64,000 nucleotides of DNA from a bacterium (GTDB lineage Bacteria > JAAXHH01), in NCBI GenBank assembly GCA_965203885.1, contig OZ241920.1, positions 3,073,476 through 3,137,475 of the forward strand, written 5' to 3'. Under the pieces are notes generated by a model. It made no database searches and was not told the origin of the DNA. It worked only from the letters and a program-made list of their open reading frames with translations. Position 1 is the stretch's first letter. The number at the start of each line of letters is the position of its first letter. Positions 1 through 64,000 of the stretch are shown here, piece by piece. A program made the position numbers and the translations under genes.

Positions 1-141
1 GTGTCGCAGGCGCAGATGGTCCTGCCGCCTCCAGGCATGGTGGTTGTGCTCGGTCCGTGTGATGAAATCGTTCGCGCCGGTCCCGGAGCGTGCAGCAAAG
101 ATGCATCGACTACACCGAAGCCGACTTGACTATCTTCTTTA

Positions 142-456
142 CTATCCATCAATGACGCCTAATAACTTCAGTAAACTCCAGAGATTCATATAACCGGCAA
201 AAACCGCCGCTATTATCGCGGAGTGTTTAATGAAAGGAATTTGATTGTCCCAATTTTTAAAACTACCCCAATAGCTTAGAATTAACAAATTTGCCAAAAC
301 TGTAATTGTGTAAACCGGATCTAGTCCGTACACGTACATCAGATCAAGAAACGATGCGGCTGAATCTTCTTGCAATTGACCGGGGTAGGACAGGATGTTC
401 CAAATTGATTCAAACACATCACTTATGGACATAATGGTACATTCGATACTTGTCAC
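142..456 (-). CDS. hypothetical small hydrophobic protein in AT-rich cassette; possible second immunity or orphan cassette ORF
   Basis: 104-aa ORF in a visibly AT-rich block (1-1200) that contrasts with the GC-rich rest of the window; hydrophobic stretches; no recognisable family. Confidence 0.3.
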   Translation of the reverse strand: MTSIECTIMSISDVFESIWNILSYPGQLQEDSAASFLDLMYVYGLDPVYTITVLANLLILSYWGSFKNWDNQIPFIKHSAIIAAVFAGYMNLWSLLKLLGVIDG

Positions 457-862
457 CCTGCCCTCTCCCTGTTCGTATTACCGATCGGCAAAAGAAAAAC
501 CGGTAGCTTTCTCATGATCCAGTAGCCTCTCATTGTTTCGAGGCAAACGCCAGCAATCGGTTTCTGAACTACTTGCCATCAAACGAGTGTGAGGAAAGAG
601 GACACATGTTTGAACTTTCGCCTATCTGGATGTCTCATTTTATGGAGCCTGCACATCGGGGGAGTCGTGATAACTGAAGTCAATTATACCCACAATCCGT
701 AGCAGGCTCAACAAGCTGAAAAAAGCACTACCACACACTATAGTGGCTTGATAGTGATAACACCACTTTCTCAGAATACGTCATCATGTACGAGGACCGT
801 GTGCCCATAACATGATAAAGTCAGTTACACAAAATCCGTGACAGACCCGACAGACCCCAAAC

Positions 863-1114
863 TTAAAGCCGCACTAACCTAAGATGGTTTATCAAAATGT
901 CTCGATCATGCCCTTGCTTCTCTTCAGTTAACTCATCACCTGCCCACGAAGGAGTCATCAAATGATCATGATTCGGTACTTTGCCCTGCCTTAATAGTTT
1001 CAGCCTATACTCCAAAAGCTCAAGGCCTTCTTCATCAAAGCAGACAACGACTTCATCTATCTCCCAATCTGCAGTATTGCATTCCTTGCTAGGTGTTACT
1101 TCGACGGTTAGCAT
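863..1114 (-). CDS. putative immunity protein for the adjacent RHS C-terminal toxin
   Basis: 83-aa acidic ORF immediately downstream (same strand) of the RHS C-terminal tip, AT-rich like the toxin tip; the position matches polymorphic-toxin/immunity architecture. Confidence 0.35.
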   Translation of the reverse strand: MLTVEVTPSKECNTADWEIDEVVVCFDEEGLELLEYRLKLLRQGKVPNHDHLMTPSWAGDELTEEKQGHDRDILINHLRLVRL

Positions 1115-1200
1115 ATTGTCCTCATTCTCCTGTAAAGTACTTTTTCTTTTCTAAAGGTCCTCTGTAACGTTTGTACCGATTGACATCGACATGAGTTGGT

Positions 1201-1593
1201 TCACCAGATCTGTTGTTTACATCTATGTGAAATGAGCGACCCGTTTAGCGTCGTGGTTCGGCTGGCAACCTTTAGTCCTTTAGTTACTACTTTCCACAGT
1301 ATCCTCCCATCCGGATCCACATATTTCAGCGGATTATTGGCGGTATAGGCATACGGGCTGATCCCCGGGTACTCATTCTGCATGGAATCCGGCCGCAGGA
1401 ACCTGCCCGTGTCGTTAGCGTACGACCTTTCCAGCATATAGTCAAGACGGGACTCGGCGTCTCTCTCGTGGCCGGTATACCGGAACCTGGTGGCGTCGGT
1501 GCCGCGCTCCTGGTGCCATCGCGCTCCTGTTCGGCCCTCCAAGCACCGCCGTCCAGGTCCGACGCTCGGCCGCTCGCCTGGTCGAGACCGCAT
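1201..1593 (-). pseudogene. orphan/truncated RHS (YD-repeat) protein fragment: end of RHS repeat-associated core plus variable C-terminal toxin tip
   Basis: Translation contains 'RYTGHERDAESRLDYMLERSYANDTGRFLRPD' (the conserved RHS-core 'RYTGKExD...YYxARYYDPxxGRF' region) and 'NNPLKYVDPDGR' (the DPxG[RL] core boundary), followed by a short non-conserved C-terminal tail. The ORF has no upstream YD-repeat region. GC drops from genome-like in the core-encoding part to AT-rich in the tip. Confidence 0.6.
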
Positions 1594-1987
1594 TCCTGAT
1601 CGCTCGCTCGCGGAGTGGATATATCATTTCAGATTTTTATGTTGATTCTTATATTGATCAATATTGACCATATATATTTTCACGTTTTTTCATAATACCG
1701 CCATATACCGCCCGCCGCGCTATACGGCCGGAGACGCTGAACGGCCGCTCATCACGCTCTCTCGTCACGACCGCAGACACTGGCCGCCCACGCCGACCGC
1801 GACATACAGCCGCAGACACCGGCCGACCACTCGTCACGGCGCCAGGCACTGGCCGCCCCGCGACGCGGACCCCTCGCCACGACACCTTGACCCCCTGCCG
1901 TTCTACTGTTATATTTCGAAGTAATTCGTTCCGGTACGTTTCCACTCCGCTTCAAGACCGTAGGATTTGCCCGAAAGAAGGATATCT

Positions 1988-2755
1988 ATGCCCGCCAACC
2001 TGCTTGCGTGCCGAACGGCAAGTTACGGAAAGTTCAGCGATGCCGCCTGGACCCATCTGCCCACGACGGGCGTGCGCCACGTCGAGATCAACGCCCCCGC
2101 GCCGGACGAGGTGGACCAGGTCAGGGCCCGGCTCGCGCGTCACGGGCTGTCGGCCAGCAGCCTGCAGTGCCCGGTGGAGATCGAACACGAAGACGCGGAC
2201 GCGCGGCTGACCCCCCACCTGGAGGCCGCGGCGGCCCTGGGCGCCGGCCTGCTCTTCGTGAGCGTCCAGGCCGGTGAGCTCGACAAGAAGGTGGCTTACG
2301 AACGGCTGCACCGCTGCGGCGTCAAGGCCGCCGGATACGGGATCACCATCGGAATGGAGACCCATCCCGACCTGATCACCAACGCGGCCGTCGCCCTGGA
2401 GACCATGCGCGGCGTCGACCACCCCAACGTCCGCGTGAACTACGACACGGCCAACGTCCACTACTACAACCGGGACGTGGACCACGTCGACGAGATGGAA
2501 AAGGTCATCGACTACATCGGCAGCATGCATCTCAAGGATACCGACGGCGGATACAGGACCTGGTGCTTCCCGACCTTCGGCGAGGGAATCGTCGATTTCA
2601 GGAAGGTCTTCGACCGGTTGAACGCCCACGGGTTCTACGGGCCGTTCACCATGGAGATCGAAGGCGTGGAAGGCGAATCGCTCGACGAAGAAGCGACCTG
2701 CCGGCGCGTGGCGGACTCGGTGGCGCACCTGCGCAGCGTCGGGTGCGACGTGTAG
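1988..2755 (+). CDS. sugar phosphate isomerase/epimerase (xylose isomerase-like TIM barrel)
   Basis: ORF 1967-2755; second ATG at 1988 is preceded by aagaagga (RBS-like); typical TIM-barrel isomerase sequence (HVEIN..., IGMETHP..., NYDTANV...HLKD). Confidence 0.75.
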   Translation: MPANLLACRTASYGKFSDAAWTHLPTTGVRHVEINAPAPDEVDQVRARLARHGLSASSLQCPVEIEHEDADARLTPHLEAAAALGAGLLFVSVQAGELDKKVAYERLHRCGVKAAGYGITIGMETHPDLITNAAVALETMRGVDHPNVRVNYDTANVHYYNRDVDHVDEMEKVIDYIGSMHLKDTDGGYRTWCFPTFGEGIVDFRKVFDRLNAHGFYGPFTMEIEGVEGESLDEEATCRRVADSVAHLRSVGCDV

Positions 2756-2769
2756 GGGACGGGGCGTCC

Positions 2770-3303
2770 ATGGCTGAATCACAGCTCCGGATGGTGCGGC
2801 CCGGCCTGGACGATCTTCCCGGGATGGAAGTGCCGGAAGGATACGGACTGAGGACCTACCGGCCCGGCGACGAAGCGGCCTGGTGCGAGATCATGAACAC
2901 GGGCATCGGGACGGGCTGGACGGCGGAGAAGTGCCGCGGGGAGTTGACGGAACGGGATCCGTTCATGCCGGACGGCTGTTTCTTCGCGACGCGCGCGGGG
3001 GAAGCCGTGGCCACGGCCTGCGCATACGACGTGCGGCCCGAGGGCGTCAACGCGGCGCAGGTGCACATGGTCTGCGCGAAACCCGCCCACCGGGGGCGGG
3101 GCCTGGGCCGTCTCGTGACCCTGGCCGTGCTTCATTTCATGCGGGAGCAGGGCTACGCGGCCGCCTTTCTGGGCACGGACGATTTCCGCGTGCCGGCCGT
3201 CAGGACCTATCTCGGGCTGGGATTCATACCGGACTATATCGAGGAAAGCCACCGGGCGCGCTGGTCCGCCGTTCTGGCGAAAATCGGCGGACAGCCGGTC
3301 TGA
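2770..3303 (+). CDS. GNAT family N-acetyltransferase
   Basis: In-frame ATG at 2770 within ORF 2563-3303 (upstream part overlaps the previous gene); 'AQVHMVCAKPAHRGRGLGRLVT' acetyl-CoA binding motif (R/Q-x-x-G-x-G/A). Confidence 0.75.
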   Translation: MAESQLRMVRPGLDDLPGMEVPEGYGLRTYRPGDEAAWCEIMNTGIGTGWTAEKCRGELTERDPFMPDGCFFATRAGEAVATACAYDVRPEGVNAAQVHMVCAKPAHRGRGLGRLVTLAVLHFMREQGYAAAFLGTDDFRVPAVRTYLGLGFIPDYIEESHRARWSAVLAKIGGQPV

Positions 3304-3345
3304 CCGCGGCGGCCTGACCGCGGCGGCCTGAAATCACCATTTTAT

Positions 3346-4245
3346 ATGAGGACGATCCACATGCACCGCTTAGTACGCCGTATATTCTGCCGCGCAACCC
3401 GTCCCGCGATCGAGGCGGCCCGTCCCGCGATCGAGGCAGCCCGTCCCGCATTCGAGGCGGCCCGTCCCGCGATCGAGGCGGCCCGTCCCGCGATCAAGGC
3501 GGCCTTCACCGTCCTGGCTGTCCTGGCCGTCCTGGCCTTCCTGTCGCGGACGAGCCCGGCCAGCGCCCAGGAGAGCGCGCCAGCCGTGGACGTGCCCCCC
3601 GTCTTCATCACCGGGATCGGCATCCTCGGCGGATTCCCGGCGGGCGAGTTCGGCGAGAACGTCACGAACCCGGGGGTCGGCATATCCGGATTCATGGGCT
3701 ACATGATCCCCCGGACGCCGGCCGTGATCGGCCTGGACCTGGGCTACCTGATCTACGGCCACGAGCGGCGCAAGGAGCAATTCAGCTTGACGATACCCGA
3801 CGTCCTCGTCGACGTGGTCACCGAGAACAACATCTTCAAGATGAACGCCTTTCTCCGCCTGCAGACCGATACCGATCCCCTGCGTTTCTACGTTGAAGGC
3901 GTCGTCGGCTTCAACTACCTGTTCACCAGCACGACGATCGAGGAAAGCGACCGGATCAGCGGCCACGACGTCGCCAGTTCCAGGAACCTCGAAGATTTCG
4001 CCTTTACCAAGGGCGTGGGCGGCGGGGTGCTGATCGAACTGTGGCGCAGCGATGAGCGGACGCCGCAGAACCGCTCCCTGCGGACCGTGTCCCTTGATTT
4101 CCGGATGCGCTACCATGACGGTTCCGAGGCCGATTACCTGAGGCGGGGCGATATCGTCCGCAAGTCGGGTTCGGCCGAGCTCAACATAACCAAGTCGACC
4201 ACCGACCTCATCACGGCCCATCTCGGCGTGGCGATAGACTTCTAG
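3346..4245 (+). CDS. outer-membrane beta-barrel protein with N-terminal tandem heptad repeats (alternative start 3361)
   Basis: Signal-like 'FTVLAVLAVLAFLSRTSPASAQE'; alternating amphipathic beta-strands; C-terminal '...GVAIDF' aromatic terminus typical of OMP barrels; N-terminal (RPAIEAA)x5. Confidence 0.6.
   Translation: MRTIHMHRLVRRIFCRATRPAIEAARPAIEAARPAFEAARPAIEAARPAIKAAFTVLAVLAVLAFLSRTSPASAQESAPAVDVPPVFITGIGILGGFPAGEFGENVTNPGVGISGFMGYMIPRTPAVIGLDLGYLIYGHERRKEQFSLTIPDVLVDVVTENNIFKMNAFLRLQTDTDPLRFYVEGVVGFNYLFTSTTIEESDRISGHDVASSRNLEDFAFTKGVGGGVLIELWRSDERTPQNRSLRTVSLDFRMRYHDGSEADYLRRGDIVRKSGSAELNITKSTTDLITAHLGVAIDF
3399..3503 (+). repeat. 21-bp tandem repeat x5 (ccgtcccgcgatcgaggcggc), in frame within the 5' end of the OMP gene
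   Basis: Five near-identical 21-bp units read directly from the sequence; encodes RPAIEAA heptads. Confidence 0.9.
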
Positions 4246-4314
4246 CGAGTGGGTCCCCAGCGCGCCGGCGGTCACCCGCGCGCCGGCCATTACCTCACAT
4301 CCGGAGGTTTCAGG

Positions 4315-5715
4315 ATGATCCAGGACGATTTCAAAATCGAGAGCATTCCAGAGGCGGAGTGGCAGGTATCCCGCCGATCGTTCATGAAACGGCTGGCCGG
4401 CGGGATCGCCGCGGGCGGCGCCCTGGTCTACGGCTCCTCCGCCGCGTCCTCAGCATTCGCGTCCCCGGCCTCGGCCTCGCCGGGCACCGCATCCTTCGAC
4501 GCCGCGTCCTCCGCCGCCGCGTCCCCGGTCGAGGACCTGGAGACGGCGGTATCGGGCGAAGACCCCGGCGGCGAACGGTACTGGCACGCGGTCCGGAGCC
4601 AGTTCCTCCTCCGGGACAACCTGGCGCTGATGAACGCCGCCAATCTCTGCCCGTCGCCCTATCCGGTGATGGAATCGGTCTTCAAGTACACCCGGGACCT
4701 GGATTACGACGCGTCCTTCCACAACCGGACCAAGTACCGGCAGATCCGGGAGGAGACCCGCGAGAAGATGGCCCGGCTCCTGGGCGCCCATTCCGACGAG
4801 ATCGCGCTGGTGCGGAACACGAGCGAGGCCAACAACTGCATCAGCACCGGCTATCACCTCGGGGCGGGCGACGAGGTGCTCCTCTCCGACCTGAACCATC
4901 CCTCGAACAACCAGGCGTGGCAGGTCAAGGCCCGGCGCTTCGGGTTCAGGATCAACTACGTGTCGGTCCCCGTGGTGCCCCGGAGCGAGGACGAGATCTT
5001 CGAGGCCTTCGAGCGGGCGTACACCCCGGCGACGAAGGTCATGTCCCTCACCCACGTGTCCAACCGCACCGGGCTGACCATGCCGGCCAAGAGGCTGTGC
5101 GCGGCGGCGCGGGCCCGGGGTGTTTTCTCCCTCGTGGACGGCGCCCAGAGCTTCGGCGCCCTGAAGATCAATCTCGCGGACATGGGATGCGACGCCTACA
5201 CGGGCAGCGCGCACAAGTGGTTCATGGGCCCGAAGGAGGTCGGCGTGCTCTACGTCCGCAAGGACAGCCAGGACGCCGTCTGGCCCAGCATCGTGAGCGC
5301 CGGCTGGCGGGACGAAGTGGAGGGAAGCGCGCGGAAGTACGAGGTCCTCGGACAGCGCGACGACGCGGCGCTGACGGCCACCGGACGGGGCGTCGATTTC
5401 CACGAGAAGATCGGGGCCGGCCGCGTGGAGGCCCGCATGCGCCAGGTGGCCACGGCCATCAAGGAAGGCCTTTCCGGGCTGCCCGGCGTTACGCTTTCCA
5501 CGTCCATGGAGCCCGCCCTCTCCGCCGGGGTCGTCATCTTCAAGCCGGGCGATCTCGATCCGCGCAAGGTCTTCGACCGGCTCTACGCGAAGTACCACGT
5601 CGCCGGCGCGGGCATGGGCCCCAACGTCCGCCTTTCGCCTCATATCTACAACACGCTCGACGAGGCGGACCGCGCCGTCACCGCCGTCGCGGAGATCCTG
5701 AGGGACGGAGTCTGA
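4315..5715 (+). CDS. class V (IscS/isopenicillin-N-epimerase-like) PLP-dependent aminotransferase with twin-arginine signal
   Basis: Start 'MIQDDFKIESIPEAEWQVSRRSFMKRLAGGIAAGGALVYG' carries an RRxFxK Tat motif plus hydrophobic h-region and a Ser/Ala-rich linker; 'SAHKWFMGPKEVGVLYV' PLP-lysine region; long class-V fold. Confidence 0.8.
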   Translation: MIQDDFKIESIPEAEWQVSRRSFMKRLAGGIAAGGALVYGSSAASSAFASPASASPGTASFDAASSAAASPVEDLETAVSGEDPGGERYWHAVRSQFLLRDNLALMNAANLCPSPYPVMESVFKYTRDLDYDASFHNRTKYRQIREETREKMARLLGAHSDEIALVRNTSEANNCISTGYHLGAGDEVLLSDLNHPSNNQAWQVKARRFGFRINYVSVPVVPRSEDEIFEAFERAYTPATKVMSLTHVSNRTGLTMPAKRLCAAARARGVFSLVDGAQSFGALKINLADMGCDAYTGSAHKWFMGPKEVGVLYVRKDSQDAVWPSIVSAGWRDEVEGSARKYEVLGQRDDAALTATGRGVDFHEKIGAGRVEARMRQVATAIKEGLSGLPGVTLSTSMEPALSAGVVIFKPGDLDPRKVFDRLYAKYHVAGAGMGPNVRLSPHIYNTLDEADRAVTAVAEILRDGV

Positions 5716-5753
5716 GCCTTACCGCCGGTGCAGGTCCACCGCCTGACGGGCCC

Positions 5754-7199
5754 ATGTCAAAGCGAAACGCCGCGGTCATCCTCTATGCCGCGCTGCTCGC
5801 CGCGAGCGCGCTCCAGGTCCTCCAGTCGATCGTCGTCGCCCATTTCTTCGACCCGGAATACCTGGCCCCCTACCGGTACGGCATCCTGGCCGCCGGGTTC
5901 GCGTACCTCTTCGCCGCCGGGCTGATCGAGAGCGTCTTCTACTTCATCTCGGGGAAATACGCCCCGGAAGCCCGCAGGTACGCGGGGAACACCCTGGCCG
6001 GCTGCGTGGCGGTCTTCCTGGCCCTCCTCCTGCTGTTCCACCTGCTCGTCAAGCCCTACCTGCTCGTCCACACGGAGCTGGGACCCTATCTCCGGGAGGT
6101 GGGCGCCTACCTCCTGATCGCCCTGTTCCTCTTCGTGAACGTGGCCGCCCACAACGTCCTGGTGGGGACCGGCCGCACGGCCGCCGCCAGCGGGCTCCGC
6201 CTGTTTCAGTACCTGCTGCGCGTCTCGGCCGTCGCCGCCGCGCTTTTCTCCGGGCAGATCTCGTCCATCTACGGACTCATCGTGCTGATCGTGCTCCTGG
6301 AGGCGTTCCAGACGCTCCTCTACGGACTCGTCCTCCTCGGCGGGAAACAGCTGTCCTTCCGGCTACGGGGCATCGAGGCCGGGGCCCAGTACCGCTACGC
6401 CCTGGGACTGGGCGTCGCCGGGTTCGTTCCCTTCATCAACGCCAGCCTGGACAAGATCATGATCAGCGCCTTCCTGGGCGCCTCGAGCTTCGCGGTCTAC
6501 AGCGTGTCGGCCATCGAGCTGCCCATCGCCGGCATCCTGATGAGCGTGTTCGGGTCGGTGCTCTTCTCCACCTACGTGGGACACGCCGAAAGCGGCGATC
6601 ATCGGTCCATGGCGGCCCTGTGGCGCAAGTGCTCGACCTGCGGCATGATCGCCATCGTCCCCGCGGGGATCTTCGTCTTTCTCTTCTCCGACGTGCTGTA
6701 CCGGCTCATCCTCCCGGACGCCTACTTCGAGGGACACCGGGTCCTGGGTATCTACGCGCTGCTCCTCCTGCTCCGCTTCAACAGCCCGGACGTGCTCGCC
6801 CGGGCCCTCAACCGGAACGCCGTCATCGTCCAGGCCGCCGCCGCCTCGCTGATCGTCAACGTGGCGGGCAACCTGGTCTTCATCCCGGCCTTCGGCCTCT
6901 GGGGCGCGGCCCTGGCCACACTGTGCGGCACAGCCGCCGGATGGATCTACTACCTGGCCCGGTACGCCCGGCTGCTGAAGCAACCCGTCAGCGCGCTCCT
7001 CCCCTGGAAGCCCTACGTCCTCCTGACCGCCATTTCGGCGGTCTTCTTCGGCGCGGCCAGGTGGACCCTCGACCGGGTCGAGGTCAGCGCCGCCCTGGCC
7101 GTCCTGGGCATGGCGGCCTATCTCTGGTACGCCTTCCGGCTGCTGGACCGGCCGGAGAAGGAGTACGTGCGGGGCCTGGTGAGAAGGATAGGATTGTAA
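5754..7199 (+). CDS. polysaccharide biosynthesis protein / Wzx-like flippase (MOP superfamily)
   Basis: In-frame ATG 5754 inside track ORF 4359-7199 (the 5' part of that ORF is out-of-frame read-through over the aminotransferase); ~12 predicted TM helices, typical Wzx/PST layout. Confidence 0.7.
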   Translation: MSKRNAAVILYAALLAASALQVLQSIVVAHFFDPEYLAPYRYGILAAGFAYLFAAGLIESVFYFISGKYAPEARRYAGNTLAGCVAVFLALLLLFHLLVKPYLLVHTELGPYLREVGAYLLIALFLFVNVAAHNVLVGTGRTAAASGLRLFQYLLRVSAVAAALFSGQISSIYGLIVLIVLLEAFQTLLYGLVLLGGKQLSFRLRGIEAGAQYRYALGLGVAGFVPFINASLDKIMISAFLGASSFAVYSVSAIELPIAGILMSVFGSVLFSTYVGHAESGDHRSMAALWRKCSTCGMIAIVPAGIFVFLFSDVLYRLILPDAYFEGHRVLGIYALLLLLRFNSPDVLARALNRNAVIVQAAAASLIVNVAGNLVFIPAFGLWGAALATLCGTAAGWIYYLARYARLLKQPVSALLPWKPYVLLTAISAVFFGAARWTLDRVEVSAALAVLGMAAYLWYAFRLLDRPEKEYVRGLVRRIGL

Positions 7200-7339
7200 T
7201 TTTTTCGCAGGTTTTGTATTTAATCTCCGACTGGTACTATATTGACAGTGCATTTGAATGAATGTATTGGTCGAATATCGCCATAGGACCTTCATCGGGC
7301 CGCCCGTACAAATCCCCTTTCAATTCCTGGAACCGAAAA

Positions 7340-7510
7340 CATGTCTACGAGCAACAACAAGAAAGCGCAGATAAAGGTTCACAGCACCGTATTCGGCGTA
7401 CAGCGTATAGACAGAAACGAGTTCACCAGAAGCAAGAAGGCCATGGACACCATCCGTAAATTCATGGAACGTGATCACAAGTTTCAGAAACGAGCGCACG
7501 GAAAGTGAGT
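7340..7510 (+). CDS. small basic hypothetical protein (56 aa), low-GC
   Basis: ATG at 7340, stop TGA 7508-7510, 3 bp before the next ATG (7513); below the ORF-track size cutoff; translation MSTSNNKKAQIKVHSTVFGVQRIDRNEFTRSKKAMDTIRKFMERDHKFQKRAHGK. Confidence 0.25.
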
Positions 7511-7512
7511 AG

Positions 7513-8253
7513 ATGTCCTTCAGTATTTTCGCACTACCCCTCCTTGCCGGCTACCTGTTCCTAATCTGCTGTCACAATTACCGTTACGAAATCCTCAGAG
7601 CATCCGGCTACCATGTTTTTTTGAAATCCGGCATCGCCGGACTGGCTCTGTTCGTGTTGTCATACCTTCAAGTTCGCATGCTATCGTTATACTCACTTGA
7701 TTACATATGGACGTTCTTCAATCTCAATGAAATCTCAGCAACTTGCTTTTTAAGTATGCTTACGGGCGTTTGGAGTGCGCTCATTTTCAATCTGTTCAGA
7801 GACAAAGACTCCTCAATACGAAAGAGCGCACATGAAAACGGAGCATTTACAGAAATCTTGTTAAGAGATGCAATGCGTAATGTAGATCTGGTTTCTATCA
7901 CGACCAAAAGCAGGAAGTATTATGTTGGGTTTGTTTTTGAGACCGGACTGGAAAGCAAAGGCGGTGAAGGAGATTTATCGCTTATTCCTGTGGCGAGTGG
8001 ATACAGGGAAGAAGATTCATTGAATCTCAATCTCAATCTGAACTACATTTCCGTATACAGGGACGTTTATAAAGACGAGATTAACTCCTTTGTAGAGAAT
8101 GAATTGAAAATTGAGGAAACAGAACTGATCGAGTTCCTTTCAATGCTTGTAGAACCGTATTTTCGAGTGGCTGTACCCAAGACGGAAGTCGCTTCCGTCA
8201 GGTATTTCGATTATGACATTTACGACAGATTTCACTCGGACGACCTTAAATAG
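7513..8253 (+). CDS. hypothetical membrane protein (three N-terminal TM helices plus ~150-aa soluble domain), low-GC, no recognisable family
   Basis: 246-aa ORF in a ~1.1-kb AT-rich insertion between GC-rich flippase and GT2 genes; hydrophobic helices at ~5-25, 38-58, 75-95. Confidence 0.5.
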   Translation: MSFSIFALPLLAGYLFLICCHNYRYEILRASGYHVFLKSGIAGLALFVLSYLQVRMLSLYSLDYIWTFFNLNEISATCFLSMLTGVWSALIFNLFRDKDSSIRKSAHENGAFTEILLRDAMRNVDLVSITTKSRKYYVGFVFETGLESKGGEGDLSLIPVASGYREEDSLNLNLNLNYISVYRDVYKDEINSFVENELKIEETELIEFLSMLVEPYFRVAVPKTEVASVRYFDYDIYDRFHSDDLK

Positions 8254-8292
8254 GTAAGCGAATCTGTAATTACCCTGATTTCGTATACGGAA

Positions 8293-9216
8293 ATGAACCC
8301 TGCCGAACCCCACGTAACCATCGTCATACTCAACCTGAACCGGGAATCGGACACGCTGGAGTGCCTGGAGTCCGTCGCGCGCATGACCTACCCGTCCTTT
8401 TCGGTCGTGGTCGTGGACAACGGATCGACCGACGGGTCGCCGGACGCCATCGAGGGCTGGGGACGGGAGAACCTGCCCCTGGCACTCATTCGCAACGCCG
8501 ATAACCGGGGTTTCGCCGGGGGCGGCAACCAGGGCATGCGCCACGCGCTGGCGGCCGGCACCGATTACGTGTTCCTGTTGAACGACGATACGGTGGTAGA
8601 TCCCGACGTATTGGATATCCTCGTTCGAGCGGCGGAACGTTCCGGCGATATCGGCATGGTGGGTCCCAAGATATACCAGTATGGAAAGGGCAAGATACTC
8701 GACTCGGCGGGTACGCGTACGATACCGTGGCTGGCCCAGGGGTTCCTCGTCGGCCACGGGGAAGAGGACCGGGGCCAGTACGATGCCACGGCCGAGATGC
8801 CCTACATCACGGGGACGGCGCTCCTGGTCAAGCGCGCCGTGCTGGAGCAGGTCGGACTGATGGATGAGGACTATTTTTGCTACTTCGATGACTTCGACTG
8901 GGGAATGCGGACGCGGGAAGCCGGTTACAAACTCTATCTGGAGCCCAGGGCGGTGATCCGCCACAAGGGGACGCAGACCATCGGTTTAAACAGTCCATTC
9001 TATATGCTTCACATGGTGCGCAGCAGGATTCTGTTCGCGAGAAAACACGTGCCGCACCTGCCGTTTCTGTTCGCGTTCCTGCCTTACCTTTTTCTGTATC
9101 GGTATCTACGTCCGCTCGCTATCTTGGTCATCCGCCGCAGGTGGACCCACCTGGGCGCGCTCCATCGCGGGATCCGGGAGGGATTCGCCGCCCGGATCAC
9201 GTCGGGCAACGGTTGA
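8293..9216 (+). CDS. family 2 glycosyltransferase (GT-A fold)
   Basis: 'VTIVILNLNRESDTLECLESV...VVVDNGSTDGS' and 'LLNDDTVVDPD' DxD region, typical GT2. Confidence 0.8.
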   Translation: MNPAEPHVTIVILNLNRESDTLECLESVARMTYPSFSVVVVDNGSTDGSPDAIEGWGRENLPLALIRNADNRGFAGGGNQGMRHALAAGTDYVFLLNDDTVVDPDVLDILVRAAERSGDIGMVGPKIYQYGKGKILDSAGTRTIPWLAQGFLVGHGEEDRGQYDATAEMPYITGTALLVKRAVLEQVGLMDEDYFCYFDDFDWGMRTREAGYKLYLEPRAVIRHKGTQTIGLNSPFYMLHMVRSRILFARKHVPHLPFLFAFLPYLFLYRYLRPLAILVIRRRWTHLGALHRGIREGFAARITSGNG

Positions 9217-9291
9217 AGGGAACGGTTGAAGGGAACGACTGAAGGCACCGGTTTGATACACCAGTCGTGTCCTTCGTTCATGGCGCGGCAA

Positions 9292-9362
9292 CAGACCGGG
9301 CAGACCGTACTGACCCAGCAGACCGGGCAGACCGGGCAGACCATACAGACCGTATAGACCGT
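9292..9362. repeat. 9-bp microsatellite (cagaccggg-like unit x ~8, imperfect) in GT2-yfhO intergenic region
   Basis: Read directly: cagaccggg cagaccgta ctgacccag cagaccggg cagaccggg cagaccata cagaccgta tagaccgtt. Confidence 0.85.
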
Positions 9363-9374
9363 TAAAGGGCATTC

Positions 9375-11870
9375 ATGGCGAAGAAACAACCACATACGCG
9401 ACCCGATCGGCGCAGAACCGGCGGAGCGGACAGAACCCGCGGCTCGGCCAGGGACCGGCGGGAACGCTCGGCGCGCACGGAACGCACGGCACGAACCTTG
9501 CATCCGTACGTCCAGGATGCCTTGTTCTGCCTGGTGATCGCGGTGTTGGCCATCTTCGTTTACCGCGGCTATATCATCGAAGGCAAGATGGACATCCGGC
9601 CAGATTTCATTGGCCAGGCCATTCCCTTCGACCGCTTCGCGCAGGACTTCGCAAGCCGGTCCGGCGAAACGCCCCTCTGGTACCCCCACATCTTCGGCGG
9701 CATGCCCTTCCAGGCCAGCGGCACCTATCACCATCTGCAGTACAGCTTCGAAGCCCTGGTCAACGCCGTCCTGCCGGACGGGCTCATCGGCGCGCTGCAC
9801 GGCCGCTTCTTCTTCCACCTGCTCCTCGGCGCGGTCTCCATGTTCTTCCTGGCGCGGGCCCTGTCGCTCTCGCGGCCCGCGTCTTTCGTCGCCGCGGCGG
9901 CCTTCGTGTTCTCCACCCACATGATGGCCACGGAACACGCGAACCGGTTCATCTGCTTCATGCACGTCCCCCTCGTCTTCCTGGCCGCCTACCGCGTATT
10001 CGATCGCGGCAGGGTGTTCGACATGGTATTGCTCGGCGGCGCCTTCGGCTCGCAGTTGTGTTCCTTTCATCCCCAGATCGCCTTCTACACGGCCATGCTG
10101 ATCGGCCTGTACGCCGCGTACGCCGTGATCAACGACCTGCGGGACCGGGCGCCCGCCGGCATCATGCTGAGGAAATCCGGTCTTTTCGCGGGCGGAATCG
10201 TCCTGGCCCTGGCCGTCGCGGCGGTGCTCGTGCTGCCCATGCAGGAATACGCGCAGTATTCCGTCCGGGGCCTCTCCGTCGGCGGCAGCGGCGTCAACGC
10301 CCCCTTCGCCACGAGCTGGTCGTTCCCGCCCATCGAAGTGCTGACCTTCCTCATCCCATCCTTCGCCGGGTTCGGCGGGCTCTTCTACTGGGGGGACATG
10401 CCCTTCACGGACTTTCCCAACTACCTGGGCGTCGTCGTTTTCGTGCTGGCGGTATCGGGCGTAATCCTTCGCCCTTCGCGCATGACCGCCTTCCTCGTCC
10501 TGGCGGCCGCGCTGGCGCTCCTGGTCTCCTTCGGGCGGCACCTGCCCCCCGTATCCTACGTCATGCTCCACTTCGTCCCCTTCTTCGCCAAGTTCCGCGC
10601 GCCGGTCATGATCCTGGTGATCGTGCAGTTCGCGGCCGCCCTGCTGGCGGGATACGGCGTGCACGCGCTGATCGAACGGATCCGCGCGGGCCGGGACAGT
10701 CTGAGGCGCTTCGCGACGCGGCTGTGCTGCGTGGCCGGCGGGGTGCTCCTGCTGGTCCTGGTCCTGACCGTGTTCGAGTCCTCCTTCCAGTCCTTCATGA
10801 CGGGCGTCTACGTACAGGCGGACGCGGCCCACGGTTCGCGCGCGGGCCTCCTGGACAACGCGGATTACCACGCCCGGCTCAACGCCATGCGTTTCGGCCT
10901 GCTCATGGCCGACCTGTGGCTCATGACGCTGTTCCTCTGCGCGGCGGCCGCGCTGCTCTTCGCCACCCGCAAGGCGGGCCCGGCGCTGTTTGCCGCCGGC
11001 GTGAGCGCACTCCTCGCCGTCGACCTGCTGCTCGTGGCCTCGCGGGTCGTGAACCCCGAAGACGATCCCGCGCGGATCCAGGCCCATTACGCCGCCCGCG
11101 AAAACGAGATCGTGAAGGCCCTGGAGGAAGACACCGGCCTGTACCGCATCCTCCCGCTGTCCGAGTTCTCGTCCAACGAGTACGGATACTTCGGCATCTC
11201 CAGCATCGGCGGCTACCACGCCGCCAAACTCGGTATCTACCAGGAACTCATGGACCGGGTGGGGTTCAGCTCCTTTCCGGTTTTGAACATGCTCAATACC
11301 CGTTACCTTGTGTCCCGGCAGCCTCTACCGGAATCCGGGCTCTCGCCCGTGGCCGAGTCCGACGGCGGATACCTCTACCGGAACGACGCCGCGCTGCCGC
11401 GGGCCTTCCTGGTGGACAGCGTGCAAGTCGTCGCCGGGAAGGACGCCGTCTTCGAAGCGTTGAACGAGCCCGGGTTCGAACCCGGCGAGTACGCGATCCT
11501 GGAGCAGCCCGTCCGGGAGGCGTTGGGGCCGCTGGGCGAATCCTCCGTGGAGATCACGGCGCACACGCCCCATCGCATCGAGGTGGCGGTGGAGGCCGAC
11601 GCGCCGGGCCTGCTGGTGCTCAGCGAGATCTACTATCCGGCCGGGTGGAGCGCCACGATCGACGGCGAGCCCGCCGAGATATACAAGACCAACTACGTGC
11701 TGCGCTCCGTGGCCGTCCCGGCGGGCCGTCATGAAGTCGTCATGACCTTTGCCCCGTCGAGCTTTGCCACGGGACTCCTCGTGAGCCGGATCGCCGGCAC
11801 GCTGGTCCTGGCCGGGTTGATCGCCGCGGGCGCGATGCGCATCAGAAAGCGCCTGAAGGCCGGGGCCTGA
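9375..11870 (+). CDS. yfhO: YfhO family membrane glycosyltransferase (GT-C fold)
   Basis: 831 aa; many N-terminal TM helices (e.g. 'LWYPHIFGGMPFQASGTYHHL', 'FFLARALSL'), large C-terminal extracytoplasmic domain ending in a TM anchor; adjacent GtrB-like GT2 reproduces the known CsbB-YfhO / GtrB-GT-C pairing. Confidence 0.75.
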   Translation: MAKKQPHTRPDRRRTGGADRTRGSARDRRERSARTERTARTLHPYVQDALFCLVIAVLAIFVYRGYIIEGKMDIRPDFIGQAIPFDRFAQDFASRSGETPLWYPHIFGGMPFQASGTYHHLQYSFEALVNAVLPDGLIGALHGRFFFHLLLGAVSMFFLARALSLSRPASFVAAAAFVFSTHMMATEHANRFICFMHVPLVFLAAYRVFDRGRVFDMVLLGGAFGSQLCSFHPQIAFYTAMLIGLYAAYAVINDLRDRAPAGIMLRKSGLFAGGIVLALAVAAVLVLPMQEYAQYSVRGLSVGGSGVNAPFATSWSFPPIEVLTFLIPSFAGFGGLFYWGDMPFTDFPNYLGVVVFVLAVSGVILRPSRMTAFLVLAAALALLVSFGRHLPPVSYVMLHFVPFFAKFRAPVMILVIVQFAAALLAGYGVHALIERIRAGRDSLRRFATRLCCVAGGVLLLVLVLTVFESSFQSFMTGVYVQADAAHGSRAGLLDNADYHARLNAMRFGLLMADLWLMTLFLCAAAALLFATRKAGPALFAAGVSALLAVDLLLVASRVVNPEDDPARIQAHYAARENEIVKALEEDTGLYRILPLSEFSSNEYGYFGISSIGGYHAAKLGIYQELMDRVGFSSFPVLNMLNTRYLVSRQPLPESGLSPVAESDGGYLYRNDAALPRAFLVDSVQVVAGKDAVFEALNEPGFEPGEYAILEQPVREALGPLGESSVEITAHTPHRIEVAVEADAPGLLVLSEIYYPAGWSATIDGEPAEIYKTNYVLRSVAVPAGRHEVVMTFAPSSFATGLLVSRIAGTLVLAGLIAAGAMRIRKRLKAGA

Positions 11871-11948
11871 CAACGTAGACGCCGGACGCCGAAACCGCCT
11901 GAAGGCCGCGGCCTGACGCGAAGACAACTGACACCAAAGACGCAAACC

Positions 11949-12662
11949 ATGAAACCGCTGATCATCATCCCCACCTACAACGAACTGGAGAACATCCGGC
12001 GCCTGCTGCCCGAGCTGATGGCGCTGGATCCGGATATACGCGTGCTCGTGGTGGACGACAACTCGCCGGACGGGACGGGGAAGCTGGCCGACGAGCTGGC
12101 CGCGGGGAACGAGCGGATCAGCGTCCTCCACCGGCCCGGCAAGCTCGGCCTTGGATCGGCTTACGTGGCGGGTTTCAGGTACGCGGTCCGGCAGGACGTG
12201 GACTGCGTCTTCGAGATGGACGCGGACTTCTCCCACGACCCCGCCATGATACCCAGGTTCCTGGAGGAGATCGCGTCCTGCGACGTGGTGATCGGGTCCC
12301 GGTACGTCAGCGGCATCAACGTGGTGAACTGGCCCATGTCCCGGCTGCTGCTCAGCTATTTCGCCAACATCTACACCCGCCTGGTCACGGGCATGACGAT
12401 CCGGGACGCCACCTCGGGATACAAGTGCTTCCGCCGCGAAGTGCTGGAGAACATCGCGCTGGACGACGTCCGGTCCGACGGGTACGCCTTCCAGATCGAG
12501 ATGAATTTCAGGTGCTGGCGAAAGGGGTATCGCCTGCGTGAAATCCCCATTATCTTCGTAGACCGGCGTTCGGGCACGTCGAAACTATCCCGGGGCGTGA
12601 TCAGCGAGGCGGTCTGGATCCCCTGGTGGCTGCGCCTGCAGCGCCTGCTGCGCCGCATGTAG
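11949..12662 (+). CDS. polyprenyl-phosphate sugar synthase, GtrB/CsbB/Dpm1-like GT2
   Basis: 'IIIPTYNELENI...VLVVDDNSPDGTG' and 'EMDADFSHDP' (DxD / Dpm1 signature); soluble ~237 aa. Confidence 0.85.
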   Translation: MKPLIIIPTYNELENIRRLLPELMALDPDIRVLVVDDNSPDGTGKLADELAAGNERISVLHRPGKLGLGSAYVAGFRYAVRQDVDCVFEMDADFSHDPAMIPRFLEEIASCDVVIGSRYVSGINVVNWPMSRLLLSYFANIYTRLVTGMTIRDATSGYKCFRREVLENIALDDVRSDGYAFQIEMNFRCWRKGYRLREIPIIFVDRRSGTSKLSRGVISEAVWIPWWLRLQRLLRRM

Positions 12663-12696
12663 ATACGCTTCGACACGGAGACGGAGGGAGCCCATC

Positions 12697-13497
12697 ATGT
12701 TGTCAGATAAGCAACTCCAGCACTTCAGGACCTTCGGGTTCGTGGTCCTCAGGCAGGTCTTCACGCCGGACGAGCTGGCCGTGATCAACCGGGAGTTCGA
12801 TCACGGGCTGGAATCGGCCTACCGCCACCTGCCCTTCGACGGCACGGTCCGGCACTGGGTCACGATGATGGGGGAGTCCACGCCCTTTTTCGCGAACCTG
12901 CTGGAGGACGACAGGCTCTGCGGCGTCGCCGAACAACTCTATGGCGAGGATGCGCTGGGGGTCGCGGCGGACGCCAACCGGTACGTCGGCAACACGGGAT
13001 GGCATCCGGATACCCACAGCATCCACCAGTACGGCATCAAGTTCGCCTTCTACCTCCAGCCCGTGGGACCGGAAACCGGGGCGCTGCGCGTCATTCCGGG
13101 TTCTCACCGCAACCCGTACCACGGCGAACTCAGAAAGGTGATGCCGGAACTGGGCCTGCCCGTCGCGGACGTGCCGGCCCACGTCTGCGCGTCCGAACCA
13201 GGCGACGTGGTGGGGTTCGACCTCCGGCTGTGGCACGCCAGCTTCGGAGGTTCCAGCGACCGCCGCATGTGCACCTGCGTGTATTACAACAATCCGAGGA
13301 CGCCGGAAGAACTCGAAACAACCCGGGAGCAGGGAGCTAACAACGGCAAGGCGACCGCCAAGTACAACCGGCCCGGCGATCCCCTGGTGGATCCGCACTG
13401 GCTCGCCAATCCCGGGGGCAGCCCCAAGCGACAGCGGTGGCTGGACCGCCTCCTGGAACTCGGTTTCTACCAGGACGTCACGGCCGGCGGTTCATGA
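12697..13497 (+). CDS. phytanoyl-CoA dioxygenase (PhyH) family Fe(II)/2-oxoglutarate oxygenase
   Basis: 'GWHPDTHS' HxD motif plus a distal His ('LWHASFGG'); PhyH-like length. Confidence 0.75.
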   Translation: MLSDKQLQHFRTFGFVVLRQVFTPDELAVINREFDHGLESAYRHLPFDGTVRHWVTMMGESTPFFANLLEDDRLCGVAEQLYGEDALGVAADANRYVGNTGWHPDTHSIHQYGIKFAFYLQPVGPETGALRVIPGSHRNPYHGELRKVMPELGLPVADVPAHVCASEPGDVVGFDLRLWHASFGGSSDRRMCTCVYYNNPRTPEELETTREQGANNGKATAKYNRPGDPLVDPHWLANPGGSPKRQRWLDRLLELGFYQDVTAGGS

Positions 13498-14279
13498 TGC
13501 GCAGCCGCCTCAGGGACCTGCTGAACGAAGGGAAGCCCGCCGTCGGCGCTCAGCTCCGGTTCGGCTCCCCCGCCGTCGCGGAACTGGCCGGACTGGCCGG
13601 TTTCGACTGGATCCTGATCGACACGGAGCACGCGCCCCAGACGCCGGTGACCGTGCAGGCGCAGGTCCAGGCCGCGTGCTGCACGCCGGCCACGCCGATC
13701 GTCCGGATCACCCGCACCGACCCCGACCTGATCAAGCTATACCTCGACATGGGCGCCATGGGGATCGTCGTCCCCTTCGTGAACACCCCGGAGGAAGCGA
13801 AGACCGGGGCGGACGCCTGCCGCTATCCCCCGCGCGGCACGCGGGGATGGGGGCCTCACCGCGCCGCGGGGTACGGCCTGTTCGAAGAGGAATACACCGC
13901 CGGGATCGACGACGCCGTGGTCTATCTCCCGATCATCGAGTCCGCCGAAGCGGTCGACCGTATCGACGCCATCATGGCCGTGGAGGGGGTGGACGGCTGT
14001 ATCGTGGGTCCGGTGGACCTGTGCATTTCCCTCGGAGTCCCCTTCCGGTTCGACCACCCGAAGTACCTCGACGCCCTCCGCCGCGTGCGGGAAGCCGGAC
14101 AGCGCGCGGGAAAGCCCGTGGGCCATCCCCTGCTCGGTCCCGTGGACGACGAGGAGAACGTGCGCAGGCAGGTGGAAGAAGGCGTGCGCCTGCTGCTCGT
14201 CGGAGGCGACGAGCCGGTCCTGAAGGACGGGTTCCGGCGGGCGGTCGAAGAACTGGCGTTCCTGCGCAGGGACGGATAG
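13494..14279 (+). CDS. HpcH/HpaI family aldolase (2-keto-3-deoxy sugar acid aldolase-like)
   Basis: 'FDWILIDTEHAP' and 'CRYPPRGTRG' (the conserved Arg-Gly aldolase motif); start overlaps the upstream stop (ATGATG at 13494), suggesting translational coupling. Confidence 0.8.
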   Translation: MMRSRLRDLLNEGKPAVGAQLRFGSPAVAELAGLAGFDWILIDTEHAPQTPVTVQAQVQAACCTPATPIVRITRTDPDLIKLYLDMGAMGIVVPFVNTPEEAKTGADACRYPPRGTRGWGPHRAAGYGLFEEEYTAGIDDAVVYLPIIESAEAVDRIDAIMAVEGVDGCIVGPVDLCISLGVPFRFDHPKYLDALRRVREAGQRAGKPVGHPLLGPVDDEENVRRQVEEGVRLLLVGGDEPVLKDGFRRAVEELAFLRRDG

Positions 14280-14339
14280 GATCGTCCGCCGCCCGACTCA
14301 TTCCGCCATAGCGTACGCGGCCGTCCGCCGCGGCCCGCG

Positions 14340-15338
14340 TTAAGCCTGATCCTTCGGTTTACGGACGATCATGGCCTGGCTCACCGTGGACAGCCCCAGC
14401 AGCATGGCCGCCAGATCGATCAGGCAGCTTACCGACTTGGTAATGAAGTTTTCGTAGCTGATCAGGCTGTACATGAATCCGGTCGAACCGGGCGCGTGGG
14501 GTTCCATGCCCAGCTTGATGCGGAGACTCCCGGGCCAGTGGCTCGCTTCGACGATGGCGCCGTGGGATTCTATCTCCAGGCCGCATCCGCTTACGCAGGC
14601 CGCGAGGGCCTTGCGGGAGAACAGGTGGAAGTGCCTGGGGATACTCAGCGCCATCCAGTGGTTCCGGAAGAAGTAACGGGATAACCCGTGCAGGTCGGGC
14701 GTCTCGAGATACAACACGCCTCCCGGCACGAGATGGTCCGAAATCCACCGGACCAGCCGGCCGGGATCGGTCACGTGCTCGATGACCTGCTGGCAGATGA
14801 CGGCATCGAACCGTTCCCCGCATTGCACGTCCTCGATCGGGCCTTCCATGAGGGTCACGCCGCGGCCGGAAAGGTAGGACCGGGCTTCCGGCTCGAACTT
14901 GAGGTCGTTGGCGAAGAGTTCGAGAGGAAAAGGGGCGAGTTCCGCCAGATAGGCGAGATTGCCGCCGAATCCCGCGCCGATATCGAGCACCCGGGAACCG
15001 GCCCGGAGATTCGCGATCACTTTCCGGATCCATCCCCGGTCGAGCACGTTGAGCTTCAGCCACCTTAAGGGGGCGAAGGCGGGGTACTCGATTTCCGTGA
15101 CGCGCACAATGTAGTCGCGGGGATAGATGCGGTCTATGTCCGCCATCCGGACCCTCGGCGACAGGTACACGTGTCCGCAATCCGCGCACGCGACGAACCG
15201 GAACCGGTTGTCGCAGGTGCGGTACTCGAAGTCGTATCCCTCGAAGACCGGCCGCGGCTGCGTCTCGGCGCTTCCGCACATCGCGCAGGCGACCGGCACA
15301 AGTTCCAGTATATGACCAGAACCGATTTTACTATCCAT
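14340..15338 (-). CDS. class I SAM-dependent methyltransferase with N-terminal Cys4 zinc-ribbon (sugar C-methyltransferase-like)
   Basis: 'CAMCGS...CADCGHV' zinc ribbon followed by 'VLDIGAGFGG' motif I; start taken at the second Met of ORF 14340-15377. Confidence 0.75.
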   Translation of the reverse strand: MDSKIGSGHILELVPVACAMCGSAETQPRPVFEGYDFEYRTCDNRFRFVACADCGHVYLSPRVRMADIDRIYPRDYIVRVTEIEYPAFAPLRWLKLNVLDRGWIRKVIANLRAGSRVLDIGAGFGGNLAYLAELAPFPLELFANDLKFEPEARSYLSGRGVTLMEGPIEDVQCGERFDAVICQQVIEHVTDPGRLVRWISDHLVPGGVLYLETPDLHGLSRYFFRNHWMALSIPRHFHLFSRKALAACVSGCGLEIESHGAIVEASHWPGSLRIKLGMEPHAPGSTGFMYSLISYENFITKSVSCLIDLAAMLLGLSTVSQAMIVRKPKDQA

Positions 15339-15389
15339 ACAACTCCGTCTGTTCCAGATACCTGGATCTACAGTCAAGACGACCTGATC

Positions 15390-16262
15390 TCATCCCGGTT
15401 TTTTGCAGAGTATATACAGTCCCATGGCCACTTCGTGAGCGCGTTCGTTCTTTACCAGAACGTAGTCTGCAAACTTGAATGGCCACAGCAGCACAAGGGG
15501 CACAAGCCTGAAAAGACCGTTAACGTATCGGTTGTTTGAGAACGAAAAAAGTTCGAACCAGTCAGCTGCAATTGCTGTGAAAGCGGATCCAGGACCGACA
15601 CATACGCCTTTCTCAACTACCTTGTACTTATCAAACAGAATCTTCAGGCCTTCGATTGTGTACCGTTGAAAGTCATTTGGATATGCATGAAAATGTGCTA
15701 TGAATGGTAGTTCCGTATAGACATACCCTCCTGGTTTCAACACACGAAACATTTCATCAACCACACGATTCGGATCCCTCACGTGCTCCAGCACAGCAGT
15801 ATTGTATATTAGTTTGAAGGTGTTGTCTTCGAAGGGAATCTCTAATGCGGAAGCGACGACATCCACATTTTCAAACCGATCGATATCGAGATTAACCTGA
15901 TTAGTGGCAGATGCAGTGGTTCCTGAACCTACTACAAGTCTTAACTCTTCCTCGTATTTCGACCAGATTTCTGCAACACGAGGGGTAATCGGCAGGTGTA
16001 AGGTACTTCCGATACCTTTCTTTAGTACGTTAAGGCACTTTTCCAACAATCCCGTTTTGAACTCCGACCGCATTTGATCGGCTTTCTCGAAATCGTAATG
16101 CAAACGCTGATGTTCGGCTTCCTCCAGAAGGACCGGTACCTCATCTATCACTGGGAATCTGTGATCTGAATCCCGACAAGCAAAGAGGTCGTTCGATATT
16201 CTGGTCAGATTACCGTGACACCTCGGACACCGGAGAAGGTGCTCGAATCGTTCGAGATTCAT
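15390..16262 (-). CDS. SAM-dependent methyltransferase (Methyltransf_11-like) with N-terminal Trm112-like zinc ribbon; lower GC than neighbours
   Basis: 'LLRCPRCHGNL...FACRDSDHRFPVIDEVPVLL' Trm112-like; 'LEHVRDPNRVVDEMFRVLKPGGYVY' motif post-II; visibly lower GC than the adjacent methyltransferase. Confidence 0.75.
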   Translation of the reverse strand: MNLERFEHLLRCPRCHGNLTRISNDLFACRDSDHRFPVIDEVPVLLEEAEHQRLHYDFEKADQMRSEFKTGLLEKCLNVLKKGIGSTLHLPITPRVAEIWSKYEEELRLVVGSGTTASATNQVNLDIDRFENVDVVASALEIPFEDNTFKLIYNTAVLEHVRDPNRVVDEMFRVLKPGGYVYTELPFIAHFHAYPNDFQRYTIEGLKILFDKYKVVEKGVCVGPGSAFTAIAADWFELFSFSNNRYVNGLFRLVPLVLLWPFKFADYVLVKNERAHEVAMGLYILCKKPG

Positions 16263-16494
16263 GACTGAATACCATCGAAAACGCGGTCAGTTCGAGCAGC
16301 GCTCCCCCACATCGCGCAGGCTACGGGCGTCAACTCCAGCTCGACACCGCTGTCAATGGGGTTCATGGGATGGACCGGCCGTGTTGTGGGGACCCGGCGC
16401 GCCCCGAGGAGGACTCCAGCCGGCGCGCCCCGAGAGGGACTGCTGCCGGCGCACCTCGGGCAGGCAATTGCTTCCGGGCGCCCCGGACGGATGG

Positions 16495-16896
16495 CTACTC
16501 GGAACGCGCCCTGATGCGGTTGACCGCGCGGTCCAGCGAGGCTTTCGCCCGTTCGGCGTCGACGCCTTCTTCATCCGAATCCAGGCGCCGGCGCGCCCGC
16601 TCCTCGGCCTGTTGCGCCCGAGCGACGTCGATGTCGCCCACCTCTTCGATGGTCTCGGCCAGGATGGTCACCTGGGACCGCAGCACTTCGACGAATCCGC
16701 CGGACACGGTGTACCGGGTACGGCCGCCGGCGTTCCGGATGGTCAGGACGCCCGGCTGCAGCGAAGTGAGCATGGGCACGTGGCCGATCAGCACCTCGAA
16801 GTATCCGTCGGCGCCCGGCGCCAGCACGCTGCGCGCCTCGCCCTCGTAGGCCATGCTGGAAGGCGTAACGATGACTAAGGGGAACTCGCCCGCCAT
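16495..16896 (-). CDS. atpC: F1 ATP synthase epsilon subunit
   Basis: Epsilon-subunit-like length and sequence; position 3' of atpD. Confidence 0.9.
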   Translation of the reverse strand: MAGEFPLVIVTPSSMAYEGEARSVLAPGADGYFEVLIGHVPMLTSLQPGVLTIRNAGGRTRYTVSGGFVEVLRSQVTILAETIEEVGDIDVARAQQAEERARRRLDSDEEGVDAERAKASLDRAVNRIRARSE

Positions 16897-16899
16897 GAT

Positions 16900-19192
<2,293 letters not shown>

Positions 19193-19210
19193 GGCGCCCT
19201 TTCTACGACT

Positions 19211-20755
19211 CTACGACGTGAACGTCTTGCTGAATTCCCCGGCCGCGTCACGGATGCGCTGTTCCGCGTCCTCGGTCAACTGTTCGGTCTCCCTGATCTC
19301 GCGGCCCACGTCCGAATGATGCGTCTCCATGTACTCGAGGAACGCGTCCACGAAGGGCTGCACCTGGTCCACGGCCAGGTCGTTCAACAGGCCGTTGACG
19401 CCCACGTACAGGGAAAGGATCTGCTCCTCGACCGCCATGGGCCGGTACTGGGCCTGCTTGAGCAGCTCGACCAGCCGCTCGCCCAGGTGAAGTTCCCGCT
19501 GCGTGGTCTGGTCCAGGCCCGACGTGCCGAACCGGGCGAAGGCCTCCAGCTCGCGGTACCGGGCGAGCGAGGTCCTGAGCAGCCCGGCCACCTGGCGCGA
19601 CTTCATCGCCTTGATCTGCGCCGCGCCGCCCACGCGGGAAACCGACAGGCCCACGTTGACCGCCGGCCGCTGTCCGGCGAAGAACAGGTTGGACTCCAGG
19701 AAGATCTGGCCGTCGGTGATGGAAATCACGTTGGTCGGGATGTAGGTCGACACGTCGCCGAACTGGGTCTCGATGACCGGCAGCGCGGTCAGCGACCCGG
19801 CGCCGTACTCGTCGCTCATCTTGGCCGCGCGCTCCAGGAGGCGGGAATGGAGGTAGAACACGTCCCCCGGATAGGCCTCGCGGCCGGGCGGACGGCGGAG
19901 GTTCAGCGAGAGCTGGCGGTAGGCCACCGCGTGCTTGGTCAGATCGTCGTAGATCACCAGGGCGTGCTTCCCGCTATCGCGGTAGTACTCGCCCATGGTC
20001 GCCCCGCCGTAGGGCGCCAGGAACTGCATGGGCGCCGGCGTGCTGGCCGAGGCCACGACCACGGTCGTGTATTCCATGGCGCCGTGTTCTTCCAGGGTCG
20101 CCACGGTCTTGGCGATCGTGGACCCCTTCTGGCCGACGGCCACGTAGATGCAGACCATGTCCTGGCCCTTCTGGTTGATGATCGCGTCCAGGGCCACGGC
20201 CGTCTTGCCCGTCTGCCGGTCGCCGATAATCAGCTCGCGCTGTCCCCTTCCGATGGGGAACATGCTGTCGATCACCTTGAGCCCGGTATACATGGGCTCG
20301 TTCACGGGCTGGCGCTGCACCACGCCGGGCGCCTTCGTCTCGATCGGGCGCGACTCCGCCCCTGCGATCGGCCCCTTGCCGTCGATAGGCCGGCCCAGGG
20401 AATCCACCACGCGGCCCAGCATGCCGTCGCCCACGGCGCACTCGACGATCCGCTGCGTCCGCTTGACCGGATCGCCTTCCTTGATCAGTTGGTCGTCCCC
20501 GAAGAGGATGCACCCGACGTTGTCTTCCTCGAGGTTGAGCACCATGCCCACCACCTCGTTGGGGAACTCGACGAGTTCGTTCGCCATCACGTTGGAGAGG
20601 CCCTGCACCCGGGCGATCCCGTCGCCCACCTGGAGCACGGTGCCCGTTTCGTAGATGTCGACCTCTCTCTTGAAGTCCAGTACCTGCTGCTTCAGGAGCT
20701 CGGAGACCTCGTCCGCACGAATTGTAATCTCATCAAACGCCATAGTCTTCTCCAT
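19211..20755 (-). CDS. atpA: F1 ATP synthase alpha subunit
   Basis: 'GDRQTGKTA' P-loop, conserved alpha sequence. Confidence 0.97.
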
Positions 20756-20761
20756 CGATGC

Positions 20762-21304
20762 TCATTTTCGAACGAGCGCCTGCCGGACCCGCTGGAGCTG
20801 GGTCGCCAGGCTGCTGTCGAATACCTGGTCGCCTACGCGAACCACGAACCCTCCGATCAAATCCCGGTCCACGGCGGTCCTCATGCGGACACGCTTGCCC
20901 GTCTGCGCCTCGAGTCCTGTTTTCAGGTCGCGCTCCTGCCCTTCGGAAAGCGCCACCGCGCTCGTCACGTCCGCGTTGACCACCCCGTCCCATTCGTCCA
21001 GGATGTCCCGGCAGGCTTCCAGGATCTCCGGAAGAAGGCGCGCCCGCCGCCGGGAAGCCAGCAGGTAGAGGAAATTGAGGGTGATGTCCTGGACCTTGCC
21101 TTCGAACAGCTCGCCCAGGATGCGCTGCTTCACGTCGCCCGGGATGACCTTGTCCGTGATGAAATCCACGAAGGGTCCGGAGTCCCGGCACAGCCGCTCG
21201 AACGCCGCGATTTCGCCGCGGGCCGTATCCAGCGTCCCCACTTCCGACGCGGCTTCCAGCCACGCGCCCGCGTACCTTTGTGCGATGTCTTTCGTACTGG
21301 CCAT
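20762..21304 (-). CDS. atpH: F1 ATP synthase delta subunit (OSCP)
   Basis: Position between atpF and atpA; OSCP-like sequence. Confidence 0.85.
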   Translation of the reverse strand: MASTKDIAQRYAGAWLEAASEVGTLDTARGEIAAFERLCRDSGPFVDFITDKVIPGDVKQRILGELFEGKVQDITLNFLYLLASRRRARLLPEILEACRDILDEWDGVVNADVTSAVALSEGQERDLKTGLEAQTGKRVRMRTAVDRDLIGGFVVRVGDQVFDSSLATQLQRVRQALVRK

Positions 21305-21313
21305 GGCTGCCCG

Positions 21314-21823
21314 CTATTCCTTCTCAGAGGGGATCTGCGCGATGAACTCGTCCACGACTTTCCGGTGCTCGGCCGCGTCCAGCGTGCTGTTCAGGACCCG
21401 GCCGGCGATCTCCACCGCCAGGTCGCCCACCTGCGCCCGCAGTTCGGCCACGGCGAGTTCCTTCTCGCGCCGGATCGTGTTCCGCGCTTTCTCGAGCTCG
21501 CGCTCCGCGTCCCGCTGGGTCTCCTCGAGGATCCGGCCGCGCTCCGCGTTGGCCTGGTCGACCGCGGCATGCATCTTCTCGCGGGCCTCGGCCTCGATTT
21601 CGTCGAGCCGCCGCCGGGCTTCTTCGTGGAGACGGTCCAGCTCCGCCCGGTCCGCGTCCAGTCCTTCCTGGCGGTCGCGGATATCCCGTTTCCTGTCCTC
21701 GATGGCCTGGGCGATTATGCCGAAAACGTACTTCTTCAGGACGAAGAACAGGATGGCGAACCCGATCATCTGGATGATCAGGGTGCTCAGGTCAATGCCA
21801 AGATCGTGCAGTATGTCTAACAC
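21314..21823 (-). CDS. atpF: Fo ATP synthase subunit b
   Basis: N-terminal TM helix plus long charged coiled coil. Confidence 0.85.
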   Translation of the reverse strand: MLDILHDLGIDLSTLIIQMIGFAILFFVLKKYVFGIIAQAIEDRKRDIRDRQEGLDADRAELDRLHEEARRRLDEIEAEAREKMHAAVDQANAERGRILEETQRDAERELEKARNTIRREKELAVAELRAQVGDLAVEIAGRVLNSTLDAAEHRKVVDEFIAQIPSEKE

Positions 21824-21889
21824 GCGCTATGCTCCTTCGAACGCCGGCGCCACGCTCCAGGGGGGCGTGCGCCGCAAGCCGCTCGTCTT

Positions 21890-22162
21890 CTACTGGGCGA
21901 GGCGGGTCAGTTCCATGACCTGCTCGAAGGAAGGCAACTGTCCCTGGAGCATGAAGAACACCAGCAGGCCGTAGATCGCCAGCGACTCCATGAAGGCCAG
22001 GCCGATGATCAACACCAGCTGAATGCGGCCGGCGGATTCGGGTTGACGTGAAATGCCCTGGCAGGCCAGGCCGGTGGCGATGCCCTGTCCAACGCCGGAA
22101 CCGATTGCCGCAACCGAAACGGCAAGGGCTACGCCAAGTCCTAAACCCATGTAGTACAGCAT
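21890..22162 (-). CDS. atpE: Fo ATP synthase subunit c
   Basis: Two-helix hairpin, '[20 protein letters not shown]' Gly-rich helix, acidic residue (Glu) in helix 2. Confidence 0.9.
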
Positions 22163-22276
22163 GAAAAAGGCTCCTTTCGGAATGGAGATTGAATTACGAC
22201 TGCATCATAACGTCGATTGCAAAACGTCGATTACATAACGTCGATTACACACAAACTGTACTCATCAAACGGCCCG

Positions 22277-23089
22277 TCAGTGGTCTTCCTCCCCGTGGTC
22301 GTGATCCAGGAACTGGGCCACGTACACGGCGCTGAGCACCGAGAAGATCATCGCCTGGACCGTCCCTGAAAACACGCCGAACATCAACATCGGAACCTGC
22401 ATCGGCACGAAGGGCACCTCGAGGGCGCCGATAAGAAACACCGGGGACAGACCCAGCAGCACCAGTACGATCATCTCTTCTCCGAACACGTTTCCGAAGA
22501 GGCGGATCGACAGGGAGATGACCTTGGCGAACTCGCCGACGATATGAAGCGGGCACATGAGCACGCCCATCCACTTGGGTTCGCCCCAGAAATGCCAGAG
22601 ATAGGCCTTGAGCCCGATCTCGCGCAGGCCGATGAGATGGGCCGCCACGATGGAGATGAGCGCGAACCCGAGCGTGGTGTTGAGATCGGCGGTGGGCGAC
22701 TGCATGCCGGGTATGACGCCCAGCATGTTCATGAACCAGATGTAGATGAAGAAGGAGGCGAAAAAGGGTATATACTTCCTGCCGCGCTCTCCGACGATGT
22801 TGAGGAAGAATCCCGTCAGTCCCTCGACGGCCATTTCGAATAGCGCCTGGACCGAGCCTTCGGGAATGCGCTTGAACGTTCTTACCGCGATGGTAACGAG
22901 AACGAGGATGATTGCGAAGACGAGCAGGGTGTTCAGCAGGAGATCCGGCTGCCGGACGGGTTTGGGGATCCATTCGGCCAGCGGACCCAGCAAGTAGAAT
23001 AACCCATGTAGAATCGAGTAGTGCGCTTCACCGCTTCCTCCCTCAGACGCCATCTCCAGAGAGAGGACACTCGACCACGGAGTAGTCAA
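22277..23089 (-). CDS. atpB: Fo ATP synthase subunit a
   Basis: 'LSIRLFGN' conserved Arg region of subunit a; five to six TM helices. Confidence 0.9.
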   Translation of the reverse strand: MTTPWSSVLSLEMASEGGSGEAHYSILHGLFYLLGPLAEWIPKPVRQPDLLLNTLLVFAIILVLVTIAVRTFKRIPEGSVQALFEMAVEGLTGFFLNIVGERGRKYIPFFASFFIYIWFMNMLGVIPGMQSPTADLNTTLGFALISIVAAHLIGLREIGLKAYLWHFWGEPKWMGVLMCPLHIVGEFAKVISLSIRLFGNVFGEEMIVLVLLGLSPVFLIGALEVPFVPMQVPMLMFGVFSGTVQAMIFSVLSAVYVAQFLDHDHGEEDH

Positions 23090-23113
23090 AGGATTACCTC
23101 CTTGCCGAAGGGA

Positions 23114-23563
23114 TTACTTCGGCTTGTCCAGTACGGCGGTCCAGTCGGCCCGCCCATCTCCCGGACCCTGCCTCGCGAGCAGGATCAGTCCGCACAGGGT
23201 CACCGTGAAGGGGACCAGGGATACGCCCGTCAAAAGCCCGATCGGGTGGAACCATTCGCTCGAAGTCACGAAATACAACACGATCCCCAGCAGCGGCAGC
23301 TTGGCCATCAGCAGCAGGAACAGCCGGTTGCGGTTCCGCTTGACGCGCGCGCCGGGCGTCACGTAACGGCGGACCAGCCAGGCCGTGATATACAGCATCG
23401 TCAGCCCGGTCATCGATCCGACGAAGAAATTGACGGCGAGCAGGTCCGCGCCCGCCACCCGCGCCGCGACGGCGCCGACCACGGTCAGCACGGCGCTGAC
23501 CCGGTAGACCCGCGGCAGGAACCGCCTCAGCGGTTCGCCGTCATGTTCCGTCGTTCGCCCCAT
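23114..23563 (-). CDS. atpI: ATP synthase protein I-like small membrane protein
   Basis: Four hydrophobic helices; sits between atpZ-like ORF and atpB; family assignment from position. Confidence 0.5.
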   Translation of the reverse strand: MGRTTEHDGEPLRRFLPRVYRVSAVLTVVGAVAARVAGADLLAVNFFVGSMTGLTMLYITAWLVRRYVTPGARVKRNRNRLFLLLMAKLPLLGIVLYFVTSSEWFHPIGLLTGVSLVPFTVTLCGLILLARQGPGDGRADWTAVLDKPK

Positions 23564-23816
23564 CTCTCTCCCGTTCCGCCGCTTCCAGCTTTCTGTTCAG
23601 GCGTTTCAGCGTCCTCGCCATCTCGAGGAACCCGGCCACGACGCCGAGCATGGCGCCGACGACGCCGCCCCAGGGGGCCCACTCAGGCCAGGCCAGCTCG
23701 ACCTGGTGACCCAGAAAGTATCCTATCGCCGTGGCGAAGACCAGGGTCAGGCCGATCACGGCGAGTTCGCCGGCTTCCCTCATGTACTGCCATCGGCCCT
23801 GCGTGTTCCGTGTCAT
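23541..23816 (-). CDS. atpZ: AtpZ/AtpQ-like small membrane protein preceding the atp operon
   Basis: 91 aa, two TM helices, basic C-terminus; first gene of the atp operon as in many bacteria. Confidence 0.5.
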   Translation of the reverse strand: MTRNTQGRWQYMREAGELAVIGLTLVFATAIGYFLGHQVELAWPEWAPWGGVVGAMLGVVAGFLEMARTLKRLNRKLEAAERERDGANDGT

Positions 23817-23822
23817 AGACCA

Positions 23823-24434
23823 TCAGTCGACGCTCGATCGGTATGGAGATCCATGCGTGCGGCCGCCTTCGCCTGCGCCTCCACCGCTTCCACCTGCGCC
23901 TGCGCCGCTTCCGCCTGCGCCGCTTCCGCCTGCGCCGCTTCCGCCTGCGCCGCTTCCGCCTGTGCCTGCGCCGCTACCGCCTCGATCGCTTCCGCCTGCG
24001 CCGCTTCCGCCTGCGCCTGTGCCTGTGCCTGTGCCGCTACCGCCTGCGCCTGCGCCTGTGCCAGTGCCGCTACCGCCTGCGCCGCTTCCGCCTGTGCCGC
24101 TCTCGCGGCCGTCGCCGCCGTACTCTTCCGCCATGGACGAATTCCCGTGGAAGACCGCCCCTTCCTCGATGACGAGGGACTTGGTCTTCAGGTCGCCGAC
24201 CAGGGTGGACTTGCCGCCCAGGAGCACGTGTTGCGATACGGTCAGGTGGCTCTCCACGTAGCCGTGGATGACCGCGGTCTTGGACGATATCGCCGATCCC
24301 ACGATCCGGCCGGACTTGCCGACCTCGACCCCTTCGGTGGCTCTCACGTCGCCGATCACGGTGCCGTCGACCCGGATATTGCCCTCCACGTCCATCGAAC
24401 CGTTCACTTCAGCGCCTTTGGCAATGATCGTCAT
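23823..24434 (-). CDS. bactofilin (DUF583) cytoskeletal protein with long Gly/Ser/Ala/Thr-rich C-terminal tail
   Basis: Core 'GSMDVEGNIRVDGTVIGDVRATEGVEVGKSGRIVGSAISSKTAVIHGYVESHLTV...GDLKTKSLVIEEGAVFHGN' is a typical bactofilin beta-helix; tail encoded by GGSGAGG-type repeats (23860-24120). Confidence 0.8.
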   Translation of the reverse strand: MTIIAKGAEVNGSMDVEGNIRVDGTVIGDVRATEGVEVGKSGRIVGSAISSKTAVIHGYVESHLTVSQHVLLGGKSTLVGDLKTKSLVIEEGAVFHGNSSMAEEYGGDGRESGTGGSGAGGSGTGTGAGAGGSGTGTGTGAGGSGAGGSDRGGSGAGTGGSGAGGSGAGGSGAGGSGAGAGGSGGGAGEGGRTHGSPYRSSVD

Positions 24435-24477
24435 ACCGCGCTCCCGATGTCGTCCCGCGCCCGATGACCCGGGCATG

Positions 24478-25392
24478 TCAGCGATTCGCGCCCATGCTCA
24501 GCAGCAGATCGTCCCAGTGGATGACCTCGGGCAGGTAGCCGCGAGGATCGACGGGGACGTTGTCTTTCAGGACTTCGTAATGCAGATGCGGCGCCGTACT
24601 GCGGCCCGTATTCCCGACCAGGGCGATGATCTGCCCGCGGCGGACCGACTGGCCGCGGTCGACCCGCAGCAGCGCGTTGTGGCCGTAACGCGTCGAAATA
24701 TCGTATCCGTGATCGATCTCGACCAGCCAGCCCAGGTCCTGGTCCCAGTCCGCGAACGTCACGGTCCCATCGGCGGTGGACATGACCGGCGCGCTTTCGC
24801 GGGCGGCGACGTCCAGGCCGTAATGCGTCCCGGCGATGGGATCGTCCCCGTGATGGAACTCCCGCGTAACCCAGCCCGCGACGGGCCATATGGACGGCAC
24901 GTACCGCAACAGCGCCGCGCGCTCCCCGGCGGCGGCTTCCACCCTCGCGGGGAGGCCGTCATCGGTCAGAAAGGGCAACCCGTCCCGGCGGGCGGCCAGG
25001 AGGCCGTAGGCTTCGTCCACGCCCGCCGGCGACTCGGAATCGAACCGCTCGACGCCCGCCAGCCTGCGTATCGACCTGTGGGTCTCCTTCAGTGCCTCCA
25101 GCTCCCGGGTCAGTTCCATGGTCTTTTCCTCTACCGACCGCATCTGCGCCTGCCAGGAATATCCGAAAGAAACGTCGGCGATTCCGGCCGGCAGGGCCAG
25201 GATGATCACCGGCGCGACCAGGGCCAGTCCCACCACCACGACGAGCGCGCCGAACAGGAATCTCGGCATGCGAATCTCATGCGCCCGTCCCGATCGGTCG
25301 GAGACGAAAACCACTGTCATCCAGTGTATTCTGGACATGGCCGACACCGCCTCGGATACGTACCTTCGTCCCCGTTCCGCCGCGCCTCGCAA
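24478..25392 (-). CDS. M23 family (LytM-like) metallopeptidase, membrane-anchored
   Basis: 'THYGLDVAA' (HxxxD) and 'TAPHLHYEV' (HxH) M23 motifs; N-terminal TM helix; coiled-coil segment; true start may be internal (e.g. 25269). Confidence 0.8.
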   Translation of the reverse strand: MRGAAERGRRYVSEAVSAMSRIHWMTVVFVSDRSGRAHEIRMPRFLFGALVVVVGLALVAPVIILALPAGIADVSFGYSWQAQMRSVEEKTMELTRELEALKETHRSIRRLAGVERFDSESPAGVDEAYGLLAARRDGLPFLTDDGLPARVEAAAGERAALLRYVPSIWPVAGWVTREFHHGDDPIAGTHYGLDVAARESAPVMSTADGTVTFADWDQDLGWLVEIDHGYDISTRYGHNALLRVDRGQSVRRGQIIALVGNTGRSTAPHLHYEVLKDNVPVDPRGYLPEVIHWDDLLLSMGANR

Positions 25393-25502
25393 CGGAATCG
25401 GCGCGACGGCATAAATATAGGCCGCCGGCCCGAAATGTCAAAGAATATCGATAAAATAAAGGGGCTGAACGGGCGAGGGGCGCAAACGGGGTTCGGCGGG
25501 TT

Positions 25503-26363
25503 TCACAGACGGACTTTCAGCAGTTCGAGGATACGGTTCAGATCGTCCGTGGAATAGAACTCGATTTCGATCTTCCCCTTGTGCTGCCTGCGATTGATGT
25601 TCACCTTCGTCCCGAGTATGCGCTGCATGACGGACTCGGCGGCCGCGAGGTCGTGGGGCTTGCGCGCCGGGGCGCTTTCCCGCTTCTCCTCGTAGCGTTT
25701 CTTGACCAGCTCTTCCACCTTGCGCACCGACAGGCCCTTCCTGACGACCTGCTTGCACAACTCGGCCTGTTCCGCGCGGTTTTCGAGTCCCAGCAGCGCC
25801 CGCGCGTGGCCCATGGTGATCTCATCGGCCAGGAGGCACTTCTGGACTTCGGCCGGCAGCTTCAACAGCCGGAGCGTGTTGGCCACCGTCGTCCTGTTCT
25901 TGCCCACGCGGGTGGCGACCTCTTCCTGCGTGAGGTGGCATTCCTCCTGCAGCCGGAGGTATGCCCGGGCTTCGTGGATCGGGTTCAGGTCGTCCCGCTG
26001 GATGTTCTCGATCAGCGACAGTTCCATCATCTCTTCGGGCGACGAGACCGCCATGACGATGGCCGGTATGGTCTGGTAGCCCGTCTGGCGAGCGGCCCGG
26101 AGCCTCCGCTCGCCGGCGATGAGTTCGTATTCCCCCTGCCCGTCCTTCCGCCGGACGGTAACCGGCTGGATCACGCCCTTTTCGAGAATGGACCGGGCCA
26201 GTTCATCGAGCCGGGCCTGGTCGAAGGACTGCCGCGGCTGGTAGGGGTTGGCCGAAATGCGGTCTATCGGCACCTGGAGCACGCTCTGCCGGCCTTCCTG
26301 ATCTTCCGGAAGATCAGGAATCAGCGCTTCCAGCCCCCGTCCCAGCGCTTTCCTGGCTGCCAT
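25503..26363 (-). CDS. parB: chromosome partitioning protein ParB
   Basis: 'KALGRGLEALIP' N-terminus, 'IAGERRLRAARQTGYQTIPAIV' ParB box; its start overlaps the parA 3' end by ~50 bp. Confidence 0.9.
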   Translation of the reverse strand: MAARKALGRGLEALIPDLPEDQEGRQSVLQVPIDRISANPYQPRQSFDQARLDELARSILEKGVIQPVTVRRKDGQGEYELIAGERRLRAARQTGYQTIPAIVMAVSSPEEMMELSLIENIQRDDLNPIHEARAYLRLQEECHLTQEEVATRVGKNRTTVANTLRLLKLPAEVQKCLLADEITMGHARALLGLENRAEQAELCKQVVRKGLSVRKVEELVKKRYEEKRESAPARKPHDLAAAESVMQRILGTKVNINRRQHKGKIEIEFYSTDDLNRILELLKVRL

Positions 26364-27120
26364 TTGCAATCACCTCTCTGGCTAGATTCATGTAGCTTTC
26401 CGCTCCCGACGAGAGAATATCGTAGAGGATGATCGGACTGCCGAAGCTCGGCGCTTCGCTCAGCCGGACGTTCCTCGGGATCGTCGTCTGGTAGACTTTG
26501 TCCGCGAAGTACTGCTTGGCTTCCACCTCGATCTGCCGTGAGAGATTGAGCCGCTTGTCGTACATCGTCAGGAGGATGCCTTCGATCTTCAGGTTGCGGT
26601 TCAGGTGCTTCTGGATCTTCCGGATCGAATTGAGGAGCTGCCCGAGTCCCTCGAGGGCGTAATACTCGCACTGAATGGGTATCAACACCGAGTCGGCCGC
26701 CGTGAGGGCGTTCAGTGTGAGCAGGCTCAGGGAGGGCGGGCAGTCGATCAGGATGTATTCGTACTCGTCGCGTATGGGCTTGATCGCCTCTTCCAGCTTC
26801 CGCTCCCGGGCGATGGCCGATACGAGCTCGATCTCGGCGCCCACCAGCCGCCGGTGGGCCGGAACGGCGTGCAGCGCGGGGATCTCGGTCTGCTGGACGG
26901 CGTCCCCGATGTCCCGTTCTTCCAGCAGGACCTCGTAGATCGTCACGTCCAGCGTCCGGTCCTGCAGCCCGAGCCCGGACGTGGCGTTCGACTGCGGGTC
27001 CAGGTCGACCAGCAGCGTCTTCTTTTCCTCGACGCCCAGGCAGGCGGACAGGTTGACGGACGTCGTCGTCTTGCCCACCCCGCCCTTCTGATTCGCGATC
27101 GAAATGACCTTGCCCATCAA
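26314..27120 (-). CDS. parA: chromosome partitioning ATPase ParA/Soj
   Basis: 'KGGVGKTTTSVNL' deviant Walker A. Confidence 0.92.
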   Translation of the reverse strand: MMGKVISIANQKGGVGKTTTSVNLSACLGVEEKKTLLVDLDPQSNATSGLGLQDRTLDVTIYEVLLEERDIGDAVQQTEIPALHAVPAHRRLVGAEIELVSAIARERKLEEAIKPIRDEYEYILIDCPPSLSLLTLNALTAADSVLIPIQCEYYALEGLGQLLNSIRKIQKHLNRNLKIEGILLTMYDKRLNLSRQIEVEAKQYFADKVYQTTIPRNVRLSEAPSFGSPIILYDILSSGAESYMNLAREVIANGSQESAGTGAGSADS

Positions 27121-27148
27121 TTACCCACCGTCACTTTAAAAACGCAAA

Positions 27149-27640
27149 TTACCCGCCGCCAGCGGAACGGATCAATACCACGGCGTGGGCCGCGATACCT
27201 TCTTCCCGTCCCGTGAATCCGAGTCTCTCTGAAGTTGTGGCTTTGATCGACACGCGGTCGTCCGGCAGTCCGAGGGCTTCGCCGACCCGGCGGCGCATGA
27301 GCGGCACGAAGGGCGACAGTTTCGGACGTTCCGCGACGACGGTGGCGTCCACATTCGATACAGTATAACCCGATTCGCCCAGCGCGTCAACAATCCGTTG
27401 GAGCAGGACGAGGCTCGAAATACCGCGGTATTGCTCGTCGTCATCGGGGAAGTGATTCCCGATATCGCCCAGCGCGGCGGCGCCCAGGATGGCGTCGCCG
27501 ATAGCGTGGGAAAGCACGTCCGCGTCCGAGTGGCCCTGCAGCCCGCGCTCATGGGGAATGGTCACGCCGCCCAGTACGCAGGGCCTGCCGTCCGCGAAGG
27601 CGTGGACGTCGTAGCCGGTTCCTACGCGCATGTCATCCAT
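27149..27640 (-). CDS. ispF: 2-C-methyl-D-erythritol 2,4-cyclodiphosphate synthase
   Basis: 'RVGTGYDVHAF...GHSDADVLSHAI' canonical IspF. Confidence 0.92.
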   Translation of the reverse strand: MDDMRVGTGYDVHAFADGRPCVLGGVTIPHERGLQGHSDADVLSHAIGDAILGAAALGDIGNHFPDDDEQYRGISSLVLLQRIVDALGESGYTVSNVDATVVAERPKLSPFVPLMRRRVGEALGLPDDRVSIKATTSERLGFTGREEGIAAHAVVLIRSAGGG

Positions 27641-27732
27641 ATTCGATGGCCTCTTTCGCAGGTTGCGCCGGTTGCCGATTGCGCATCTTTCGTCGGTTGC
27701 GCCGGTTGCGACACCGGCGAGCTCTCGCGCGG

Positions 27733-28497
27733 TCAGATCCGACCCTGCCGCCGCAGGATGCGCTCCGCGACTTCCAGGTCCTCGGCCGTGGTCACCTTGA
27801 TGTTGTCGGGAGCGCCTTCCAGGACCCGCACCACGTATCCGGCCCGTTCCACCAGTTCGGCGTCGTCGGTCCCCACGTAGCCCTCTTCGCGGGCCCGTTC
27901 ATGGGCGGTCCGGAGGATCCCGTACGCGAACGTCTGGGGCGTCTGCGCCCGCCAGAGCGACGACCGGTCCGCCGTCGCCTCCACCACGCCGTCGCGGATG
28001 ATCTTCATGGTATCCGTGGACGGGGTCGCCGAGATCACGGCGCCGTGCCGGGCACCTCCCTGGATGGACGCTTCGAGCGCACCCTGCTCGACGCAGGGCC
28101 GCGCCGCGTCATGAATCAGCACGGACGCGGTGTCTTCGTCAAGGGCCATCAGGCCGCGGTAGACCGACTCCTGGCGCGTGCTCCCGCCGGCGACCACCTC
28201 GGCAAGCTTCGGAAAGGCATCCGAAGAGGCGTCGCCCGGTCCGCCCGGGACGCCCGGGTCGTCCGGTTCTCCCGGTTCGGCCAGTCTACTTGGTCCGGCC
28301 AGAAGCGCCCGGCAGGACGCCACCCGGGACGGCTCCACCACCAGCACGTATCCCTCCACGGCCGGACACGCCTCGAAAACCGAGAGGGTGTGAGCCAGGA
28401 TCGACCTGCCGCCGATCGTAATGAATGGTTTCTCCTCATCCGACCGCATGCGCAGGCCAAGCCCGGCCGCGGGGATGATGCCCATCACGGAATGCAC
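27733..28497 (-). CDS. ispD: 2-C-methyl-D-erythritol 4-phosphate cytidylyltransferase, with a ~26-aa Pro/Gly/Asp-rich insertion
   Basis: 'IIPAAGLGLRM' N-terminus, 'VLIHDAARP', 'TFAYGIL'; insertion 'PSRLAEPGEPDDPGVPGGPGDASSDA'. Confidence 0.85.
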   Translation of the reverse strand: MHSVMGIIPAAGLGLRMRSDEEKPFITIGGRSILAHTLSVFEACPAVEGYVLVVEPSRVASCRALLAGPSRLAEPGEPDDPGVPGGPGDASSDAFPKLAEVVAGGSTRQESVYRGLMALDEDTASVLIHDAARPCVEQGALEASIQGGARHGAVISATPSTDTMKIIRDGVVEATADRSSLWRAQTPQTFAYGILRTAHERAREEGYVGTDDAELVERAGYVVRVLEGAPDNIKVTTAEDLEVAERILRRQGRI

Positions 28498-28510
28498 GGC
28501 TCCGTCCTCC

Positions 28511-29770
28511 TCAGACGATCAGCATGGCGTCGCCATAGCTGTAGAACCGGTATCTCTCCCTGACCGCTTCCTCGTAAGCGGAAAGGATCAGCTCCCTTCC
28601 CGCGAAGGCGCTCACCAGCAGCAGGAGCGTCGACTTCGGGAGATGGAAATTGGTCAGCAGCGCGTCGACGAGCCGGAATTCGAAAGGGGGATAGATGAAA
28701 CACCGGGTGCGGCCCTCGTACCGGCGCGGTTCGAGTACGGGACCGGCCGGTCCGGCGCCACGAGGCGCTCCATCGGCGCCACCGGCCGCGATGGTCTCAA
28801 GTGCGCGCACGGTCGTGGTCCCCACGGCGACCACGCGCCCCCTGCTCCGCCTTCCCAGAATCGCTTCCGCTTCGTGGGCCTCCATGCGGTAGTATTCCGC
28901 GTCCATTTCGTGGTCCTCCACGGCATCGGAACGGATGGGCTGGAACGTGCCCGGTCCGACGTGGAGCAGGACCGGCACCACGGCCGTGCCCCGCGACCGG
29001 ATGCGGTCCAGCAGGGGCGCCGTGAAATGCAGTCCGGCCGTGGGCGCGGCCACGGCGCCGTATTCCTCCGCGTAGACCGTCTGGTAACGGTCCCGGTCGG
29101 ACGCGTCCGGATCGCGGCGAATGTAGGGGGGCAGCGGCGTGCGGCCCACCCGCTCGATGACCCGGAAAACTTCCGCGTCCCCCTCGAAACGGACCTGTCG
29201 TATATCCGGACCGGGCTCGTCCTCCACGACGGCGGCCAGCGCGCCGTCCTCCAGTTCGATGCGCGTCCCCCTGGCGAGCCGTGCGCCCGGCTTCAGCAGC
29301 GCTTCCCAGCGGGCGGGCGACGCCTCGTCCACCGGCCCTGTTTCGCCGACCGGCCCTGCGTCGTCCACCGGCGCCGCTTCGCCCGCCGATCCTGCCTCGT
29401 CGACCGGGCGGACCAGCACGACTTCGACCTTCCCGCCGGTTTCCGGCCGCGTGCCCAGCAGCCTGGCCGGCATCACCCGCGTCCGGTTGAGCACCAGCGT
29501 GTCGGCCGGGGCCAGGTAGTCCGCAATATCACGGAACGTCCGGTGTTCGATCGCCCCGCCGCGCCGGTGCACCACCATCAGCCGGGACGCGTCGCGGGGT
29601 TCGGCGGGGTACTGGGCGATCAGGTCTTCCGGCAGGGTATAGTCGTATTCGGCTAGATTCACGGATGATCGCAAGGTCTGCTGCGCGGAACGCTCCGGGC
29701 GGCCGTCACTCAAACGCTCCGGGCGGCCGCCATGCTCATATCGGCCGGGAACGCTCCGGACGGCCGTCAC
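28511..29770 (-). CDS. queA: S-adenosylmethionine:tRNA ribosyltransferase-isomerase (true start probably internal)
   Basis: '[29 protein letters not shown]', '[10 protein letters not shown]'; contains a Pro/Ala/Gly-rich low-complexity insertion. Confidence 0.85.
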
Positions 29771-30801
29771 TCGAACAGGCCGGCCTGCGGCTTCGTGTTC
29801 GCGGTGAACCCCAGGTGCCCGTACGCCAGCTCGGTGGCCACCCTGCCCCGGGGCGTGCGATTGATCAGGCCCTGGACGATGAGGTAGGGCTCGTACACCT
29901 CCTCGAGCGTTCCGCTCTCCTCGCCCACGGCCACGGCCAGCGTGTTCAGGCCCACGGGGCCGCCCGCGTATTTCTCGATGACGGTCGTGAGGATCAGCCG
30001 GTTCATGTCGTCCAGGCCCATGTGGTCCACGCCCAGCATTTCGAAGGCGGCCTTCGCGGTCTCCCCGTCGATGCGGCCGTCCCCCTTGACCTGGGCGTAG
30101 TCCCGCACCCGCTTCAGGTACCGGTTGGCGATGCGGGGCGTTCCCCGGGACCGCCGGGCGATCTCCATCGCTCCGCCGTCATCGGCCTCCACGCCGATGA
30201 TCTCGGCCGCCCGGTTGACGATCAGGAAGAGTTCCTCCGGCGTGTAGAAATCGAGTCGGATGGGGATGCCGAAACGCGCCAGGAGCGGCGCCGTCAGAAG
30301 GCCCGTGCGCGTCGTCGCGCCGACCAGGGTGAACCGGTCCAGGGTGAGGGACAGGGATCGGGCGCTCGGTCCCCGGTCCACCAGGATGTCGATCTTGAAA
30401 TCCTCCATGGCGGCGTACATGTGCTCTTCCACGACGTTGTTCAGCCGGTGGATCTCGTCGATGAAGAACACGTCTCCCGGCTGCAGGTTGGTCAGGAGTC
30501 CCGCCAGGTCGGCCGGCCGTTCCAGCACCGGTCCCGCGGTCTGCCGGATCTCCACGCCCATCTCATTGGCCAGAATGGTGGCCAGCGTGGTCTTGCCCAG
30601 TCCGGGCGGTCCGTGAAGCAGCACGTGGTCGATGTGGTTCTCGCCGCGGGTCTTCGCCGCCTCGATATACAGCTCCAGCTCCGCCTTGGCCTTTTCCTGG
30701 CCGGGGAATTCATCGAACCGGCCCGGCCTCAGCGCGCGGTCGAACTCCGTATCCTCGTCAAACCGGTCGGGGTCGGTCAACGGGTAGTCCCGCTCGTCCA
30801 T
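29767..30801 (-). CDS. ruvB: Holliday junction branch migration ATPase RuvB
   Basis: '[12 protein letters not shown]' Walker A, conserved RuvB. Confidence 0.95.
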
Positions 30802-31410
30802 CTACTGCCCTCCCTGGTTCCGCAGGACCAGACGAATGATCTCCGCCGCCGCGGGGGTTTCCGCGCTTTCGGACATCACCCGGACGACCTGCCGGCGCGC
30901 TTCCGGGTGATCGTAGCCCAGGGCCACCAGGCCCATGATCGCGTCGTCCGCTTCGGGCGCCTCGCCCGACGGCGCCACGGGAAGGGTCTCCGCTCTGCCG
31001 GTATCCATGGAAGCCAGCTTGTCGCGCAGTTCCATGATCAGCCGCTGCGCGGTCTTCCGGCCGATCTTGGGCAGCGAGACCAGCTTGCCGACGTCTTCGT
31101 TGATGATCGCCGCGGTGAACTCGGCGACCGTCGCCCCCGAGAGGATGTTCAGGGCCACGCCGGGCCCTATGCCGGGCAGGGTGATCAGCACTTCGAAAAG
31201 CCGCTTCTCGTCCACGGTCGCGAAGCCGTAGAGCTGCATGCCGTCTTCCCGCGCGTGCAGCACGGTTTCCACGCGCACGTGGGAACGGGGCGGACCCAGG
31301 GCCTGGTAGGTGGAAAGGGGGACGTCCACGTACAGGCCGATCCCGCCGACGGACACCGTGATGCCCTCGGGCTGCTTGTCGACCAGTTCACCTTCGACGA
31401 ATGCGATCAA
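30802..31410 (-). CDS. ruvA: Holliday junction DNA helicase subunit RuvA
   Basis: 'MIAFVEGEL' N-terminus, 'LPGIGPGVALNILS' HhH. Confidence 0.92.
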   Translation of the reverse strand: MIAFVEGELVDKQPEGITVSVGGIGLYVDVPLSTYQALGPPRSHVRVETVLHAREDGMQLYGFATVDEKRLFEVLITLPGIGPGVALNILSGATVAEFTAAIINEDVGKLVSLPKIGRKTAQRLIMELRDKLASMDTGRAETLPVAPSGEAPEADDAIMGLVALGYDHPEARRQVVRVMSESAETPAAAEIIRLVLRNQGGQ

Positions 31411-31906
31411 CCGCCTGGATCCTTCCGGTTATCCTGTGATAGTGACAGATGGCGACCGCCAGCGCGTCCGATGCGTCTTCCGGTATGGGTTTACGATCGG
31501 GGCTTCGGTCGAGGTTCAGCATGGCGCTGACCATGTACTGCACCTGCTGCTTCGACGCGCCGCCCGCGCGGACTATGGCCATCTTCACCTCGCGCGGGGC
31601 GTATTCCCAGACCTGCAGTCCCCGGTTCGCCGCGGCCAGGAGGGCGACCCCGCGGGCGTGGCCCAGCACGAGGGCCGCCCTCGGAAACCGTCCGCCGAAA
31701 GTGGATTCGACGGCCACCAACTCCGGCCGGGTCCGGTCGATGACCTCGCACAGGCCGTCGTAGATGACCTTCAGCCGGTCCGGAAGGGCCTTTCGCGACC
31801 CGGTCCGCACCACGCCGAAGTCCAGGAGCCTGCACTGCCTGTCCCGGGCCTCGATCACGCCGTATCCCGTAATCACGCTGCCCGGGTCGATTCCGAGGAT
31901 GATCAT
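31388..31906 (-). CDS. ruvC: crossover junction endodeoxyribonuclease RuvC
   Basis: 'MIILGIDPGSVITGYGVIE' canonical RuvC. Confidence 0.92.
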   Translation of the reverse strand: MIILGIDPGSVITGYGVIEARDRQCRLLDFGVVRTGSRKALPDRLKVIYDGLCEVIDRTRPELVAVESTFGGRFPRAALVLGHARGVALLAAANRGLQVWEYAPREVKMAIVRAGGASKQQVQYMVSAMLNLDRSPDRKPIPEDASDALAVAICHYHRITGRIQAVDRIRRR

Positions 31907-31915
31907 GGATACCCG

Positions 31916-32665
31916 CTACCCGTTCATCTCCTCCAGCATCCGGTCGTCCACGTCGAAATTGGCGTAGACGTGCTGAACGTCGTCGTGGTCCTCGAGGACT
32001 TCCATCAACCGGAGAAGCTGTTCCGCGTCCTTGCCCGCGACCGCCACGGTGGACTGCGGGATGCGGCCGATCCCGGCCCGCAGGGGGGCGAACCCGCCTT
32101 CCTCGAGCCGGACCCGCACCGATTCGAAATCGGAAACGGCGGTCAGCACGTCCAGGGTATCTCCTTCGTCCAGGATGTCTTCCGCGCCGGCGTCGAGGGC
32201 GGCCATCATGACCACGTCCTCGTCGACCCCGCTCTTGTCCACGACGATCGTGCCCTTCTGGTCGAACATCCAGGCCACGCAGCCCGCCTCGCCCATGTTG
32301 CCGCCGTTCTTCGTGAAGGCATGGCGCATCTCGGAGGTGGTGCGGTTCTTGTTGTCCGTCACCGCTTCCACCAGCAGCGCCACGCCGGCCGGGCCGTATC
32401 CCTCGTAGACCAGTTCCTCGTAGTGGACGCCGTCCAGCTCGCCCGTGCCCCGCGCTATGGCCCGGTCGATGTTGGCCTGCGGCACGTTTTCCGCCTTGGC
32501 GGCGAGCACGGCCGTCCTCAGCCGGGGGTTGCCGCTGGCCGAACCGCCGCCCTGCCGCGCGGCGATGGTGATCTCCTTGATGACCCGGGTGAATATCTTC
32601 CCGCGGGCGGCGTCTTTCTGCTCCTTCTTCCGCTTGATCGTGCTCCACTTGGAATGCCCGGACAC
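31916..32665 (-). CDS. yebC: YebC/PmpR family DNA-binding transcriptional regulator
   Basis: 'MSGHSKWSTIKRKKEQKDAARGKIF' canonical YebC N-terminus. Confidence 0.92.
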   Translation of the reverse strand: MSGHSKWSTIKRKKEQKDAARGKIFTRVIKEITIAARQGGGSASGNPRLRTAVLAAKAENVPQANIDRAIARGTGELDGVHYEELVYEGYGPAGVALLVEAVTDNKNRTTSEMRHAFTKNGGNMGEAGCVAWMFDQKGTIVVDKSGVDEDVVMMAALDAGAEDILDEGDTLDVLTAVSDFESVRVRLEEGGFAPLRAGIGRIPQSTVAVAGKDAEQLLRLMEVLEDHDDVQHVYANFDVDDRMLEEMNG

Positions 32666-32674
32666 CGTGCCTCC

Positions 32675-35029
32675 TCAGGGGATCGTGACGACCCGTTTCC
32701 CCGTACCCGTGTTATTGGATGTGTCCCTGGCGCGAATGGCGAGAGTATGCTCGCCGGCTTCCAGTCCGTCCAGGGCGATCTCGAATGCCTCCGTCTTGGA
32801 ATCCGTGACGCCGTCCCCGGGGTGGACCACCCGCCAGTCGCCCCCGTCAATGGCGTATTCCACGCGGTAAAGGGGACTGGCGCCGTCCTGGACCATGAAG
32901 GAAAGCCGGCCGGCCGTCACGTCGATCCGGGTTACCCGCGGACCGGTATTGTCCACCAGGAACGGCTCGCTGAGGCGTTCCGACTCCAGGGCCTGGTCCG
33001 GCGGATTCGACGGCCCGTCGCTGGCCACGACGCGGACGACGTATGTTCCGTCCGGGAAAGTCTCGGAATCCCAGGAATAGGAAGGGGTGCGCCGTTCCGA
33101 CTCCAGGAGCTTCCACGCTTCTTCCGCTTCGCCCCGGAAGTAGATCTCGAAGGACAGTCCGTCCCCGTCGGGATCGCTCGCCTGAACGGCGATCGCCCGC
33201 ATGCCCTTCCGGTAGGCGGGCGCGCCGGCCGACGCGTTCTGGCCGCGGCCGTTGGCGCGGCCGCCGACCTGCGCGGCGATGCCCGGGGGAAGATCGGACG
33301 GCCCGTCCGGACCCGGCGCGGCGTCACGCAGGTAGACGCCCGGCTCGTAGACCGTGACCGAATGCACGGTGGGCGGATTGTTCCGCGTCAGGTACGCCGC
33401 CGAAACGGACGAGACCGAGGGCGTTTCCCCGTTCCCCGTACTCAGCTCCGCCTTCCACTGCAGGTAGCGGGCGGGCGGGCAGGCCAGGGCCTCCCCATCC
33501 GGATCCGTATAGGGACCGGTCCAGTCGCTCCAGGTCTGGTCGGGCGTATCCGTATTGCCCGAGCGGGCGTACAGGCGGACCGCCGTCCCCTCGGGCTGCT
33601 CGGTCTCCCACCGGATACGGCCCCACCGCGCAATGCCCCGGGTATCCCGGACGTCGGACGTGTACTCGCCTTCGCGCACGGGACGGGAGCTCAGGCGGTA
33701 CAGGTTGCCGCGATTGCTCGTCGCCACGGCTATCCCGCCCGTTGCGAGGGGCATCAGCGCCGTGATCTGCGATTCCTCGAGTTCGTTCAGCAGCGTGCCC
33801 CGGCCCCGTTCCCGGACGCTGTAGAGCCGGCCGCGCGAGCCCGTGCCGATGAGCAGCTCATCTTCCCCGCGTAGCGCCAGAGACAGGCATACGTCCGTCC
33901 CGGACCGCCACCATTCCTCCACCCGGCCGTCCGGATCTATCCTGAGGACGACGCCGCCGCCCGTGGCGAAACCACGGCCGGCAGGCCGGTCCGCGCTCTC
34001 CGCCGAGGCCGCCGCCTCGACCACGTTACGGACCGCGTCGCCGCCCGGCTCGTCGGGAGCCCGGGACGGCGGGGGCATCGATCCGCCCGGCCGGCCGGCC
34101 CGGCGCGGTCCGCTCAGCGCGCCGGCGAACACGGCGCCGTCCGAAGCGACCTGGAGGGCGTTCACTTCGCCGTAGGGTGAATCGTACAGGACCGAAAGGG
34201 CGCCGTCAGAAGCGATCCGGTAGATCCGGCCGCCCGGCTCGGTGCCCGCGATCAGCCGGCCCGATCCGTCCACGGCCAGGGCCATGACATGGGCTTCCTC
34301 CAGCTCGGCCAGCAGACGCGCATCGCCGTCCGCGTCGATACGATATATCCTTCCCTGCTCGCCCGTGCCCGCGTACAGCCCGCCTTCCGCGTCCAGCGCA
34401 AGCGACCAGATGTAGCGGGTCGCGCCGTCCGCGTTGCCGTCCGTGCTGCCATCGTCCTGCGCGCCGCCTTCGTCCTCCGCACCGCCGTCGTCCGCGCCGC
34501 CGTCGTCCGCCGCGTCGCCATCGCCGGCCGTTCCGCTACCGTCCTCCCCGCCGTCATCGCCGGCCGCGCCGCCATCGCGCGCGGGATCGAAAAACACCGT
34601 GTGGGTCCCGTCCGCGTCGATCCGGTAGATCCGGCCGTCGGGGAAAGTGGCGGCGTAGACCCGGTCGTTCCCGTCGATCGCCACGCTGCGGATTTCCAGC
34701 TCTTCGGCGTCAAAGAACACCTCGGACCGGCCCGACGAGTCTATACGGTACAGCCTGCCGTCGTTCCCCGTGCCCGCGTAGAGGTTCCCCCCGGAATCGG
34801 CCGCGAGGCTCCATATCAGCGGTTCGTCGCTCTCGAAAACGGGGTCCAGGACCGGCGACAGCGTCAGGCGGCCCTTCCCGGTTATGGAAACGTCCCGGGA
34901 CTCGCCCTTGAGGAAATCTCCGTGTCCGGCCTGTTTCCAGATTACCGGCGTCGACGCAACGACGCCGAACACGGCCATCAGCAAGACCGATGCCATGAGC
35001 GGCGCGCGCCATCGCGGGATCCTGTTCAA
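32675..35029 (-). CDS. large secreted/anchored repeat protein: N-terminal signal anchor, ~6-8 'DG(R)IYRID' blade-like repeats (beta-propeller) interrupted by acidic Gly/Asp-rich inserts, C-terminal Ig/FN3-like beta-sandwich domains
   Basis: 'GNDGRLYRIDSSG', 'DGRIYRIDADG', 'QGRIYRIDADG', 'GGRIYRIASDG' repeats; 'DGGEDGSGTAGDGDAADDGGADDGGAEDEGGAQDDGSTDGNADG' insert; C-terminal 'SDPDGDGLSFEIYF...' sandwich-like region. Confidence 0.6.
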   Translation of the reverse strand: MNRIPRWRAPLMASVLLMAVFGVVASTPVIWKQAGHGDFLKGESRDVSITGKGRLTLSPVLDPVFESDEPLIWSLAADSGGNLYAGTGNDGRLYRIDSSGRSEVFFDAEELEIRSVAIDGNDRVYAATFPDGRIYRIDADGTHTVFFDPARDGGAAGDDGGEDGSGTAGDGDAADDGGADDGGAEDEGGAQDDGSTDGNADGATRYIWSLALDAEGGLYAGTGEQGRIYRIDADGDARLLAELEEAHVMALAVDGSGRLIAGTEPGGRIYRIASDGALSVLYDSPYGEVNALQVASDGAVFAGALSGPRRAGRPGGSMPPPSRAPDEPGGDAVRNVVEAAASAESADRPAGRGFATGGGVVLRIDPDGRVEEWWRSGTDVCLSLALRGEDELLIGTGSRGRLYSVRERGRGTLLNELEESQITALMPLATGGIAVATSNRGNLYRLSSRPVREGEYTSDVRDTRGIARWGRIRWETEQPEGTAVRLYARSGNTDTPDQTWSDWTGPYTDPDGEALACPPARYLQWKAELSTGNGETPSVSSVSAAYLTRNNPPTVHSVTVYEPGVYLRDAAPGPDGPSDLPPGIAAQVGGRANGRGQNASAGAPAYRKGMRAIAVQASDPDGDGLSFEIYFRGEAEEAWKLLESERRTPSYSWDSETFPDGTYVVRVVASDGPSNPPDQALESERLSEPFLVDNTGPRVTRIDVTAGRLSFMVQDGASPLYRVEYAIDGGDWRVVHPGDGVTDSKTEAFEIALDGLEAGEHTLAIRARDTSNNTGTGKRVVTIP

Positions 35030-35038
35030 ATGCAGCTC

Positions 35039-37102
35039 CTATCGCTTTACGGTCAGCCTGCTCCAGTGCTGCCCGGCGACGACGTAGTCCGTCCGGACCG
35101 TTTCTTCGGCAACCACCTTCTCGCGGATCGGTATGAAACTGCCCTTCGTCCGCTCGGAATCCATGACGGCGAGGACCGACGGGGGCAGACCGGGCATCTC
35201 CCTCCCTTTGAGCATGCCGCCCGCGCCGCCCTGGAACATCTTCAGGTATATCCGGTTTCCGGTGCGGCGGTTGTTGAGCAGTTCGATCAGCCGGGGGCCG
35301 TCCGTGGGCCTGTACCGCTGGGGAACGGCGTTCAGATCGTGGCGGGTTACGGCCCGGGAGGAACCGACCAGTACCTGCACCTGCCCGGCGGATATGGTCT
35401 TGGGGACCGTCACGTCGAACCGCTTGACCACGCGGCCGCCCCGGTAGGGCCGGAGGTACACCCTGACCTCCAGCGTGTCCCCCGGTTTCAGGGTATCCGA
35501 TCCGAACCAGACGTCTTCGATGACGGCCGTCCGGCGTTCGTCCGACGAATGGAGCTCGATCCGGAGGGACTCTATCATCGGGGTCACGAACCGGTTGTCG
35601 AGCACGAAATTGAGCACGCCGTTCACGTCTCTGGCCAGGGCCGGCAGGGACGCCCGTCCGGAGAACTGGTCGTCGAAGACCACGTCCGGATGGTCCCGCA
35701 GTTCGATCCGGCCGCCGAGCGTTATCGTCCGCTCACCGGACGCGCGGCCGTTCGCGAAGATCGTATTCGTCACCGCCATGTTTACCAGCATCGGCGTCCA
35801 GCCGTTCGCCATCATCACGTCGAACCGGTAGTTCCGGGGCGCGCGGCCGGCATCGACGTAGGAAAGCTCAACCGGTATCATAGGCGCCGTATCGCCGAGC
35901 TGGCCGTATATCCCGTTCGTGTGGTCCCACAGGACCGAACCGACTTCGTCCGTCACGCTGCCGACTTTCGTGGACCCGGTCTGGTCCGGGACGACCGTGA
36001 TGATCTCGGCCCGGTTCATCGGGATGTTCAGGGCGCCGGTCCATAGGAAGGGATGTCCGAAGGCCAGAATGGCGTCTTCATCGCGCCAGGTGACCGTACC
36101 CGTGCCCGCCATATTGTAATCGCCCCGGATGAGCTGCGCGCTCACGGCGGCGCCGGGTTCCAGGGCGGCTTTCCCGCCGCTCGACGACGCGCCGTCCTGT
36201 TCCGGGACCGCAGCATCGCCGGCCTGTACGGGGTCCGAAACCGCGCCTGCCGAAACCGCGCCGGACGGCCCGACGCCCCGGCTGCCTCCGCCGGCCACGG
36301 GAACGAGCCCTCGCCGGCGCAGGTCGCGCTCGAACAGGCTGACCGTCATGGGATGGAAACCGGAAAGCACCATGGGCACGGCAATGGGCTTGAGGCCGGA
36401 CGGACCCGAAGGGGTGCCCGGATGTCCGGCGAACTCCGTTTCCGAACGGTCTTCGGCTGGCCAGGGGGATGGGGGACCGGCGCCCGTGCCGCCCGGTTCG
36501 CCCAGCCAACCCGATCCGCCAGGCCAACCCGGCCCGTAATCACTCTGGAGGTCTCCCGGTCCGCCCGGCCCGTAATCACTCTGGAGGTCTCCCGGTCCGC
36601 CTGGTCCGCCCGGCCCGTAATCACCGCTGGGCCCGCCCGTCCCGTCCCGGTCTCCGCTGGGGGCGTTCCGGTCCGGCGCCGGTTCGGTCTCCACGGCATC
36701 CCGTATGGCCAGCATATGGCCGATCGGCGTAACGCCGCCGATGGGTTTCATCGGAAACGCGCCGAAGCGGTACGCCAGCGCGCCGACGAGTTTCCCGTCG
36801 ATGTACACCGGGCTGCCGCTCATCCCCGCGATGACCCCCGCGTCGTCCACGTAGGGGCCCGAAACCCCCACCATGATGATATCGTGTTTCGCGTAGAAGA
36901 TGTTCTTCATGACGCCCAGCACTTCGATGTGGAAGGTATCGATCCGGGCATCCTGGAAGACCGTGAGGCCGTATCCGCGCATGCCCGGCCGCACCTCGTC
37001 GATATCCATGAACCCGGAGGCGGACTGGGCCGCTGCCGGCACGCCGGGCGCGAGCAGGCATGCGAAGAGGGAAAGCGCGACGACCGTTCGATTGATGTGC
37101 AT
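35039..37102 (-). CDS. SpoIVB-like peptidase S55 family serine protease, secreted, with Gly/Pro-rich repeat insertion
   Basis: Signal peptide 'MHINRTVVALSLFACLLAPGVPAAAQSA'; 'IAGMSGSPVYIDGKLVGALAYRFG' matches the S55 catalytic-Ser motif (GMSGSPxxxxGKLxGA); 'DYGPGGPGDLQSDYGPGGPGDLQSDYGPGWPGG' insert encoded by a 36-bp direct repeat (~36520-36600). Confidence 0.65.
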   Translation of the reverse strand: MHINRTVVALSLFACLLAPGVPAAAQSASGFMDIDEVRPGMRGYGLTVFQDARIDTFHIEVLGVMKNIFYAKHDIIMVGVSGPYVDDAGVIAGMSGSPVYIDGKLVGALAYRFGAFPMKPIGGVTPIGHMLAIRDAVETEPAPDRNAPSGDRDGTGGPSGDYGPGGPGGPGDLQSDYGPGGPGDLQSDYGPGWPGGSGWLGEPGGTGAGPPSPWPAEDRSETEFAGHPGTPSGPSGLKPIAVPMVLSGFHPMTVSLFERDLRRRGLVPVAGGGSRGVGPSGAVSAGAVSDPVQAGDAAVPEQDGASSSGGKAALEPGAAVSAQLIRGDYNMAGTGTVTWRDEDAILAFGHPFLWTGALNIPMNRAEIITVVPDQTGSTKVGSVTDEVGSVLWDHTNGIYGQLGDTAPMIPVELSYVDAGRAPRNYRFDVMMANGWTPMLVNMAVTNTIFANGRASGERTITLGGRIELRDHPDVVFDDQFSGRASLPALARDVNGVLNFVLDNRFVTPMIESLRIELHSSDERRTAVIEDVWFGSDTLKPGDTLEVRVYLRPYRGGRVVKRFDVTVPKTISAGQVQVLVGSSRAVTRHDLNAVPQRYRPTDGPRLIELLNNRRTGNRIYLKMFQGGAGGMLKGREMPGLPPSVLAVMDSERTKGSFIPIREKVVAEETVRTDYVVAGQHWSRLTVKR

Positions 37103-37382
37103 GGGGCCGCTGCCTGGTGAACAGGGGATCGGGAGGCGACTTGAAACTACTGCAATATAAGGCCGCACCGCGTGCGTGGGCAACTGCTTTGTAACGGCCG
37201 CCGAAGGATCGCGGGGCAGCCGTTAACAAAAGAAATCGCTTGACTTACCGCGATGGTTCCTCGAAATTCAGACGGCGGCGGAAGGGTCCGGAAGAGCAGG
37301 TACGGCGCCGGTCCCGGCCCGTCCTGATACCTGTCCTGAAACCAGTCCGGAAACCTGAATCCGGAAACCTGTCAGGAGCGTC

Positions 37383-38366
37383 ATGAAACGTCCCGGGCAC
37401 GAAAAGCCCTCCGATGAGAACGTGGTGCCGATCTGCAACATGACCATGTCCGAAACGCGCAGCCAGATCGGCGCGCTGTCCTCCCAGATCGTACAGTCCT
37501 ACGACACGATCGGCGGCCTGAACCGTATCGACGGCAAGAACCTGCCTTCCAGGGAACGGGTCTACGGCATGCTGAAGGACCTGCTTGCGCTCTGCTTCCC
37601 CGGATACTTCGGCGCCGAACCCCTCGTGACGAAGAACGTGGCCTTCTACGTGGACGGACTGGTGGACGACATCTACATCCGCCTGAGAGAGGAAGTGACC
37701 CGGAGCCTCATGCACGACGCGCAGTGCAAGGGGAAAGACCCCGTGGCCTGCGAGGAGATCGCAAACCGGATCGCGCTCGAGCTCCTCGAGGCGGTCCCCG
37801 GCATCCGGAAGCTGCTCATGGGCGACGTGGAGGCTGCCTACGACGGCGATCCCGCGGCCAAGAGCCATGACGAGATCATCCTGAGCTATCCGTGCGTGGA
37901 AGCCATCGCCACCTACCGGATCGCCCATGAACTCTATCTCCGGAAGACGCCGCTCATTCCGCGGATCATGTCCGAGCACGCCCACAGCCGCACGGGGATC
38001 GACATCCACCCCGGCGCGACCATCGGCACCCGATTCTTCATCGACCACGGTACGGGCGTCGTGATCGGGGAGACGGCGCTGATCGGCAACAACGTGAAAC
38101 TATACCAGGGCGTGACGCTGGGCGCGCTGAGCTTCCGGAAGGACGAAGGCGGCCGTCTCGTCAAGGGCGGCAAGCGCCACCCCACCATAGAAGACGACGT
38201 GGTGATCTACTCGGGCGCCACGATCCTGGGCGGTGAAACGACGATCGGGCACGACTCCGTGATCGGGGCCAGCGTATGGTTGACGGAACCGGTCCCGCCC
38301 CATTCGAAGGTTACCATCGGCAACCCGAAGCTGGACGTGGTGAAACACGACGCCCGGACGGCCTGA
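37383..38366 (+). CDS. cysE: serine O-acetyltransferase with extended N-terminus (true start may be internal, e.g. 37440)
   Basis: 'DIHPGATIGTRFFIDHGTGVVIGETALIGNNVKLYQGVTLG' hexapeptide-repeat SAT core. Confidence 0.85.
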   Translation: MKRPGHEKPSDENVVPICNMTMSETRSQIGALSSQIVQSYDTIGGLNRIDGKNLPSRERVYGMLKDLLALCFPGYFGAEPLVTKNVAFYVDGLVDDIYIRLREEVTRSLMHDAQCKGKDPVACEEIANRIALELLEAVPGIRKLLMGDVEAAYDGDPAAKSHDEIILSYPCVEAIATYRIAHELYLRKTPLIPRIMSEHAHSRTGIDIHPGATIGTRFFIDHGTGVVIGETALIGNNVKLYQGVTLGALSFRKDEGGRLVKGGKRHPTIEDDVVIYSGATILGGETTIGHDSVIGASVWLTEPVPPHSKVTIGNPKLDVVKHDARTA

Positions 38367-38409
38367 CCGGACGGCCTGAACGAACGCCCGGACGGCCTGA
38401 CCGGACGGC

Positions 38410-39354
38410 CTAACCCCCCTCTTCCGCGATATATTTCTCCGCCTCCATGGCGGCGGCGCATCCCGTCCCCGCCGCCGTGACCGCCTGGCGGTACACGTGG
38501 TCCTGCACGTCCCCGCCCGCGAACACGCCGGGCACGCTGGTGCGCTGCCTCCTGTCGGTCAGGATGTAGCCCTGTTCGTCCAGGTCGAGCTTGTCCCTGA
38601 AGATCCCGGTATTGGGCGTATGGCCGATCGCGATGAAGAGGCCCTCGGCGTCCAGCACCCGTGTCCGGTCCGTTTCCAGTTCCCGCACGCGGACGCCGGT
38701 CACCCCCGCGGTTTCGTCGCCCAGCACCTCGTCTATCACGGATCCCCATTGGAACGTTATCTTCGGGTGTTCGAGAGCCCGTTCCTGCATGATCCGGCTC
38801 GCCCTCAGTTCGCGGCGGCGGTGAATGATCCAGACCCGGCTCGCGAACCGCGTCAGGAAGAGGCCTTCCTCCATGGCGCTGTCGCCTCCGCCCACCACGG
38901 CGACCTTCCGGTCCCGGTAGAAGGCGCCGTCGCAGGTCGCGCAGGTGGAAACGCCCCGGCCGAAGAACGTGTCCTCTCCCGGCACGCCGAGCAGCCGGGG
39001 CGAGGAACCGGTGCTGATCACCGCGGCCTTGGCCGTGTATTCGCCCCGGTCCGTGCGTATCCGGTGGGCCCCCGGATCGAAATCCACCGAGACGACCTCC
39101 TCGTACTTCATCACGGCGCCGAAACGCTCGGCCTGCTCCCGCATGCGGTCCATGAGATCCATGCCGCCCAGGCTCTCGGGGAAGCCCGGGAAGTTTTCGA
39201 TCTCGCTGGTGAGCGACAACTGTCCGCCGACCGTGCTGCCCGTCAATACGACGGGGGACAGGTTCGCCCGGGCCGCGTACAGGGCCGCCGTGTACCCCGC
39301 CGGGCCCCCGCCGATGATGACCACCTGCTCCGTTTCAGCCCGTTCCTTTTCCAT
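38410..39354 (-). CDS. trxB: thioredoxin-disulfide reductase
   Basis: 'VVIIGGGPAGYTAALYAARA', 'CATCDG' redox-active site, 'GIFAIGDV'-like 'GVFAGGDV'. Confidence 0.95.
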   Translation of the reverse strand: MEKERAETEQVVIIGGGPAGYTAALYAARANLSPVVLTGSTVGGQLSLTSEIENFPGFPESLGGMDLMDRMREQAERFGAVMKYEEVVSVDFDPGAHRIRTDRGEYTAKAAVISTGSSPRLLGVPGEDTFFGRGVSTCATCDGAFYRDRKVAVVGGGDSAMEEGLFLTRFASRVWIIHRRRELRASRIMQERALEHPKITFQWGSVIDEVLGDETAGVTGVRVRELETDRTRVLDAEGLFIAIGHTPNTGIFRDKLDLDEQGYILTDRRQRTSVPGVFAGGDVQDHVYRQAVTAAGTGCAAAMEAEKYIAEEGG

Positions 39355-39412
39355 CTCTTTCCTTTTCTATCCCTTTGCCGTCGCGGACCGGACCGCTTCT
39401 CGCGGCACCGCG

Positions 39413-41008
39413 CTATTCGATCCGCTTGATGATGTGAAAACCCATGGACGTCTCGACGACCGCGCTCAGTTCACCGACTTGCAGTCCCATCGCGGCCCGC
39501 TCGAATTCCGGGATCATCTCGCCCGGACCGAAGAACCCGAGGTCGCCTCCGACGTTCCGGCTCGAATCGATGGAGGTCTCCCGGGCCAGTTCGACAAAAT
39601 CGGCGCCGGCCTCCAGCCGTTCCATCACGGCCTGCGCTTCCGCCTGCGTGGCGACGACGATCTGGCGGACGCGTATCTTGTTGGATTCGATGGCCTTCGT
39701 CCTCTCCTCCACGACCCGCCTGACCCGGCTCAACGCGGCCTTCAGCGGCGCGTTTTCCGGCGCGAGGGCGAGGGCCTGTTCGTACTGGGCAATCGCCTGG
39801 CCGAATTCTTCCCGCCGTTCGTGTATCATGGCGGTTTCCGCGTAAATGCGGGGGTCTCTCGCGCCCATTTCGAGTATCTCCCCGTAGTACTCCAGGGCAT
39901 CGGAAAAGCGGCCTTCGGCGAAGGCGAGGCGGGCCAGCGCCACGCGCGGAACCACCGACTGCCCGCCGACCTCCAGGGCCCGTTCCCAGACCGCGCGCGT
40001 GCTGTCCGGCTGGTCCTTGTTCTGGTAGGCGGTCCCCAGGTTCATGTAGGCGTCCATGTAGTCCGGCGCGAGTTCGACGGCCCGCTTCCATTCCACGATC
40101 GCGTCGTCGACCCGATCCATGTTCAAGTATGAAACGCCGAGATTGAGATGGATCCTGGGCAACTGGTCTTCCGGGGGAGACAGGGTGAGCACCTTCTCGT
40201 AGGTATCGGCCGCCTTTTCGAATTCCTCGGTATCGGTATATACCTTGCCGAGATTCGTGTAGGCGTCGACGTAGGAGGAATCGTCCTCGATGGCCTGCCG
40301 GTAGTGGTGGATCGCTTCGTCGAGATACCCGCCCTGGTTGTACACGAACGCCATGGCGGTATGGGCCGCGGCCAGTTCCGGCGGCCCCTCCATCATCCTG
40401 TCGTACTGGGTCCGGGCCCAGGCGTAGACCGTATCGGTGGGAACGATCGTCATGCGCGCGATGCTGAGCGTATCGCCCTCCACGGTCTTCTTGAACGCAT
40501 CCAGCGCCGCGTTCATGTCCCCCCTGGCGTGATGTACCAGGCCGAGCGTAAGGTAGGCGGCGGCAAAGCCTGGCGCGACCTCCAGGGCGTGTTCGATATG
40601 GACCTGGGCGCTGTCGATCTCTCCCTGCGCATAGTACACGGCGCCCAGGTTGTTCTTCGCGAGGGCGACGGCGGCCAGGAACTGCTGCAGCGCCGCCTGC
40701 TGCCGCTGCTCGGGCGTCAGGGTGGTGTCCGGTTCCGCGCCTTCCCCGGCGGCCGCGCCGGACTGGCCGACCGGGATCAATCCGGCGGGCGCGGGGGTCT
40801 GCTGCGCATCGGTCCCGGCAGAAGTCTGGGTCTCGGCTTCGGTAGACGCCTGGGCGCCGGCCTCGGCAGAAGTCTGCGTATCGGCCTCGGCAGACGTCTG
40901 GGCGCCGGCCGGAGCAACCCAGAATATGCAGAGAAAAAGGACGCTAAGGGCCGGCGTCAGGACCGTACGAAACGGTGCGCCGCCCCGTGCATGGTTGCTT
41001 AAGCTCAT
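39413..41008 (-). CDS. secreted TPR-repeat protein fused to a C-terminal PpiC-type (parvulin) peptidyl-prolyl isomerase domain
   Basis: Signal/TM 'ALSVLFLCIFWVAPAGAQ'; 'TSAEA(D/G/E)TQ' repeats; multiple TPR-like helices; C-terminal 'GGDLGFFGPGEMIPEFERAAMGLQVGELSAVVETSMGFHIIKR' parvulin signature. Confidence 0.75.
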   Translation of the reverse strand: MSLSNHARGGAPFRTVLTPALSVLFLCIFWVAPAGAQTSAEADTQTSAEAGAQASTEAETQTSAGTDAQQTPAPAGLIPVGQSGAAAGEGAEPDTTLTPEQRQQAALQQFLAAVALAKNNLGAVYYAQGEIDSAQVHIEHALEVAPGFAAAYLTLGLVHHARGDMNAALDAFKKTVEGDTLSIARMTIVPTDTVYAWARTQYDRMMEGPPELAAAHTAMAFVYNQGGYLDEAIHHYRQAIEDDSSYVDAYTNLGKVYTDTEEFEKAADTYEKVLTLSPPEDQLPRIHLNLGVSYLNMDRVDDAIVEWKRAVELAPDYMDAYMNLGTAYQNKDQPDSTRAVWERALEVGGQSVVPRVALARLAFAEGRFSDALEYYGEILEMGARDPRIYAETAMIHERREEFGQAIAQYEQALALAPENAPLKAALSRVRRVVEERTKAIESNKIRVRQIVVATQAEAQAVMERLEAGADFVELARETSIDSSRNVGGDLGFFGPGEMIPEFERAAMGLQVGELSAVVETSMGFHIIKRIE

Positions 41009-41041
41009 ATGCCACCGCCTTCCGGTATGGATCACTATATC

Positions 41042-41193
41042 GGTCCCGCGCTTCATCTCAGCGGCTCCGCGTCTCTTCTGGTCCCGCGCTTCGTCTCAGC
41101 GGCTCCGCGTCTCATCTGGACCCGCGCTTCCTCTCAACGGCTCCGCGTCTCTTCTGGTTCCCCGCTTCGTCTCAACGGCTCCGCGTCTCCTCA
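41042..41193. repeat. 38-bp direct tandem repeat x4 (ggtcccgcgcttcgtctcagcggctccgcgtctc(t/a)tct-like)
   Basis: Four units starting at 41042, 41080, 41118, 41156 read directly; no unique spacers between units. Confidence 0.9.
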
Positions 41194-42515
41194 GGTTCCA
41201 GCTCGCACAAAATCTCCAGGGCCTCGCCCACCAGCGCGAAACATCCGGTCACGAGGACCAGGTCGTCCGGTTGCGCCAGGGCCTTCGCCTCCGCGACGGC
41301 TTCCGCGACGGACGGCGCCGTCCGCGACGGCGTTCCAAGCGCCGCGCAGGCCGCCGCCACTTCCGCGGGACCGGCCTGCCGGCTTCTGAGTACCCGCCGC
41401 TCGGGGACGAGGATCTCGTCGGCGTATTGCGCGATGACCCGGCACAACGCGCCCACCGCCTTGTCGCGGTGCGCGGACAACACGACGATGACGCGGCGGG
41501 CCGGGAAGAGCCGGCGCAGGCTGGCCGTCAGGTTCTCCGCCGCCAGCACGTTGTGAGCGACGTCCAGTACCAGCCAGGGGCCGCTCCGGATCAGCTGCAT
41601 GCGTCCCGGCAACCGTACCGTCGAGAGGCCGCGGCGTACCCCATCGGCCGTTATTTCCATGCCCCGCTTCGCCAGGGCCTCCGCCACGCCCACGGCCACG
41701 GCCGCGTTGCCGGCCTGAAAAGCGCCGGACAGCGGGAGCGTGACCCCTTCGTACGACCCGCCGGCCGTCTCGATATCCACCACCTGCCGGCCCACCGCTT
41801 CTTCCCGGAGGGCGTACCGCACGTCGACGCCCGCCTCCACGAGGGGGCTCGACCGGAGCCGGCAGGCCTCCCGGATCACTTCCGATGCCTGCGGCGGCTG
41901 GGCGGCGGAAACGGTGCAGGCGCCTTCCTTTACGATCCCGGCTTTCTCGCGGGCGATCTCCGCAATCGTCTCGCCGAGGCGGTCCGTGTGGTCCAGCCCT
42001 ATGGGCGTAATCGCGCAGGCCATCGGCTGGATCACGTTGGTCGAATCCAGCCGCCCGCCGAGACCGCACTCGACCACCGCCAGGTCCACCCGGCGTTCCT
42101 TAAAATACACAAAGGCCAGGGCCGTGAGTATATCAAAAAACGAACCCATGCCCTCCGGCCGCAGCCGGGTTCCTTCGATGGCCGGACGCGCGCGTTCGGT
42201 CAGTCCGGCGAACGCGCGTTCGGTGATGGGCTCGCCGTCGACCTGGATGCGTTCGCGCAGCGACACCAGGTGGGGCGACGTGTACAGGCCCACGCGGTAG
42301 CCGCTTTCGCGGAGGATGGACGCGATCATGACGGCGGTGGACCCCTTCCCCTTGGTCCCCGCCACGTGTACCGATTTCCAATGCCGTTCGGGATGGCCGA
42401 GGGCTTCCGTCAGCGCGGAAATGCCCGCCAGGTCCATGCGTTCCGGCGCGGCGCCCGGCATCTTTTCGAAATCCACGAAGTCGTAGAGATAGTCCAGCGC
42501 CTCTTTGAAGGTCAT
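41172..42515 (-). CDS. folC: bifunctional folylpolyglutamate synthase / dihydrofolate synthase
   Basis: 'HVAGTKGKGST' Mur-ligase P-loop, 'TSPHL', FolC length. Confidence 0.88.
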   Translation of the reverse strand: MTFKEALDYLYDFVDFEKMPGAAPERMDLAGISALTEALGHPERHWKSVHVAGTKGKGSTAVMIASILRESGYRVGLYTSPHLVSLRERIQVDGEPITERAFAGLTERARPAIEGTRLRPEGMGSFFDILTALAFVYFKERRVDLAVVECGLGGRLDSTNVIQPMACAITPIGLDHTDRLGETIAEIAREKAGIVKEGACTVSAAQPPQASEVIREACRLRSSPLVEAGVDVRYALREEAVGRQVVDIETAGGSYEGVTLPLSGAFQAGNAAVAVGVAEALAKRGMEITADGVRRGLSTVRLPGRMQLIRSGPWLVLDVAHNVLAAENLTASLRRLFPARRVIVVLSAHRDKAVGALCRVIAQYADEILVPERRVLRSRQAGPAEVAAACAALGTPSRTAPSVAEAVAEAKALAQPDDLVLVTGCFALVGEALEILCELEPEETRSR

Positions 42516-42519
42516 ACGC

Positions 42520-43737
42520 TCATCCCGTACCCGTCAGGGTCTTCGCATACTCGAAGGGGCGCGACACCGCCCTGCGTCGCAACGCGCCGAATCGCCTCCG
42601 CGCCGGGGCGGAAACGTCCGCGCTGTCGGCGATGCGCTTGAACACGTTCCTGCCGGGGCGGGCGTTGACTTCGATGATCCAGGGCGTGCCGCCGGCGTCC
42701 GGCACGATATCGAGTCCCACCTCCCCGATGGGCCCGAGTTCCGCCTCCATCCGTCCCCATGCCGCGAAGGACGCCTCCGCCGCGTCGCGCAGGACCTTCT
42801 CGCGGGCGGACCGGCCGTACAGCGCGTCGAGCACGGGTTCCGCCTCTTCGGAACGGGCGCCGTTGCTCAGGTTGGACGTTGGGCCGCCCGTCTGGCTGAC
42901 GCGGGCCGCCAGGCCGGTCAGGATACACTTCGAACGGCCGTTCTTCTGCATCAGCAACCGCAGGTCGAACCGCGGGAAACGCCTCCGGCCCGGGGGTTCG
43001 GCCGCGATCCCCTGCTGCACCAGGCAGTCGGGGGATCCCGCGGCGCCCTGTCCCGCCAGCTCCATGATCCGGTCCCTCGCCGGCCGCGCGCCGCGTATCT
43101 CGTAGGTCGCGGCCAGCGTCCGTATGACGTGGCGTCCGTCCCCGTACCGGACGACCTCGATGACGCCCGTGCCCTGGGACCCCGCCCTCGGCTTGATGTA
43201 CACGTGATCGTAGCGGAACAGAAAGGCCCGCAGCGACTGCTCGTCGAGCAGGGCGGTCCGCGGCACGGGGAGGCCGCCGCCGGCCAGGCGCCGGTACGTC
43301 TCCAGCTTGTCCGCCGCCAGTCGGATGAAGGTGAGGGGGTTCACGAAGGAGATACCGGCCCGGTCGAACAGGTCCCGCGCCCGCTCCGCCGCGACGGATC
43401 CGGCCGGATCGACCACGGGCGCGCGGTCGTAGATGACCGCCGGAAAGGGCTCGCGGCCGCATTCGACCCACCTGCCGTCCACGACCGTGGCCGGCTTTAC
43501 CGTGCCCTGCCCGGGGTCCACGTCCGTCGCGTCGAACACCACCGCGCGCAGGCCGAGCTTCGCCGCGGCCTGGCAGCACTCCGCGAAAAACCCCGTGGGC
43601 GGGCCGAAGGGACGGCCTGCCTCGTCGGGCGCGCGGCGGCTCAGGATGCCCACGGTCGCCACGGCCGGCTTCAGGATGCCCACGGTCGCCACGGCCGGCT
43701 TCCGGTCCCGCGTGTTCGCGGTTTCCTTCGTCTTCAT
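42520..43737 (-). CDS. YheC/YheD family ATP-grasp protein (RimK/tubulin-tyrosine-ligase-like ligase)
   Basis: 'VGIL' N-terminal motif duplicated (KPAVATVGIL x2, from a 27-bp direct repeat); 'DHVYIKPRAGSQGTGV', 'LDIVPDAGGTPWIIEVNARPG' ATP-grasp C-terminal region. Confidence 0.6.
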   Translation of the reverse strand: MKTKETANTRDRKPAVATVGILKPAVATVGILSRRAPDEAGRPFGPPTGFFAECCQAAAKLGLRAVVFDATDVDPGQGTVKPATVVDGRWVECGREPFPAVIYDRAPVVDPAGSVAAERARDLFDRAGISFVNPLTFIRLAADKLETYRRLAGGGLPVPRTALLDEQSLRAFLFRYDHVYIKPRAGSQGTGVIEVVRYGDGRHVIRTLAATYEIRGARPARDRIMELAGQGAAGSPDCLVQQGIAAEPPGRRRFPRFDLRLLMQKNGRSKCILTGLAARVSQTGGPTSNLSNGARSEEAEPVLDALYGRSAREKVLRDAAEASFAAWGRMEAELGPIGEVGLDIVPDAGGTPWIIEVNARPGRNVFKRIADSADVSAPARRRFGALRRRAVSRPFEYAKTLTGTG

Positions 43738-43740
43738 GAT

Positions 43741-44823
43741 CTAAGCGGACCGGGTGGGACGGACCGCACGGACCGCACGGACCGCATGGACCGGACGGGC
43801 CATCCGTTTCACTTCGTCCAGTGTCGACCAGGTCATGTCGCCCCGTTCCGAAAAGGACAGGGCGGACAGCGCGGTGCCGTAGGAGAGTCCGGCGGGGAGA
43901 TCCTCCCGCAGCAGGCCGTACAGCAGGCCGGCGTCGAAGGCGTCCCCGGCGCCGAGGCGGTCGACCGGTTCCACCGCGTAGGGCTTCGTGTAGAGGAAGC
44001 CCGTCTCCGCGGACCAGCCCACGGCCCCGCCTTCGGCCAGCGTAAGCACGACGATCCCGTTCCCGAACCGGCCGTGAAAGGCTTCGATCGTCGCCTCCGG
44101 CGCGCCGTCCCATCCGAAGATCAACGCCGCGTCGGCGGCGGTCGACACCAGGACGTCGACCTGGCCCAGCAGGGATTCCAGGACCTCGCGGGCCCGTTCC
44201 TGCGTCCACAGCTTGGCCCGGTAGTTGATGTCGAACGACGTCCGGTACCCGCCCTCCGCCCGGCCGCCGAGGACCCGGGCGACGGTCTCGAGGCACGACG
44301 GGCCCAGGGACGCCGTGATGCCGGAGGTATGCACGATCCGGGCGCCGGACCGCAGCGCCCTTTCCACCACCTCGGGCGTCATTCCGGTCGCGGCGGAACC
44401 GGCGCGGTCGTAGACGACCCGGCTGCCTCTCGGCGGCGTGCCGGGTTCGAGAAAGAATACGCCGGCCCGACTGGGCCGACTGGGCCGCTCGCGCTGCTCC
44501 TGCTGATCGGGCCGCTCGGGCCGACTGGCCCGAGCGGGCTGCTCCGGCTGCTCAGCCCGCCCGGCCCGCCCATCAACCCAGGCCACGTGGGACGTGTCCA
44601 CGCCGTGGAGGGCCAGGCGGGAGGCGATCCAACGCCCGGCGGGATGATCGGGGAGGGCGGAGACCCAGGCCACGCCGGCGCCCATCCTGGCCAGGGCCGC
44701 CGCCATGTTGGACTCCGTGCCCGCCGCGTCGGCCCGCAGGTAATCGGCCTGTTCCAGCATCTCGCCGTCCACCGGCGAAAACCGGATCATCGTCTCGCCG
44801 AACGTAACGACATCGTAACGCAT
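43741..44823 (-). CDS. PfkB family carbohydrate kinase (2-keto-3-deoxygluconate kinase-like) with internal low-complexity insertion
   Basis: Start 'MRYDVVTFGETMIRF' (cat at 44821-44823); 'LGAGDAFDAGLLYGLL' PfkB signature 2; insert 'PEQPARASRPERPDQQEQRERPSRPSR'; upstream in-frame Met codons of ORF 43741-44994 are unlikely starts. Confidence 0.75.
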   Translation of the reverse strand: MRYDVVTFGETMIRFSPVDGEMLEQADYLRADAAGTESNMAAALARMGAGVAWVSALPDHPAGRWIASRLALHGVDTSHVAWVDGRAGRAEQPEQPARASRPERPDQQEQRERPSRPSRAGVFFLEPGTPPRGSRVVYDRAGSAATGMTPEVVERALRSGARIVHTSGITASLGPSCLETVARVLGGRAEGGYRTSFDINYRAKLWTQERAREVLESLLGQVDVLVSTAADAALIFGWDGAPEATIEAFHGRFGNGIVVLTLAEGGAVGWSAETGFLYTKPYAVEPVDRLGAGDAFDAGLLYGLLREDLPAGLSYGTALSALSFSERGDMTWSTLDEVKRMARPVHAVRAVRAVRPTRSA

Positions 44824-44885
44824 TCGGTCCGACCGGCCGGAAAGGGAAGATGACATGTTCGGATGGATGGGGCGGGCGCGGCGCT

Positions 44886-45854
44886 TCAGGCGTAATGACA
44901 GGCCACCCAGTGGCCGCTTTCGTTCTGTTTGAGTTCCGGCTCGTGCACGGCGCAGTCGTCCTTCGCGATGGGGCAGCGTGGATGAAAACGGCAACCGGAG
45001 GGCGGGTCGACCGGACTGGGCACGTCGCCCGTGAGTTGAATGCGCTGTTTCTGGCGCCGCTTGCTGATCTCCGGGACGGCGGACAGCAGGCTCTGCGTAT
45101 AGGGGTGCTGGGCGTTGTTCGTCACCTCGTCGGTCCGCCCCGCCTCGATGAGCTTGCCCAGGTACATGACCCCGATGCGGTCGCTGATGTGGGCGACGAC
45201 GGCCAGGTTGTGGGCGATGAACATGTAGGTCAGGTTCAACTCGTCCTGCAGGTCCTGGAGCAGGTTCAGGATCTGGACCTGGATGGACACGTCCAGGGCG
45301 GACACGGGCTCGTCGCAGATGATGAGGCTCGGGTTCAGCGCGATGGCCCGGGCGATGCCGATACGCTGGCGCTGGCCGCCGCTGAACTCGTGGGGATAGC
45401 GGTCCACGTAGGCTTCGCTCAGTCCGACCATCTCGAGCAGGCTGACCAGCCTCGCCCTTCGTTCTTCCCGTCTGCCCACGCGATGGATGTCGAGGGGCTC
45501 CTGCACGATGTTCCCCACCGTCATGCGCGGGTCCAGGGAGGCGTAGGGGTCCTGGAAGATCATCTGAAGCCGCTTGCGGACGGGCTTCAGCTCGTCTTCG
45601 GACATGTCCGCCAGGTCGTTGCTCTCGAAGAGGACCCTCCCCGCCGTGGGCCGGTAGAGCTGCAGGACCGTCAGGCCGAGGGTGGACTTTCCGCAGCCGC
45701 TTTCTCCCACCAGCCCGAAGGTCTCGCCCCGGTCGATGGAAAAGGAAACGCCGTCCAGCGCCCGCACGGTACCGCCTTCTTCCTTGCGGCCCAGCCCTTC
45801 TTCCAGTTCGAAGTGCTTTACCAGGTTATCCAGTTGCAGCAGGGGCTCGTTCAA
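44886..45854 (-). CDS. ABC transporter ATP-binding protein, OppF/DppF type
   Basis: 'GESGCGKST', 'LSGGQRQR', C-terminal oligopeptide-type Cys-rich extension. Confidence 0.88.
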   Translation of the reverse strand: MNEPLLQLDNLVKHFELEEGLGRKEEGGTVRALDGVSFSIDRGETFGLVGESGCGKSTLGLTVLQLYRPTAGRVLFESNDLADMSEDELKPVRKRLQMIFQDPYASLDPRMTVGNIVQEPLDIHRVGRREERRARLVSLLEMVGLSEAYVDRYPHEFSGGQRQRIGIARAIALNPSLIICDEPVSALDVSIQVQILNLLQDLQDELNLTYMFIAHNLAVVAHISDRIGVMYLGKLIEAGRTDEVTNNAQHPYTQSLLSAVPEISKRRQKQRIQLTGDVPSPVDPPSGCRFHPRCPIAKDDCAVHEPELKQNESGHWVACHYA

Positions 45855-45875
45855 CGCGTCCTCCGGGATGGCATG

Positions 45876-45950
45876 CGGCCGGCGTCGGTGCGGCCGGCGT
45901 CGGTGCGACCGGCGTCGGTGCGGCCGGCGTCAGTACAGCCGGCGTCAGTA
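45876..45950. repeat. 15-bp tandem repeat x5 (gcggccggcgtcggt then acagccggcgtcagt variants) between the two ABC ATPase genes
   Basis: Read directly at 45876-45950. Confidence 0.85.
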
Positions 45951-46925
45951 CAGCCAGCAGGCGCAGTCGTGTTCCCGCGCCACGTCCTTCAGTTCCGGGT
46001 CGTCCCCGCACAGGTCGAAACGGCTGGGGCACCGCGGCGCGAACCGGCAGCCGGCGGGCAGCTGGATCAGGTTCGGCGGCACGCCGTCGATGGGTTCCAT
46101 GCGTTCCTTCACCGTCGGGCCGAGCTTGGGCACGGACTGGAGCAGGCCGTGCGTGTAAGGGTGCTTCGGGTCGTCGAGCAGCGTGTCCACCGGGCCCGAT
46201 TCGATGATCCGGCCGGCGTACATGACGATCACCCGGTCGCACACCTCGCCCACGACCCCGAGATCGTGGGTGATGATGACGACCGACATGTTCAGTTCTT
46301 CCTGGAGCTTCATCATCAGTTCCAGGATCTGCGCCTGGATGGTCACGTCCAGCGCCGTGGTCGGCTCGTCGGCGATGAGCAGCTTGGGGTTGCACGCGAT
46401 GGCCATGGCGATCATCACGCGCTGCCTCATCCCCCCGCTGAACTGGTGGGGGTAGTCGTTGAGGCGCTGCTCCGGGCTCGGGATGTTGACCATCTGCAGC
46501 AGTTCGATGCTGCGGTCCGTCGCCTCCTTCTTGTCGAGGCCGAGATGGAGCTGGAGGGGCTCCCGAAGCTGCCATCCGATGGTCAGTACCGGGTTGAGGG
46601 ACGTCATCGGGTCCTGGAACACCATGGAGACGATATTGCCCCGGATCTCCTGCATTTCGGGTTCAGAGACGGTCCGCAGGTCGACCGCGGGCTGGTCGGC
46701 GCCGGGCCGGAACAGGATGTTGCCGTTGACGATGCGGCCCGGGGGACTCGGGATGAGCCGCATGATGGAAAGCACCGTGGCGCTCTTGCCGCATCCGCTC
46801 TCCCCCACGATGCCCACCGTTTCCCCTTCCGCCACGTCGAAACTGACGTCGTCCACGGCCCGCACCGCGCCGCCGCGGGTGAGGAAGTGGGTCGAAAGGT
46901 TCTCAACCTTCAGTAAGGGTTCCAT
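45945..46925 (-). CDS. ABC transporter ATP-binding protein, OppD/DppD type
   Basis: '[10 protein letters not shown]', 'FSGGMRQR', oligopeptide-type C-terminal extension. Confidence 0.88.
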
Positions 46926-46952
46926 GGGTCCATGCTTCCCGTCATTACGCGC

Positions 46953-49040
46953 TCAGTCTTCTTCCAGGGCCTTGGCTTCTTCGATGACCTTGTTCTCGAT
47001 TTCCTTGGGCATTTCCTCGTAGCGGACGAATTTGCGCGCGTGGCTGCCGCGGCCGTGGGTAATGGACCGCAGCACGGTCGAGTACCGGTACAGTTCGGCC
47101 AGCGGCACTTCGGCCCGCACCACCTGGTTGCTGCCCCGGGGGGACATGCCCAGGATGCGGCCGCGCCGGCTGGAAAGATCGCCCATGACGTCGCCCATGT
47201 AGTCCTCGGGGACGACCACGTCCACTTCGTAGATCGGCTCGAGCAGGACGGGGCGGGCTTCCATGAAGGCCTTCTTGAACCCCATGGACGCGGCGACCTT
47301 GAAGGCCATTTCGGATGAATCGACCGTGTGGAACGAACCATCGTACAGCGTGGCCTTCAGGTCGACCACGGGATACTTGGCCATCACGCCCTCCACCATG
47401 GCCTCCTGGATGCCCTTGTCCACCGCCGGGATGAACCGGCTGGGGACGGCGCCGCCCACGATGCCGTTGTCGAATTCGTATCCTTCGCCGCGCTGCCTGG
47501 GTTCCACGCGCAGCCAGACGTCGCCGAACTGCCCGCGTCCCCCGCTCTGCCGCTTGAACCGGCCCTGGGCCTCGGACCGGCCCTTGATCGCCTCGCGGTA
47601 GGGGATGCGCGGCTGCACCATCTCGACTTCCACGCCGAAACGGCGGCTGAGCCGCTCCACGATGAGGTCCAGGTGCATTTCCCCGGCGCCGGCCAGGATC
47701 AGTTGCCTGATCTCGCTGTTGTACCGGAAGGTAAAGGAAGGATCCTCTTCGTGCAACCGGGACAGGCCGGTGCTGATCTTCTCCTCGTCGTCCTTGCTCT
47801 TCGGCAGGATGGCCACGTTCGCCACGGGCTCGGAGAATTCCACCCAGGCCACGTCGAAGGCTTTCTGCCGGATGCACAGTCCGTCGCCGGTGTGGGTGTC
47901 CTTCAGTTTAACGGTCGCCCCGATCTCGCCGGCGCGGATGGCGTTCAGCTCATGCCGCTCGTGGCCGTTGGTCTGGTAGATCTGCCCGAACCGTTCCGAC
48001 GTGTTCTTGGACGAGTTGTACACGTCGCCGCCGTGCTTGATCTCGCCGGAGAACACCCGGAAATAGGTGAGTTCCCCGATGTGGGCCTCGGAGACCGTCT
48101 TGAATACCAGGGCGGCCAGGGGGCCGGACGGGTCCGGATCGAGGGCGACTTCCTCGCCGTCGCCCGAGCGGGTGACCGTCACCGGCGGGCGGTCCGCCGG
48201 AGAGACCATGAACGCGGCCGCCGCGTCCATCACGCCGGAGACCCCGACGTTTGCCGAGGCGCAGGTCGCCAGGACGGGGAAGACGGCGCCTTCCCGCACG
48301 CCTTTGCGCAACCCCTCCAGGAGCTGCTCGTCGGTGAGCGCGCCTTCTTCGAAGTAGACCTCGAGCAGTTCGTCGTCGGATTCCGCCACCGATTCCACGA
48401 GCTTTTCGCGGTATTCGTCCGCCTGGCCGGAGACCTCGCCGGGGATCGCCGACCGGGTCCCCTTGCCGTCGCCGCCCGCGAAGGTCACCGCTTCCATGGC
48501 GACCAGGTCGACGACGCCGGAGAAGCCCTCGCCTTCGCCGATCGGGATCTGGACCGGGACGGCCTGCGTGCCGAACCGTTCCTGGATGCGGCCGAGCGCG
48601 TCGTAGAAGTCGGCGTGCTCCTTGTCCAGCTGATTGATGACCACCATGCGGGGCAGGCCGTACTGTTCCGCGTACTCCCAGGCGCGCTCCGTCTCCACCT
48701 CGATGCCTTCGATGGCCTTGACCACGACGGCCACGTTGTCCGTGACGCGCATCGCGCAGTGGACCTCGCTGGTGAAATCGGAATAGCCCGGCGTGTCGAG
48801 GATATGGAGGTTGTGGTCGTTCCACTCGCAGTGCAGCGGCGTGAGGTTCATGGAAATGCGGTGTTCGATCTCTTCCTCGCGGTAGTCCGATACCGTGTTG
48901 CCGTCCTCCACGCTCCCGAGCCGGGTCGTGGCGCCGGCGTTGAAGAGCATGGCTTCCGCCAGGGAGGTCTTGCCGCTTCCCCCGTGGCCCGCAAGGCAGA
49001 TATTCCTTATTTTTTCGATGTTGTATTCCTTCACGAACAC
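46953..49040 (-). CDS. elongation factor G paralogue (EF-G II-like translational GTPase) with non-canonical G1 motif
   Basis: Five-domain EF-G architecture (695 aa); G1 reads 'AGHGGSGKTS' instead of canonical 'AHIDAGKTT'; 'DTPGYSDF' G3; 27 bp upstream of the OppD-like gene. Confidence 0.85.
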   Translation of the reverse strand: MFVKEYNIEKIRNICLAGHGGSGKTSLAEAMLFNAGATTRLGSVEDGNTVSDYREEEIEHRISMNLTPLHCEWNDHNLHILDTPGYSDFTSEVHCAMRVTDNVAVVVKAIEGIEVETERAWEYAEQYGLPRMVVINQLDKEHADFYDALGRIQERFGTQAVPVQIPIGEGEGFSGVVDLVAMEAVTFAGGDGKGTRSAIPGEVSGQADEYREKLVESVAESDDELLEVYFEEGALTDEQLLEGLRKGVREGAVFPVLATCASANVGVSGVMDAAAAFMVSPADRPPVTVTRSGDGEEVALDPDPSGPLAALVFKTVSEAHIGELTYFRVFSGEIKHGGDVYNSSKNTSERFGQIYQTNGHERHELNAIRAGEIGATVKLKDTHTGDGLCIRQKAFDVAWVEFSEPVANVAILPKSKDDEEKISTGLSRLHEEDPSFTFRYNSEIRQLILAGAGEMHLDLIVERLSRRFGVEVEMVQPRIPYREAIKGRSEAQGRFKRQSGGRGQFGDVWLRVEPRQRGEGYEFDNGIVGGAVPSRFIPAVDKGIQEAMVEGVMAKYPVVDLKATLYDGSFHTVDSSEMAFKVAASMGFKKAFMEARPVLLEPIYEVDVVVPEDYMGDVMGDLSSRRGRILGMSPRGSNQVVRAEVPLAELYRYSTVLRSITHGRGSHARKFVRYEEMPKEIENKVIEEAKALEED

Positions 49041-49330
49041 CCCTCCTCTTCGGGACTCCGACCGGCCACCGCGATTCAGGTTCTTTTCGTTTTGCAGGAC
49101 TTCCGGGAAAAATCCTAATATGACTGTGTACGCGTCCCGCTGTCAAGTTTTTCGGGCCGGCCGTCCGCCCCGACGGGAGCGCCGCCGCGAAAGGCGCCTG
49201 GACAGGACCGGAACACGGCGCGGAGGAGGCCGGGCCCGGACCGCGGCGCCTGCTTCAGCGGATGGCGCCTGGACAGGACCGGTGCCTGGAACGAAAGCGC
49301 CCTTCAGCACATAAGCGCCTGGACCGCAGC

Positions 49331-49370
49331 CAAAAAAGAAAAGGCGCCCGAAATGAATCGAGCGCCTTTC
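49331..49370 (-). terminator. rho-independent terminator of the rRNA operon (after 5S)
   Basis: On the minus strand: GC-rich stem (aaaggcgctcga / tcgggcgccttt) with 6-nt loop followed by a U-rich run (ttttcttttttgg) immediately 3' of the 5S rRNA. Confidence 0.75.
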
Positions 49371-49375
49371 CGGCA

Positions 49376-49495
49376 TCCCCCGGCAGCGTCCTACTCTCCC
49401 ACAAGGTCACCCAAGCAGTACCATCGGCGCAAGAGGGCTTAACTACTCTGTTCGGAATGGGAAGAGGTGTTTCCCCTCCGCTATCGCCACCGGAA
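49376..49495 (-). rRNA. rrf: 5S ribosomal RNA
   Basis: Reverse complement aligns to bacterial 5S (e.g. 'ggcagcgtcctactctccc', 'accatcggcgc'); boundaries +/-5 nt. Confidence 0.9.
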
Positions 49496-49546
49496 GAAAT
49501 GGGGTGCAATTACAAGGAATGAGAGAACGACGACGTATCATGGAGC

Positions 49547-52615
<3,069 letters not shown>

Positions 52616-52750
52616 AACAAATGCTACTGTGCTTGAGTGCTCCGATGTTACAACGCCGTTCCCGTCATTCCTATGTAATTGTCAAAGAGCGGGCGCCGTC
52701 TTCGTCGTGCTGGCCGTACCGGTCGTACTGGTCCTGCCGACGGTGCCCCA

Positions 52751-52826
52751 GTGGAGATAACCGGGATCGAACCGGTGACCTCCGGCTTGCAAAGCCGGCG
52801 CTCTCCCAGCTGAGCTATATCCCCGG
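52751..52826 (-). tRNA. tRNA-Ala (anticodon TGC)
   Basis: Reverse complement 'ggggatatagctcagctgggagagcgccggctttgcaagccggaggtcaccggttcgatcccggttatctcca'; anticodon loop cTTTGCAa. Confidence 0.93.
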
Positions 52827-52833
52827 CTTTCGG

Positions 52834-52911
<78 letters not shown>

Positions 52912-52998
52912 CCGTTGCTTCAGGCCCCCCCGCTCCAAAAAACATGACAGCGTGCACGCCGTTCGCCGGACAAGTCGACCTCGAGTTGCGATAACTCT

Positions 52999-54555
<1,557 letters not shown>

Positions 54556-54869
54556 ATAAAAGAAAAGTCCAATCTTGAATTGCATCTGTGTGAACCCCCC
54601 GGACGGATCCGGAGAGCCCTTGCCAGACGACTAGGACATGCACGCTGCCATGTTTTCAAAGAGCGTAATCTTACCGCAACCCGCGCAAGATACACAGCCG
54701 GGTATATGAAGTCAACAGGTTTCTTTATTTTTAATTCCTGTTGACCAAACAGCCGTCGTACAGCGGGATTCGGGCCCGAAACGGGGGTCCGAACCTGGGG
54801 CGGCAAACCGCGTTCCTCGCCGGGATTGCGCGGCCGGTTCGGGCCGATCAGGGGCCCCGCCGGGAGGCG

Positions 54870-55892
54870 CTATCCGGGCACGCTTCCGAGGGGCTCGATC
54901 GACAACAATCCGCTGCCGTTTGCAGGGTGCGAATCGTTGCCCTGTCCGGGGTGCGCGGCGGCCTGGTGCGAGCCGTTCCTGTTCGTCCCGTGTGCCCCGC
55001 CGGATCCCGAAGGCGCCCCGCCGCCGACGCTGTCCGCCTGGTCGGCCGCGTGGTAGGAGCTGCGGACCAGGGGGCCGGACTCCACGTGGGGGATGCCGTA
55101 CGCCTCGCCCGCCTGCTTGAACCGGGCGAATTCGTCCGGGTGATAGTGCTTGCGCACCGGCAGGTGCTTCTTCGTCGGCTGCAGGTACTGACCCACCGTC
55201 AGGATGTCGCTTTTCACCGCGGCCACGTCGCGCATCAGGGCGTGGACGGCTTCGTCCGTCTCGCCGAGCCCCACCATGATGCCCGTCTTCGTCTTCGCGC
55301 CGCGGGCCTTCGCGCGCTCGAGCAGTTCCAGGGACTGGTCGTACCGCGCCTGGGGCCGCACGGTCCGGTACAGGTCCGGCACCGTCTCCAGGTTGTGGTT
55401 CAGCAGGTCGGGACGGGCGTCAAGCACAGTCTGGAGCGCCGCTTCCGATCCCTTGAAATCGGGGATGAGCACTTCCACGCCCACGCCCGGGCACCGGCGG
55501 CGGATGGCCCGGATCGTCTCGGCGAAGATGGGCGCGCCGCCGTCCGCCCGCTCGTCTCGGTTGACCGAGGTGATCACGGCGAACCGCAGGCCCAGCTTCT
55601 CCACGGCGCCGGCCACGCGCTCAGGCTCGTCCCAGTCCAGCCCCTTGTCCGGCCGGCCCGTCTTCACCGCGCAGAACCCGCAGCTGCGCGTGCAGATGTC
55701 GCCCAGGATCATGAAGGTGGCGGTCCGCTGCTCCCAGCATTCCCAGATATTCGGGCACTGGGCGCTCTCGCAGATGGTGTGGAGCCGGTTGTCCCCGACC
55801 AGGCGCTTCAGCTCCCGGAAGTTCGGCCCCTGCTTCAGGCGCACCTTGAGCCACGGGGGCTTGGGCACGTGGGATGTGGTCGATTCGCTCAT
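54870..55892 (-). CDS. lipA: lipoyl synthase with ~50-aa low-complexity C-terminal extension
   Basis: '[13 protein letters not shown]' and 'CTRSCGFC' Fe-S cluster motifs; tail '[39 protein letters not shown]'. Confidence 0.9.
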
Positions 55893-56171
55893 GTTACCTT
55901 AACGGGTTCCGGCGATGCACGTACTCAATAGGCACCGCGAGACGATGCTTGCGGTTTGGAGCCAATGGTTCGGCGACGGGGCCAGCTTGAAATCCGGTTG
56001 GCCGGCATCACGCCTGCGCGGCCGGCATCCTGCCGCCATCAGGAACAAAAAGCGACCCTCCGGCAACGGGAACAGTGGTTCCGCGCCGGAGCGGCCGCCA
56101 TGGTTGTCAGGTTCTCTGCTTGCTCTTTGTTGTCCGGGTTACGGTCGAGGCCCGACCGGTTGTTTCGAGCC

Positions 56172-56666
56172 TCATCCAGGCTTCATTTCGGGCGCGCCGT
56201 CGTCCCCCGGCGAAATGACCACGGCCTCCTCGCCGAGATGGCCCGCGATGGTCTGCGACAACTCGTTCAGGTCGGTCCGGCAGAAACCCGTGTTGCTGTC
56301 CAGGATCCCGCCGCTGTCATCCATGAGGAACCACGTCGGCACGTTCGTCAGTCCGAAATCCGAGGAGGCCCAGTGGGTGGCGTCGTACACGTTCTCGAAG
56401 GTCGCGCCGTGCTCTTCCATGAACGCCCGCGTGTCCTCCGGCGTGTCCTGCGAGACGCCCACTACCCGGAATCCACCGTTGCCGCCGTAGGCCTGGTGGA
56501 TCTTCTCGAAATAGGGGGCGCTGAACTTGCAGGTCCCGCAGCCCACCTTGTAGAAGACCGCCAGCAGCCAGCCGCCGTCCGCCTGGTCGCCCAGCGACGT
56601 CGACTGTCCGTCCGCGTCTTCCAGCGTGACTTCCGGGGCCGCGACCCCGGCTTCCAGGAACGCCAT
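56172..56666 (-). CDS. thioredoxin-like thiol-disulfide oxidoreductase (TlpA/AhpC-TSA redoxin family)
   Basis: 'FYKVGCGTCKF' CxxC active site in a thioredoxin fold. Confidence 0.7.
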   Translation of the reverse strand: MAFLEAGVAAPEVTLEDADGQSTSLGDQADGGWLLAVFYKVGCGTCKFSAPYFEKIHQAYGGNGGFRVVGVSQDTPEDTRAFMEEHGATFENVYDATHWASSDFGLTNVPTWFLMDDSGGILDSNTGFCRTDLNELSQTIAGHLGEEAVVISPGDDGAPEMKPG

Positions 56667-56999
56667 GAATTACTCCCGTATGGGTTGGGATATGGTATTA
56701 AGAAGTACTCGATTACGACATGCTTAGCAGGTGACAACGATCGTTTTTTGTACGAATGTGCTCTAATACCTATATTAATCGGATACACGAAAAGTGTCAA
56801 CGATCCTGTGGTATCGTAACTGGAACGGATCGCCAAGTTTTGAATGCCCATATCGAGCTATGGAAGCGCTCGTCCGAACCATTAAAGGCTGGGAAGCTAG
56901 CTCAAAACTACCAAGAAACCTCGAATCTCTTTGAAAGATCAATGTTTAGACTATATTACGAATTAAACGGCCAAGGTCTTCTACACGCGGAGTTTAATC

Positions 57000-57209
57000 A
57001 TGGCGAAGCTGCAATCGACGACTTTCCAAACTGAGATTCCCACCGGTCTGGCTTCGCAGGCCCAAAAACTGGTCGAGGCCGGCTGGTTTCGTGATCTCGA
57101 CGAACTCGTCCTGGACGCACTGCGACGTTTTCTGGAGTCCCATCGTGAAGAATTGATGGAAGATTCTATTCGACAAGACCTCGAGTGGGGTCTGACAGGC
57201 GATGAATAA
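57000..57209 (+). CDS. type II antitoxin, UPF0175-like (partner of DUF3368 PIN toxins)
   Basis: 69 aa; 'LVEAGWFRDLDELVLDALRRFLESH' resembles UPF0175 antitoxins; overlaps the downstream PIN gene by 8 bp. Confidence 0.55.
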   Translation: MAKLQSTTFQTEIPTGLASQAQKLVEAGWFRDLDELVLDALRRFLESHREELMEDSIRQDLEWGLTGDE

Positions 57210-57699
57210 ACCGACGCCAAGCGTTGTATGCGATGCCGGTCCCCTGATACATCTCGACGAACTCGACGCACTGTCGTTGTTGAACGATTTCGATCCCGTA
57301 CTTGTGCCCGAACAAGTCGGGCAAGAGGTATCCCATCATCGTCCGGGCGTGCTTGACGATTCCGTCTTGCGCTGTCAACAGGTCGGTGTCGTCATACCCT
57401 CGGATCCATCCTTTCAAATCCTGGCGCAAACCCTATCTCTGGATATCGGTGAACAAGCGGCATTGAAACTGATGCAAGGGCATCCTCAAGCTATCTTCCT
57501 GACGGATGACGCCGCCGCCCGGCTGGCTGCGTTCACCCTCGGCTATCGCGTGCATGGAAGTATTGGTATTCTGGTACGTGCTATTCGACGCCATCAGCTG
57601 TCAAGAGACGAAGTTAAAGAGATACTATGTACGATTCCCCGCAGGTCTACGCTCCACATCCGCCCGGATTTACTTGTGGATATAATCAAAAAGCTGTGA
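57202..57699 (+). CDS. PIN-domain toxin (DUF3368 / PIN_3-like, VapC-type)
   Basis: 'VVCDAGPLIHLDELDAL' N-terminal PIN acidic motif; 'IFLTDDAAARLAAFTLG' second acidic motif; length ~165 aa. Confidence 0.7.
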   Translation: MNKPTPSVVCDAGPLIHLDELDALSLLNDFDPVLVPEQVGQEVSHHRPGVLDDSVLRCQQVGVVIPSDPSFQILAQTLSLDIGEQAALKLMQGHPQAIFLTDDAAARLAAFTLGYRVHGSIGILVRAIRRHQLSRDEVKEILCTIPRRSTLHIRPDLLVDIIKKL

Positions 57700-57870
57700 T
57701 TCGCAGCTTGATGCGTTCTTCTCTCCCAGGCATTCGTCTATCCGTTTGATATCCCGCCAACGGCCTGGTTACTGTCGATCATATCCCTGCGCCATCAACA
57801 GTAAATCGTCGTTCTATTTTTGATCTTTGAGCCCGTTGAGTCGTCTTATTCTACGTAACGATTCGCTTTT

Positions 57871-59775
57871 TTGATCTTGCGCGAGGCTCCAATGACAACC
57901 ACCACACACGACGACACGTATAGCATCCTGCAATGCCTGCAGGGAAACGCCAACGCCTTCGAATCCTTGGTCCGGCGGTATCAGAACGCCGCTTTCGCCG
58001 TGGCGCTGGGCTACCTCCGGGACCGTACGGACGCCGAGGACGTTGTGCAGGATGCTTTTGTCGCGGCCTTCTGCAAGCTGTCGCAACTGAAAGATCCGGC
58101 CGTTTTCGGCAACTGGTTTCACCGTATCGTAGTCAACCGTTGCAAGGAGTGGAGCCGTCGTAACAAGGCGGGTCGTCTGAGCCGAGTCGATCCGGATGCT
58201 GAACACATTCGCGACGAATTCCCCCAAGCGGACCGTATGCATCGGGAATACATCGAGTGTCTAGAGCTATGGGATGAAGTCGAAAAGCTACCCGAACATT
58301 ACCGCCAGGTCGTCACGCTGTACTATTACACCGGTTTTTCACTGAAAGAAATCGCCACGTTTCTCGACATTCCCGAATCCACGGCGAGAGGGCGGCTGTA
58401 TCAATCCCGAATCCGACTGAGAAACGCGTTATCGCCCCAGGAGAAGGAGACCATCGCCATGAGTCAGATCGATGTCACTGAAGATGTCCAGGATGTGGTC
58501 TGCAAGATCGCTAGGGAGGACTTTAAAGAAAAGACCGATATGGGTGACGTGGAAAACATCGTCCTCTATTGCGGCGTCAGCACGGAAGTCGAGATAAAAC
58601 AGGCCGAAGGAGATCAGGTCGTAATCGAAGGCTCGAAGATCGCGTTGGGTCTGACGGAGGACGAAGCGCGAAGTAACCTCAGTGGGTTTCATGTTTCTCA
58701 TGACCAGGTCGACGATTACATGGAAACGGGTCCGCACGACGGAGCGTTGTTTCTCAGCGCCAAGCACTGGTTTCCTGATAACGTCCCGTACACCGAACCT
58801 ATCAGCAAGTACTGGAAACGCGATCTGAAGAACGAAAGCGTACTCGACGATAAGCGGGGCGGTGTCAGAATGGTCGACGCCTTACCGGATTCGAAGCATG
58901 AAATCAATGCGTTCCTGCCGTTGCCGGGACCTGCGGAGAAAGGCCTGGGGAAGTCGATACGGGTCACGGTTCACGCTTCGGATGCGCGACCCATCAGAAT
59001 GACCAGAGATGCCGTGTCAGACAACGTCGAGCGTATATTCCGGTCCATGCAGTCCGATAACACCAGGCTATACGGACCCGCGACGTACTGCCATCTTTCG
59101 GTCGCTGTTCCCGCCGGCGCGAACATCTCGATTTTCAGGTCGGACAAGGTGAATGTCGATGGCCTGGATGGTTCACTGATGGCTTATTCCTGCTCTTCTT
59201 GCAGGGTAAGCGAGATAACGGGGGACGTTTACCTGTTCAACAGCATGTTTTCGGATATAGGAAGCGTGGGCGGCTCGTTGTACCAGCGCATGTACGGGTA
59301 CGGCGGCGATGGAGGCTGCAGCATGGACGGCAACATGCTGCGACGAATTCCCTATCAGCACGAAGGAAAGATCGAAGCGGTCATGGGCGACGTGGATATC
59401 GACGTCGGATGCATGGACTTGAACGCGCTCGACCTCGAGGGCGATATCGCCATTTACAACCGATATGGCAGAACCCGGGTGGCTCAGAGTGGCTACAACA
59501 AAGGGCAGCGGTGCTATGTCCGAAGTGTTTCCGGCGACGTTGACCTGGTCCTGGACAGGAAAAGGGCGAAAGACGTCCGCCTGGTCATGCATACCGTTTG
59601 CGGTGTGGCGAAGTACGGGGAGTTGAAAAAGTTAATGCCCATCATATCATGGGCACACAACGAATACTGGATGACGCTGGCATCAACGTACGACTTCGCA
59701 AATCCAGACATCACGGTCTTAACGGAAAGCGGCACCGTCGACATCATCGTGGCGAAGAACGGCAAGCACAGTTGA
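57871..59775 (+). CDS. ECF-type sigma-70 factor (regions 2 and 4) fused to a ~440-aa C-terminal domain with Toastrack/DUF4097-like 'GDVD(I/L)' repeats; no transmembrane segment evident
   Basis: N-terminal 'ESLVRRYQNAAFAVALGYLRDRTDAEDVVQDAFVAAFCKL' (sigma r2) and 'LPEHYRQVVTLYYYTGFSLKEIATFLDIPESTARGRLYQSRIRL' (r4 HTH). C-terminal 'SGDVDLVL', 'GDVDIDVG', 'GDVYLFN', 'SGTVDIIV' beta-helix-like repeats and Cys-rich segment (SCSSC, GGCSMDG, GCMD). Lower GC than genome. Confidence 0.7.
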   Translation: MILREAPMTTTTHDDTYSILQCLQGNANAFESLVRRYQNAAFAVALGYLRDRTDAEDVVQDAFVAAFCKLSQLKDPAVFGNWFHRIVVNRCKEWSRRNKAGRLSRVDPDAEHIRDEFPQADRMHREYIECLELWDEVEKLPEHYRQVVTLYYYTGFSLKEIATFLDIPESTARGRLYQSRIRLRNALSPQEKETIAMSQIDVTEDVQDVVCKIAREDFKEKTDMGDVENIVLYCGVSTEVEIKQAEGDQVVIEGSKIALGLTEDEARSNLSGFHVSHDQVDDYMETGPHDGALFLSAKHWFPDNVPYTEPISKYWKRDLKNESVLDDKRGGVRMVDALPDSKHEINAFLPLPGPAEKGLGKSIRVTVHASDARPIRMTRDAVSDNVERIFRSMQSDNTRLYGPATYCHLSVAVPAGANISIFRSDKVNVDGLDGSLMAYSCSSCRVSEITGDVYLFNSMFSDIGSVGGSLYQRMYGYGGDGGCSMDGNMLRRIPYQHEGKIEAVMGDVDIDVGCMDLNALDLEGDIAIYNRYGRTRVAQSGYNKGQRCYVRSVSGDVDLVLDRKRAKDVRLVMHTVCGVAKYGELKKLMPIISWAHNEYWMTLASTYDFANPDITVLTESGTVDIIVAKNGKHS

Positions 59776-59823
59776 ATGGCCGGCCGTAGATGAACACACG
59801 ATATTTACTCCTCGCGTCAATCC

Positions 59824-60942
59824 TTACTCCTCGGTGACGGTCTCCTCGGGGACGGCCTCCTCGGTGACAGCCTCCGCGGGGAGGGTTCCTACGCCAAGTG
59901 ATGCGGGACCTTTCCTGAACACGAACGGGAACCGCATGCGCATCTTTACACGCTCACCTTTACGCACTGCCGGCGTCCAGACCATTTTCCGAGCAACGTC
60001 CAGCATCAGAGTGTCCACGGCAACGCGACCTGACGACATTTCGACGAAAGCCGCGACCACGTTGCCAGTAGTACCTACCACGACTTGAACCATTGTGATT
60101 CCATCGAAATTGAGATCAACGACATCGGTGGGCATAGTGGGGTGATAGACAGCCTCTGCTATCGTGTCCACCGTTGTGGTCGTATAGATGCCGGCTTCTT
60201 CGTCGACCTCCAGTTCCGGGAGCCTGGTCGGAGGCGGTTGGACGGCCAAGTCCGGATGGGCTGAAGTAGGCGGTTGGGCGGCCGAGTCCGTTTGGGCTGC
60301 TGAAGACAGTTGGACTTCCGGTTCTGGTTGATCCTCATCGCCTGCGGCGGCAGCAGCCACCATTTTCGAAATCTCCGAGATACGTGCCTCCGCCGAATTG
60401 GTATCGGTGAAATCGACGGGGGACAATTGCAACACATTGCCGGTCCGGTCGATCAATACGCTGTAAGGTGAAGACGGCAGATCAAAGGGCGAATCGACGG
60501 CCAGATACACGGGAAAGCTGTACCTGAATTTCTCCACGATCGGCGTGATCTCCTCGGCCGATTCCGCCTGGAGCACGCCGACAACCGGGACATTGTCCCC
60601 GATCACCGATCCGAATAAAGACATCATGTCGAGGTACATTGGAAATTGCCGCGCCCCAAAAAACAGGAGGAACAAACGCCCCTCACCGAAATTCGGCAGC
60701 TCGGCAGGCTGGCCGTGTTGGTCGACCGCGGGGAAGGGGGCGATAAACGGCGCGCCGAACATCTTTTCCGCCTGGAGCACGCGGATTTCCACCTGGGCGT
60801 TGTATAGCCTGTTCTGCGCATTCTGAAGTTCCCGGATTTGCCGGTCATTGAGCCAGAGGAGGGCGATGCTCAATGCGGCGAGGACCGCGACGGCGACGTA
60901 AAGGTATCGCCGGATGTTGGTACGTGGGGCAGGTGTGGTCAT
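59824..60942 (-). CDS. membrane-anchored TonB C-terminal domain protein with a degenerate (CxxC-less) thioredoxin/TlpA-like central domain and Pro-rich linker
   Basis: N-terminal TM 'YLYVAVAVLAALSIALLWL'; central 'RLFLLFFGARQFPMY...PVYLAVDSPF...SVLIDRTGNV' thioredoxin-like without catalytic cysteines; Pro-rich 'AQPPTSAHPDLAVQPPPTRLPE'; C-terminal 'VVDLNFDGITMVQVVVGTTGNVVAAFVEMSSGRVAVDTLMLDVARKMVWTPAVRKGERV' TonB_C-like. Confidence 0.55.
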   Translation of the reverse strand: MTTPAPRTNIRRYLYVAVAVLAALSIALLWLNDRQIRELQNAQNRLYNAQVEIRVLQAEKMFGAPFIAPFPAVDQHGQPAELPNFGEGRLFLLFFGARQFPMYLDMMSLFGSVIGDNVPVVGVLQAESAEEITPIVEKFRYSFPVYLAVDSPFDLPSSPYSVLIDRTGNVLQLSPVDFTDTNSAEARISEISKMVAAAAAGDEDQPEPEVQLSSAAQTDSAAQPPTSAHPDLAVQPPPTRLPELEVDEEAGIYTTTTVDTIAEAVYHPTMPTDVVDLNFDGITMVQVVVGTTGNVVAAFVEMSSGRVAVDTLMLDVARKMVWTPAVRKGERVKMRMRFPFVFRKGPASLGVGTLPAEAVTEEAVPEETVTEE

Positions 60943-61273
60943 GTCGCTGGTTCCATGGTTAGGGACAATGGTGATGTTTGGGGACAGTTATGATTGGGCA
61001 AATATTACGTAAGGGACAATTGCAGTAAATTGCAATGGTATAGCTTTGCAAACGTCCGGTCAACTGAACTGGTTCCCAAATGCACGACGAATGACGCGCG
61101 AACGGACTGCGCGCGGAAGATTTGGCCTCGAACGACGACGCGCGGCCTGCGTGCGGTCATTCGAATTTCTATTCAATTCAGCATTCCTTCACGTTTCCCG
61201 CACGAGATTTTCTTCCGAAACACGACTATTCCTGAATAACACCGAATCACACACCCGGTTTCAGGCAGGCGTC

Positions 61274-62011
61274 GTGCATCCATCTAAACGAAATACACCC
61301 GATCCCCCGCTGATCCGCTTCCAGGATCTCCGCCGGTCCTTCCCGATGGGCGGGGAGCGCATTACCGCGCTCAGGGGCGTCTCCGCGGTCATTCGCCTGG
61401 GCGAATACGTGGCCGTGATGGGGCAGTCCGGGTCCGGAAAGTCCACCCTTATGAACATCCTGGGCTGCATGGACAGGCCGACGGCGGGCCGCTACGAACT
61501 CGACGGGAGGCCGGTGGAAGCCCTGTCGGAAGACGAGCAGGCCATGATCCGCAACCGGAAGATCGGGTTCGTGTTCCAGGCCTTCAACCTGCTTCCGAGA
61601 ATGGATGCCCTGCGCAACGTGGAGCTGCCGCTGCTCTACCGCGGAATGGACGGAAAGGAGCGGCGAGGTCGCGCCATGGAAGCCCTGGAATCGGTGGGCG
61701 TCGGCGACCGGACCCGCCACAGGCCCAACGAGATGTCGGGCGGTCAACGGCAGCGCGTGGCCATCGCCCGCGCGCTGGTGGGCGAGCCTTCCATCATTCT
61801 GGCGGACGAGCCCACGGGGAACCTGGACAGCGGGACCGGTGAGGAGATCATGGCCCTTTTCGACCGTCTGAACGGGGAAGGCCATACGATCGTGCTGGTG
61901 ACCCACGAAGCGCACGTGGCCCGGCACTGCAGGCGGATCGTCCGTCTGCGCGACGGGCGGATCGAGATGGACCGTTGGATATCGCGGCCGCCGAGCGCGA
62001 TGGCCGGATGA
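61274..62011 (+). CDS. ABC transporter ATP-binding protein (LolD/MacB/FtsE-like), probable GTG start
   Basis: 'GQSGSGKSTLMNILG' Walker A, 'MSGGQRQRVAIARAL' signature, 'ILADEPTGNLD' Walker B; no ATG upstream of Walker A in frame, GTG at 61274. Confidence 0.8.
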   Translation: MHPSKRNTPDPPLIRFQDLRRSFPMGGERITALRGVSAVIRLGEYVAVMGQSGSGKSTLMNILGCMDRPTAGRYELDGRPVEALSEDEQAMIRNRKIGFVFQAFNLLPRMDALRNVELPLLYRGMDGKERRGRAMEALESVGVGDRTRHRPNEMSGGQRQRVAIARALVGEPSIILADEPTGNLDSGTGEEIMALFDRLNGEGHTIVLVTHEAHVARHCRRIVRLRDGRIEMDRWISRPPSAMAG

Positions 62012-62026
62012 GGGGAATAGCGACGC

Positions 62027-64000
62027 ATGCGGCGGCCGGCCCTGTTCATCGCGGTCTGCTATGTCATCGGCATCCTGCTGGGGCACCGCCTGGCCGTTTC
62101 GCCGGTCCTCTTCGCGCTGGGTGCCCTGGCGGCCATCGCTTCGGGTTACGCGCTCTTACGGACCCGCGGACCCGCCGCTTCATCCCTTCAGGCCTGCATG
62201 GCCCTGTGCATCGTTCTCGCGGGCGCCTTCTGGTACGCCGTGCAGGTCCGGGTCGTGCCGTCGAACGACATCCGGCGATTCTGCGACCAGCGGCAGCGCC
62301 ACGCCCTGACCGGCACGATCGTCCGAACGCCCGAGGTCAGGGACCGGTTCACGCTCGTCACCGTGGTCGCGGACTCCATCTCGACGAACAGCGAGCGCCG
62401 GACCGCACCGGTTACGGGACGCCTGCAGGTTCGCCTGACCAGCGGCATCGATCCCGGCCGGTACGGCGACCGGGTCGTCTTTTCGGGCCGCCTGCGCCGG
62501 CCGCAGCCCGCCCGCAACCCCGGCGGGTTCGACGCGCGGACGTACTACGCGAGCCGGGGCGTCCTCGCGCTGATGAGCGTGCGCGACGCGGGAAGCTACC
62601 GCGTGACGCTCCGCAACCGGTCGTTCACCTGGCAGACCGGGGTCATCGATCCGCTCCGGAACAGTATTGAGCGAACGATCGACCGGACCATGCGGGGCGA
62701 TTCCGCCGCCCTGCTGAAAGGCATCCTCCTGGGCGCGCGGCGCCAGCTGCCCGAAGAACTGCTCGACACCTTCAAGACGATCGGGCTGGCCCATATCCTG
62801 GCCGTGTCCGGACTGCACGTCGGCCTGATCACCCTGGTGATCCATACGCTGCTGTTCGTCCTCAGGCTCCCGCGGCACGTCGTCGTCGCCGGCACGCTGG
62901 GCGTCCTGGTGCTGTACGCCTTCATCACCAACCTGACGCCGTCGGTCATCCGCGCCACGATCATGGCGGCGCTTTTCCTGGCGGGCCGGCTGCTCGACCG
63001 GCAGACCGACACCGTCAACATCCTCGCCGTGGCGGCCATCGTCATCCTCCTGATCTGGCCCACGGCTCTCTTCGACCTGAGCTTCCAGCTGTCCTTTCTC
63101 GCGACCTACGCCATCATCGCGGGTTATCCCAGGATGAAGGATCTGCTCCCCGACCGGCTCTCCCGTTCGGAGAAGTGGTGGGCCCGGTGGCTGCGGGACG
63201 GGCTGCTGGTCTCGGTCGCCGCGCAGCTGGGCACGCTCCCCGTGGTGGCGGGCGCGTTCTACCAGGTTTCCTGGATGTCGGCGGTCGCGAATCTCTTCAT
63301 CGGGCCGCTGGTCTTTCTGAATACGACCTTCGGCGTGCTCACCGTCCTGACCGGTCCCCTGCTGATCGAAATCGCCCGACTCTTCAGCGCCGCCAACGCG
63401 GTGGTCCTGTTCGCCATGATCCATCTTTCGACGGCCCTGTCCGGCGTGCCGACCGCCCTGGTGAAAGTACCGGCGCCATCCGGCCTTTTCTTCGCATCGT
63501 TCTACGCCGCGGGCCTGCTGCTGATCTGGAACCCGGGCGAGCCCCGAATGCGGCGGGCCAGGCTGGGGCTGACGGCCCTTTCCGTCCTGCTGTTCGGCTA
63601 CAGCCTGCTGCCCGGCCGGTCGCTCGAGATCACCGTCCTCGACGTCGGACAGGGCGACGCCGTCTTCATCGCCTGTCCCAACGGGCGCACCCTGCTGGTC
63701 GACGGCGGGGCGCGATCCCCCTTCTATGACGCGGGCGCCCGCGTCATCGTGCCCTTCATGCGCGCGGAGGGACACCGCCGCGTGGACACGATGATCGTCA
63801 CCCATCCCCACCTGGACCACTACGGCGGTCTCCGGGCGGTGGCGGAGACCGTGGACGTGGGCGAGGTCCTTTCGAGCGGCGTCGGGTCGGAGTCCGATTC
63901 CTACCGCGCCTGGCGCGAGACCGTCGACCGGCGCGGCATCCCGTACCGTACCGTCGAAAGGGGGGACACGCTGGCGGCGCTGGGCGGCGTGCGCGGCCAC
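62027..64000 (+). CDS. comEC: DNA internalisation competence protein ComEC/Rec2 (DUF4131, competence domain, start of metallo-beta-lactamase domain), 3'-truncated by the window end
   Basis: Not in the ORF track (runs off the window). Manual translation from ATG 62027 is open to 64000: '...TFKTIGLAHILAVSGLHVGLITLVIH...' (ComEC competence motif) and 'LEITVLDVGQGDAVFI...VDGG...MIVTHPHLDHYGG' (MBL fold HxHxDH). The 606-aa minus-strand ORF 62180-64000 is its antisense shadow. Confidence 0.85.
   Translation, partial: MRRPALFIAVCYVIGILLGHRLAVSPVLFALGALAAIASGYALLRTRGPAASSLQACMALCIVLAGAFWYAVQVRVVPSNDIRRFCDQRQRHALTGTIVRTPEVRDRFTLVTVVADSISTNSERRTAPVTGRLQVRLTSGIDPGRYGDRVVFSGRLRRPQPARNPGGFDARTYYASRGVLALMSVRDAGSYRVTLRNRSFTWQTGVIDPLRNSIERTIDRTMRGDSAALLKGILLGARRQLPEELLDTFKTIGLAHILAVSGLHVGLITLVIHTLLFVLRLPRHVVVAGTLGVLVLYAFITNLTPSVIRATIMAALFLAGRLLDRQTDTVNILAVAAIVILLIWPTALFDLSFQLSFLATYAIIAGYPRMKDLLPDRLSRSEKWWARWLRDGLLVSVAAQLGTLPVVAGAFYQVSWMSAVANLFIGPLVFLNTTFGVLTVLTGPLLIEIARLFSAANAVVLFAMIHLSTALSGVPTALVKVPAPSGLFFASFYAAGLLLIWNPGEPRMRRARLGLTALSVLLFGYSLLPGRSLEITVLDVGQGDAVFIACPNGRTLLVDGGARSPFYDAGARVIVPFMRAEGHRRVDTMIVTHPHLDHYGGLRAVAETVDVGEVLSSGVGSESDSYRAWRETVDRRGIPYRTVERGDTLAALGGVRGH

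Follow-up and report, generated by a model that had tools for sequence, protein, structure and literature searches.

Is the GC-poor stretch between a redoxin gene and an ABC ATPase gene in this bacterial contig a recently acquired regulatory island, or an old chromosomal locus built around an unusual sigma factor? The first-pass annotation of the window (the whole 64,000-nucleotide stretch of DNA analysed, in which all coordinates are given) favored the former, and the compositional drop that it placed from ~56700 to ~61250 is borne out, with GC, GC3, and codon usage all outside the native range. GC falls from 0.65-0.71 at 54750-56500 to 0.48-0.58 at 56500-61250 and returns to 0.65-0.72 beyond 61250, and positions 56667-61273 have GC of 48-58% and GC3 of 0.53-0.69 vs GC of 65-72% and GC3 of 0.86±0.04 in native genes. 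The four annotated genes all exist where they were placed, with GC3 of 0.54 (69-aa gene), 0.53 (165-aa gene), 0.69 (sigma fusion), and 0.68 (TonB_C gene), while flanking values are 0.92 for lipA, 0.89 (0.885) for the redoxin gene, and 0.86 (0.857 from 61319) for the ABC ATPase gene. By codon-usage log-odds score, these four lie 5.3 to 9.5 SD under a set of 33 coding-signature ORFs from the rest of the window (GC3 0.864±0.038, minimum 0.789). The intergenic stretches described as AT-rich have computed GC contents of 42% (56667-56999), 48% (57700-57891), and 51% (60943-61318). The interval's proteins are themselves AT-biased, as GC1 and GC2 are low too, and the sigma and C-terminal domains of the fusion have equal GC3. 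Low-GC patches are not unique to this locus, since the window holds two more isolated low-GC genes (7513-8253 and 15390-16262). The rRNA operon noted ~2 kb away spans 49378-54560, leaving 2.1 kb to the island, and no integrase or tRNA was found at the island borders, as annotated; neither mobility genes, tRNA, nor direct-repeat borders were found in the window, including when flanking direct repeats were looked for around both the island and its toxin-antitoxin (TA) cassette.

Comparison with 17 related loci, of which 15 come from GTDB species representatives, gave a table of 18 intervals including the window's own. The left anchor is an AhpC/TSA-redoxin gene (56172..56666, minus strand; Pfam AhpC-TSA 1.4e-17), 85-95% identical in all relatives, and the right anchor is a MacB/LolD-type ABC ATPase gene (61274..62011, plus strand), which adjoins the locus in all relatives with 79-85% identity and matches the NCBIfam models of the MacB ATPase part (1.1e-76) and LolD (1.2e-66), both under their cut-offs. 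Both anchors are of native composition, and flanking proteins are 79-95% identical among relatives. All 17 related loci (L002-L020 range) have the sigma fusion in the interval between these two anchors. This interval is GC-poor in every related genome (47-54% vs 60-67% in flanks), ranges from 2.3 to 11.2 kb in length with hypervariable content, and at its smallest holds the sigma fusion alone (L014, L020). An IS transposase lies within it in L002. Presence and absence among relatives thus do not follow the island as annotated: the core sigma gene is always in place, and only a ~0.9-kb TA cassette is polymorphic. Because the interval is off the native range in every related genome, its anomaly is old and maintained, not a recent arrival. 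Of the proposed horizontally acquired island, the atypical composition therefore stands, while the core sigma gene is syntenic in all 17 relatives and only the TA cassette is lineage-specific. That cassette aside, the interval is a clade-wide, persistently GC-poor, hypervariable old locus, in a host clade of uncultured, apparently sponge- and coral-associated bacteria.

The TA cassette sits within an ancestral redoxin–sigma intergenic region. The left half of this region (56667..56830, minus strand) contains the ribosome-binding site of the redoxin gene, has a promoter-like sigma-70 site (TTGACA-17-TAATAT, 56800-56772), and is alignable to the ~285-bp intergenic region of L006, L007, L011, L014-L017, and L020. 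The relatives' intergenic homology is then broken by the lineage-specific cassette of ~0.9 kb (56831..57735, plus strand; borders approximate), whose genes are absent from L002-L021 and occur also in a contig from another sample (L001) at 98.6% nucleotide identity. A 69-aa putative antitoxin, weakly RHH/ParD-like (57000..57209, plus strand; NCBIfam ParD family E=0.0036; Pfam RHH_8 E=0.059), is followed by a predicted 165-aa DUF3368/PIN-like toxin (57202..57699, plus strand), the stop of the one overlapping the start of the other by 8 nt, and such a small overlapping pair with a PIN-like/DUF3368 second gene is the layout of a type II toxin-antitoxin system. The PIN toxin of the first-pass annotation is upheld by Pfam DUF3368 (E=0.0014, sub-cut-off), by homologue annotation (2409 homologues, with PF11848 on all 120 of those listed), and by PADLOC PDC-S70 models (best E=9.6e-21). 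Its naming of the antitoxin as UPF0175 is not, with no UPF0175 match up to E=10 and only weak RHH/ParD-like matches. The pair is thus like known DUF3368/PIN-like type II pairs (COG2405-like 'predicted nucleic acid-binding protein'; PADLOC candidate PDC-S70) in its small upstream gene overlapping a ~165-aa PIN-like gene, but differs in an antitoxin without a confident match to UPF0175 or any other family. The DUF3368/PIN-like toxin family is very widespread. The cassette is a predicted mobile DUF3368/PIN-like TA unit recently inserted into the sigma gene's upstream intergenic region.

The core gene (57892..59775, plus strand) encodes a 627-aa protein that joins an ECF sigma factor to a ~440-aa beta-helix domain through a disordered linker, according to Pfam, NCBIfam, and AlphaFold models. 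The annotated ECF sigma factor within one fusion polypeptide is confirmed by sigma-2 (aa 33-99, Sigma70_r2 48 bits) and sigma-4 (aa 132-183, Sigma70_r4_2 47 bits), both above Pfam cut-offs, with Sigma70_ECF (27.7 bits) also above cut-off and TIGR02937 sigma70-ECF at 88 bits vs a cut-off of 42.9. No sigma-3 (r3) domain was matched by Pfam, no NCBIfam equivalog reached its cut-off, and ECF sigma factors, e.g., RpoE and SigW, top the PDB sequence matches. The protein has no transmembrane (TM) segment (top 19-residue hydropathy 1.13), and we predict it to be soluble, with a cytoplasmic C-terminal domain. About 80 full-length homologues are 56-99% identical, and the family is rare, with 110 cluster representatives in 1.84 billion proteins by exhaustive profile search; well-covered representatives are mostly ~600-650 aa with the C-terminal domain from aa ~185-198, and 8/10 sampled representatives have ECF sigma domains. 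Outside the family, the closest proteins come from Poribacteria and Planctomycetes and are ECFs that carry long beta-propeller/BNR extensions.

How might such a sigma factor be controlled? Its C-terminal extension, at 438 aa, exceeds the >50 aa used as a criterion for ECFs regulated by a fused extension, and a fused C-terminal extension without an anti-sigma gene is the second most common ECF regulatory mode (PMC7826278). The window's protein is like these ECFs in its sigma-2 and sigma-4 core, lack of sigma-3, long extension, and absence of a nearby anti-sigma gene, and differs in that its extension is a ~440-aa Toastrack-like beta-helix with a conserved, predicted internal ribosome-binding site where the two domains meet and a distal cassette that recombines; the main texts of PMC7826278 and PMC8999054 do not mention an extension of this type, with 0 occurrences of DUF4097. 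Genes for anti-sigma domains were found neither in the window, nor in called-gene contexts, nor among the ORF clusters of any locus's interval, and the interval showed neither psp nor lia genes. The annotation's suggestion of a cell-surface-signalling-like circuit is thus not supported, there being no FecR-type anti-sigma gene in any locus's interval and no TonB-dependent transducer in the window's or called-gene intervals. A fused class I anti-sigma domain was considered and rejected: a single short helix (aa 197-203) precedes beta strands in the model, there is no zf-HC2/RskA match, and the alignment contains no HxxxCxxC.

The C-terminal domain (aa 190-627; 58459..59775, plus strand) was modelled with AF2 at pLDDT 83 and pTM 0.85, and its best Foldseek matches are 4qrk (1.6e-5), 3lyc, 3jx8, 3pet, and 4opw, with low TM-scores of 0.18-0.28 normalised to query. 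4QRK and 4OPW are example structures of the Toastrack fold (PMC11237479). In Pfam, the window protein matches DUF4097 at E=0.04 (13.7 bits, under the 22.9 cut-off), and sub-threshold matches recur for DUF4097 in 18/46 family members (E ≤1; best 4e-4) and for Toast-rack_PspC-Cterm in three. The Toastrack part of the annotated fusion is thus supported by fold match, with Pfam scores under the cut-off, and the modelled domain is best described as resembling a Toastrack beta-helix. It shares with Toastrack proteins (DUF4097/DUF2154/DUF2807; LiaG, LiaF, YvlB, VraT; PMC11237479) a predicted cytoplasmic beta-helix and the structural matches 4QRK/4OPW, but known Toastrack proteins are mostly membrane-anchored (PspC, LiaI-LiaF, other TM modules), whereas the window's is predicted to be soluble and is covalently joined to a sigma factor. 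Toastrack domains are recurrently associated with transcription regulators, with sigma factors in operons, and with ABC ATPase/FtsX-MacB permease pairs (PMC11237479); in the present locus, the MacB/LolD-type ATPase gene is a constant neighbour, and genes for ADOP/MacB-like permeases are often among the cargo.

The two domains of the fusion have different histories. Across all classes, sigma-domain identity stays at 74-86%, whereas the C-terminal domain forms classes of 45-82% identity, with its distal part, from about aa 225-285, variable. Within the clade, dN/dS is 0.08-0.15 for the sigma domain and 0.11-0.29 for the C-terminal domain, i.e., purifying selection on both; dS of the sigma domain is about 1, with synonymous sites close to saturation there; between classes of the C-terminal domain, these sites are saturated. 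The two domains disagree in their nearest relatives, and in three genome pairs identity falls abruptly from ≥ ~90% to 50-65% some ~100-300 nt downstream of Met190. The distal C-terminal domain has been swapped by recombination, while the promoter and sigma module are conserved.

Exactly at the junction of the two domains lies an internal Shine-Dalgarno (SD) sequence, AAGGAG, with a 9-nt spacer and an ATG at Met190 (58444..58461, plus strand). AGGAG-N9-ATG is found in 29/29 copies, including the distant L021-L023, and the AGGAG is also kept in homologues of 25-38% identity. The codon for Glu186 is GAG in 25/25 copies vs 39% gene-wide, synonymous diversity around the junction is the lowest in the gene, and no internal Met other than Met190 is preceded by a strong SD in every copy. 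CCTCC is present at the 16S 3' end, and gene callers picked the Met190 start despite the open upstream ORF. To our knowledge, no internal translation start has been known before in an ECF sigma factor. Comparable sites in E. coli ArcB/ArcB-C and in the AerR isoforms (bioRxiv 10.1101/520783, PMC6199135) likewise place an SD-like sequence and start codon at a domain boundary of a signalling protein, with cross-species conservation and locally lower synonymous variation; the window's site differs in being predicted from sequence and in that the part released would be the regulatory domain. The conserved Met190/AGGAG could also serve another purpose.

Upstream of the sigma-fusion gene is an ECF-type promoter-like motif, TTTTTGATCTTT-N13-GTCGTCTTAT then CTACGTAAC (57817..57859, plus strand; CGTC at 57842-57845), which we propose as its autoregulatory promoter. 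The motif GATC/AACC-N16-CGTC is kept before the gene in 13 loci of the clade, and similar motifs precede the Latescibacterota (L022) and Gemmatimonas-like (L021) homologues, whose proteins are 36-38% identical. In a scan of 0.99 Mb of strand sequence, position weight matrix (PWM) matches ≥14 bits were confined to islands, with none in flanks and 0-2 on shuffled sequence, a specificity that is overstated because the matrix includes spacer columns conserved by descent. Four further matches all lie within islands, upstream of DUF2268-family or permease genes, such that the relatives' accessory genes with the motif encode a DUF2268-family lipoprotein and an ADOP/MacB-like permease. The annotated self-contained regulatory circuit gains some support from this conserved ECF-type motif before both the sigma gene and the relatives' accessory genes. 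The window's own island has no permease or DUF2268 gene, so its proposed regulon would shrink to the sigma gene and perhaps the TonB_C gene.

Convergent to the sigma fusion, as annotated, lies a gene (59824..60942, minus strand) for a 372-aa membrane protein with an N-terminal TM anchor (hydropathy 2.35), a coiled coil, a putative, cysteine-less ResA/TlpA-like thioredoxin fold, a Pro/Gln-rich linker, and a TonB_C domain above the Pfam cut-off (PF03544, 28.6 bits vs 24.6, aa 267-343). The family, found in this clade only, matches ResA chains in profile comparison at E=0.004-0.025 over 110 residues (B. subtilis ResA, E=0.004). Of the dead thioredoxin-like domain that had been annotated, the loss of CxxC is clear: that position reads (E/G/K)(S/A/P)(W/R/G)(H/Q/Y)x(P/V), Cys-free in 27 members. 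The fold itself is weakly supported by the ResA match. The CxxC active site of TlpA/ResA oxidoreductases is absent, with 0 Cys in the window protein; it is like these thiol-disulfide oxidoreductases in a putative thioredoxin-like fold aligning with ResA, placed between anchor and TonB_C, and differs in the non-cysteine residues at the active site. With TonB energy transducers, it shares the membrane anchor, proline-rich spacer, and C-terminal TonB_C domain. The TM helix of TonB carries a Ser-x3-His motif; the window protein's helix has invariant Ser25 and Trp30 but no His, an extra periplasmic domain is inserted, and no exbB/exbD genes occur in the interval. Intact or decayed, the gene is present in 12/18 intervals, and it is lost or degraded where the sigma gene is kept in L002, L006, L007, L008, L010, L014-L016, L019, and L020. 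Since roughly half of the relatives lack it or have a decayed copy, its product is not an obligatory partner, and the gene is a frequent but dispensable neighbour of the sigma fusion. Its predicted promoter block (61035..61079, minus strand), conserved in eight related loci, has an ECF-like GGAACC-N16-CGTT overlapping a sigma-70-like TTGACC-17-TACCAT; it is readable equally as either, and sequence cannot separate them. Between block and start codon are three GGGACA(A/G)T repeats (60961..61022, minus strand; ATTGTCCC on the gene strand), kept in two or three copies in L011, L012, and L013.

Several other explanations need to be weighed, two of which concern the origin of the locus. That the whole 4.6-kb segment is a recent horizontally acquired accessory island would fit a composition and codon use 5-9 SD off the native range, the TA module, and the IS transposase of L002, and lower-GC lineages would be plausible ancient donors, because the sigma-fusion genes of Latescibacterota and Poribacteria match the GC of their surroundings. 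We nevertheless consider a recent island very improbable, given the shared placement of the sigma fusion across 17 related loci, most of which also have the TonB_C gene, flanking proteins 79-95% identical with a sigma-domain dS of about 1, no integrase, tRNA, or direct-repeat border in the window, and a presence/absence pattern for the TA cassette only; independent gains by the relatives are argued against by the conserved intergenic alignment. Alternatively, persistent low GC might reflect not foreign origin but a locus-specific evolutionary regime, in which GC-biased gene conversion declines because divergent alleles suppress homologous recombination, or low expression relaxes selection for GC-rich codons. 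The anomaly is common to all interval genes in all genomes, content is hypervariable, the sigma and C-terminal domains are equal in GC3, and synonymous sites are near or at saturation, so that simple amelioration should have finished. We find such a regime doubtful, since GC1 and GC2 are low as well, recombination occurs inside the sigma-fusion gene, and the window's two other isolated low-GC genes look like ordinary acquisitions.

The other two concern function. The C-terminal domain might be a fused anti-sigma-like inhibitor removed by proteolysis, a mode already proposed for ECF groups whose extensions are anti-sigma-like, with the codon-190 AGGAG-ATG an unused relic of a two-gene sigma/anti-sigma operon: the junction is laid out like a coupled second gene, with strong SD and ATG in the linker, the Latescibacterota sigma-fusion gene overlaps at its end with a Peptidase_S41 gene, relatives' islands carry predicted Zn-protease-like DUF2268 genes, and proteolytic activation of extended ECFs is documented (PMC8999054). 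This seems unlikely, as AGGAG in a relic would not have survived at synonymous positions of 25/25 copies in a gene that otherwise prefers GAA, or in homologues that are 25-38% identical; moreover, the domain lacks a helical class-I anti-sigma fold and HxxxCxxC, no protease gene is conserved beside the sigma-fusion gene in the clade, and DUF2268-family proteins are lipoprotein-like (GldB_lipo match) and therefore probably outside the cytoplasm. Finally, the sigma fusion and TonB_C/ResA-like gene may be functionally unrelated, the latter an odd ordinary TonB paralogue transcribed from a sigma-70 promoter. The genes converge rather than sharing a transcript, the TonB_C gene has disappeared or decayed in the ten loci listed above while the sigma gene persists, its conserved upstream block contains TTGACC-17-TACCAT, and the sigma-type PWM has no match there. 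Yet both families occur in essentially the same clade, interval, and low GC, and the block's GGAACC-N16-CGTT, with the spacing of the sigma gene's motif, is conserved in eight loci; we hold unrelated neighbours to be a possibility, tentatively.

On balance, we think it fairly probable that the segment is an old, clade-wide, GC-poor hypervariable locus with a soluble, anti-sigma-less ECF sigma factor carrying a fused Toastrack-like domain as its core. The window's copy is a reduced version, comprising the sigma fusion and TonB_C gene with a TA insertion upstream. New here are a cross-phylum ECF-type promoter motif that recurs before accessory island genes, the junction AGGAG-N9-ATG, and the exchange of distal sensor domains. 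From these we infer the mechanistic steps of a model in which the sigma factor would activate its own promoter and a small regulon encoded beside it, and the fused domain would gate sigma activity through protein-protein contacts near the membrane, the most plausible partners being parts of the adjoining type-VII ABC transporter and the membrane protein with TonB_C and ResA-like domains. The internal start might further supply a free copy of the sensor domain, modulating the full-length protein in trans, and swapping of the distal domain would change the input of the system while its output stays fixed.

The interval between the redoxin gene (56172-56666, - strand) and the MacB/LolD-type ABC ATPase gene (61274-62011, + strand) has a GC of 0.48-0.58 in a window whose overall GC is ~66-68%. 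GC3 of its four genes is 0.53-0.69 vs 0.86-0.92 in flanking genes and 0.864±0.038 in 33 other window ORFs with a coding signature, and by codon-usage score the same genes lie 5.3-9.5 SD under the 33-ORF set. The compositional break described in the first-pass annotation is borne out by all of these measures, and the three AT-rich intergenic stretches it named are real by GC computation. An rRNA operon lies at 49378-54560, and no tRNA, integrase, or flanking repeats were found at the island borders in the window; the direct repeats for which that annotation had advised a search yielded only short chance-level matches, as did direct and inverted repeats around the toxin-antitoxin (TA) cassette. 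Two other isolated low-GC window genes, one at 7513-8253 (+; 246 aa, 42% GC, without a Pfam match) and one encoding a 290-aa methyltransferase at 15390-16262 (-; 46% GC), score ~11 SD below native genes in codon usage and resemble ordinary recent acquisitions more closely than this region does.

Comparison with relatives separates the parts of this interval. The sigma fusion, an ECF sigma domain joined to a C-terminal domain within one gene (57892-59775, +), was found in the same redoxin–ABC interval in 17 related loci, 15 of which are species representatives, with flanking proteins 79-95% identical, and the interval is GC-poor in every genome (0.47-0.54 vs 0.60-0.67 in the flanks). Its length ranges from 2.3 to 11.2 kb across relatives, and content varies among the 18 tabulated intervals, with cargo including one or two copies of the sigma fusion (some disrupted), an intact or decayed TonB_C gene (12/18), duplicated ADOP/MacB-like permeases, a DUF2268/GldB_lipo-like protein, a DUF4932 protein, and one IS element, while the smallest version is the sigma fusion alone. 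Because the sigma fusion is syntenic in relatives and the TA pair is the only lineage-specific part, the "island" is, judged by this comparison, a conserved, hypervariable locus of old date that recently gained one small insertion. Hence, the horizontally acquired regulatory island that had been suggested is supported in part: its TA cassette was recently inserted and is absent from the relatives' loci L002-L021, but the sigma fusion is present in all 17 related loci, where the interval is GC-poor too. The observation itself is confirmed, and the region is a conserved hypervariable locus that houses an ECF sigma factor fused to a putatively regulatory extension. PADLOC matched none of the sigma fusion, TonB_C, DUF2268, DUF4932, and permease proteins, which leaves a known defense-system reading without support.

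The genomes that carry homologues of the sigma fusion are uncultured and bear the labels Gemmatimonadetes/Gemmatimonadota or Latescibacterota, and sample or isolate labels suggest sponge and coral metagenomes as their origin. In two relatives (L007, 12014-12229; L008, 14553-14666), the variable interval contains pieces from the 5' end portion of the flanking ABC ATPase gene, apparently left behind by a rearrangement or insertion at the right border. Duplication of the sigma fusion is recurrent outside the clade too, since a distant genome (L023, 4082-8884) also carries two copies close together (656 and 627 aa) with a 144-aa gene between them.

The TA cassette consists of a putative, weakly RHH/ParD-like antitoxin (57000-57209, +) overlapping a DUF3368/PIN-like toxin gene (57202-57699, +), the latter belonging to a very large family and matching PADLOC candidate PDC-S70. 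The overlapping arrangement and PIN-like second gene agree with the UPF0175/PIN pair first annotated, but the UPF0175 assignment could not be confirmed, with only weak RHH/ParD-like matches in its place. Besides the window, the pair was seen in just one contig (L001), which comes from another sample and is 98.6% identical, and aligning the relatives' ~285-bp redoxin–sigma intergenic region with the window located the insertion point: the cassette sits between the left half of the ancestral region, including the redoxin promoter (56667-~56830), and the right half, including the sigma promoter (~57735-57891). The toxin ORF of L001 (525-1142) is called at 205 aa vs 165 aa in the window and apparently continues beyond the position of the window's stop codon; toxin homologues among the matches listed are mostly about 165-175 aa. 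In the Latescibacterota genome L022 (MAG GCA_012103555.1), a PIN-domain gene pair lies directly upstream of a sigma-Toastrack homologue.

In Latescibacterota and Poribacteria, the sigma-fusion gene does not differ in GC from the DNA around it; in the high-GC clade and one Gemmatimonas-like genome its GC is lower than that of the neighboring DNA, a pattern that would fit an ancient import from lower-GC lineages. Synonymous sites are near or at saturation, so the missing amelioration requires an additional cause; ongoing exchange, less biased gene conversion, or low expression are candidates. Methodologically, a strong GC and codon anomaly alone does not point to recent transfer, and an anomaly kept at one locus over at least 15 species offers a useful test bed for why loci resist amelioration.

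The fusion protein has 627 aa, no membrane segment by hydropathy, and a conserved ATG start at 57892; a TTG start at 57871 was rejected, an exact-sequence look-up giving no match. AlphaFold2 modelled the C-terminal part (pLDDT 83, pTM 0.85) as a beta-rich, beta-helix-like domain preceded by a disordered linker (aa 186-203), and its top PDB matches are DUF4097-type "putative adhesin" structures including 4QRK and 4OPW, both example structures of the Toastrack fold (PMC11237479). Because TM-scores were low and Pfam DUF4097 scores under threshold, we call the modelled domain Toastrack-like, short of a proven member. Its profile gave just 110 hits against 1.84 billion representative proteins, the well-covered ones mostly ~600-650 aa long and entering the domain at residue ~185-198; ECF sigma domains were present in eight of ten sampled hit proteins, and distant family members came from Latescibacterota and Poribacteria. 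No anti-sigma gene was found beside the sigma fusion in any locus with called genes, which resembles the ECF class with a fused C-terminal extension (PMC7826278, PMC8999054), although a Toastrack/DUF4097 extension is unmentioned in the main text of either paper. Conserved Cys/His residues had suggested a metal or redox sensor role of the C-terminal domain as a family-wide mechanism; this idea was dropped because only His282 among them is near-invariant in the wider family. Separately, cysteines at aa 15, 61, and 84 in the sigma-2 region (57934-58143) are at least 90% conserved within the clade and recall the conserved cysteines noted for ECF57 (PMC8999054).

Met190, within the linker, shows no variation among 46 clade sequences and keeps at least 90% conservation in the wider set. 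AAGGAG or CAGGAG lies exactly nine nucleotides 5' of this codon in 29/29 gene copies, including three distant homologues, and Met190 alone among the internal Met codons is preceded by a strong Shine-Dalgarno sequence in every copy (the organism's 16S rRNA 3' end is CCTCCTTTCT). Codon choice is similarly constrained: Glu186 is GAG in 25/25 intact copies, even though these genes favor GAA for Glu (61%), Lys185 uses AAG in 20/20 copies, and aa 181-193 form the minimum of synonymous diversity in the gene, with the runner-up at the true 5' end. We predict from this conservation that a free ~48-kDa domain may be produced besides the 69-kDa fusion, analogous to ArcB-C (bioRxiv 10.1101/520783), though here the dual product is a prediction only. 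Four homologous proteins of 435-439 aa in public gene calls (P0077-P0080) were considered as possible stand-alone C-terminal domains or unfused ancestors. That reading fails for P0079 (from L026), a gene-calling artefact in which the codon-190 site was picked although an open sigma frame continues upstream without a shift; a similar 439-aa product in L002 is due to an IS insertion into the sigma part.

The two domains have evolved differently, though both are under purifying selection. The sigma domain is 74-86% identical over all clade members, while C-terminal domains fall into identity classes of 76-82%, 56-61%, and 45-53%, and the nearest neighbors of the two domains disagree. Three genome pairs show at least ~90% nucleotide identity from the promoter across the sigma domain and into the C-terminal domain for 35-95 codons, beyond which it falls suddenly to 50-65%. 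Because identity collapses downstream while promoter and sigma remain conserved, the distal sensor domain has been swapped as a cassette on a constant promoter-plus-sigma module.

GATC/AACC-N16-CGTC is a layout typical of ECF promoters, and a promoter-like motif of this type, TTTTTGATCTTT-N13-GTCGTCTTAT followed by CTACGTAAC, lies upstream of the sigma fusion (57817-57846, +) and is conserved in 13 clade loci. Similar motifs precede homologues in one Latescibacterota and one Gemmatimonas-like genome, where shared descent of non-coding DNA is unlikely because the proteins are just 36-38% identical. A weight matrix, partly over-fitted because spacer columns are conserved by descent, found four further sites in 0.99 Mb of strand sequence, all within islands and preceding DUF2268-family or permease genes, vs 0-2 hits in shuffled sequence. 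From these sites we infer probable positive autoregulation and a small cis-encoded regulon. An 11-nt inverted repeat (TTACTGTCGAT ... ATCAACAGTAA, 57769-57804) lies directly upstream of the sigma promoter motif, and the 11-mer TTTTTGATCTT occurs twice, in the -35 region (57817-57827) and right before the start codon (57868-57878).

The TonB_C protein (59824-60942, -) has a single N-terminal anchor, a ResA-aligning domain, a Pro/Gln-rich linker, and the TonB_C domain; the family profile of the middle domain aligns weakly with B. subtilis ResA (E=0.004), and its CxxC position is without cysteines. Its conserved upstream block can be read as GGAACC-N16-CGTT or equally as sigma-70-type TTGACC-17-TACCAT. 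As a promoter finder, a GGAACC-N15-17-CGTY scan was rejected, with four window hits vs two expected, two of which (41136-41199) are no promoters but copies of a 38-nt tandem repeat. This repeat (41042-41196; 4.1 units, 89% matches) is intergenic, between a Mur-ligase-like gene (41172-42515, -) and a TPR plus PPIase gene (39413-41056, -), and two copies mimic GGAACC-N16-CGTT. Between the TonB_C promoter block and start codon, two or three direct repeats of ATTGTCCC (gene strand; window 60961-61022) are conserved across species (L011, L012, L013) and could serve as an operator or as part of a leader; translation through them in some gene calls yields spurious N-terminal extensions.

Alongside the observed architecture, synteny, motifs, internal Shine-Dalgarno–ATG, and mosaicism, we propose that the sigma factor would drive its own promoter and adjacent envelope-related genes, and that the Toastrack-like domain would gate it via contacts with other proteins on the inner side of the membrane, as gating through membrane-proximal protein contacts has been proposed for Toastrack generally (PMC11237479). 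Candidate partners are the always-adjacent MacB/LolD-type ATPase, its permeases, and the TonB_C/ResA-like protein, and a free Toastrack-like domain would act in trans. Alternatively, the C-terminal domain may act purely in cis, the TonB_C gene may be an unrelated neighbor of the sigma fusion, or the extension may be removed by proteolysis, for which a Peptidase_S41/Tricorn_C1 gene overlapping the stop of one distant homologue (L022, 9821-11119) speaks. The fullest reading, which we consider possible but rather doubtful, is that this two-in-one gene, with an internal ribosome-binding site yielding a free Toastrack-like domain besides the fusion and with a swappable distal cassette, represents an undescribed modular one-component ECF signalling system with a neighboring regulon that would characterize uncultured lineages of marine invertebrate hosts (Gemmatimonadota-like, Latescibacterota, and Poribacteria). 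Under this dual-product reading, a single fixed promoter specificity would be wired to changing inputs, because the distal domain part is a recombining cassette.

ECF sigma factors are among the main bacterial signalling devices. For most groups that lack an anti-sigma factor, the switching mechanism has yet to be settled (PMC8999054), and the role of the Toastrack domain is itself hypothetical (PMC11237479). The sigma-fusion family provides a clean, testable case of an ECF without an anti-sigma factor, and it is unusual in three ways: its extension is of Toastrack type, its predicted internal start is deeply conserved, and it includes natural domain-swap variants. The main points of interest are the predicted dual-product gene, whose internal start, if used, would set the regulatory domain free as a separate protein, and the natural sensor-domain swaps: with the promoter and sigma module kept constant, they are in effect a specificity experiment already set up by nature.

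Follow-up and report, generated by a model that had tools for sequence, protein, structure and literature searches.

A conserved ECF sigma factor fused to a soluble Toastrack-type domain, with its own predicted promoter and a putative internal translation start

In the 64-kb stretch of DNA analysed here (64,000 nucleotides, hereafter the window), one open reading frame joins an ECF sigma factor to a long C-terminal domain, which raises the questions of whether such a gene is real and how the activity of its sigma part might be controlled. The original prediction described the product as a single-chain, soluble ECF sigma factor with a Toastrack-like extension of about 440 aa, and named a frameshift or a missed stop as the error that could imitate it. 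The gene and the parts of its product are as follows.

57892-59775, plus strand: fusion gene, 627 codons plus stop, based on the open reading frame, full-length homolog clusters and intact genomic copies
57967-58167, plus strand: sigma region 2, aa 26-92 (PF04542, E=7.9e-13; Foldseek matches to SigE, AlgU, SigH and SigW)
58264-58419, plus strand: sigma region 4, aa 125-176 (PF08281, E=2.1e-12)
58459-59772, plus strand: C-terminal domain (C-domain), aa 190-627, modelled as a Toastrack-type beta-helix into which an alpha/beta subdomain is inserted

The sigma-Toastrack gene is real and conserved. Full-length homologs form more than 80 clusters, each of 619-628 aa, 20 intact genomic copies of the gene were found, and the fusion was uninterrupted in every independent assembly examined. 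Because the predicted single-chain architecture is kept from 99% to about 30% identity, it is not a frameshift artefact, and the reading in which an assembly or annotation error joins an ordinary ECF sigma gene to a downstream gene has a negligible probability; it is refuted by the clusters from independent assemblies, the intact copies and the distant relatives, and no point was found in its favour. The start codon is likely ATG 57892, because the homologs open with MTTxTHDD. The TTG at 57871, where the gene had originally been placed, falls instead within the second copy of a repeat that is described below.

Beyond these clusters, about 60 more divergent clusters at 50% identity carry the 438-aa extension, and all family members come from uncultivated MAGs. 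When 1.84 billion representatives were searched, nearly all full-length matches to the C-domain began at residue ~185-198 of a protein of ~600-630 aa, and the C-domain appears to be fused to sigma near-obligately. Eight entries of 435-447 aa that looked like C-domains encoded by split genes were checked. P0078 and P0079 are start miscalls, and an intact in-frame sigma domain was located by tblastn upstream of Met190 for P0079 in L001 and for the P0078 copy in L002; P0125, P0132 and P0140 are contig-end truncations, and the P0077 and P0080 entries begin at the same Met190. No true split pair of a sigma gene and a C-domain gene was found among the C-domain matches. Several relatives have disrupted copies (IS insertion, frameshift or deletion), so the fusion gene is dispensable in some genomes. 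The window contains no paralog of the fusion gene; relatives carry two tandem paralogs.

By its domain matches, the fusion protein is a member of the ECF (group 4) sigma-70 factors, with regions 2 and 4 as its only sigma regions, and the domain search of the protein gave no match to region 1.1, region 3 or any other sigma region. The sigma part was also matched by PF07638 (E=2.9e-6) and by TIGR02937, with a score of 88.4 bits against a cut-off of 42.9. Using Foldseek, the sigma core was matched to solved ECF chains (SigH, AlgU, SigE, SigW and CnrH) at E values of 2e-6 to 1e-4, with the sigma part of the full-length AF2 model at a low pLDDT of 50-65. The protein was not assigned to any named sigma equivalog (SigW, SigM, RpoE, SigE etc.), as all NCBIfam equivalog and subfamily matches were far under their cut-offs (for example, PRK11922 at 103 vs 204).

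The C-domain has a Toastrack fold according to fold comparison of the model, in agreement with the predicted Toastrack/DUF4097-like assignment, and a remote profile link leads to the same family. The DUF4097 Pfam model gave 12.0-13.7 bits, under its gathering threshold of 22.9, with sub-threshold matches in 8 of 14 family members (best E 0.0012), and the family profile reached P0230 (E=1.6e-4), a bona fide DUF4097 protein, with the match lying in the part that Pfam assigns to DUF4097 at E=7.5e-15. A sequence search of the C-domain against the PDB returned nothing significant. The alpha/beta insert lies at about aa 255-390 (~130-150 aa) and contains the invariant residues D271, G280-P281-H282, W308 and R357; the conserved insert also includes F383, and the protein has an NRYGTTR motif. 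In a family that is only about 30% identical overall, the invariant polar and aromatic residues concentrate in this insert and in one turn of the helix.

No transmembrane helix was predicted in the fusion protein (highest KD19 value 1.13), as had been claimed from the start, and Pfam detected none of the SnoaL-like, TPR, Cys-rich, WD40, ZAS-TM, DUF1835 or multi-TM extension types. The description as a sigma/anti-sigma-like fusion does not hold in the strict sense, since an anti-sigma domain was found no more than a transmembrane helix was; zf-HC2 and RskA were not matched, and a regular-expression search for the ZAS motif HxxxCxxC after sigma region 4 gave no hit. In a separate line, proteins of ~530 aa that share the beta-helix part were considered as ancestral anti-sigma factors and rejected, as they are secreted coiled-coil proteins. 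The proposed redox or metal gating through cysteines is likewise unsupported, because the clusters are unconserved and HxxxCxxC is absent. The protein does contain 13 cysteines, but the clusters SCSSC, GGDGGC and VGCMD vary among homologs, C61, C570, C227 and C204 are the only ones that the broad family retains, and the linker between sigma regions 2 and 4 has no CxC. What stands of the original prediction is therefore the conserved soluble sigma-Toastrack fusion, and what falls away, besides the cysteine gating and the strict sigma/anti-sigma reading, is the repeat operator, which is replaced by the following elements.

57818-57825, plus strand: -35 element TTTTGATC of a conserved, predicted ECF-type promoter, aligned with TTTTTAACC, TTTTGATC or TTTTGACC upstream of orthologs
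57842-57849, plus strand: -10 element CGTCTTAT of the same promoter, with CGTC at a fixed 16-nt spacing
57853-57859, plus strand: ACGTAAC box, at the same offset in the window and in L001-L011, L015 and L017
57869-57878, plus strand: second copy of TTTTGATCTT in the predicted 5'UTR, spanning TTG 57871 and aligned with TATCTGATCTTG in the closest orthologs only

The promoter consensus upstream of orthologs is TTTT(G/A)A(T/C)C-N16-CGTC. The distance from the -35 element to CGTC is always 16 nt with a variable spacer sequence, as seen in the 12 sites used for building the PWM and in further matches (more than 12 independent copies), and CGTC is replaced by CATC in a few copies. The ACGTAAC box follows the -10 element directly and is close to where transcription is predicted to start. 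In the whole window, the PWM matched only once, at the promoter of the fusion gene. A 10-bp direct repeat had been proposed as an operator in this region; its first copy (57818-57827) contains the -35 element, and its second copy is a lineage-specific 5'UTR block which is missing from L006, L007, L011, L017 and L020 and has no CGTC 16 nt downstream. Because the two copies align with two different conserved elements in orthologs, the repeat is not conserved as a repeat. The idea of autoregulation, on the other hand, survives in another form: from the gene's own conserved ECF-type promoter we infer that the fusion gene is likely autoregulated, although not through the repeat. No Rfam RNA element was matched around the fusion gene at E<=1.

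The genes on the 3' side of the fusion gene in the window are the following.

59824-60942, minus strand: convergent neighbour, a membrane-anchored TonB_C-domain protein (PF03544, E=2e-6) whose N-terminus has a transmembrane segment (aa 13-31)
61046-62011, plus strand: ABC-transporter ATPase open reading frame, true start probably internal, with Walker and ABC motifs in the translation

The TonB_C neighbour is syntenic in L002-L004, and an ABC_tran gene occupies the syntenic position in L001-L005. Across the loci, the neighbours included a TA pair, AhpC, LipA, TonB_C, the ABC ATPase, MacB, DUF2268 and DUF4932, of which MacB permease, DUF2268 and DUF4932 genes are absent from the window, and no anti-sigma domain detectable by Pfam (zf-HC2, RskA, FecR) was found in the neighbours of the window and its relatives. 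In relatives, the partner of the ABC ATPase is a MacB-type permease encoded upstream of the fusion gene, and operons for MacB-type ABC permeases and DUF2268-peptidase-like proteins end in a paralogous fusion gene; the promoter motif recurs upstream of these permease and DUF2268 operons in L014, L018, L006 and L017. The MacB/FtsX association was seen again in the divergent L027 and L026, and the genomic context of distant members is heterogeneous. From the presence of the same promoter on both kinds of operon, we infer that the physiological output is likely an envelope or efflux-related response, and the repeated association with MacB-type ABC permeases suggests, for Gemmatimonadota, a response coupled to a transporter.

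Within the gene, a further element lies at the junction of the sigma part and the C-domain.

58444-58461, plus strand: putative internal translation start (AAGGAG at 58444-58449, 9-nt spacer, ATG of Met190 at 58459-58461), identified by codon-level conservation

The E186 codon is GAG in 20 of 20 copies, though Glu is more often encoded by GAA (594 vs 311 for GAG), and the K185 codon is AAG, or CAG in the copies with Gln, by which AGGAG is preserved. Among the 20 phylogenetically related sequences compared, synonymous entropy falls to 0.30 at codons 185-193, the lowest value in the gene, against a mean of 1.01 (permutation p=0.012). Met190 is kept in 33 of 36 broad-family sequences and displaced by 1-3 residues in the other three, and it is the sole residue with at least 90% conservation between aa 177 and 246. 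Despite unrelated linker peptides, an SD-like motif is present in all eight divergent loci examined, where it is re-encoded by junction peptides such as QEKETIAM, EEIDM, EEHAIM, TEELSM and TGEPPM. RNA structure in this region was not above that of shuffled controls (z=+1.31), and the centroid was unpaired. Gene callers have repeatedly picked Met190 as the start (P0077-P0080), and Poribacteria-type ECF-BNR fusions have no such junction-Met module. In-frame internal starts are common in bacteria according to a genome-wide Ribo-RET survey (bioRxiv 10.1101/520783), and the conserved internal SD and Met190 ATG probably yield a free C-domain from the same mRNA.

Taken together, the reading we favour, and which we regard as fairly probable, is a cytoplasmic single-chain ECF sigma factor with a built-in Toastrack regulatory partner, its own promoter, gating by the C-domain and an internal start giving a free C-domain. 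The 438-aa C-domain, which a short flexible linker connects to sigma region 4, would replace a separate anti-sigma factor, and transcription from the gene's own TTTTGATC-N16-CGTC promoter would lead to positive autoregulation. Gating may be achieved by binding of a partner or ligand on the beta-sheet faces or the insert, much as considered for the ECF42 TPR, ECF41 SnoaL and ECF57 WD40 extensions and for the LiaF and VraT Toastrack scaffolds. The free C-domain could associate or compete with the fused domain and thereby set the activation threshold. A more specific form, which we hold only tentatively, is that one open reading frame makes two proteins, with the weak-SD start giving the fusion and the strong internal AAGGAG-N9-ATG, conserved throughout the family, giving a free Toastrack domain as a stoichiometric trans-regulator of its own sigma factor, either anti-sigma-like or as a decoy. 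This free domain would oligomerise with the fused domain, or compete with it for a membrane or transporter partner such as the MacB-type permeases.

The same junction can be read differently. The SD and ATG may be a relic of the fusion of a sigma gene with a downstream gene by stop loss, or a translational pause, or they may be kept for some other reason. Under the relic or pause reading, only the full-length protein is made, and constraint on the protein, or SD-like pausing that aids co-translational folding, preserves the Met and the purine-rich stretch. ECF extensions are indeed thought to originate from fusions with neighbouring regulator genes (PMC8999054), and the lack of a genuinely split gene pair among the matches leaves no example of independent C-domain function. 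However, a relic would decay at ~30% identity, yet Met190 is at least 90% conserved and the motif is rebuilt by different peptides, at a site that gene callers repeatedly take as a start; we consider a relic or pause possible but doubtful. The control of the sigma part could also depend on proteolysis, with the C-domain as a soluble inhibitor, anti-sigma-like and fused to sigma; cleavage of the linker or degradation of the extension would then activate a sigma fragment of ~20 kDa, either by the IutY / ECF52 mechanism in cytoplasmic form or by ClpXP-type degradation like that proposed for ECF115. Proteolysis is accepted for fused sigma/anti-sigma proteins (PMC8999054), the linker (aa 182-202, between sigma region 4 and the C-domain) is predicted to be disordered with pLDDT <50, the 3' end of the fusion gene in the divergent L024 is overlapped by a gene for a C-terminal processing protease (Peptidase_S41), and in relatives paralog A shares its operon with a DUF2268 HExxH protein. 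We nevertheless judge this unlikely, with an anti-sigma domain, a ZAS motif and a transmembrane helix all absent, the S41 association seen in one lineage only, and S41 and DUF2268 proteins usually extracytoplasmic against a cytoplasmic fusion; moreover, the linker is unconserved except for Met190, so no conserved cleavage site is evident.

A one-component small-molecule sensor, finally, would use the insert (D271, GPH282, W308, R357, F383) and NRYGTTR as a ligand pocket, with the ligand shifting the position of the C-domain relative to sigma regions 2 and 4, as proposed for the ECF41 SnoaL extension. The clustering of invariant polar and aromatic residues noted above is in its favour, and a conformational-change mechanism is known for ECF41 and ECF238 (PMC8999054). 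In contrast, published work presents the Toastrack superfamily as a docking scaffold for proteins inside the cell, linked to transcription factors and ABC transporters, and not as a ligand binder (PMC11237479), and a sensor for which the internal SD and ATG are irrelevant leaves the nucleotide-level constraint at Met190 unexplained, which makes this reading quite improbable in our view.

ECF sigma factors that carry their own regulatory domain are prized for being compact, orthogonal switches. To our knowledge, a mechanism is lacking for most of the ~26 extension-bearing ECF groups, and the regulatory biology of Gemmatimonadota has been little studied experimentally. The present family adds Toastrack, a domain known from LiaF-, VraT- and PspC-type envelope-stress signalling, as an ECF extension type, and a soluble sigma-coupled Toastrack domain could give a direct transcriptional read-out of Toastrack binding partners. 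If the internal start is used, a sigma factor and its regulator would be encoded as nested proteoforms of one gene, and if the two-protein reading is true, this would be an undescribed way to encode ECF control and the first assigned role for a soluble Toastrack domain. Use of the internal start would also matter for annotation, as gene callers already mis-split or shorten fusion genes.

Compared with known systems, the putative start at the junction resembles those of CheA-S, ClpB-80 and IF2-beta, C-terminal proteoforms made from in-frame internal starts; in each, a strong SD and an ATG lie in frame at a domain boundary and synonymous variation is suppressed. We know of no ECF sigma factor reported to co-encode its regulatory domain via an internal start. 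LiaF, VraT, YvlB and PspC-Toastrack proteins (DUF4097/DUF2154/DUF2807) are held at the membrane by PspC, LiaI-LiaF-TM or another transmembrane segment, and the regulators to which they signal are separate proteins, whereas the domain described here has no membrane anchor, is covalently joined to sigma, falls below the Pfam threshold and carries the ~130-150-aa insert. IutY (ECF243), ECF48, ECF52 and ECF53 (e.g. SCO4117) also carry, in one polypeptide, an ECF sigma factor and a long C-terminal regulatory part that can reach ~400 aa, but they have their own ZAS or other anti-sigma domain, at least one transmembrane helix and an extracytoplasmic sensor, none of which is found in the fusion. The CorE/CorE2-type Cys-rich ECFs (ECF238) and ECF287/ECF288 are alike only by the cysteines noted in the extension, where single residues and not clusters are widely kept.

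The closest likeness is to ECF41 (SnoaL-like), ECF42 (TPR) and ECF57 (WD40-like), in which the sigma2-sigma4 core likewise runs into a conserved soluble domain with no anti-sigma gene nearby and likely autoregulation, and for which conformational change or partner binding is the expected way for the extension to govern sigma activity (PMC8999054, PMC7826278, PMC3426412). Unlike in these groups, a Toastrack beta-helix of 438 aa that contains an insert stands in the place of SnoaL, TPR or WD40. This extension is ~2-3 times longer than those of ECF41 and ECF42, its junction with the sigma part has a conserved internal SD and ATG, and it is confined to MAGs labelled Gemmatimonadota or Latescibacterota. 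An anti-sigma factor is typically absent where ECFs have regulatory extensions (PMC7826278, PMC8999054), and since one-component ECFs with a regulatory C-terminal extension are an established class (PMC8999054, PMC7826278), the sigma-Toastrack fusion is a new extension type within that class and not a new principle.

The gene in the window joins an ECF sigma factor to a Toastrack-like C-terminal domain (C-domain, aa 190-627) in a single uninterrupted ORF on the + strand, which runs from TTG 57871 or ATG 57892 up to the stop codon at 59773-59775. TTG 57871 lies within the second copy of an upstream 10-mer, and ATG 57892 is the likely start, giving a product of 627 aa, because all homologs begin with MTTxTHDD (consensus of 47 sequences). 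The protein matched Pfam Sigma70_ECF together with the two sigma regions:

aa 26-92, Sigma70_r2 (Pfam, E=7.9e-13)
aa 125-176, Sigma70_r4_2 (Pfam, E=2.1e-12)

It passed the NCBIfam ECF superfamily model TIGR02937 (88 bits vs a cut-off of 43) and fell far under the cut-off of every NCBIfam model for a specific sigma equivalog. The original prediction of a single chain without a membrane span was borne out, since no 19-residue window exceeded a Kyte-Doolittle mean of 1.13, compared with 2.35 for the transmembrane segment of the adjoining TonB_C protein.

The fusion is real: about 80 full-length clusters (619-628 aa, 56-99% identity, full coverage) were recovered from 5.8 billion clustered proteins, the few named ones being labelled just 'sigma-70 family' and coming from Gemmatimonadetes MAGs. 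Using tblastn, intact full-length copies were found in independent assemblies among 20 fetched loci of relatives (L001, L002 and so on), often as two tandem paralogs, A and B, the window gene being the ortholog of B. With a C-domain-only profile, just 142 matches at E<=1e-3 were obtained among 1.84 billion representative proteins; nearly all full-length matches were 600-675 aa, with the C-domain beginning at residue ~185-198, and each of the five divergent matches checked had N-terminal ECF sigma regions 2 and 4. A frameshift or missed stop codon, which had been raised at the outset, is excluded because the architecture is intact in independent assemblies and divergent members. Database entries that appear as stand-alone C-domains are artefacts: P0079 (L001) and P0078 (L002) have an intact in-frame sigma domain upstream, and P0125, P0132 and P0140 are located at contig ends. 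GC content is ~55% at the fusion and its immediate surroundings (56000-60000) vs ~64-66% elsewhere in the window, and the fusion genes of the close family are consistently lower in GC than their loci, by 2-9 points. Disrupted copies in relatives indicate that individual copies turn over or are dispensable:

L005:6467-9564, IS (DDE transposase) inserted in paralog A
L011:5434-7303, frameshift near residue 243
L017:2890-4173, internal deletion of ~residues 224-408
L007:5434-7110, similarity stops at residue 560

The boundary between the sigma part and the C-domain carries a conserved Met190, the residue at which the mis-called 'stand-alone' proteins begin. The junction DNA of 20 intact gene copies reads (A/C)AGGAG-ACC-ATY-GCC-ATG. 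The Glu186 codon is GAG in all 20, against a family preference for GAA (594 vs 311) that is mostly followed by the neighbouring Glu codons; Lys185 is AAG in 17/17 and the other three copies have Gln coded CAG, which keeps AGGAG intact; the codons are likewise uniform at Thr187 (ACC, 16/16) and Ala189 (GCC, 17/17). When synonymous codon entropy was scanned over the gene with an 8-codon sliding window, the gene-wide minimum fell at codons 185-193 (0.30 vs a mean of 1.01; p=0.012 by degeneracy-stratified permutation). Of 36 broad-family sequences (~30-40% identity), 33 have the junction Met in place and the other three have it 1-3 residues off; this Met is the sole residue at least 90% conserved between aa 177 and 246. 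In all eight divergent members with DNA, the junction ATG is preceded at a distance of 6-9 nt by an SD-like purine motif (AAAGGA, GGAG, GAGGAGG, AAGGAGG, AGGAGGAG, AGGGAAAGGG, GAGGAG and GGAGGA), kept even though their linker peptides are unrelated. Other genes of the lineage use AAGGAG-type SDs, and the N-terminal starts of the fusions have a weak SD or none. No extra RNA structure was found around the internal site vs shuffled controls (z=+1.31), and the SD and ATG are unpaired in the centroid structure. Taken together, the codon constraint, the Met, the SD-like motifs and the unpaired RNA argue that selection maintains a putative internal ribosome-binding site and start codon. This start would yield a free 438-aa C-domain beside the fusion of 627 aa; internal starts in frame are frequent in bacteria (bioRxiv 10.1101/520783). 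Alternatively, the internal SD and ATG might be a relic or a translational pause. A second sigma fusion of 540 aa (L026:9091-10713, - strand) has the same sigma type and junction (…KEMAMHKIDVTDNV…) followed by an unrelated, non-Toastrack C-terminal domain, which suggests domain swapping 3' of a conserved junction module.

The AlphaFold2 model of the C-domain (14-sequence alignment) is mainly beta (pLDDT 81.5, pTM 0.83); in the full-length model, pLDDT is mostly >90 in the C-domain, 50-65 in the sigma part and <50 in the linker (aa 182-202). Foldseek alignments to proteins of 212-241 residues cover 420-450 query columns, and the modelled C-domain therefore appears to be one Toastrack fold broken by an alpha/beta insert of ~130-150 aa. 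The proposed Toastrack/DUF4097-like assignment holds at the level of fold, through Foldseek and a family profile that reached a bona fide DUF4097 protein, and fails at the Pfam threshold (12-14 vs 22.9 bits); DUF4097 was the sole recurring Pfam family, in 8/14 members. In the 36-sequence broad alignment, D271, G280-P281-H282, W308, R357, F383, several glycines and N523/G526/T528 of the NRYGTTR motif are invariant. The cysteine clusters that had been singled out are not conserved, the only widely kept cysteines being C61 (30/36), C570 (32/36), C227 (26/36) and C204 (23/36), and no HxxxCxxC motif was found in the protein. A family of ~530-aa proteins lacking Pfam annotation (P0201, P0204, P0210, P0220), with a signal peptide, coiled coil and beta-helix, resembles the C-domain only over its beta-helix half (E 1e-9 to 1e-5).

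Upstream of the gene lie the window's only two exact copies of the 10-mer TTTTGATCTT, at 57818-57827 and 57869-57878. When the stretch was aligned with the upstream regions of orthologs, it showed a bipartite element, TGTTTT(G/A)A(T/C)C-N16-CGTC(T/A/C)(T/A)A, with constant spacing and variable spacer sequence; judged from this alignment, it is a candidate promoter of typical ECF anatomy. The -35 box of this candidate promoter is formed by the first repeat copy, with CGTC at 57842-57845, and the variant TTTTGATCTTTG of the box also occurs in L006, L007, L011, L017 and L020; the second copy lines up with a 5'UTR block (TATCTGATCTTG) confined to the closest orthologs. Because the copies align to different elements, the direct repeat is not a conserved feature, and its proposed role as an autoregulatory operator is not supported, but it is plausible that the gene is autoregulated from a dedicated promoter. 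A matrix of the candidate promoter (PWM, 12 sites) had a single match across the 64 kb of the window. Its matches in relatives lie upstream of two MacB-type permease genes and then paralog A (L014), of a permease and then the fusion (L018), and of a DUF2268-like HExxH protein and then paralog A (L006; L017 similar). An ACGTAAC box at 57853-57859, ~8 nt 3' of the -10 CGTC and near the predicted transcription start, is kept at the same offset in L001-L011, L015 and L017 and could be an initiator/discriminator element or a regulator site.

Synteny holds across relatives, with the gene order LipA (-), AhpC (-), (DUF2268, DUF4932), paralog A, (MacB-like 805-aa permease), paralog B, TonB_C (-), ABC ATPase and ComEC. 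Paralog A, the permease, DUF2268 and DUF4932 are absent from the window and are replaced at 57000-57699 by an RHH/PIN-like pair that looks like a toxin-antitoxin module. The neighbours in the window include:

57000-57209, RHH-like ORF (weak RHH_8 match)
57202-57699, PIN/DUF3368-like ORF, overlapping the RHH-like ORF
59824-60942, - strand, convergent TonB_C neighbour (372 aa; N-terminal transmembrane helix, Pro/Ala-rich linker)

The TonB_C neighbour is syntenic in L002-L004 and absent in L001 and L005, and MacB/FtsX permeases again adjoin divergent members (L027, L026). In Pfam searches, none of the neighbour genes showed an anti-sigma-type domain. Independently, Toastrack genes are reported to share operons with transcription factors and with genes for ABC ATPases and permeases (PMC11237479). 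One MAG labelled Latescibacteria has a Peptidase_S41/Tricorn_C1 gene (L024:8821-10119) that overlaps the fusion stop codon by 4 nt (ATGA), which suggests that the fusion is co-translated with, or shares an operon with, a C-terminal processing protease.

We favour a reading in which the fusion would act as a cytoplasmic one-component ECF, with the Toastrack extension taking over the role of the anti-sigma factor. Sigma activity may be gated by docking of a Toastrack partner, possibly MacB-type transporter components, or else by a ligand bound within the conserved insert. The gene would be positively autoregulated, and the free C-domain from the internal start could modulate the activation threshold. 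Proteolysis might instead release the sigma core, with which the disordered linker and, in one lineage, the S41 neighbour are consistent, or the fusion might be a pure small-molecule sensor.

Compared with known systems, a one-component ECF of this kind belongs to familiar ground, as ECFs that carry a regulatory C-terminal extension form an established class, in which at least 26 groups have N- or C-terminal extensions, 19 of them C-terminal, of the SnoaL, TPR, Cys-rich, WD40, ZAS-TM, DUF1835 and multi-TM types (PMC7826278, PMC8999054). The nearest sigma relatives outside the family (P0083-P0099, some labelled Poribacteria) are ECF fusions of ~950-1030 aa with BNR/sortilin-type beta-propeller domains; in contrast to the window fusion, they have another segment after sigma4 and lack the junction Met. 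No description of this family or of a Toastrack-type ECF extension was found in the article texts searched. The fusion architecture is thus conceptually expected, while the Toastrack extension is a new type relative to those described in these articles, and the nested internal start is potentially a novel twist.
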